Assembly: GCA_964016885.1 (NCBI GenBank)
Contig: OZ024759.1
Location: forward strand, 31,620,001 to 31,684,000
Length of the DNA: 64,000 bases
Direction of reading: 5' to 3'
Source: Eledone cirrhosa
Taxonomy: Eukaryota
The notes under the pieces were generated by a model. That model had not been told where the DNA came from and made no database searches. It saw only the letters and a list, made by a program, of their open reading frames with translations. The position numbers and the translations under genes are program-made. This document shows positions 1 to 64,000 of the stretch, piece after piece. The stretch's first letter is position 1, and each line of letters opens with the position of its first letter.

Positions 1-26200: not shown

Positions 26201-26337
26201 ACTCAGAGACATCCAGTCGGAACCGAAATTAAATACGATGGATGTTTGCAATGTAAGAAATTAATGTAAATTACCACAAAATCTGCTTTCGGGATGCCGC
26301 TGTGGTTTTGATCTTCGTCTGTCTTGTCGGCCGCCAT
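18326..26337 (-). CDS. VBP1: Prefoldin subunit 3 / VHL-binding protein 1, 6 coding exons, 186 aa
   Basis: Exons 26275-26337 (MAADK..GIPKADFV), 22051-22178 (EDVEHFM..KYKFMDYNL), 21175-21241 (LKTQIPDIK..), 20351-20449 (..FLLSDLLYAKAKIPPTDKVCLWLG), 19887-20025 (ANVMLEYSLDDA..FLRDQITTLEV), 18326-18390 (NMARVYNWDVKRR..stop). All introns are GT-AG with consistent phases; total 561 nt. Confidence 0.95.
18748..19050 (-). mobile_element. RTE-clade LINE 3' fragment (inside VBP1 intron 5)
   Basis: Translation ELRERLSIRGIKCCVQERRLRWYRHVMRM...GRPKKTWDVVIKAD...DRDLWR is the typical RTE ORF C-terminus. Confidence 0.8.
19226..19423. mobile_element. ~200-bp TTAA-flanked MITE (piggyBac-like ends); copies at 17433-17636, 22567-22777, 36432-36636, 43030-43232, 51134-51347, 60286-60475
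   Basis: TTAA|CCCTTTAGCATTT ... AAATGCTAAAGGG|TTAA: terminal inverted repeat with TTAA on both sides, and a conserved interior across at least 7 copies in both orientations. Confidence 0.8.
23058..23737 (+). repeat. ~105-bp diverged tandem repeat, about 6 units; related copies inverted at about 16255-16500 and 52585-53000
   Basis: Recurring GTTGTTACAGCTC..CACCTATGTAGGTTTAGCTG..CTCCTACAAGGTTGCATCTCATAGGAGGTTTCT. Confidence 0.85.
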
Positions 26338-26378
26338 GCTGTATTATCAATTCTCGCGAGATTCTCTCGAGAAACAAT
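26338..26378. promoter_or_regulatory. 41-bp inter-ATG spacer, probable bidirectional promoter core of VBP1 and CUL5
   Basis: Perfect palindrome TCTCGCGAGA at 26352-26361 and a 1-mismatch copy TCTCTCGAGA at 26363-26372, lying between divergent start codons at 26337 and 26379. Confidence 0.75.
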
Positions 26379-29242
26379 ATGGCGATGTTAAAGGTGAGTT
26401 CAATGATCTTTGCTTGCTCCACATTCTAGTTGGACATTTTACCTGCTTATTCTTCTTAAATCTTCCTCTATTTTCACCCTGATCAATGCTAATGTTTGCT
26501 CCTGTGTTTTGTGTATCTATTTTGTGCTTTTGTTTTCAATTTATATCTACAATAACTGCTGCAAGAAACTCAATGCTTCAAAACTTACGGTCCGGACCTG
26601 CTTTCAGTATTCCTATCAACTACAACAATACACGTTTTATTATAAAACTGCTCCCCCAAGACAGTAGTTAGCTAAGCACATGCATTATATTTACGTACAC
26701 CGATTATATATATGTAATTTACTTTTATAACATAAGTCGCAGTTAATCTGCGATCTATTGCTTTTAATGTTCAACAAACTATGACTAATCGAAGCCATTT
26801 AATGACAACTGGTCGTAAATAATAATTTTCCTAGTTTCCTCCGTATAAAAACTAGAAAAATGGACTGCCGTTTTCGTTTTTTTTTTTCCCGATTCTTCTA
26901 TTTAATTTATAGAACTGAGCTTTTTTTTTAAATATTATTTTATGATATTCGTTAAGAAAGGAAAATATCAATATACGAAAACAAAAAGTAATAAAACCTG
27001 GACAATCGTTATTATATATTTCTCTTTTTCGTTTGTTTATTTCTCACGCCTTTCACTCGGCCTTTGTGTCTATCTACAGACGTAAATATTTCCTTTCGAT
27101 TTTGGGAATATCTAGCATAATTTCCCCACATACCTTCACTTGTATGTATCTGTCATAATCGTTTAATGGTTGGTGCTTCTAGTCACCTTGTAATTTTAAG
27201 AGGTTTACTGTGTATGTGTGTGTATATAAATATATATATATATTGGTGGGGTAGAGGATCGACTGAGCTCAGGCAGTTTCGGCTAGTAATATATGTATAT
27301 ATATATATAATAATACTAATAAAAAATGACGATTTCTTACAACTCCTGTATATATATACTGGTTTTAGTAATTACAATACGACTATGCTGGAGCACCGCC
27401 TTGGTTAAGTCGATCATATCGACCCCAGCTCACATTTTTTCAGATCTGTTACTTATTCTATCGGCTTCATATATATATATATATATATATATATGCGGTT
27501 TCATGTGGTACAGGATGTTAAGAATTAAGGAAAGTTGAGAGTGTAGCTATTACTATACAACATAAAACCCTACGATATATATATATATATATATATCGCA
27601 GGGTTTTATGTTGTATAGTAGTAGCTACACTCAACTTTCCTTAATTCTTAACGTCTTGTACCACATGAAATCGCATTAACAAGACAAAAGTACAAAACAA
27701 CTCTATGACTGCATCACATTACAATAATAAAGTCTTTACTCAAATACTGCAAATTTCCATAACAATCAGTCCACTAGTAAAGGTTAATATAAAGCTACTT
27801 TACACTATCTACTAGTAAAGATAAATTAACATATTTTCTGCTAAATCATTACAAGATGACTAGGGTTAAAGCATGGCGAACTAAGTTGAATAATGGCCTT
27901 GCCATTAGTAACATCTTATCCACATAAATATATATATATATATATTATTATTATCACTCTGCTTCTTAAGGATGCCGACTATGGTGAAGTACCAAACGTA
28001 TAATCGCACATCGCTAACCGGACCCAAATAGTAGTTCAAATCCCGCCGAGGTTAACTTTGCCGTTCATCCTTAAGGCGATCGATAAAATAAAGTACCAGT
28101 AATGTACTGGGGTCGATTTAATTGACTTTCCCCCTCCCCTCAAATTGCTGGCCTTGTGCCTAAATCAGAAACCAATATTAGCATTGAGTGCTGAAACTGG
28201 TGAACCCTCACTAACTAGACGTTGTACACCAACACATTACTATCATCATCATCATCTTACGTATGCTTTTCCCTGCTTGCAAGGGTGTGACACTATACAT
28301 ACACACATATATATATATATAGTGCAAATTTATACATATATATATATGTGTGTGTGTATGTATGTATGTATTTGACCCAAGTTGTGAAATATAACATCAC
28401 TACCACCACTAGAAAATACTGGTTATATATATGAATATATATATATGTATGTGTGTGTGTAAAAACAGTATTCATATTATATTACATTAATTAATATCTT
28501 CAAAATAATAGAAAATAAACTGATTCTTTTAATTATTTCCTTGTTAATTACCAAGAAAAATAAATTCCAGCCACTCTTGTCTGACTATCGGCACAGCAGC
28601 CTCTCTTTCTTTTTCCTTCTCTTTATCTCTATCTCTCTCTTTTCTCTCATATCGGATTAACAATTTTAAAAGTAACATACATCTTTTCTGATTTAGAACT
28701 AAATAAAATGGTTTCTAATTTAGGCACAAGGCCAGCAATTTTGGTGAAGATGGAAGGAGAGAGAAAGTTTATTATATCGACCTCCAATGATTGCTTGGTT
28801 CTTTATTTTATCGATCCTGGAAAGATGAAAGATAAAGTTGACCTCGGCGGGATTTGAACTCATGACGCAGAAAGTCGTAACTAAATACCGCAAGGCATTT
28901 GTCCTACACTCTCAATAATAAGAACTGGACCGTGTACCGTCGCTATATTTAGTGTCAAGATCCCCCTCATCTCTCTATCTCACTCTCCTCTCTCTTCCCT
29001 TGCAATAGTTCTAAATAATTTTAAATTAGTGATATCTTGTTTGGTATATATATGTATATATATATATATGACTTAGTACGTTCTGTCAAACTTGAACCAT
29101 TTCAATGGTGAGACGGTTTAAGCTTCACCGTTGGGTTTATATGTATTATCATGATTTCTACATACTACTTTTCTTAAATTAGGAAGTACTAAATTGAATA
29201 ATGGTTTTACTGGTCTCAGTAATTTCTTATCTCTCTCACTCA

Positions 29243-29313
<71 letters not shown>

Positions 29314-32300
29314 TAAGAAAAACTAGACCCATTATCCTAACAAAATTCCATCACCTTCTTATCTCTCTCCCACATTCCTCTCTCTTTTCTTATCTCCATC
29401 TTTCTTTCAACTGTTCAAAGAAACATTAATCTTGTTTATATAAAATAAAGTTTTAAGAAATAGGACCATTATACCTACTACTGGGCAATTCTGTCACCCC
29501 TATTCCCCCCTCTCTCACTCCCACCTGTTCCAAATAACATTAAACTAGAAATATTTAAAAAATAGAAGAAATTATTTTATTAAAATAAATTTTGTAATCT
29601 TTTTCAATATGTGCTCTTATGATTATTTAATAATTAGTTTATGAGAGAGGGTGGTGGATTGGCAGAATTGGTAGAGCGTTGGGTAAAATGTGACGGCAGT
29701 ATTTGTTCTGGTTCTTTACATTCTAAGTTCAAATCTCATCAAGGTCGACTTCGCTTCTCATCCTTCCAAAGTTGATGAAATTAAATACCAGTCAAGTACT
29801 GGGTTTGATATAATCAACTTTGTCCTTCACCCAAATTTGCTGGCCTTGTACCTAAATTAAAAATCAGTGATTACCGTATTTCCCGGCGCCGAAGACGCTT
29901 CATCCTCGAAGACACACCCTAATTTCGACAACCAAAAATTTGAAGAAGAAAAAACAACCTTCGACCTCCAGGATGCATGGTAGATTTTTGAGACTTATTT
30001 TAGGAAAAAGTAGCATCTTCGATGCCAGGAAATACAATAATTAGTTTTTGTGGGTCACAGGAACCTCTCCTCACCGCTGTCAAGCGGAGGAAACTGGCGT
30101 GATTTGGCCACGTCATACAACATGATAGTCTGTGCAAGATCGTCATGCAAGGCACCATTGAAGGTGGACGCAGGAGGGAACGCCAAGCCAAAACTGGTTG
30201 GACAATGTAAAAGAATGGACACAAATGACGACACCTCCCCTCTCTCTCTCTCTGCAGTAACCTCTGTGTGAGTGTATGTGTGAAGGGGGTTAGGGTATGT
30301 GTCTGTGTGTACAAGGGTCGGCAGAAAAGTTAATAGGATGACTATGAAGGATTGATGCTAGAGCAGTGAAATATTGTCTGCATTAATTTCAACTCATTAA
30401 TAATAACTGCATTGTTTCTTTCCAGGAACTATGTTGAAAAATAAACCTCATTTAGTCATTCCATGAGAGTATCTTGGTCAGCCTAGGAACTTTTCAGCCC
30501 GCCCACATATGTTAGGGTATGTGTGTCAGTAAAAAAATGCTTCTAAAACCCATTAAAATAATATTTCATTGGAAATCAATGACTCCAGATATTGTACACC
30601 TTTTTTATATTGATTTTGATTTTCCCCCACCACATGTTTCTTGTCTTATACATAAATATATACGGTAATTAGTTCTCGGTTATTTAATGTCTTTACATAT
30701 TTGCAATTAACTATACATTTTTTTTTATTTATGTTTTTCCAGCAAGGTCAATCGCAATTTGAAGAAAAATGGCCTACTATGCGCCCCACAGTTCTGAAAC
30801 TTTTACGCCAAGAAAGAGTTACAAAATTCGAATGGCAAGAATTGTTTTGGTAAGTTTTTTTTTTTAAATTTATCACAATGTATGTTAACCTGCGGTCATT
30901 AGGGCCAAAGGCAGATTAAACTTCCATGGGTGTCCTGGCTGAAAATATTTTCAGGGGCGTTGTGTATTCACCATTGTAGCAAAAAAAAGTTCTTTTTAAT
31001 ATTTCGGGACTCTTTAGATATGGTGGGGTCCCTTGGCTGTGGTTCAATTAGTCCCCTCTGCCATGACCTAACACTGGTTAAGGCACTGGATTAAATACCT
31101 TGGTATTTGTCTCAGTTCATGACATTCTGAGTTCAAATCATGCCGAGGTCCATTTCGCCGTTCATCCCATTTAATACAGAACGTCATTACTATGGGGCTC
31201 CCCTCGATTCAAGAGATAAGGGCTCATGGCATATGATTTATTATAATTTATGCATAAGTATGTATGTAATTTATTATAAAAATTGTGAAGAGAAATAGAA
31301 TAATCTGGTTGGGTCATGTGTTGATGAAAGTGACTGGGTGAGATGATGTGGAAATGAATGTGGAAGGAAGTAGACATGGCTAAAGATGATGGAGGAGGAA
31401 ATGAAAGCCAAGGGGTTAGTGAGGAGGTGATATGAAGATCATGGGACAGGGTAAAGGAGAAGCTTGACATGGGGCCTGCAAAGCTAACCCTTTCTTTAGT
31501 TGGGTGGGGATGACCTTAAAACACTTGTTATAACTAAGTATGTCATTCATCATAATATACCGTATATACTCGTGTGAAAGTCAAATTTTTTACACCATTT
31601 TTTAAGGGTTAAATTTATTGTGTAGACAGTTAAAAGGCTACTACTACTTGAAATTCAAGTTAGGAACCAAAGTACCGTATCAGTAGCAGAAGCCCAACTG
31701 CTCTCTAAACAAATAAAACAAAAACACAATAAGTTACAGTAATATTACCGATTCTATGTATCAAAACAGACGTCCTAGTCATTATCATCATCATCGTTTA
31801 ACGTCCATCTTCCATGCTAGCATGGGTTGGCCGGTTTTTCCCACTTGAGACAAGATTGCTTGGGTAACCGTGTCTCACTTGTACAGAACTAGTAAAATAA
31901 CAAAACACATGAAGACCATGTAGCTCTTATAAATATTTACACTTGCTCTTTTACTCCTATCCATCAAACTTTTGGCACAAGTTTGGGTAAATCTTTAGTT
32001 TCAGACATGTATTTGCAATATTATAGATTTGTCTTAGATTCATGACGATTTTGTAACAGTGTTATTTCTACATACAAGATGATATCTTGACCTACAAACG
32101 TTGACCTGTTATCGGTGAAATACTAGGGTCAACTTTTATACGAGGTCTATGGAAAATTCCAGATTTTTAGGCCAAAATTAGGGGGGTCGACTTTTACATG
32201 AGTTCGACTATTACTTGAGTATATATGGTATATTCATTTAGCCCTTGTTATTGTACTGGTTTGAGTCTTTGGGCTGTTGGCATGCTTGGACACCGCCTTT

Positions 32301-35300
32301 ATTTATTTATTTTGAATTTCATTTTTCCATGCAGGGCTGTACACTCTGTTTGTTTATGGGATGAAAAAGGTCCACAGAAAGTATACCAGGCCCTCCAAGA
32401 TGACATACTGGAATTTATACGACAGGCTCAAATTGTAAGCAGCAGTGAATTCTTGACAATTTTTTAATGCCATGTTCTATGTATGCTGTTTTTTTTTTAA
32501 TCATTTATATATTTTGTAATTTTGGTTACTGCATGGAAGAGTCATTTTCGATTGTATCAATAGACAACCACACAGCTATACCTGTATCTAAAGCGAACAC
32601 CTTAACCACACAGCTATACCTGTATCTAAAGCAAACACTTTAACCAGATAGCTATACCTGTATCTAAAGAGAACACCTTAACCACACAGTTATACCTGCA
32701 CCTGTCATCAAATGATAGATAAATACAAACTCTCTAACCGTTTCGTTATTAAAGACTCTGCCTCTAATTTTCCAATCATTTTGAAAATAATCAAGAATTT
32801 AATGATATAACTAACTTTCTCATTATTATGTTGGTGTTTGGAACATAACTTAACAAAGGTTCTTGCTTATAATTATGTCCCATGAGAGGGTTGAAGGAGT
32901 GTTTGAGGACTCTTCCCCCACAACCCTCTCAGGAATAAATAGGTGAAGAAGAAGGCTTTTAGATAAATATAAACAGTTTTGTTTTATAGAACCAAGTGTT
33001 TTGTATGAAAAGCGTTATTTCATTTTTATTTTATTTGCAATATTCTGAATAAATTCTTCAATTCTGATGTTTTTTGTTTATTCTCTTAGAGGGTTCTTCA
33101 GCACCAAGAGGAATCGGCTCTTCTCAAGACATACATTGCAGAGTGGGGCAAGTTCTTCACTCAATGTGGATATCTGCCAAAACCATTCTGCCAGCTGGAA
33201 GCCTCTTTGGCAGGAAAAGCTCACAATACTATGCCAAAGAAAACTCAAGCTGATGAAAGTATTGTACGTAAAGTAAGTATTTTTTTCACTTGGTTTACTG
33301 AAGAGTTCAGAGATTCCAATCTTAAAACAATTTCATTGTTTGTATGTATGGTCCCATAACTCCTGGTGGAGTCATAGAGGCATCATTGGGACATACAACA
33401 CTTCTTAAACATGGCAGAGTCCATCCCCTCTCTGGGTCTGAACACAGCCTATTTCTCCCAGAAAAGGAGAGAGAGTGAGTATTTATCATTATCGTTATCA
33501 ACATTTAACATCCATTTTCCCTGCTAGCAAGGGTTGGATGGGTCTACATAGACCACATCAGTACTGAAGCAGGGCTACTTATCTCCCAGACAGTCCAGGG
33601 ATCTGCATCCCGTTTATGTACAGTCTCAACTGAAGGGTCTACCCAACTCTTTGTTTGGCAAGCTTTCTACAGCTGGATGCCCATCCTATCACTGGCCAAA
33701 GATTTTTTTTTTTCAGATGAATATAAACACTTTAAAATATACAGCTTAGTGTTGTCGAACCAGGGAAAGTTTGGTATCAAAAGGTTTAAATGTTTGTTGT
33801 TTCTGTTGTAGATGATGTTAGATACCTGGAATCAAAGTATATTTAACAACATCAAGCATCGCCTACAAGACAGTGCCATGAAATTAGTCCATTCAGAACG
33901 TAACGGAGAAGCCTTTAACTCACAGCTCGTTATCGGAGTTCGTGAATCCTATGGTGAGTCATTAATTCTTTTTTAGCTGATTACTCTTTCATTGTTTTAC
34001 TACTTTCAGTCATTAGACTTTAGTCATTTACATTTATGTCCTAACGAACTAGATTGGCTAGTAAAGGGTTGATTTTATTTGTCTAATTAACACTCATTAC
34101 AAAAGGGCTGGTTATGTTTGTCTAATTAACAGTCATTACGAATGGTTCAACTGGGTTTATCTTATTAATACTCGTTACCAAAGGGTCCTCTTTATTTGCC
34201 TAATTAACACTTAAGTCGATTTTTCTTGTCTAATTAATACTTGTTGTTAAAGGGTCAACTGTGTTTGTCTAATTAATACTCATTACCAAAAGATCCCACT
34301 TTGTCTAATTAACACTTATTACCTAAGGTTTAATTATGTTTGCCTGATTAACACCAATTAAATTGAGCTTCTTCTTTCTCCCTTTCACTTCAGTAAACCT
34401 TTGTTCTGATGCTGAAGATAAGTTGAAAATATATCACGAAAACTTTGAGAAAGCTTATTTGGAAGCGACTGAATCCTTTTACCGAGTAAAAGCACCCCAG
34501 TACTTGCAGGCCAATGGAGTGCAGAACTATATGAGATTTGCTGATGCTAAACTTAAAGAGGAAGAAAGCCGAGCCAAACGTTACTTAGAGACTGGCTGGT
34601 GTTGTCCGTCGGTGTCAGCAGTGAGTACCTATATGTCTTATATTGTTGGTATGGTATGGTATGGTCCCGTAATTCCTGATAGAGTCGTAGGAGCGCCGTA
34701 TTGACATACAGCGTTTCTTGGGCATTTTAAGCCTGTCAGAGCCCATCCCTCTCCAGGACTGAGTACAGCAGATTTCTTCCAGAAAGAGGAAGAATCAACC
34801 CCAGTACTGGACTGGTACTTTTTTTATCGACCTCGATATTCTTGTGGTCGTTTACTAATCAGCAACTGTTGCCACGTTGACAGTAACATGCTGATATAAA
34901 CATACATACATATATATGTATATATATCATTATTCATCATCCTTGCCGTTTAGCGTCCATCCTTCCATGCTTGCATGGGTCAGGTGGGTCATCCATGCCG
35001 AGAGGCAAGTCTGGCCTGTCACATCTTGCTCCGGTGAGTACTGTAAATTATAGCTGGACGCCCTTCCAAACACCAACCACATTTACAGTGTGGGACGGGA
35101 TGGCTTTGTTTTGAGGAATATATATATATATATATGGAGGCACATGGCTTAGTGGTTAGAGCATTGGGCTTGCAATCGAAAGGTTATGAGTTCAATTCTC
35201 GGACCGGGTGATGTGTTGTTTCTTTGAGCAAGACACTTTATTTCACATTGCTCCAGTTTACTCAGCTGTAGAAATCAAGCCAGAATCTGTTCCCGTATGA

Positions 35301-38300
35301 GCAAGACAAAGTCAGCCAACCGGACACTGCCCACAACAGGACAACCCGTCTAACCCATACTAGCGTGGAAGAATGGATGTAAAACGGTGATGATGATGAT
35401 GTATGTAAGGTGGTTATGCTGGTGATACGACAAAAAGCACCCAGTCAACCCTATAAAGTGGTTGTACTGACGATGTGATAAAAAGCAACCAGTCCACCCT
35501 ATAAGGTTTGAACAGAAAGAGGTGAGAGAATTCTGGCTGGATAGATACAGCCAGTTTAAATGCTAAAGAGTTAAATGATCATCATGATGATATACTCTCT
35601 TCAAATTTTATTCTTATAACAATTCTTGTTTTTCCATTTACAGTTGATAGATTGTTGTGTGGAGGTGTTGGTGACAGCATTTAAGGACACAATTCTCAAT
35701 GAGTGTGCTGGAATGATCAAAGCTAATGAAACAGAGAGTAAGTTTACTAATCACTTTTCAGCCCTTTTGATACCAAACTGCTTGAAACTGCCCATTTCTA
35801 ATTCTTAACATACTGTACTGCATGACACCACATTAGCAAGACATTGTTGAAAAGTACAAAACAGCATTATGTCTGTATCACAGCCATGTAATACCCTTAG
35901 CAAGACATTCTTGAAATGTAGAAAACAGCACTATGCCTGCATCATATTAAATATTAAAGTCTTTACTATACTACTATATTGAACCACATTAGGAAAACCT
36001 TAAAAAGTACAAAACATCACTATGCCTGCAACATATTAAACATCAAGGTCTTTACTATAAGACCTCAAATTTTCACAATGATCTGACCACTAGTAAAGAA
36101 ACTATAAATATTTTCTATTAAATCATTACAGAATGTTAAAAAGTTAATGTTTTTATATTTTTATTCTCGTCATTGTTTATTCCATTATTCCAATTGTTGT
36201 TAAGTCTTAGTAAATGTTTTTATGTTCTTTTATTCTACTATTCCAGAATTACGTTTGATGTTCAGCCTTATGGATAGAGTTAGTGATGGAATAGCTCCCA
36301 TGTTACATGATCTTGAAGCACACATAGTAAGTCAAGGTTTGGCAGACATGATGTCAGCTGCCAGAACTATCACCACTGTAAGTATCAGTTAATTTAGATC
36401 TGTTTGTTTGTTTTTCTATTTGTCACGTTAACCATTTAGCATTTACATTACTCTATATATACTATTGTATTTTCACTGTAAACACTTTATCTCATAGATC
36501 GAATCTACGAGATTTTGATATTATTTGTTTTGAGAACAATACCTTAACATAAGTATAAGCAGCCCGTTATGGCCGGTTTGAACAGAAGGAGGTGAGAGAA
36601 TTCTGGCCAGATATGGCTGATTTAAATGTGAAAGAGTTAATATTACTACCATGAACAAGGGCAGTAGATTGGCAGTATCCATAGAGAGTCGGACAACAGG
36701 CTCTATCATGGATGGAAAGACCAATGGAAACATTGTTTCTTTCATCTAATTTGATGAGGTCTGGAATCTTGTCAATCAAACTCTATCTATATTTATTGTC
36801 AAACCTCCTGCAACCATCCTTGTTTCTATGATACAAAACTATATATTTTAAGGTGTTTATATTTAAAACTACCCCTGTTAGCTACATTACAAAACTAATC
36901 GTTTTAAAGTATTTGTTTATTATCTGCCAAGAGTTGTGACTAGTAGCTAGTATCAGTAATGGAAACATTGTTTCGTTGGTCAGATATGACGAGTTTCACT
37001 TCACTCGGTTAGCAAATGAGGTCTGGGATCTTCTTGATCAATTCCACTCCCATATATATGTTATGTATGCATATATATATATATAGAGAGATTCTGCCAG
37101 GAGTTGCTACCGGTAGATAGTATCAGCAATGGAAAGACTAATGGAAACATTGTTTCCTCAGTCAGATTTGACGAGTTCCACCCCACTCGGGAAGCAAGTG
37201 ATATCGGGAATCTTGTTGATCAATTGCACTCCCATATATATATATATATGTGTGTGTATATGTAAGCATTTTATATATGTACATGTATAGTTTGCGAGGA
37301 GTTGCGACCGGTAGATAGTATCAGAAATGGAAAGACCAATAGAAACATTGTTTTCTCAGTCCATTTTGACAAGTTCCGCCTCACTCAATAAGTGAATGAG
37401 GTCTAGGATCTTGTCAATCGATTCAGTTGATTAGTTAATTATGTTTTTCTTTATTTGTTTGCAGGATTCAGAGAAATATGTTGAGCAACTTTTGGAACTT
37501 TTCAATCGATTTAGTAAATTAGTCAAAGATGCCTTTCTCCACGATCCCCGTTTCCTGACTTCTCGAGACAAAGTAAGTTTACCAATTCCACTTTGATTTC
37601 TTCCTTCTTGACTATATTTATAAACGTTACTGATTCCACCTTGGTTTCTTCTAATAAACCCTTTCTTGATCATAATTCTAAAGTTTACTAATTCCACCTT
37701 GGTTTCTTCTCTCTTGTAAATCTTTTCTTGGCAATATTTCTAAAGTTTACCAATTCCTGCTTGGTTTCCCATGTCTCTTAAACCGTTTCTTGACGATATT
37801 GCCTAAATTTACTAATTCTAGCTTGGTTTCTTCCTTTTTGACCATAATTCTAAAGTTTACCAATTTCACTTTAGTTTTCTTCTCTCTAATTAACCCATTC
37901 CTGACTATATTACCAAATTTCACTCACGGGGGTACATTTTTCAACCTGTGGTTTGAGCAGGTGTTGCACAGTGGACCCTATAAGAGGCCTAATAAACCTA
38001 GATAGGTGTGGGCTGAAAATTTCATTTCATTTCATGTTGAAAAAGCTTTCATTCTGATCAATCATCATCATCATCAATATTTTTGTAATTAATTATTGAT
38101 TTTTTTTTTTTTTTAGGCCTACAAAAGTGTTGTTAATGATATATCGGTGTTTAAACTAGAATTGCCAAGTAAATCAAAGGGGTATGTTCTTAGTTTCTTC
38201 TCTGATATGAACTCAACATTTTAATGTTTTGTTTGTTGTTGTTGTTGTTGTTGTTGTTATTTTTGTTATAAAGACACATGGCCTAGTGGTTAGGGTGTTA

Positions 38301-39049
38301 GATCAATGATCATAAGGGTTGTGGGTTCAATTTCTGGACAAGGCGACGCATTGTGTCTTTGAGGAAGATACTTTAATTCACGTTGCTCCTTCTGCCAGGA
38401 GTTACAGCCATTAGGTAGCAGCAGCAATGGAAACATTGTTCTTACATCACAGAACACAAAGACACACACAGACACAAACATAAACATAGACATGGTGACT
38501 GACACACACAAACATGAACGTAGACATTGTCACACAGACACAAACATAAACACTGACATGGTCTCACACACACACAAATATGGTTACACATACAAATATA
38601 AACATACATGGTCTCATACACACACACACACACTCACATAAAGATAGACATTGTCACACATACAAATGTAAACAGACATGGTCTCATACACACACATAAA
38701 CATAGACATGGTCACACATACAAATATGCAAAGATAAACAGACATGGTCTCACACACACACAACATTTTTTGTATCTTTTTATATCATTTAAAAAGTAAT
38801 TTCTATTTATTGTTGTTGTTATTGTTGTTTGAGTGTAGTCTCTGTTTTTCATTGCTCTAGAATGAACGTGAAGACACAGCCAGAGTCGCGCTGTCCAGAA
38901 CTGCTTGCTAATTACTGTGATATGTTACTCAGGAAAACATCTCTGAGCAAAAAACTTACCCCAGAGGAAGTGGAAAAGAAATTAAAAGATGTTGTAAGTA
39001 GAAACATGCTGAGGTGGAAGTCCTCAATATTGGTGTTTGTCTTTATGTA

Positions 39050-39086
<37 letters not shown>

Positions 39087-39675
39087 TTGAAAAAAGGAAA
39101 AGAATGACTTCACTTGTAGTTCTAAACAATTTTATTTAATTTTATAATAATATAATATTATGAGTTGGTAGATCCAGTAAGTTCTTTGTTAACTTCGGTG
39201 GGAAGATTTTTAAAGATTCCTGGTTAACTGTGAGAAAGTCCTCCAGGAAAGTTAACCAGGAACCTTCAAAAATCTTCCCACCGAAGTTGACAAAGAACTT
39301 ACTGGATCTACCAACTCATAATATTATAAAATTATAAAATTAAATCAAATTGTTTAGAACTACAAGTGAAGTCATTCTTTTCCTTTTTTCAAATATACCT
39401 AACTGTACCAAGGATTTCACACATTTTCAAATATATATATCTATATATATATATATATGCAATGGAAGCTCTACTCATTATCTGTGTGTGTGTGCATGTA
39501 TATATATACATGTATATGTAACTCAGAGTAACAAGACTCACTGTTTACCCTTAATAAATATATATGTATATATATATTTCCGTCTAACCCATGCTAGCAT
39601 GGAAGATAGGCGTTAAATGATGAGGATATATATATATATATATCATCATTTCTATACAGTGGAAACTCTGTTTAT

Positions 39676-39706
<31 letters not shown>

Positions 39707-42700
39707 CTTGGAAGCTGTTACAATGCAGGTGGGGGTTTATATATATATATATACACCCCCACCTTCATTGTAACAGCTTCCAAGATAATACCTCTCTCTC
39801 TCTCCTTCTCTTTGTGCGCTACAATATATCTATTACTTCCTCTCTCCCTCCATACAGTATAGTATATCTATTGTTTCTCTCTCTCTCTACAGAATACTAT
39901 ATCTATTACTCCCTCTCTCCAAGATGCTATATCTTACTTCCCCTCGCTCTCTCTCTACAGTATACTATATCTTACTTCCCCTCGCTCTCTCTCTACAGTA
40001 TACTATATCTATTACTCCCTCTCTCCAAGATGCTATATCTTACTTCCCCTCTCTCTCTCTAGAGTATACTATATCTATTACTCCCTCTCTCCAAGATGCT
40101 ATATCTTACTTCCCCTCGCTCTCTCTCTACAGTATACTATATCTATTACTCCCTCTCTCCAAGATGCTATATCTTACTTCCCCTCGCTCTCTCTCTACAG
40201 TATACTATATCTATTACTCCCTCTCTCCAAGATGCTATATCTTACTTCCCCTCTCTCTCTCTACAGTATACTATATCTATTACTCCCTCTCTCCAAGATG
40301 CTATATCTTACTTCCCCTCGCTCTCTCTCTACAGAATACTATATCTATTACTCCCTCTCTCCAAGATGCTATATCTTACTTCCCCTCTCTCTCTCTACAG
40401 TATACTATATCTATTACTCCCTCTCTCCAAGATGCTATATCTTACTTCCCCTCGCTCTCTCTCTACAGAATACTATATCTATTACTCCCTCTCTCCAAGA
40501 TGCTATATCTTACTTCCCCTCGCTCTCTCTCTACAGTATACTATATCTTACTTCCCCTCGCTCTCTCTCTACAGAATACTATATCTATTACTCCCTCTCT
40601 CCAAGATGCTATATCTTACTTCCCCTCTCTCTCTCTACAGAATACTATATCTATTACTCCCTCTCTCCAAGATGCTATATCTTACTTCCCCTCGCTCTCT
40701 CTCTACAGTATACTATATCTATTACTCCCTCTCTCCAAGATGCTATATCTTACTTCCCCTCTCTCTCTCTACAGTATACTATATCTATTACTCCCTCTCT
40801 CCAAGATGCTATATCTTACTTCCCCCCCCCTCTCTCTCTCTACAGAATACTATATCTCTATTACTCCCTCTCTCCTAGATGCTATATCTTACTTCCCCTC
40901 TCTCTCTCTACAGTATACTATATCTATTACTCCCTCTCTCCAAGATGCTATATCTTACTTCCCCCTCTCTCTCTCTCTCTACAGTATACTATATCTATTA
41001 CTCCCTCTCTCCAAGATGCTATATCTTACTTCCCCCTCTCTCTCTCTCTCTACAGTATACTATATCTATTACTCCCTCTCTCCAAGATGCTATATCTTAC
41101 TTCCCCTCGCTCTCTCTCTACAGTATACTATATCTATTACTCCCTCTCTCCAAGATGCTATATCTTACTTCCCCCTCTCTCTCTCTCTCTACAGTATACT
41201 ATATCTATTACTCTCTCTCTCCAAGATGCTATATCTTACTTCCCCTCTCTCTCTCTACAGTATACTATATCTATTACTCCCTCTCTCCTAGATGCTATAT
41301 CTTACTTCCCCCTCTCTCTCTCTCTCTACAGTATACTATATCTATTACTCCCTCTCTCCAAGATGCTATATCTTACTTCCCCTCTCTCTCTCTACAGTAT
41401 ACTATATCTATTACTCCCTCTCTCCAAGATGCTATATCTTACTTCCCCTCTCTCTCTCTACAGTATACTATATCTATTACTCCCTCTCTCCTAGATGCTA
41501 TATCTTACTTCCCCCTCTCTCTCTCTCTCTACAGTATACTATATCTATTACTCCCTCTCTCCAAGATGCTATACCTTACTCCCCCCCCTCTCTCTACAGT
41601 ATACTATATCTATTGTCTTCTATGTTTCAGCTGCTTGTGTTGAAATACGTTCAAAACAAGGATGTGTTCATGAGGTACCACAAAGCTCACCTCACCCGCC
41701 GTCTCATTCTCGACACATCGGCTGATAATGAGAAAGAAGAGAATATGGTTGAATGGCTCAGAGTAAGTTATAATAATAATAATAATGAAATTATTGTGTA
41801 CAGGGGTGGAGAGGGCCCCAGTGTCCAGTAAGACAACCTCTCTAGTGCTGGTGGCACGAATAAAAGCACCCAGTTCGTGTTGTAAAGTGGTGCTGGTGTC
41901 AGGAAGAGCATCCAACCAGTATATATTAATGCCAAAAACTACGAGCACAACTGATGAGTGCTCAGCTGCACTACAACTCATCAAAGGTGCATGTACAGTA
42001 CATAGAATAATGTATAAATGTCAGGAAAGTGAACAGTGTATTAGTCATGATATACATGTGTTCGTGTGTATGGAGGTGGGGATATCAGGTGTAGTGTTAT
42101 ATGTTAACACTCATTCTTGTTATCCTCCTTGCTATCTTTGTCTTTTTAGCAACTATTATTCATCTTCATCATTGCCTGGGTTAACTGGGTTGTCATGTTA
42201 TGAAATAATCAGGTCCAGAGATTTGGGGTAGGTTTATATGGCTGGATGTCCTTCCTAACTCCAGTCATGTACCTTATTTCCCAGTGCCGAAGACGCACCC
42301 TAATTTTGATAACCAAAAATTAAAAAAAAAAATAATAATTGTTTCTACTTTTGGCACAGGGCCAGCAATTACCCAGTGCATTACTGCTACTTTATTTTAT
42401 CGACCCCGTAAGGATGAAAGGCAAAGTTAACCTCGGCGGGATTTGAACTCAGATCATAAAGAGACGTAACTCTATGCTTCAAAGCATGGTGTCCGACTCT
42501 CTACCGATACTGCCAATCCACTGCCCAAAAATAATAATAAACATAGAAATGCAACCTTTGGGCCTCCAGGACCCATGGTAGATTTTTGAGACTTATTTTA
42601 GGGAAAAAGTAGCGCCTTCGACTCCAGGAAATACAGTATGTTACAGTGTAAACCGGGTGATTTTTATCATGGCATCGAAACGACCCTTTAACAGGGTGGA

Positions 42701-45700
42701 CAGTAGTTTTAGTTGTGTCACTAGCACAACCCACCTTACTGGGTGAGCTGGGCCCTTTTTGTCGTGTCACCAGTTTGACCCTATTTATTATTTAAGTTCA
42801 AATCCCGCCAATGTTAGCTTTGCCTTTCGTCCTTACGAGGTCAATAAAATAAATTACCAGTAACACACTGGGATCAATATAATTGACTTTCCCTTCCCCT
42901 AAAATTGTTGCCCATGTGCCTAAATCAGAAGCTGTTATAATTATTAGAGTTACGGCCCTTTATGATCTGAGTTCAAAATCCTGCCGAGGTAATTGCTGAC
43001 CTTGTACCAAAAGTAGAAACAATTATTAACCCTTTAGCATTCACATTACTCTATATATACTATTATATTTTCACAGGTAAGGCTTTATCTCACATAATAT
43101 CGAATCTATGAGATTTTGAAAGTATTTATTTTGAGAACAATACCTTAACATCAGTTTAAGTGACCAGTTACAGTTTCAACAGAAAGAGGTAGAGAATTCT
43201 GACCGGTTTTGACCGGTTTGAACACTAAAGGGTTAAGGGCGGTGGATTGGCAGTATTGGCAGAATGTTGCACACCATGCTTTGCAGCATAGAGTTACGTC
43301 CCTTTGCATTCTGAGTTCAAATCCCACCGAGGTTAGGCAGCTTTGTCTTTCATCCTTTATGTGGTTGATAAAATAAAGTACCAGTAATGTCAATTTAATC
43401 GACTCTCCCCCCCCCCCCCCAATTGCTGCCCTTGTGCCAATAGTAGAAATTATTATTATTATTTTATTATTTAGGTTGGCAGTATCGGTAGAGGGTCGGA
43501 CGCCATGCTTTGACGCATAGTGTTACGGCCCTTGCCATTCTGAGTTCAAATCCCGCCGAGGTTAACTTTTCCTTTCATCCTTACGGGGCCGATATAATAA
43601 AGTACCAGTAATGCACTGAGTAATTGCTGGCCTTGTGCCAAAAAGTAGAAACAATTATTATTATTATTTTTATTTTTATTGTTTTCCTAGGAAGTTGGAA
43701 TGCCTGCTGAGTATGTAAATAAACTAGCTCGAATGTTCCAAGACATTCAAGTCAGTGAAGATCTTAACCAAGAATTCAAAGAAGTCTTTCGAAACAATAA
43801 CAATGATGCATTAGCAGGTGAGAAATGTGAGATTGACCATTTTTTATTATTTTATTATTGTATTTCGCTTTTGCTTTTGCTTTCTATGCATTATATATAT
43901 ATATATTTAAGCATAGATATATATGGTTGTATGTATTTATAGATATATAACCATAAATATATGTGTGTGTGTATATACATATAAGCATAGATATGTGTGT
44001 ATGTATATGGGTGTGTATGTGTATATATATATATATATATATATGTATATGTATAAGTGTAAACATGTGTATGTATATGTATATATATATATATTTATAT
44101 GTGTGTGTGTGTATATATATATTAATGAGGTAAAGATTCGATGGTGGGCAGTCGTTTCGACTTATAACCTCATAGCACCAGCTTATAAACCTCGCAGCAC
44201 CAGCACTACCACCTTACAGCATGTATTGGGTGTATTTTATTATGTCACCATCACAACCATTTTACAGAGTGGGCTGGGTGTATTTTATTGTGCCACCATC
44301 ACTACCACTACCACCTTACAGAGTGGAGTGGTGTATTTTATTGTGCCACCATCACTACCACCTTACAGAGTGGATTGGTGTATTTTATTGTGGCACCAGC
44401 ACTACCACCTTACAGAGTGGAGTGGTGTATTTTATTGTGCCACCATCACTACCACTACCACCTTACAGAGTGGAGTGGTGTATTTTATTGTGGCACCAGC
44501 ACTACCACCTTACAGAGTGGAGTGGCCTGAGTGTATTTTATTGTGGCACCAGCACTACCACCTTACAGAGTGGAGTGGGTGTATTTTATTATGACACAAT
44601 TTCTACCACTTTACAGAGTGGACTGGGTGTTTTTATTGTGGCACCAGCACTACCACCTTACAGAGTGGAGTGGGTGTATTTTATTATGACACAATTTCTA
44701 CCACTTTACAGAGTGGACTGGGTGTTTTTATTGTGGCACCAGTACTATCCCCTTACAGAGTGGACTGAGTGTATTTTATTATGACACAATTTCTACCACT
44801 TTACAGAGTGGACTAGGTGTATCTTATAAGCTGAAACCACTCAAACTTATGAAATATCTATCCTATTATTATACCCACTCTGCAACTTACCATGCATTAT
44901 GTACTACTCTAGTTTGTGGTCTTCATACTACAGACTCTACACACACACATATATACCATTTATGTTGTGTGGTTTACCAATGGGTAGATCTGGTCGTTCC
45001 AGTTAGCAGACTATGATGTAATTAATAGTCTGAAGCACTTTATGTTATGCCCATCATCCTTTGTAGATGTGGTATCTCATGGTTGGTGCAGGGATGGAGT
45101 TAGATATTTTTTTAATGTTGCAAAATTACAATACATATTTCTATGGCCTAGTTACATCATCAGACTGTGACGTAAGTCTTTAGACATTGCAAAAGTCTTA
45201 TGTCATGATCTGATGTAACCACCCCATAGAAATATGTATTGTTTCGAGTTTGGCATTCTGTTGTCTTTTAAACAAACAAATAGATATATGTATGGTGTAT
45301 TTTGGTGTGTAATGTTTAGTTACTATTGGGTGTATAGTATTGTGGCACCAGCTCTGCCATTTTACAGTGTGAACTGGGTGTATTTTATTGTTCCACCAGC
45401 ATTACCACATTACAGAGTGGACTGGGTGTATTTTATTGTTCCACCAGCACTACCACTTTACAGTGTGGACTGGGTGTATTTTATTGTGGTCCCAACACTA
45501 CCACATTACAGTGTGGACTGGGTGTATTTTATTGTGGTCCCAACACTACCACATTACAGTGTGGACTGAGTATTTTATTGTACCACCAACACTACCACAT
45601 TACAACTTGAACTGGGTGTATTTTATGGTGAGCAAGATATTTCATCTCACATTGCTCCTGTCCACTCAGCTGGGAGTTAATCTCACAACAGACTGGCAAT

Positions 45701-48700
45701 GCCAGGGGGTAGTCTTGTGCTCTCTGTTGAATGACACCACATGAAACCGTGGTCAGTTCCAGCCTGATGTGGCTCGAGAAAAACTTTAACCCTTTAGTTT
45801 CTCATAAAATACACTGCATATGATGTTCAAATAATATTGAAACTAGTCAAGAATTTAGAAGTATTTAGTGATATAACTAACTTTCTCGATATAACACTGG
45901 TGTTTGGAACATAACTTAATGAAGGTTCTTACATCAATAAATATAAACATATTACCACTGTATATTAGAAAGTACAAATTAATTATTAACATTTAAAATT
46001 AAAGTCTATACAATAATTCTGCAATTTTTACAACAATCTGTCTATTATTAAAGATACTATAAAAAATCTGAATTAAAAAGTCTGTGTTTAAAAATATTTT
46101 CTGCTAAATCATTACAGGATGTTAAGAGTTAAAACAGTAACAGTCATGTATCCTAGAACCAGGGTCAATTTCATGAGGTTTGGTTTCTTAAGAGTGAGCA
46201 TGTATAACTGAATATATCTATAATGTTAAATACTTGTAATTTTTAGATGCTATCAATATAAAAATTTTGAATGCTGGTGCCTGGGCTAGAACTAGTGACC
46301 GTATATCGGTTACATTACCAATGGAACTAGAAGATTACATACCACAAGTCGAAGAATTTTACAGACAAAAACACAATGGACGCAAATTACAGTGGCATCA
46401 TCTAATGTCCAATGGTGTGGTGAGTTAATTTACCAAATACCTCGTGTGGTTTTGTTGTTTGGGTTTTTTTTTATCTTGCAACTCTATACAATTTTTTAAA
46501 CCTACAACTCCATATATTTTGTTTTGTTTGTTTTTTTTAAACTGCTCCCTCTAGTCACATAACAATCTACCTTTACTCTCTGGTCACATATCTATCATTC
46601 TACCCTGCTCTCTCTAGCCACATAACAATCTACCTTAATCTCTCCAGTCATATATATCTATCAATCAACCCTTGATCTGTCTCTAATCACATAACAATCT
46701 ACCTTTGCTCTCTCTCTGGTCATATATCTATCAATCAACCCTTGATCTGTCTCTAATCACATAACAATCTACCTTTGCTCTCTCTCTGGTCATATATCTA
46801 TCAATCAACCATTGATCTCTCTCTAATCACATAACAATCTACCTTTGCTCTCTCTCTGGTCATATATCTATCAATCAATCCTTGATCTCTCTCTAGTCAC
46901 ATAACAATCTACCTTTGCTCTCTCTCCAGTCATATATCTATCAATCAACCCTTGATCTGTCTCTAATCACATAACAATCTACCTTTGCTCTCTCTCTGGT
47001 CATATATCTATCAATCAATCCTTGATCTCTCTCTAGTCACATAACAATCTACCTTTGCTCTCTCTCCAGTCATATATCTATCAATCAATCCTTGATCTCT
47101 CTCTCTAGTCACATAACAATCTACCTTTGCTCTCTCTCTGGTCATATATCTATCAATCAATCCTTGATCTCTCTCTAGTCACATAACAATCTACCTTTGC
47201 TCTCTCTCCAGTCATATATCTATCAATCAATCCTTGATCTCTCTCTCTAGTCACATAACAATCTACCTTTGCTCTCTCTCCAGTCATATATCTATCAATC
47301 AATCCTTGATCTCTCTCTAGTCACATAACAATCTACCTTTGCTCTCTCTCCAGTCATATATCTATCAATCAATCCTTGATCTCTCTCTAGTCACATAACA
47401 ATCTACCTTTGCTCTCTCTCCAGTCATATATCTATCAATCAATCCTTCATCTCTCTCTAGTCACATAACAATCTACCTTTGCTCTCTCTCCAGTCATATA
47501 TCTATCAATCAATCCTTGATCTCTCTCTAGTCACATAACAATCTACCTTTGCCCTCTCTCCAGTCATATATCTATCAATCAATCCTTGATCTCTCTCTCT
47601 AGTCACATAACAATCTACCTTTGCCCTCTCTCCAGTCATATATCTATCAATCAATCCTTGATCTCTCTCTAGTCACATAACAATCTACCTTTGCTCTCTC
47701 TCCAGTCATATATCTATCAATCAATCCTTGATCTCTCTCTAGTCACATAACAATCTACCTTTGCCCTCTCTCCAGTCATATATCTATCAATCAATCCTTG
47801 ATCTCTCTCTCTAGTCACATAACAATCTACGTTTGCTCTCTCTCCAGTCATATATCTATCAATCAATCCTTGATCTCTCTCTAGTCACATAACAATCTAC
47901 CTTTGCTCTCTCTCCAGTCATATATCTATCAATCAATCCTTGATCTCTCTCTCTAGTCACATAACAATCTACCTTTGCCCTCTCTCCAGTCATATATCTA
48001 TCAATCAATCCTTGATCTCTCTCTAGTCACATAACAATCTACCTTTGCTCTCTCTCCAGTCATATATCTATCAATCAACCCTTGATCTGTCTCTAATCAC
48101 ATAACAATCTACCTTTGCTCTCTCTCTGGTCATATATCTATCAATCAATCCTTGATCTCTCTCTAGTCACATAACAATCTACCTTTGCTCTCTCTCTGGT
48201 CATATATCTATCAATCAATCCTTGATCTCTCTCTAGTCACATAACAATCTACCTTTGCTCTCTCTCCAGTCATATATCTATCAATCAATCCTTGATCTCT
48301 CTCTAGTCACATAACAATCTACCTTTGCCTTCTCTCCAGTCATATATCTATCAATCAATCCTTGATCTCTCTCTCTAGTCACATAACAATCTACCTTTGC
48401 CCTCTCTCCAGTCATATATCTATCAATCAATCCTTGATCTCTCTCTAGTCACATAACAATCTACCTTTGCTCTCTCTCCAGTCATATATCTATCAATCAA
48501 TCCTTGATCTCTCTCTAGTCACATAACAATCTACCTTTGCCCTCTCTCCAGTCATATATCTATCAATCAATCCTTGATCTCTCTCTCTAGTCACATAACA
48601 ATCTACCTTTGCCCTCTCTCCAGTCATATATCTATCAATCAATCCTTGATCTCTCTCTAGTCACATAACAATCTACCTTTGCTCTCTCTCCAGTCATATA

Positions 48701-51700
48701 TCTATCAATCAATCCTTGATCTCTCTCTAGTCACATAACAATCTACCTTTGCCCTCTCTCCAGTCATATATCTATCAATCAATCCTTGATCTCTCTCTCT
48801 AGTCACATAACAATCTACCTTTGCCCTCTCTCCAGTCATATATCTATCAATCAATCCTTGATCTCTCTCTAGTCACATAACAATCTACCTTTGCTCTCTC
48901 TCCAGTCATATATCTATCAATCAATCCTTGATCTCTCTCTAGTCACATAACAATCTACCTTTGCCCTCTCTCCAGTCATATATCTATCAATCAACCCTTG
49001 ATCTCTCTCTAGTCACATAACAATCTACCTTTGCTCTCTCTCTGGTCATATATCTATCAATCAACTATTGATCTCTCTTTAGTCACATAACAATCTACCT
49101 TTGCTCTCTCTCCAGTCATATATCTATCAATCAACCATTGATCTCTCTTTAGTCACATAACAATCTACCTTTGCTTTCTCTCCAGTCATATATCTATCAA
49201 TCAATCCTTGATCTCTCTCTAGTCACATAACAATCTACTTTTGCTTTCTCTCCAGTCATATATCTATCAATCAACCATTGATCTCTCTCTAATCACATAA
49301 CAATCTACCTTTGCTCTCTCTCCAGTCATATATCTATCAATCAATCCTTGATCTCTCTCTAGTCACATAACAATCTACCTTTGCTTTCTCTCCAGTCATA
49401 TATCTATCAATCAACCATTGATCTCTCTCTAATCACATAACAATCTACCTTTGCTCTCTCTCTGGTCATGTATCTATCAATCAACCCTGATCTCTCTAAC
49501 CACATACCTATCATTCTACCCGTCTCTCTCTACTCATACCCATCATTCTACCCTGCTCTCTCTCTAGTCACATAACAATCTTCCACTGATCTCTCTAATC
49601 ACACATCTAACAATCTCCCATGATCTCTCTAGTTACTTATCTAACAATTTCCCCTGATCTCTCTAATCACCCACCCATCATTCTATCCTGATCTCTCTAA
49701 TCACATACCCATCATTCTATCCTGCTCTCTCTTCTCACTCTAGCCACATAACAATCTCCCCTGCTCTCTCTCGTCACATGTCTAACAATATTCCCTGATC
49801 TCTCTAGTCCCATATCCATCATTCTGTCAATTTACTTTCATTCTATTCTGCTCTCTTCTTGCAATTCCTTTGATAGATAACTTTTTGTAATGATTTCGGC
49901 CGGTTTGATTTAGAAGTGACAACCTTCCAAATGGGTGTTTTGTTTGCCTGGAACCAGAGGCCTAAGGATAAGATCTCATATGAAAGTCTACGGTTAGCAA
50001 CTGAGTTGCCTGATTCGGAACTACGAAGGACTCTTTCAGTAAGCAGTCTTTCTTTTTTAGTCTTGTTTTTTGTGCCTTATTCATATTTCTTGGTTGTGTG
50101 TATGTGTGTGTGTCACAGGCATGAAGGTTTGGTTAAGATGTTCCCTTCAGAACTATAGAGTGGGTGGAAAGAAACTCCTACTGAAAATGAATTATAACTT
50201 TTGGCCTATTGTGACCACTCAGGACAACACCAGTGACTTTAAATTTATGAAAGATGGGGACTCTCCTTATTTTGCACACGCTGTCCATGATTGGTTCAAT
50301 GTCCAATTTCCAGGGCATTGGCTGGGTCGTTGAAGTCCACATGAATGGCCAGCAAGAAGCCCTGACTTAATGCCATGTAATTCTTTTCCTGTGGGGGTGG
50401 CCAAAGGAAGAAGTCTATAGCTCAAAACCAAAAACTCTGAATCAATTGAAGGAATGCATTCGTCATGTACTTACCAAAATACTGCCTGAGTTCCCAATGA
50501 AGTGGGTCGAGAGAATACCTAGATAATTACAAATACTGGTGGACAATGTTGGTGCTTATGAAGAATTTTAACACTGTAATATACTTCTGCATTATACTTT
50601 TTTAAAAAAAACATGTTTTATGAAAATTGACCAATAATTAATAAAGTTATTAATAATTTTAAATACGGGGTTTCTTTTCGTAGACATTCTAACCACGTCT
50701 AACAGACTCATAACGAATATTTCTAATTAACTTTTAATTGTTTGAAATCTTTTGTTTTCAGTCTTTTGTTGCATTTCCCAAGTTGAAGAAACAGGTTCTT
50801 TTATGTGAACCTGAAGCAAAATCTCCCAAAGACTTTGAAGATAGTACTCAATTCTGGATTAATCAAAAGTTTGCTCTCATGTAAGGATTTGTAATTTATC
50901 ATTTCTACTTCTATTGGGCAGTAGATTGGCGCCATCGGTAGAGCATCGGTCAACATGCTTTGTGGTACAGAGTTACGTCTCTTTATTTTCTGAGTTCAAA
51001 TCACGCAGAGGTTAACTTTGTCTTTTATCCTTACGGAGTCAATAAAATAAAGTACCAGTAATGCACTGGGAGAAGAAAGTCAATTAAATCGATCCCACTG
51101 TATTAATGGTACTTTATTTTTATTTGTTTTTAACCCTTTAACGTTCAAACCAGCCAAAACCGGCCAGAATTCTTTACCTCTTTCTGTTGAAACTGGCTGT
51201 AACAGGCTGCTCAAACTGATGTTACGGTATTGTTCTCAAAATAGATACTTTCAAAATCTCATAGATTCGATATTATATGAGATAATTATGTGAGATAAAG
51301 CCTTTACCATGAAAATATAATAGTATATATAGAGTAATGTTAAAGGGTTAAACTTCCTTTTATATCACCCTGACCCCAAAACATCTCTCTATATATACAC
51401 GAAGATAGTCTAATAAAAAAAAAAGGGGGGTATGCTATTAAATATGACATTTCTATTTTAATGGTGTATGTTGTGTTTTCTGTAGTAAAAATGGAAGACC
51501 ACAGAAGAGAGGTCGTATCAATCTAGTTGGTCGGCTGCAGTTATCCACAGAGAAGAGTAAAGAGGAAGACAATGAAAGCATCATGCAGCTGAGGATTCTA
51601 CGTGTCCAGGTTTGTTTCAGTCATTATTTTTTTATAAACATAAGGGTTACAGTCAGTAGGATCCTCCAAACCAAACATACACCATCCAAACCCACTACCC

Positions 51701-53486
51701 CTACTCCATCCTTCCACTCCTGCCAACAACTCCCCTTTATCTATAAAGTTATGTTGGTACCACAACATCCAGTCCAAACTAATGAGGTCGTGTAGGTATC
51801 ACAACAAAAAACACCCAGTCCACGCTGTTATGTGGTTGTATAGGTAACATGGTAAAAAGCTCCCAGTCCACACTGTAAATGTAGTTGGTGTTAGGAAGGG
51901 CATCCAGCCGTAGAAAACCTGCCATATAGTCCTATACAAACAAGACAAGGTCACCCGACCAATCTTGCCTAAAATGGGACAATTCCTGTCTAACCCAGGC
52001 TAGCGTGGAAGATAGACGTTAAACGATGATGATGATGATGAAGTCGATTCGATCGACTTTGCCCTGCCCCCAAAAATTGTTGGCCTTGTGCCTAAATCAG
52101 AAACCGTTATTTACAAAGGAGGTGTTTACAACAAGTGTTCTTGTGGCCATCTCTGCTCAAGCAGGAGTTAGCCTTGAGAGGGCCCCATGACAAGTTTTTC
52201 CATTTTTCCCTATCGTTTGCGCTACCCCGTCACCAATCCCCCTAGCTTTCATTTCCTCCTCCATCATTTTTAGCCAAATGAAGTGTCTCTACTGATTTAG
52301 AAGAGGTTGAGAGAAAATCTCAAAACTCTGAGATGAAGGAAGGCAATGGCTGGAAGGAAGCTGTGCTGGAATAGACCCATCCAAACTACGCAAGCATAGA
52401 AAAGTGATGATGGTGATAGCTGTTTTGTAAGGGAGACCATCACTCTGTACTCTAAGGGGAACAAATTGAGGAAAAGAAAAGGAGCTTATTGTCAAATCTG
52501 TTCAAAGAAATAATTAATGGTCTTTCCATTGGTGATTACTATCAGCCAGTTCCCGCTCATAATCGATACAACCTCGTCAGGGGCTAAATAAAGCTACATA
52601 GGTGTGAGCTGTAACAACAATATGTAGTTTGGTGATAGGACCGGGGGCCCATATCATTAAAACACCTGAGAAACTTCCAAAAAGGCCAGCTAAACTTGTG
52701 TAGGTCTGAGCTGTACCAACAATATATATACGAGGTGGTATCAAAAAGTTTCCGGACTAGTACTGTAACACACCAACAGTTGGCAACACACGGCTGCATG
52801 CGCCAGTGTGTCACCATTTTAACACCGTTGCCGAGATCCAGAGCAAATCGCAGAAGGTCCTCGACTTGTTTACGGAAGACGATTTCCAAGCTGGATTCCA
52901 AAAGTGACAGAAATACTGGGACCTGTGTATATACACAATGACAGGACTGAGGTCTCTATCATTAAAACACCCAAGATTCCTCCTTGGAGTCTAGCTAAAG
53001 CAACATGCTCTCATGTTTCGAATAATATAGTTGCCACACTCCAGGTAACTATATTAATAGTTAATTGTAAATAATAGTTAAATATAATGGATAATGTACC
53101 CCTTTAGTTGAATAATTCATGTAAAGTATCCCTGGCATCTTTGTCCACATTTTCCCATCTCCAAGGATACTTCACCCGATTTATTCAGTTATATATAATT
53201 ATCAAATATTTTTATAGTTATCTTCACTGTGGTGACTATATTTTCTAATTTTTTTCATTATTACATATATTTTTTTCTTTTTAATTTGCAGGAAGCCATT
53301 GTAAAAATTATGAAGATGCGTAAAAAGATCACAAACGCTGCTCTGCAGACCGAATTGGTGGAGATACTGAAGAACATGTTCCTTCCTTCTAAAAAGCTCA
53401 TCAAGGAGCAGATTGAGTGGTTGATTGAACACAAATACATGCGTCGCGATGAAGACAACATCAACTTGTTTATTTACATGGCTTGA
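26379..53486 (+). CDS. CUL5: Cullin-5, 18 coding exons, 778 aa
   Basis: Exons 26379-26393, 30743-30849, 32335-32434, 33090-33272, 33812-33953, 34394-34620, 35644-35737, 36247-36377, 37465-37572, 38117-38181, 38861-38993, 41631-41762, 43691-43817, 46247-46419, 49877-50038, 50762-50880, 51486-51609, 53292-53486. All GT-AG, phases consistent, total 2337 nt. Motifs: QFEEKW..MRP.VLKLLRQE, CPELLANYCDMLLRKT, LKYVQNKDVFMRYHKAHLTRRLIL, neddylation site IMKMRK, C-terminal EWLIEHKYMRRDEDNINLFIYMA. Confidence 0.97.
27493..27676. repeat. Inverted repeat with ~83-bp arms centred on (AT)n
   Basis: ATGCGGTTTCATGTGGTACAGG...CCCTACG-(AT)n-CGCAGGG...TTGTACCACATGAAATCGCAT. Confidence 0.9.
29872..30039. mobile_element. 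TACCGTA-ended (pogo/Tigger-like) MITE; second copy at 42270-42638 interrupted by a SINE
   Basis: TACCGTATTTCCCGGCGCCGAAGACGC ... GCATCTTCGATGCCAGGAAATACAATA imperfect TIRs; the interior is shared with 42270-42638. Confidence 0.65.
30048..30225 (+). mobile_element. RTE-clade LINE 3' fragment
   Basis: LLTAVKRRKLA*FGHV..HDSLCKIVMQGTIEGGRRR matches the RTE C-terminal motif, with an internal stop. Confidence 0.7.
30310..30508. mobile_element. Mariner-like MITE; related termini at about 60243 and 52728
   Basis: TACAAGGGTCGGCAGAAAAGTT ... AACTTTTCAGCCCGCCCACATA imperfect TIRs with TA ends. Confidence 0.55.
31558..32230. mobile_element. TACCGTA-ended non-autonomous DNA transposon with a nested SINE fragment
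   Basis: TACCGTATATACTCGTGT ... ACTTGAGTATATATGGTA TIRs; SINE tail fragment at about 31783-31890. Confidence 0.65.
32567..32705 (+). repeat. ~38-bp tandem repeat, 4 units
   Basis: AACCACACAGCTATACCTGTATCTAAAGCGAACACCTT. Confidence 0.85.
34075..34360 (+). repeat. ~40-bp diverged tandem repeat
   Basis: TTTGTCTAATTAACACTCATTAC.AAAGGG recurs about 7 times. Confidence 0.75.
36940..37430 (+). repeat. Three tandem copies of a ~170-190-bp dispersed repeat (also at about 36700, 58130-58220, and inverted at 19690-19770)
   Basis: GAGTTGCGACCGGTAGATAGTATCAG.AATGGAAAGACCAATGGAAACATTGTTT...GAGTTCCACCCCACTC recurs, separated by (AT)n. Confidence 0.75.
37575..37925 (+). repeat. ~60-bp diverged tandem repeat starting at the CUL5 exon 9 donor
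   Basis: AAGTTTACCAATTCCAC.TTGGTTTCTTCT recurs about 6 times. Confidence 0.75.
39082..39397. repeat. Long inverted repeat, ~148-bp arms and 20-nt spacer
   Basis: 39082-39229 is the near-exact reverse complement of 39250-39397. Confidence 0.92.
39810..41615 (+). repeat. 64-68-bp pyrimidine-rich minisatellite, about 26 units (CUL5 intron 11)
   Basis: Unit CTATATCTATTACTCCCTCTCTCCAAGATGCTATATCTTACTTCCCCT(CG)CTCTCTCTCTACAGTATA; it accounts for the long ORFs at 39924-41643. Confidence 0.95.
41770..42105 (-). mobile_element. CR1 3'-end fragment (same family as 58560-58760), interrupted by a SINE fragment at about 41812-41955
   Basis: (AAT)n-GAAATTATTGTGTAC...GTGCTCAGCTGCACTACAACTCATCAAAGGTGCATG...GATATACATGTG closely matches 58560-58730. 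Confidence 0.75.
43474..43667 (+). mobile_element. tRNA-derived SINE with Nin/Deu-like central domain and (ATT)n tail (representative of many copies)
   Basis: TTGGCAGTATCGGTAGAG...GAGTTCAAATCCCGCCGAGGTTAAC..CCTTTCATCCTTACGGGG.CGAT..AATAAAGTACCAGT...GGCCTTGTGCCAAAAAGTAGAAACA(ATT)n. Other copies or fragments at about 1-110, 4085-4190, 4620-5910, 21545-21722, 23848-24020, 28030-28175, 28710-28915, 29648-29868, 42337-42525, 42790-43025, 43237-43460 and 50917-51070. Confidence 0.8.
44195..44820 (+). repeat. ~46-bp minisatellite; second array at 45325-45625
   Basis: Unit GTGTATTTTATTGTGGCACCAGCACTACCACCTTACAGAGTGGAGTG, about 13 copies, plus about 6 copies in the second array. Confidence 0.9.
46545..49810 (+). 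repeat. 70-72-bp minisatellite, about 40 homogeneous units plus degenerate edges (CUL5 intron 14)
   Basis: Unit AGTCACATAACAATCTACCTTTGCTCTCTCTCCAGTCATATATCTATCAATCAATCCTTGATCTCTCTCT. Confidence 0.95.
50240..50570 (+). mobile_element. Tc1/mariner-superfamily transposase remnant (CUL5 intron 15)
   Basis: Degenerate translation FMKDGDSPYFAHAVHDWFNVQFPGHWLGR*SPHEWPARSPDLMPC...WGWPKEEVY..KPKTLNQLK matches the QDGAP.H...WP.RSPDL.P.D..WG..K..VY catalytic C-terminus; stops and a frameshift are present. Confidence 0.8.
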
Positions 53487-54263
53487 GAAACATTAAGATA
53501 TAAATGGCCTGGAGTTACGCCATGTTCTACTGCAACCACCAACACCACCACCTCTCTTTCGGTGCCTGCTGTCCCTGTCCCCTTCCTCCAACAATTTCTC
53601 AAACTATTACCATCCTTTCTTCCTTATCTACCTACTTACCTGTTTGCAATGCCAGCCTTTACCTGCCTCTTGTTAACTTCATCTCACCTGTTCACTGGCT
53701 ATTATATATATATATATAAAAAAAAAATGAAATGTCCAATTGTTAATTGTCAGATTAAAAAAAAAAATGAAAAGAAAACAAAAAAAAAACTAGGGAAAAT
53801 GTACTGAAATATTAATAATGGCCAGGAGTATGCCATGTTTCAACCACCACCACCACCACCACCTCTTCCACCACCGTCACCTCAGTTTGGGTGTCTGCTG
53901 CCCATCCCATCCCATCCCATCCCATCCCATCCCATCCCATCCCTTCCATCTCTACCAACAATTCCTTAACCATCCTTTCTGCCTATCTATATCTACCTAC
54001 TTATCTGTTTTGCAATGCCAGCCTGTCCCTGCCTCTTGTTGACTTCATCAAACCCCTGTTCACTGGCATATTGAAATGTCCAACTGTCTGTTGTCAGACA
54101 ACAAAAAAAAAAAGTAACGAAAACAAGACAAAAAATTAATCATTGCAGTTTTTTTATATTTTTTTTTTCTGCTCTTCTGTAAAATTACTATTAATACCCC
54201 TGTTTTTTTTGTTTTTTTTTCTATTTCCATATGTATGTATATAAATGTGTGTATGGGTGTAGC

Positions 54264-54310
<47 letters not shown>

Positions 54311-54351
54311 GTGTACATGTGCATAAATATATATATATGTATGTGTGTGTG

Positions 54352-54387
<36 letters not shown>

Positions 54388-55105
54388 GCATGGATGTGTG
54401 TGTGTGTGTATTTATATATATGTATATATAGACACGCATACATATTCAAATATGTATATACAAATATGTATGCATGTGTATATAATTTTAATTTATTCCC
54501 TTTTCTTTATATATACACATATAATATATATTATATCTGTATATGTATAATGTAAACCAGAAATTATATTTTTTATCTTTTGAAAGTTAGAGAGAAAATA
54601 TGTAAATTTCTATACTTGTAATATTTTTATGTCTTTTTTTTTTTTTTTTAGCTTTTTTCTCTTTTTGTTTTCTTTTTTTTTTATTTGTAAAAAACAAAAA
54701 CAAAACAAAAACAATGCATAGTTTTGTACAGAAACACTCCCACCCACTACCACCACCACCCACACACACCCTACTCTGCCCTGCTGCTCTGTAACCTTCT
54801 TAACTTTTTACTGAGTCTTTTCCATCACCACCACCTACTCTATCACACCTTATATTGGCCAGTTTTTTTTTGTTTTTTTTTTAATTTTATTTTAGCCTCG
54901 CCTTGTTCCACAAAATCCAAGCCATGCCATGCCATGCCATGCCATACCACATGCCATTATTCTCAGACCCCTACTTTCTCTCTCTCTCTCTAGTCATCCA
55001 CCCTCGCAACACATGCTTCTTCCTTCCAACATACGTCCTGCATCTTCGTTCTCTTCATTTCGGAGGACAACTGCATTTCTTTGCTGCCCTCTTTGCCTTG
55101 ACCTC

Positions 55106-55143
<38 letters not shown>

Positions 55144-55730
55144 CACTTAAAATATATATGCCCATGACCCTTGGATATTATTTAAGGTAACAAATAAAAC
55201 AAAGTTAATTGTGGGGCTCCCTGGCTGTTGTCCAGTCAGTCACTTTTCAACCCTAAATCTGCCATTAACACAACACCCTCTGGAATCAGTTTTGACATCT
55301 CTGGCTACTTCCAAGGTTGTTGATGATGTCACTCTTTGAACTGAACTAGTCTGAACTTGATTGGAGTGGTCAAAACTGGAATGGGTTGGACTGGACTGGA
55401 TTTGCTTTGGCTGGACTATTCAGGTTTGGTCTGGATTTGGCTGGTCTGGGCTGACCTAACCTGGAACAGGTCCCTTGGGCTTTAGCTTGCCATTCCTCAT
55501 CCCTTATAACTTCACACACCACACACATGCCACTACCTCCTGCAACCCTCCATCCACCTACCTACACACCCTTACAGCCCACTGGTCAACAAATGACCCA
55601 CTGTTGCCCTGCCCAGCAAGGATCATGACTCACGGTAAAGACGGCAGTAAACAACTTTGGAAGAGAACAAATCAGAAAAGTAATGAATTTATATATATAT
55701 ATATACATACATACATATACATATATATAT

Positions 55731-55793
<63 letters not shown>

Positions 55794-55973
55794 CATATAC
55801 ATACATATATATATACACGCATATATATATATATATGCATGCTCATACATATATGTACACAAATATGTATATATTTATATGCGTGTGTATATATGTATAT
55901 ATATATACACATATTTATATGTATGTATATGTATATATATATATATACACATTTATGTGTGTGTGTATGTATG

Positions 55974-56012
<39 letters not shown>

Positions 56013-56426
56013 TTATATATGTGTGTGTATGTATGTATATGTATATATACATACATACATACACACACACATTTATGTGTGTGGTGTGTGTATGTATATA
56101 TATAGATATAGATATATATATATATGTATACATATGTCTGTGTAAATATATATAATATACGTGTGTGTATGATACATCTATGTGTGTGTGTAATATAATT
56201 GTGTATGTATAAATATCTGGTCCTTTTTACTATCAGATTGTTAAGTTCGTCAGAACGAAAGATGCGTGAATCAGAGTTATTGTCAGCTAAATTCTGCCAA
56301 ACATAACCATCAGATATGACAACTGTGAGGATCTTACACAAGTATATAGACACGCAAAAATATGTATATATATATATATATATACACACTCTGGTATTGA
56401 GTACTTTTCTCTCAGTTATCAATCAC

Positions 56427-56468
<42 letters not shown>

Positions 56469-56651
56469 GTGTGTTTGTGTATGTGTATGTATGTATATAT
56501 ATACATATATGTGTGTGTGTGTGTGTGTGAATGTCTGTGTGTTTATGATTTGTGTCTAGTTTTCAACATGTCTCTATATACATTCACACATTTTTATATG
56601 TATTATGTATGTATAAAGATATATACACATACATCTACATGTGTGTATGTG

Positions 56652-56686
<35 letters not shown>

Positions 56687-58559
56687 GCATATTCATATAT
56701 GTCTGTATATATTCATATACATACACACACATGCGTACATACATAATCTGTGTATACATTGCTGTATGTACACTCACTATTCATGTATGAACCCCTGTTT
56801 ATATTATATATGTGTATATATAAACAATACAACAAAAAATCTTGTAAACGTTTTATTTAATTAAAATCCAGTATTTTCTTCGTTGACTAAAACATCTAGA
56901 AGTCTCTCTACCTGAGAAAAAAGATGTCCATGTATGGTTATAATTAATATAATTAATTAATAATTAATAGATGAAACATTGAAATTATCTCTTCGTTTTT
57001 TCTTTATTTCATCATCATCGTTTAATGTCCGTTTTCCATCTGAGCTACTGACCTCTCTGACAAGATCACGTCTTGCTTTTATATGTTCTCGAACTATACA
57101 GAGTACACTGGGTACATGGTTTTGTATATATGTCGTAGCGTTAACTCAACATCCCGTCATGATTTTGCACAAAATATCTAAAAACTGGTTTGTTATTCAA
57201 ATCCTCATATCTTTACTAGAGGACAGATTGTTGTGAAAATTTGCTGCAATAATTTTAGCAAAAAATATCTAAAACTGTGTTTGTTAATTCACATCTTCAT
57301 AATATCTTTATTAGGGGAAGAGATTGTTGTGAAAATGTTCTCCAAATATAATACTTCTACCATATGGTTGGTGTTAGGAAGGGCATCCAGCCATAGAAAA
57401 CCTGCTAGAAACAGTTCTGTATGAGCGAGACATGGTCACCTTACCAATCTTGCCTCAAGTTGGACAAACCCATACAACCCATGCTAATGTGGAGATGGAC
57501 ATTAAACGATGATGATAATATATATTACTCTGTTGTGTGTTCCAGCCAACTGGCTGATGCCATGCTGGAACACCGCATTTAAAAAAAAAAATATATATAT
57601 ATAATAATATTGTAGGCAGCACGGTAAAAAAGTACCCAGTACTCACTGTAAATGAGGTTGGTATTGGGAAGGGCACTCAGCTGTAGAAATCAAGCCAAAA
57701 TCAGTTCCTGTATGGGCAAGACAAGGTCACCCGACCTGGCATTGCCCACAACAGGACAACCCGTCTATAACCCATCTTTGTGTGGAAGAATGGATGTAAA
57801 ACAGTGATGATATATATATATTGCTTGTGAAGGCCCATGACTTAGTAGTTAGAGCGTCGAGCTTACAATCATGAGGCTGTGAGTTAGATTCTTGGACCAG
57901 ACTTTGCGTTGTGTTCTGGAGCAAAACATTTTATTTTCAGTTCACTCAGCTGTAGAAATGAGTTGCCAAGCTATATCAGCCATTGCCTTTCCCTTAGTGG
58001 CATAGAAAGAGGAGAGTGGTATGAATGGGGGATTGCTGGTCTTCTGGATTTGTGCCGTAGAGGGGAACTTTCTAGCTGCAAATCCCAAGGATAATTAAGA
58101 AAAAATACTACCCGGATTAAGCGACCTGGAGATTGGAAAGACCAATAGAAACAGTGTTTACTAGGTCCGATTTGATGAGCTCCACCCCACTTGTAAAGCG
58201 AATGAGGTGAGATCTTAACAAACACCCAAGCCGAACCTGCTTGGCGCTGTGGTCATGATTTTACCTATCTCTATACCAACTCTACATCTACCCATGTTTC
58301 GGGTACTCACATGATTAGCGCTATCCATCTCTCTCTCTCTCTATATATATATATAGTAATAATAATAAATGTGAAGACTAAAATCCGAAGAGGGCTCAAT
58401 AAGGATAATATTTATATATATATATTAATAATAATATATGTAGTAATAAACACAGTAAATTGTATGTGTATTTATAGTATTTATACTTTGGGCTTGTTAA
58501 TTACAGGGTATCAATATGAGTTATTAACTCTGCCTTTTATTTGTATATATATATATATA

Positions 58560-59823
58560 ATAATAATAATAATAATGAAATTATTGTGTAAAGTGCTCAG
58601 GTGCACTACAACTCGTCAAAGGTGCATGTATAGTACATAGAATAATACACAAATGTCAGGGAAGTGAATAGTGTATGTGTCATGATATACATGTGTGTAT
58701 GTATATGGAGGGGGAACATTAGGTGTAATGTTGGCGAATCTCAGGAAGCATGGAGGCCTTAAAAGATGCAGTGTCTCGACAGCTAACAACCGATGCAGGT
58801 AGTTTGTTCCATGCTTCAGCAACTGAGCGTGAAAAAATGTTTCCGAAAGTCATGGGAACTGTACTGTTTTCTGACTTTGTGGGCATGCCCACGTGTGTTA
58901 GACACATGGAAATCAAAAAGATACTCAGGGTTGTTGTTGGCAAGATGGTTAACAATTTTGTGGGTGTTTACCAAGTCAGTTGCCAGGCGTTGGAGCTTCA
59001 ATGTATCCATGCCCAGGGAAGCAAGGCGCTCAGAGTATGGTAGATGCCTGATGGAGGCTATTTGCTTGGTTGCACGTCTCTGAACAGTTTCCAGGCAGTC
59101 AATGTTCTGAGCAAGATAGGGGTTCCAGACCGGTGATGCAAATTCTAAGTGTGGCCGCACTATAGCCATGTACAGCCTTAAATAGATAGCTGGAGAGCGG
59201 CTGACAAAGGTCTTGACAATTTTAGAGATGTGCTTCGTCCAATGCAAATCGCTGCTGACCGTAATGCCCAGGTCACGTTCACAAGAAGACTTCTTGATAT
59301 TAGTGCTGTGGAGGGAGTATGTGGACGGTGGGTTTTTACTCCCAAAATGCATAGTGGTGCACTTGTCCACAGCTAGCTTGACTTGCCAGTCTGAGTTCCA
59401 TTGTTGCATTGTGTTCAGGTCAGACTGCAAGCAAGATCTATAGTATTCAGGATCTGTCCTTTTTATCTCAAGGTATAGCTTGATGTCATCTGCATATTTC
59501 AGTACTGTGGCATTCTTTAAGTTGGCATCTATGTCATTAATATATGCCACAAACAAAAGGGGGGCAAGAACAGATCCCTGTGGTACACCAGATGACATCT
59601 CATATGGTGAGGAATGCTGTCCCAAAACTGTGACTACCTCTCTTCGACTGAGAATGATGGACTTCAACCAGTTAAAAAGATCATCCTTCACGCCCATTGC
59701 AGAGAGTTTTTCCATAAGCCTTTTGTGTGGCACAGAATTGAAAACTTTCGCAAAGTCAAGGTAAACAACATCCACCCATGAGCCGCCATCAGTGATCCGG
59801 GTGATGTCTTCAAGAAACTCGGT
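58560..59823 (-). mobile_element. 5'-truncated CR1-clade LINE (RT domain to 3' UTR and (ATT)n tail)
   Basis: Translation has VDVVYLDFAK.F..VPH, SGVPQGSVLAPLLF, YADD, ERDLGI, VRPHLEFASPVW.P, LE.VQRRATK. A frameshift near 58820 leads to AWNKLP, with the stop at 58719. The 3' UTR ends in GTGCACCTGAGCAC...(ATT)n. Confidence 0.88.
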
Positions 59824-61165
59824 AATATATATATACACACACACACATATATGTAGGTTTCCAGATTGAGGTATGGGTAACCATAGTTAAAAAAGATACG
59901 TTGGTAGAGTACAGGTATCTATGTTATATATATATAAATTTTTTTATAATTTAGAAAGAATAAAAATATATTTTAAAAAATGAGGGCATGGGGCCCTAAT
60001 TTACAGGTAAGTCCAGCACTTCTACAGCCCGATGCTCTTTCTAACACCTACCACTCTGACAGATGATCGCAGATAAACAATAGCATTATGGTGGTGGTGG
60101 TGGTGAGGAGCAAAAAGAGGAGAATATATGGGGAGGGTGTTAGAAGCTGTTGACTCTTTAAGCTGACAGCTCAATGTCATAACATCTCAGATATGTTCTA
60201 CCTTCTCACTTTTCTTAACAACACAAATGCTGTAGTCTACTGTATGAGGGCCGGCTGAAAAGTTAATAGACTGACTAATAACTAACCCTTTAGCATTTAA
60301 ACCGGCCAGAATTCCTCTTTCTGTTCAAACCGGCTGTAACTGGCTACTCATACTGATGTTAAGGTATTGTTCTCAAAATAAATAATATCAAAATCTCATA
60401 GATTCGATATTATGTGAGATAGTCTTTACTGTGAAAATATAATAGTATATATAGAATAACGTAAATGTTAAAGGGTTAATGATTAATAATTTTAGTAAAT
60501 CTTTTACGAATTAATTTAAATAGAATGTTTTTCATTAGAAATATGGTCACAAAAGAGTTATTAAGGGCCAAAACACTCACTTGAGAGGGAGGTTTCTTCC
60601 CTAACAACCTTCTGCTTTCCAGCCCTTCTAAGGGCTGAAACACTCGCTTGAGAGGCAAGTTTCTTCTCTGAAGACATTCTGCTGCCCAGCTCTCCTGAGA
60701 GTTTCTTACCACCTAACAACACAAATATTAGAAGCTATAATTACTGAAAGAAGCCCAAGTAATTATAGATTTGATTAATATATATATATATTAATGACAG
60801 GAGAGGTGTAAATAAAACTATTTCCTGTACTTCCTGAAGCAATTAAAGTGTGAATAATACCTTTATTATTTATTATAATGTGGTTGTGTAAATACACTAG
60901 TATGTGGTTATATATGACCCACATATATTATCGTCATTGTTTTAACATCTGCTTTCTCTGCTAATGAGGATTGGAGAGGTTTGGTATGGTATGTATCCAT
61001 AACTCCTGAGGAGTCGTAGGGGCCAAAATTTCAACTAACTGTATCCCATACCAGACGATGTACACACAGCACCAAATATGGGTATTGACCAATCAGTGCA
61101 CACTCCCAACCATGCTTGCACTCACACACATACAACAGGCACATACACACACACACACACATATA

Positions 61166-61340
61166 CATCATCATCATCATCATTTTACGTCTGCTTTTCC
61201 CTGCTTGCAAGGGTTGGACGGGTCCTATTCAGCACAGCATCTCTCCAGCCATCTCCTCCGTGAGTTTTAGTGATCTGAGGTCTGCTCGCACCACCTCCGC
61301 CCATGTTTTTCGTGGTCTACCTCTACTGTGTCTTCCCTCC
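61166..61340 (-). mobile_element. RTE 3' terminus with (GAT)n tail; inverted sister copy at 61732-61885
   Basis: Minus strand encodes GRPRKTWAEVVRADLRSLKLTEEM, then RDAVLNRTRPTLASREK, then (GAT)n. Confidence 0.7.
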
Positions 61341-61853
61341 TTACATATCATCATCATTTCATTTTACGTCCGCTTTTTCCCTGCTTGCAAGGGTGGGACG
61401 GGAACTGATTCTGGCTTGATTTCTACAGCTGGATGCCCTTTCTAACACCAACCTCATTTACAGTGAGTGCTGGGTGCTTTTTTGCCGTGGCACCTCTACG
61501 ACCACTTTGCAGTGGAATGATAGGGACCCCAGTCCTATCATCTCATTTCTACAGCTGAGTAAACTGGAGCAATGTGAAATAAAGTGTCTTGTTCAAGGAA
61601 ACAACACATCACCCGGTCTGAGAATTGAACTCACAACCTTTCGATTGCAAGGCCAATGCTCTAACCACTAAGCCATGTGCCTCCATATATAAAAAATATA
61701 CACACACACATATAAATATATATATATATAAAGAGAACAGACCTCAGATCATTGAAGCTCACGGTGGAGATGACGAGGGACCGTGACGAGTGGAGAGATG
61801 CTGTGCTGAATAAGACCCGTCCCACCCTTGCAAGCAGGGAAAAGCGGACGTAA

Positions 61854-61886
<33 letters not shown>

Positions 61887-62251
61887 AAAAGCACCCAGTA
61901 CTCACTGTAAATGAGGTTGGTGTTAGGAAGGGCATCCAGCTGTAGAAATCAAGCCAGAATCAGTTCCCGTCCCACACTTTCAAGCAGGGAAAAAGCGGAT
62001 GTAAAATGATGATGATGGAATTTCTAACTTACTTCTTAACATTGTACAATACAAAGAGGTGGTACAGTTAATATCTCAACAATCACATTAGGCCGAACTA
62101 CTTCTACTGTGATGGATGACACTTGAGAAAACAGACTCCACCCATGACAATCCCCACAACCCTCTCTCACCATAATCACCTACTACCCACCACCACAGGC
62201 ACTACTGTTTAAATATAACAATACAAAGATAAATGATTTTCAAGGCAAGCA

Positions 62252-62330
62252 ATGTTTATATGTGTGAAGATTTGTACATGTGTGTGTGTGAGAGTATGTG
62301 TTTATCTATATATGTATGTCTCTCTCTCTC

Positions 62331-62364
<34 letters not shown>

Positions 62365-62431
62365 CATACATATATAGATAAACACATACTCTCACACACA
62401 CACATGTACAAATCTTCACACATATAAACAT
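62252..62431. repeat. Perfect inverted repeat, ~80-bp arms centred on (CT)n(AT)n(AG)n
   Basis: ATGTTTATATGTGTGAAGATTTGTACATG... is mirrored exactly by ...CATGTACAAATCTTCACACATATAAACAT. Confidence 0.9.
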
Positions 62432-62947
62432 CATCATCATCATCATCATCATCGTTTAACGTCCGTGTTCCACGCTTGCATGGGTTTAGATGGGAGTTTT
62501 CCCACTTGAGGCAAGAGTGGTTGTCTTGCTCGCATAGGACTGTCTGGCGGGTTTTCTACAGCTGGATGCCCTTCCTAACACCAACCACATTTACAGTGTG
62601 GGGCTGGGAGGTTTTTACCGTGTTGCCTACACGGCCACATTACAGCGTGGACTGTGTGTTTTTTTGTCGTGACACCTACTACACGATCTCATTTGTTTCG
62701 GCCTGGATATTGTGGCACCAACATAACTTTACATTGAAAGGGGCGGTTCGGATGAGGTGGGGGGGGTGGGACGGGGGTGTATTTTGTTAGAGATGCCTAC
62801 TGACTGTAGTAGGTTTTACTTTGTATTTAGGTAAGGCGGGTCTTCTCTATTACTAAGTACTGCCAAAGGTCTCGGTCCAGTGACATTGTCTTGGAGAGGT
62901 GTAAGTGTTTGAGGTCGGAATTTATCAGCTCGTCCCATATATATATC

Positions 62948-62990
<43 letters not shown>

Positions 62991-64000
62991 GAGGAGAGAG
63001 AGAGAGAGAACATCCTGTCCACACTGTAAAGTGGTCGTGTAGGTGATACGATAAAAAGCATCCAGTCCACACTGTAAAGTGATCGTGTAGGAGACACAGT
63101 GAAAAGGCTCCCAGTACACACTGCCAATGTGGTTGGTGTTAGAAAGAGCATCCAGCCATAGAAATCAAGCCAAAATCAGTTCTGATGATCTGAATAAGGT
63201 GAAACAATTGTTCTCGGAAATGGTGAACTAACTGTTGTGGAACTACTTCTATATATATATATATATATATCTTCATAGGGCATCAGGACAGACATTGGTC
63301 TATTGGAGATGCTGGACATGGCAGCAATAATGAGGGACAGAGACCGCTGGGGAGAACTTGTCCATGGATCTCGGGAATTTTACCCGCCCTAGACATATAT
63401 CCTCTACTTTTACTAATATAAATATACATGCTTTAATCCTTTCATTACATTATTTTTAATAAAAGAGACTGCCTATGATTTTCTAAATAATTTGGAAAAA
63501 CGTAGGTTCAGTAATGAAACTCACAACCTTACAGTCATGAGCCAAACACTCTAACCACAAAGCCTCGTCTTCACAAGGTAGAGTAATGCTACAAAAACAG
63601 AAATTCTGAAACAAATTCTTTTTTTGCAGAATCATAATCTTCTATGCTTAAAACATAGAGATCTAAAAAGAAAAAAAAAACAGAAACAAGGAATAAATTA
63701 AACAGTTACCTGGGTGGCATTTTGAAACTCAACCATAATTTTTTTTTTTTTTTTAAATATTTATATGACATTTTCAAAGGACTGACATTTAAATTTAAAT
63801 ATCATTTGAAAAATTCATTGAAAATCAATGTTTTAAGTAGGTATTATAAAAATACTTTGTTACAGTCATTTGTTTAAAAAACAATCTCTTAATATCCTGT
63901 AATACCTTGTGGTTGTTGTTGGACATCTGTTGATTTCGATGATGAGTATTCCAGTTGTTCAATCAACGGAACATCCTACCAATGATAGTTAATGTGTCAG

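Follow-up and report, generated by a model that had tools for sequence, protein, structure and literature searches.

How do two genes that diverge from start codons 41 bp apart begin their transcripts, and how did part of the intervening DNA come to lie in a family of retrotransposons? The genes are VBP1 (prefoldin subunit 3) and CUL5, in a 64,000-nt stretch of the Eledone cirrhosa genome (the window). The VBP1 start codon (CAT on the forward strand, 26335-26337) and that of CUL5 (ATG, 26379-26381) lie on opposite strands around a 41-bp spacer (26338-26378), in agreement with an earlier note on this DNA, which had also correctly described both first exons as short and spliced in frame to downstream exons. 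VBP1 coding exon 1 (26275-26337, minus strand, MAADKTDEDQNHSGIPKADFV) ends at a GTAATT donor and is in frame with exon 2 at 22178. CUL5 coding exon 1 (26379-26393, plus strand, MAMLK) ends at a GTGAGT donor and is in frame with exon 2 (30743-30849, plus strand), which was placed by protein mapping and an RNA contig. Mapping of the Argonauta cullin-5 and prefoldin-3 proteins located 17 more CUL5 exons (to 53483) and five more VBP1 exons. The coding spans are thus 18326-26337 on the minus strand for VBP1 (6 exons, by tblastn, with the stop located) and 26379-53486 on the plus strand for CUL5 (18 exons). Pfam matches to Cullin, Cullin_Nedd8 and Prefoldin (7.5e-11 on VBP1 exon 5) agree with these identities, and the Argonauta cullin matched human Cullin-5 structures at E=0. 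The MAMLK N-terminus is also present in Argonauta, Sinanodonta, Lingula, Argopecten and Ostrea records, and a first exon of this type occurs in cephalopod, bivalve, gastropod and brachiopod records. The shared start region lies in a CpG-rich island (24000-28000), where CpG observed/expected, calculated per kb, is 0.8-1.09; the gene bodies are mostly at 0.2-0.6 and the whole window at 0.49. These values point indirectly to an unmethylated setting.

The spacer contains one exact CGCG element, TCTCGCGAGA (26352-26361), at a distance of 14 nt from the ATG of VBP1 and 17 nt from that of CUL5, and this is the sole exact match in the window. When one mismatch was allowed the window held two matches, compared with a shuffle mean of 0.27, a count reached in 5 of 100 shuffles. 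At the genome density (486 sites in 3.0 Gb), any given 41 bp would contain TCTCGCGAGA with a probability of about 5e-6, a post hoc figure. Tandem elements had been proposed for the spacer, and this part of the description did not hold. The second copy (26363-26372) is a one-mismatch variant, TCTCTCGAGA, and is the exact mutant that abolishes dual activity in the LuBiDi reporter in human cells (Mahpour 2018, PMC6192621). It keeps the TCTCG half-sites, the kind preferred in vitro by BANP's BEN domain (PMC10206803). Genome-wide, TCTCGCGAGA was not more frequent than expected (486 sites vs 438 for a reversed control, with one tRNA array and one repeat swelling the count). The genome-wide count was also discarded as a test of function, as 93 of the 97 distinct places among the matches listed fell in one tRNA gene array. 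Similarly, 46 of 71 matches to the motif followed by ATGGC came from one repeat, and the remaining 25 were without clear excess over a control of 18. At 3 of 16 other non-repeat sites tested (DIP2-like, RECQL4-like and KSR-like), in a scan that covered 81 of 110 listed frames, the motif stood upstream of a recognisable N-terminal exon in matching orientation. On this sequence evidence the motif plausibly acts as a promoter element in the Eledone genome. A search for the BEN domain (PF10523) gave no match in the genome and likewise none in its controls; an oyster gene bears the name BANP (PMC9437489). A bacterial promoter scan was at chance level and is irrelevant to this locus.

The locus resembles vertebrate CGCG/BANP promoters (PMC6192621) in its exact TCTCGCGAGA, in the CpG-rich stretch between two housekeeping genes and in the presence of the motif ahead of other housekeeping-type Eledone genes at the three loci above. 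It differs in belonging to an invertebrate, in having a single canonical copy and in its geometry. Human start sites sit 20-70 nt from the element (PMC6192621), whereas the ATGs of VBP1 and CUL5 are so close to it that starts 20-70 nt outside the motif would lie in coding sequence. The motif thus cannot be 20-70 nt upstream of both starts, and the divergent arrangement of the human promoters was not found here. The compact bidirectional promoter proposed previously survives as a head-to-head housekeeping pair in a CpG-rich island, but not in the vertebrate form, where each start site has the motif upstream of it. The locus lets one ask whether the CGCG/BANP grammar, so far described for vertebrates, extends to molluscs.

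Transcripts were examined in contigs built from 31-letter words of one unstranded run, which was classed as RNA solely from its spliced contigs; spliced RNAs of both genes occur in it. An unbroken contig covers 26274-26612 (339 letters, no differences, no gaps, depth 207) and continues into spliced VBP1. It departs from the genome at 26274 and has equal depth (207) on VBP1 exon 2, and VBP1 intron 1 is nearly without RNA coverage. The CUL5 contig (2777 nt, depth 45) begins at 30741 and runs into the letters of exon 3. Since it starts at the exon 2 acceptor AG, room is left for an alternative CUL5 first exon; the junction of CUL5 exons 1 and 2 was not seen among the RNA contigs. A depth-2 intronic CUL5 contig is present in the run, and the portion of the long contig past 26393 could represent a few unspliced CUL5 molecules. 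Because the motif is only 14 and 17 nt from the two ATGs and a contig spans the spacer, the VBP1 and CUL5 transcripts likely overlap head to head, with the motif inside their 5' UTRs. The two options offered earlier, very short 5' UTRs or a head-to-head overlap, therefore do not fare equally: this contig and the LTR copies described below favour the overlap and not the short UTRs.

A 53-bp block (26341-26393, plus strand), which we infer to be a captured CUL5 exon 1, is common to this locus and to the LTRs of a Ty3/Gypsy family. It consists of 38 nt of the spacer and the 15 nt of CUL5 coding exon 1, ends exactly at the donor and is copied in about 10 decayed LTRs of the one family. In 9 of 10 copies the host-like sequence reaches the last base of the exon and LTR sequence follows, so that the exon is in sense orientation and terminates at its donor; the tenth (the C5 copy) has a 9-nt deletion at the junction. 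The LTR copies are about 130 bp long, with partly decayed TG...CA ends and an AATAAA, and the block occurs in 5' LTRs, 3' LTRs and solo LTRs, two of which (C4:6400123 and C1:102298044) are flanked by 5-bp direct repeats. Gag-like and reverse transcriptase (RT) frames lie downstream of the C5 copy (RVT_1 1.3e-7), and integrase-end-like frames, read by eye without a Pfam match, lie upstream of the C1 copy. The internal region is 45-57% alike in translation to that of a sister element, L286, which carries protease, RT and rve in order between two LTRs. Outside the block, host and LTR flanks were at most marginally similar (p 0.039, 0.39 and 0.041), whereas in the copy-versus-copy controls the flank score was reached in 0 of 300 shuffles. 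Over 26341-26378 the host-copy distance was 0.147 vs 0.213 between copies, and constraint on the spacer is weak. A run from a related organism has coverage in the bin that includes the spacer. Paralogous CUL5 or VBP1 genes at these look-alike loci were ruled out by the absence of tblastn matches. A palindromic family (C3:362571699 and C7:88715726) was set aside as having only an 18-mer in common. A structured RNA was likewise rejected, with no Rfam match over the block in seven loci and unremarkable folds (z -1.35 and -1.36).

We consider it probable that VBP1 and CUL5 have a shared control region and overlapping transcripts, and that the LTR copy of CUL5 exon 1 was gained by splicing. Both start codons are in an ATGGCG context, which we take to resemble a YY1 site. 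The CGCG motif and these two contexts would hold this stretch open for both genes, and the two would use one common CpG-rich control region. CUL5 transcription would begin at or to the left of 26341, within 3 nt of the VBP1 ATG, making its 5' UTR 38 nt or longer, and the VBP1 RNA would therefore start inside the CUL5 transcribed region. The 41 bp would be a natural unit for studying how two overlapping housekeeping transcripts start.

An arrangement in which both starts lie within the 41 bp, back to back around one or more CGCG motifs and with TISU-like UTRs of about 10 nt, is unlikely. The exact motif is centred in the spacer, and the start contexts match the TISU consensus at 11 of 12 bases for VBP1 and 9 of 12 for CUL5. 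The contig passes 26393 without a break, an outcome equally expected of a short CUL5 exon 1. The human POLR1C and YIPF3 starts are 30 nt apart around one element, and tandem element copies brought start sites closer in a human reporter (PMC6192621); for TISU genes the median UTR is 12 nt, and YY1 binds them (PMC2518114). Yet a contig of 31-letter words crosses the spacer only if RNAs span it or overlap by at least 30 nt, and in the LTR copies exon 1 is directly preceded by 38 nt of the spacer. Moreover, the second motif copy is the variant inactive in the human reporter, and the usual distance from motif to start is 20-70 nt rather than less than 17. The likeness to the TISU/YY1 element (PMC2518114) lies in the ATGGCG context of both ATGs; the CUL5 UTR of at least 38 nt that we propose exceeds the 12-nt median, and the YY1 site is a predicted one.

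It is quite unlikely that the promoters lie further out, with VBP1 starting near 26612 in CUL5 intron 1, CUL5 perhaps using another first exon, and the motif being merely UTR. The VBP1 UTR would then be long, or else a leader exon would stop at a donor-like GTAAGT (26583-26588, minus strand), for which no spliced form was seen. The VBP1 contig does start at 26612, 275 nt from the ATG, and the donor at 26588 is a good one with an AG immediately ahead of the VBP1 ATG to receive it; but the contig is unspliced over 26588-26339 and the purine-rich stretch ahead of that AG makes a poor acceptor. Similarly, the CUL5 contig forks at the exon 2 acceptor, and the motif is 2.3 kb from the ATG at the RECQL4-like locus and 0.75 kb at the KSR-like locus. 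A 275-nt VBP1 UTR would, however, hold two upstream ATGs, and the retention of the 53-bp block in the LTRs would be unexplained. The long-UTR form of this reading fits an overlap and may coexist with the shared control region that we favour.

The sister families of the LTR family bear on how CUL5 exon 1 was gained. Their RT is 47-52% identical (30 best other matches), and they have the word that follows the junction and a primer site complementary to that word, but their LTRs are without CUL5 exon 1. LTRs of two of them (S1 and S2) have a pyrimidine tract (0.68-0.73) and an AG in front of the primer word; by a near-identical measure the values for the true acceptors of CUL5 are 0.5-0.95. Tract and AG directly adjoin the word in 11 of 12 S1 loci, the twelfth bearing an insertion, and lie two bases earlier in all 17 S2 loci. 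A branch-like motif also lies in front of the word in 26 of 30 loci. The third sister family (L273/L285) has the AG and is without the pyrimidine tract. For this reason, and given that a T-rich U3 is a described trait of Sushi-clade LTRs (PMC3601003), the acceptor reading concerns the sequence of two families only. The primer site is complementary to the element's own predicted 5' RNA over 12 nt in the C5 copy and over 9-13 nt in 12 of 29 sister loci. In the C5 copy the primer helix appears in the best and centroid folds, with an overall fold z of 0.05. A primer site is present in three of the host-like copies; there the complement reaches about 3-5 nt into the exon end, and microhomology could therefore also have set the junction.

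These elements resemble the self-priming Tf1 and Tj1 (PMC4600332) in having no tRNA site and in that a word within the LTR is complementary to the 11-13 nt that follow the 5' LTR. With Sushi-type and self-priming LTRs (PMC3601003, PMC4600332) they have in common an AATAAA near the LTR end and, in two sister families, a T-rich U3. They differ in that the AATAAA is itself part of the Eledone self-primer word, ahead of which stands either a branch-pyrimidine-AG tract or the host exon.

Since the block ends at a donor and an acceptor-like tract is present in two of three sister families, the LTR family likely gained CUL5 exon 1 by splicing onto an LTR acceptor, fossilising a CUL5 5' UTR of at least 38 nt. 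The direction appears to have been from host to LTR, judging from the MAMLK-type exon in cephalopod, bivalve, gastropod and brachiopod records and from sister LTRs without the block. The spliced exon 1-LTR RNA would have been recopied into the U3 part during reverse transcription, and the element would thereby have gained a portable fragment of a host promoter, spreading to at least nine places before decay. No element of the Gypsy clade was found in CUL5 intron 1 within the window; tblastx fragments of the sister element in CUL5 introns (18-20 aa) were taken as chance matches. A broader and tentative proposal is that this Gypsy clade bears a 3' splice site immediately before the primer word and is expressed via host first exons rather than a promoter of its own. 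The CUL5 theft would be one that was made permanent, the exon with its CGCG and YY1-like sites serving in the LTR as a portable housekeeping promoter. Other lineages (L285) may in that case carry other host exons, and LTRs of this kind would be fossil 5' ends of host mRNAs.

Capture by another route is very unlikely, be it at the DNA level or by template switching at short homology without splicing. It is consistent with the faint resemblance of the flanks to either side (p about 0.04 in two of three tests), with the extension of the primer-site complement into the exon end and with the sister family without an acceptor-like tract. In addition, the motif in the LTR would precede the likely RNA start by about 28 nt, which is the main spacing seen in the human reporter (PMC6192621). 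Against this, the junction falls where the host has its donor and where two sister families have their AG. For the converse form, in which an LTR fragment replaced the host spacer, a decayed transposon would by chance have had to provide a coding exon that Lingula and bivalves already possess.

Gain by splicing has a counterpart in LINE-1 chimeras formed by cis- or trans-splicing (PMC13174262), in which a sense host first exon ending at its donor is joined at an acceptor in the element, as would be the case here. Promoter co-option has been proposed there also, and the intronic source element is often lost, being missing from the host intron in 15 of 17 cases. The Eledone element differs in being an LTR retrotransposon, with the exon fixed in the LTR and spread as a family, and in the acceptor-like tract that sister LTRs bear as a standing feature. 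A literature search, in which subscription papers were thinly covered, turned up no description of an LTR with a fixed host exon, nor of a self-primer with an acceptor ahead of it. The gene pair is of a known kind, and taking an exon into an LTR would be a new form of the capture known from LINE-1. If true, an LTR retrotransposon can swap its promoter region for a host first exon, as described for LINE-1.

The earlier note had called for a comparison of the pairing across cephalopods and other molluscs. Scaffold lengths and accessions suggest that the genes are adjacent there too. Scaffold length was equal for the two records in all 16 species having both. Accessions were consecutive in 7 of 10 species (Nucella, Capitella, Chamberlinius, Saccoglossus, Solemya, Lingula and Gigantopelta), merely close in Liolophura and non-consecutive in Mactra and Lineus; in Pomacea the locus tags are consecutive. 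By these measures the adjacency appears to span molluscs, a brachiopod, an annelid, a millipede and a hemichordate, and the pairing is likely ancient and pan-bilaterian. We propose that VBP1 and CUL5 stayed together because the motif and the ATGGCG contexts serve both genes. In humans the pair is split, with VBP1 on the X and CUL5 on chromosome 11. Among 80 of the 530 confirmed metagenome VBP1 loci, none had CUL5 by tblastn, the exact motif or a molluscan context, and a literature search for VBP1, CUL5 and synteny gave no paper. Conserved ancient 5'-5' microsyntenic pairs (CAMPs), defined by a distance of less than 1 kb, have been described (Irimia 2012, PMC3514665), and neither gene is named in the main text of that report. 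As in CAMPs, unrelated neighbours are kept adjacent across bilaterian phyla, and the Eledone pair is head to head with a tiny intergenic distance. The 41 bp between its start codons is far under the 1-kb limit.

The start codons of VBP1 (prefoldin subunit 3, minus strand, ATG 26337) and CUL5 (Cullin-5, plus strand, ATG 26379) are 41 bp apart, exactly where the earlier note had placed them. Both first coding exons continue in frame into their second exons, that of VBP1 (21 residues) at 22178 and that of CUL5 (MAMLK) at 30743. The remaining exons of both genes were mapped with Argonauta proteins at high identity, and the cullin was assigned to Cullin-5 from its match to solved human chains. Judged by these matches, the 3.0-Gb genome is probably that of an octopus. 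A CpG-rich island covers the start region, and both flanking gene bodies are CpG-depleted. The feature as a whole is real, although it had been partly misread. On balance we favor a compact, ancient gene pair with likely overlapping transcripts, together with a likely splice-mediated capture of a first exon by an LTR family. Elsewhere in the window, an intronless DNA polymerase lambda-like ORF (12578-14344, plus strand; BRCT, helix-hairpin-helix, Pol beta palm and thumb) converges on the VBP1 3' end, with a tRNA-Ser(AGA) called by ARAGORN (12272-12355, minus strand) about 240 bp upstream of this ORF on the opposite strand. A long frame at 58819-59886 (minus strand) has LINE reverse-transcriptase-like motifs, read by eye.

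The VBP1-CUL5 pairing is likely old. When records of one and the same species were compared, scaffold length was equal for CUL5 and VBP1 in all 16 species with both listed, among them Saccoglossus (scaffold of 122 kb), Capitella (478 kb) and Nucella (836 kb). Of the 10 species checked for accessions, 7 number the two genes consecutively; the numbers are close in Liolophura and widely separated in Mactra and Lineus. The pair is probably a further member of the conserved head-to-head gene pairs and fits the 5'-5' pairs described in Irimia 2012 (PMC3514665), the main text of which mentions neither gene by name. A literature search of incomplete coverage found no report of the pairing.

A tight pattern search located the double motif of the spacer at two other places, and DNA searches recovered at least ten copies, at no fewer than nine places, of a ~130-bp element matching 26341-26393 (the spacer plus CUL5 coding exon 1; 81-97% over 33-59 nt). 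Two of the ten copies carry deletions in this block, over which Rfam has no family. The element is an LTR, as indicated by gag-like and RT frames downstream of the copy on contig C5 (RVT_1, 1.3e-7), integrase-end-like frames (read by eye) upstream of the copy on contig C1, and 5-bp direct repeats at two solo copies. The bases just past the 5' LTR form the complement of a word within it, as in the self-priming Ty3/Gypsy elements Tf1 and Tj1 (PMC4600332). Over 26341-26378, host-copy distance was 0.147 compared with 0.213 between copies, as would be expected under constraint on the spacer; this signal is weak because CpG decay also spares unmethylated sequence.

MAMLK-type exons were found in Argonauta, bivalves, gastropods and Lingula. 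Since this exon is so widespread while the copies differ from one another by ~0.2 per site, the block likely moved from host to element. The simplest reading of the sequences is that CUL5 exon 1 would have been spliced onto an LTR acceptor before being copied into the LTR, where it took the place of an intron-like part. In nine of ten copies the shared block stops exactly where CUL5 exon 1 ends. Searching with RT yielded 65 matches; a pattern search yielded 45 sites with LTR plus primer (control, 0), of which 30 were examined. AG directly precedes the primer word at 11 of 12 loci of one sister family (S1) and lies two bases earlier at all 17 loci of another (S2), behind a pyrimidine tract in both, and a branch-like motif is present in 26 of the 30 loci. 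The third family (S3, a single locus) has the AG, but after a purine-rich run; as copies within a family are non-independent, the acceptor-like tract counts as two of three families. Host and LTR flanks showed at best marginal similarity (p 0.039, 0.39 and 0.041). Weighing against the splicing reading, a T-rich U3 is a feature already known from Sushi-type LTRs (PMC3601003), the primer complement overlaps the exon end by a few bases, and no element of this kind remains in CUL5 intron 1. Capture by splicing would resemble the gain of host first exons by LINE-1 chimeras, as outlined in PMC13174262. A literature search of incomplete coverage turned up neither a host exon fixed within an LTR nor an acceptor preceding a self-primer. 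At the S3 locus (L273/L285:790-1008, G000:C2:395414972), which lacks a pyrimidine tract, the purine-rich run in front of the shared primer word ends in AAG and may be another captured host exon. In one S1 LTR, L255 (G000:C1:18173555), a common short repeat separates the AG from the primer word, having inserted precisely at their boundary.

Should the block be a captured exon, CUL5 exon 1 must have extended at least as far as 26341, leaving 3 nt to the VBP1 ATG; the CGCG motif would then lie in the CUL5 5' UTR, and a VBP1 UTR exceeding 3 nt would overlap CUL5 exon 1. In run X4, of unrecorded kind and treated as RNA because its contigs are spliced, an 861-nt contig (depth 207) is identical to 26612-26274 and departs from the genome at the VBP1 donor. 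VBP1 exon 2 has the same depth, with almost no coverage of intron 1. That one contig crosses both genes is no proof of a single transcript, but given 31-letter words (the size in the run index) it requires RNAs that either span the spacer or overlap by at least 30 nt. The CUL5 contig (2777 nt, depth 45) starts at the exon 2 acceptor AG, short of the 5' end. The putatively captured block and the RNA contig agree, and the two transcripts likely overlap; of the arrangements that had been offered, head-to-head overlap is favored over back-to-back, very short UTRs.

The spacer had been thought to hold tandem CGCG elements. One exact TCTCGCGAGA is present (26352-26361), whereas the second 10-mer differs in its core and equals a mutant that abolished reporter activity in the element-defining paper (PMC6192621). 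As this 10-mer keeps TCTCG half-sites, a type described as preferred by the BANP BEN domain in vitro (PMC10206803), it should not be dismissed for the octopus. No BEN domain was found in the 3.0-Gb genome, in a search whose control was likewise silent. Human start sites are reported 20-70 nt from the element, mainly at 28 and 51 nt in a one-copy reporter (PMC6192621). The motif here is only 14 and 17 nt from the ATGs, so the human layout would place starts inside coding sequence. The region would work like a vertebrate CGCG housekeeping promoter but, as tested, is unlike one in lacking a tandem active copy and the start-site spacing; because these two class features failed, we do not file the pair in the CGCG class. 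The VBP1 and CUL5 start contexts are YY1-like, and the motif with these two contexts may drive both genes. A YY1 start-codon element is described in PMC2518114.

The raw motif count is no guide to promoter role. There were 486 sites genome-wide compared with 438 for the control; 93 of the 97 distinct listed places lie in a tRNA array, and 46 of 71 'motif then ATGGC' matches belong to one repeat. Among 16 non-repeat loci (nine of 6 kb and seven of 3 kb, with a scan of 81 of the 110 listed frames), three had an N-terminal exon downstream in matching orientation: DIP2-like at ~140 nt, KSR-like at 0.75 kb and RECQL4-like at 2.3 kb. Together with the CpG-rich start region, these modestly support a general promoter role of the motif here. 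Upstream of the first coding exons of these three genes (L060, DIP2-like; L068, RECQL4-like; L069, KSR-like), the motif has at most 30 nt past it an ATGGCG that does not serve as start codon; promoters of this genome may use a grammar of CGCG plus YY1. The tRNA array (L005-L027, G000:C1:49290000-49374000) has a ~5-kb unit with several tRNA genes ending in the motif; two are Leu in ARAGORN bacterial mode and, by eye, intron-containing tRNA-Tyr. A dispersed repeat (L080-L084; G000:C3:362571699, C7:88715726, C7:48616390) has at its end an 18-mer in common with the spacer; at two places, head-to-head copies of it form long, perfect palindromes.
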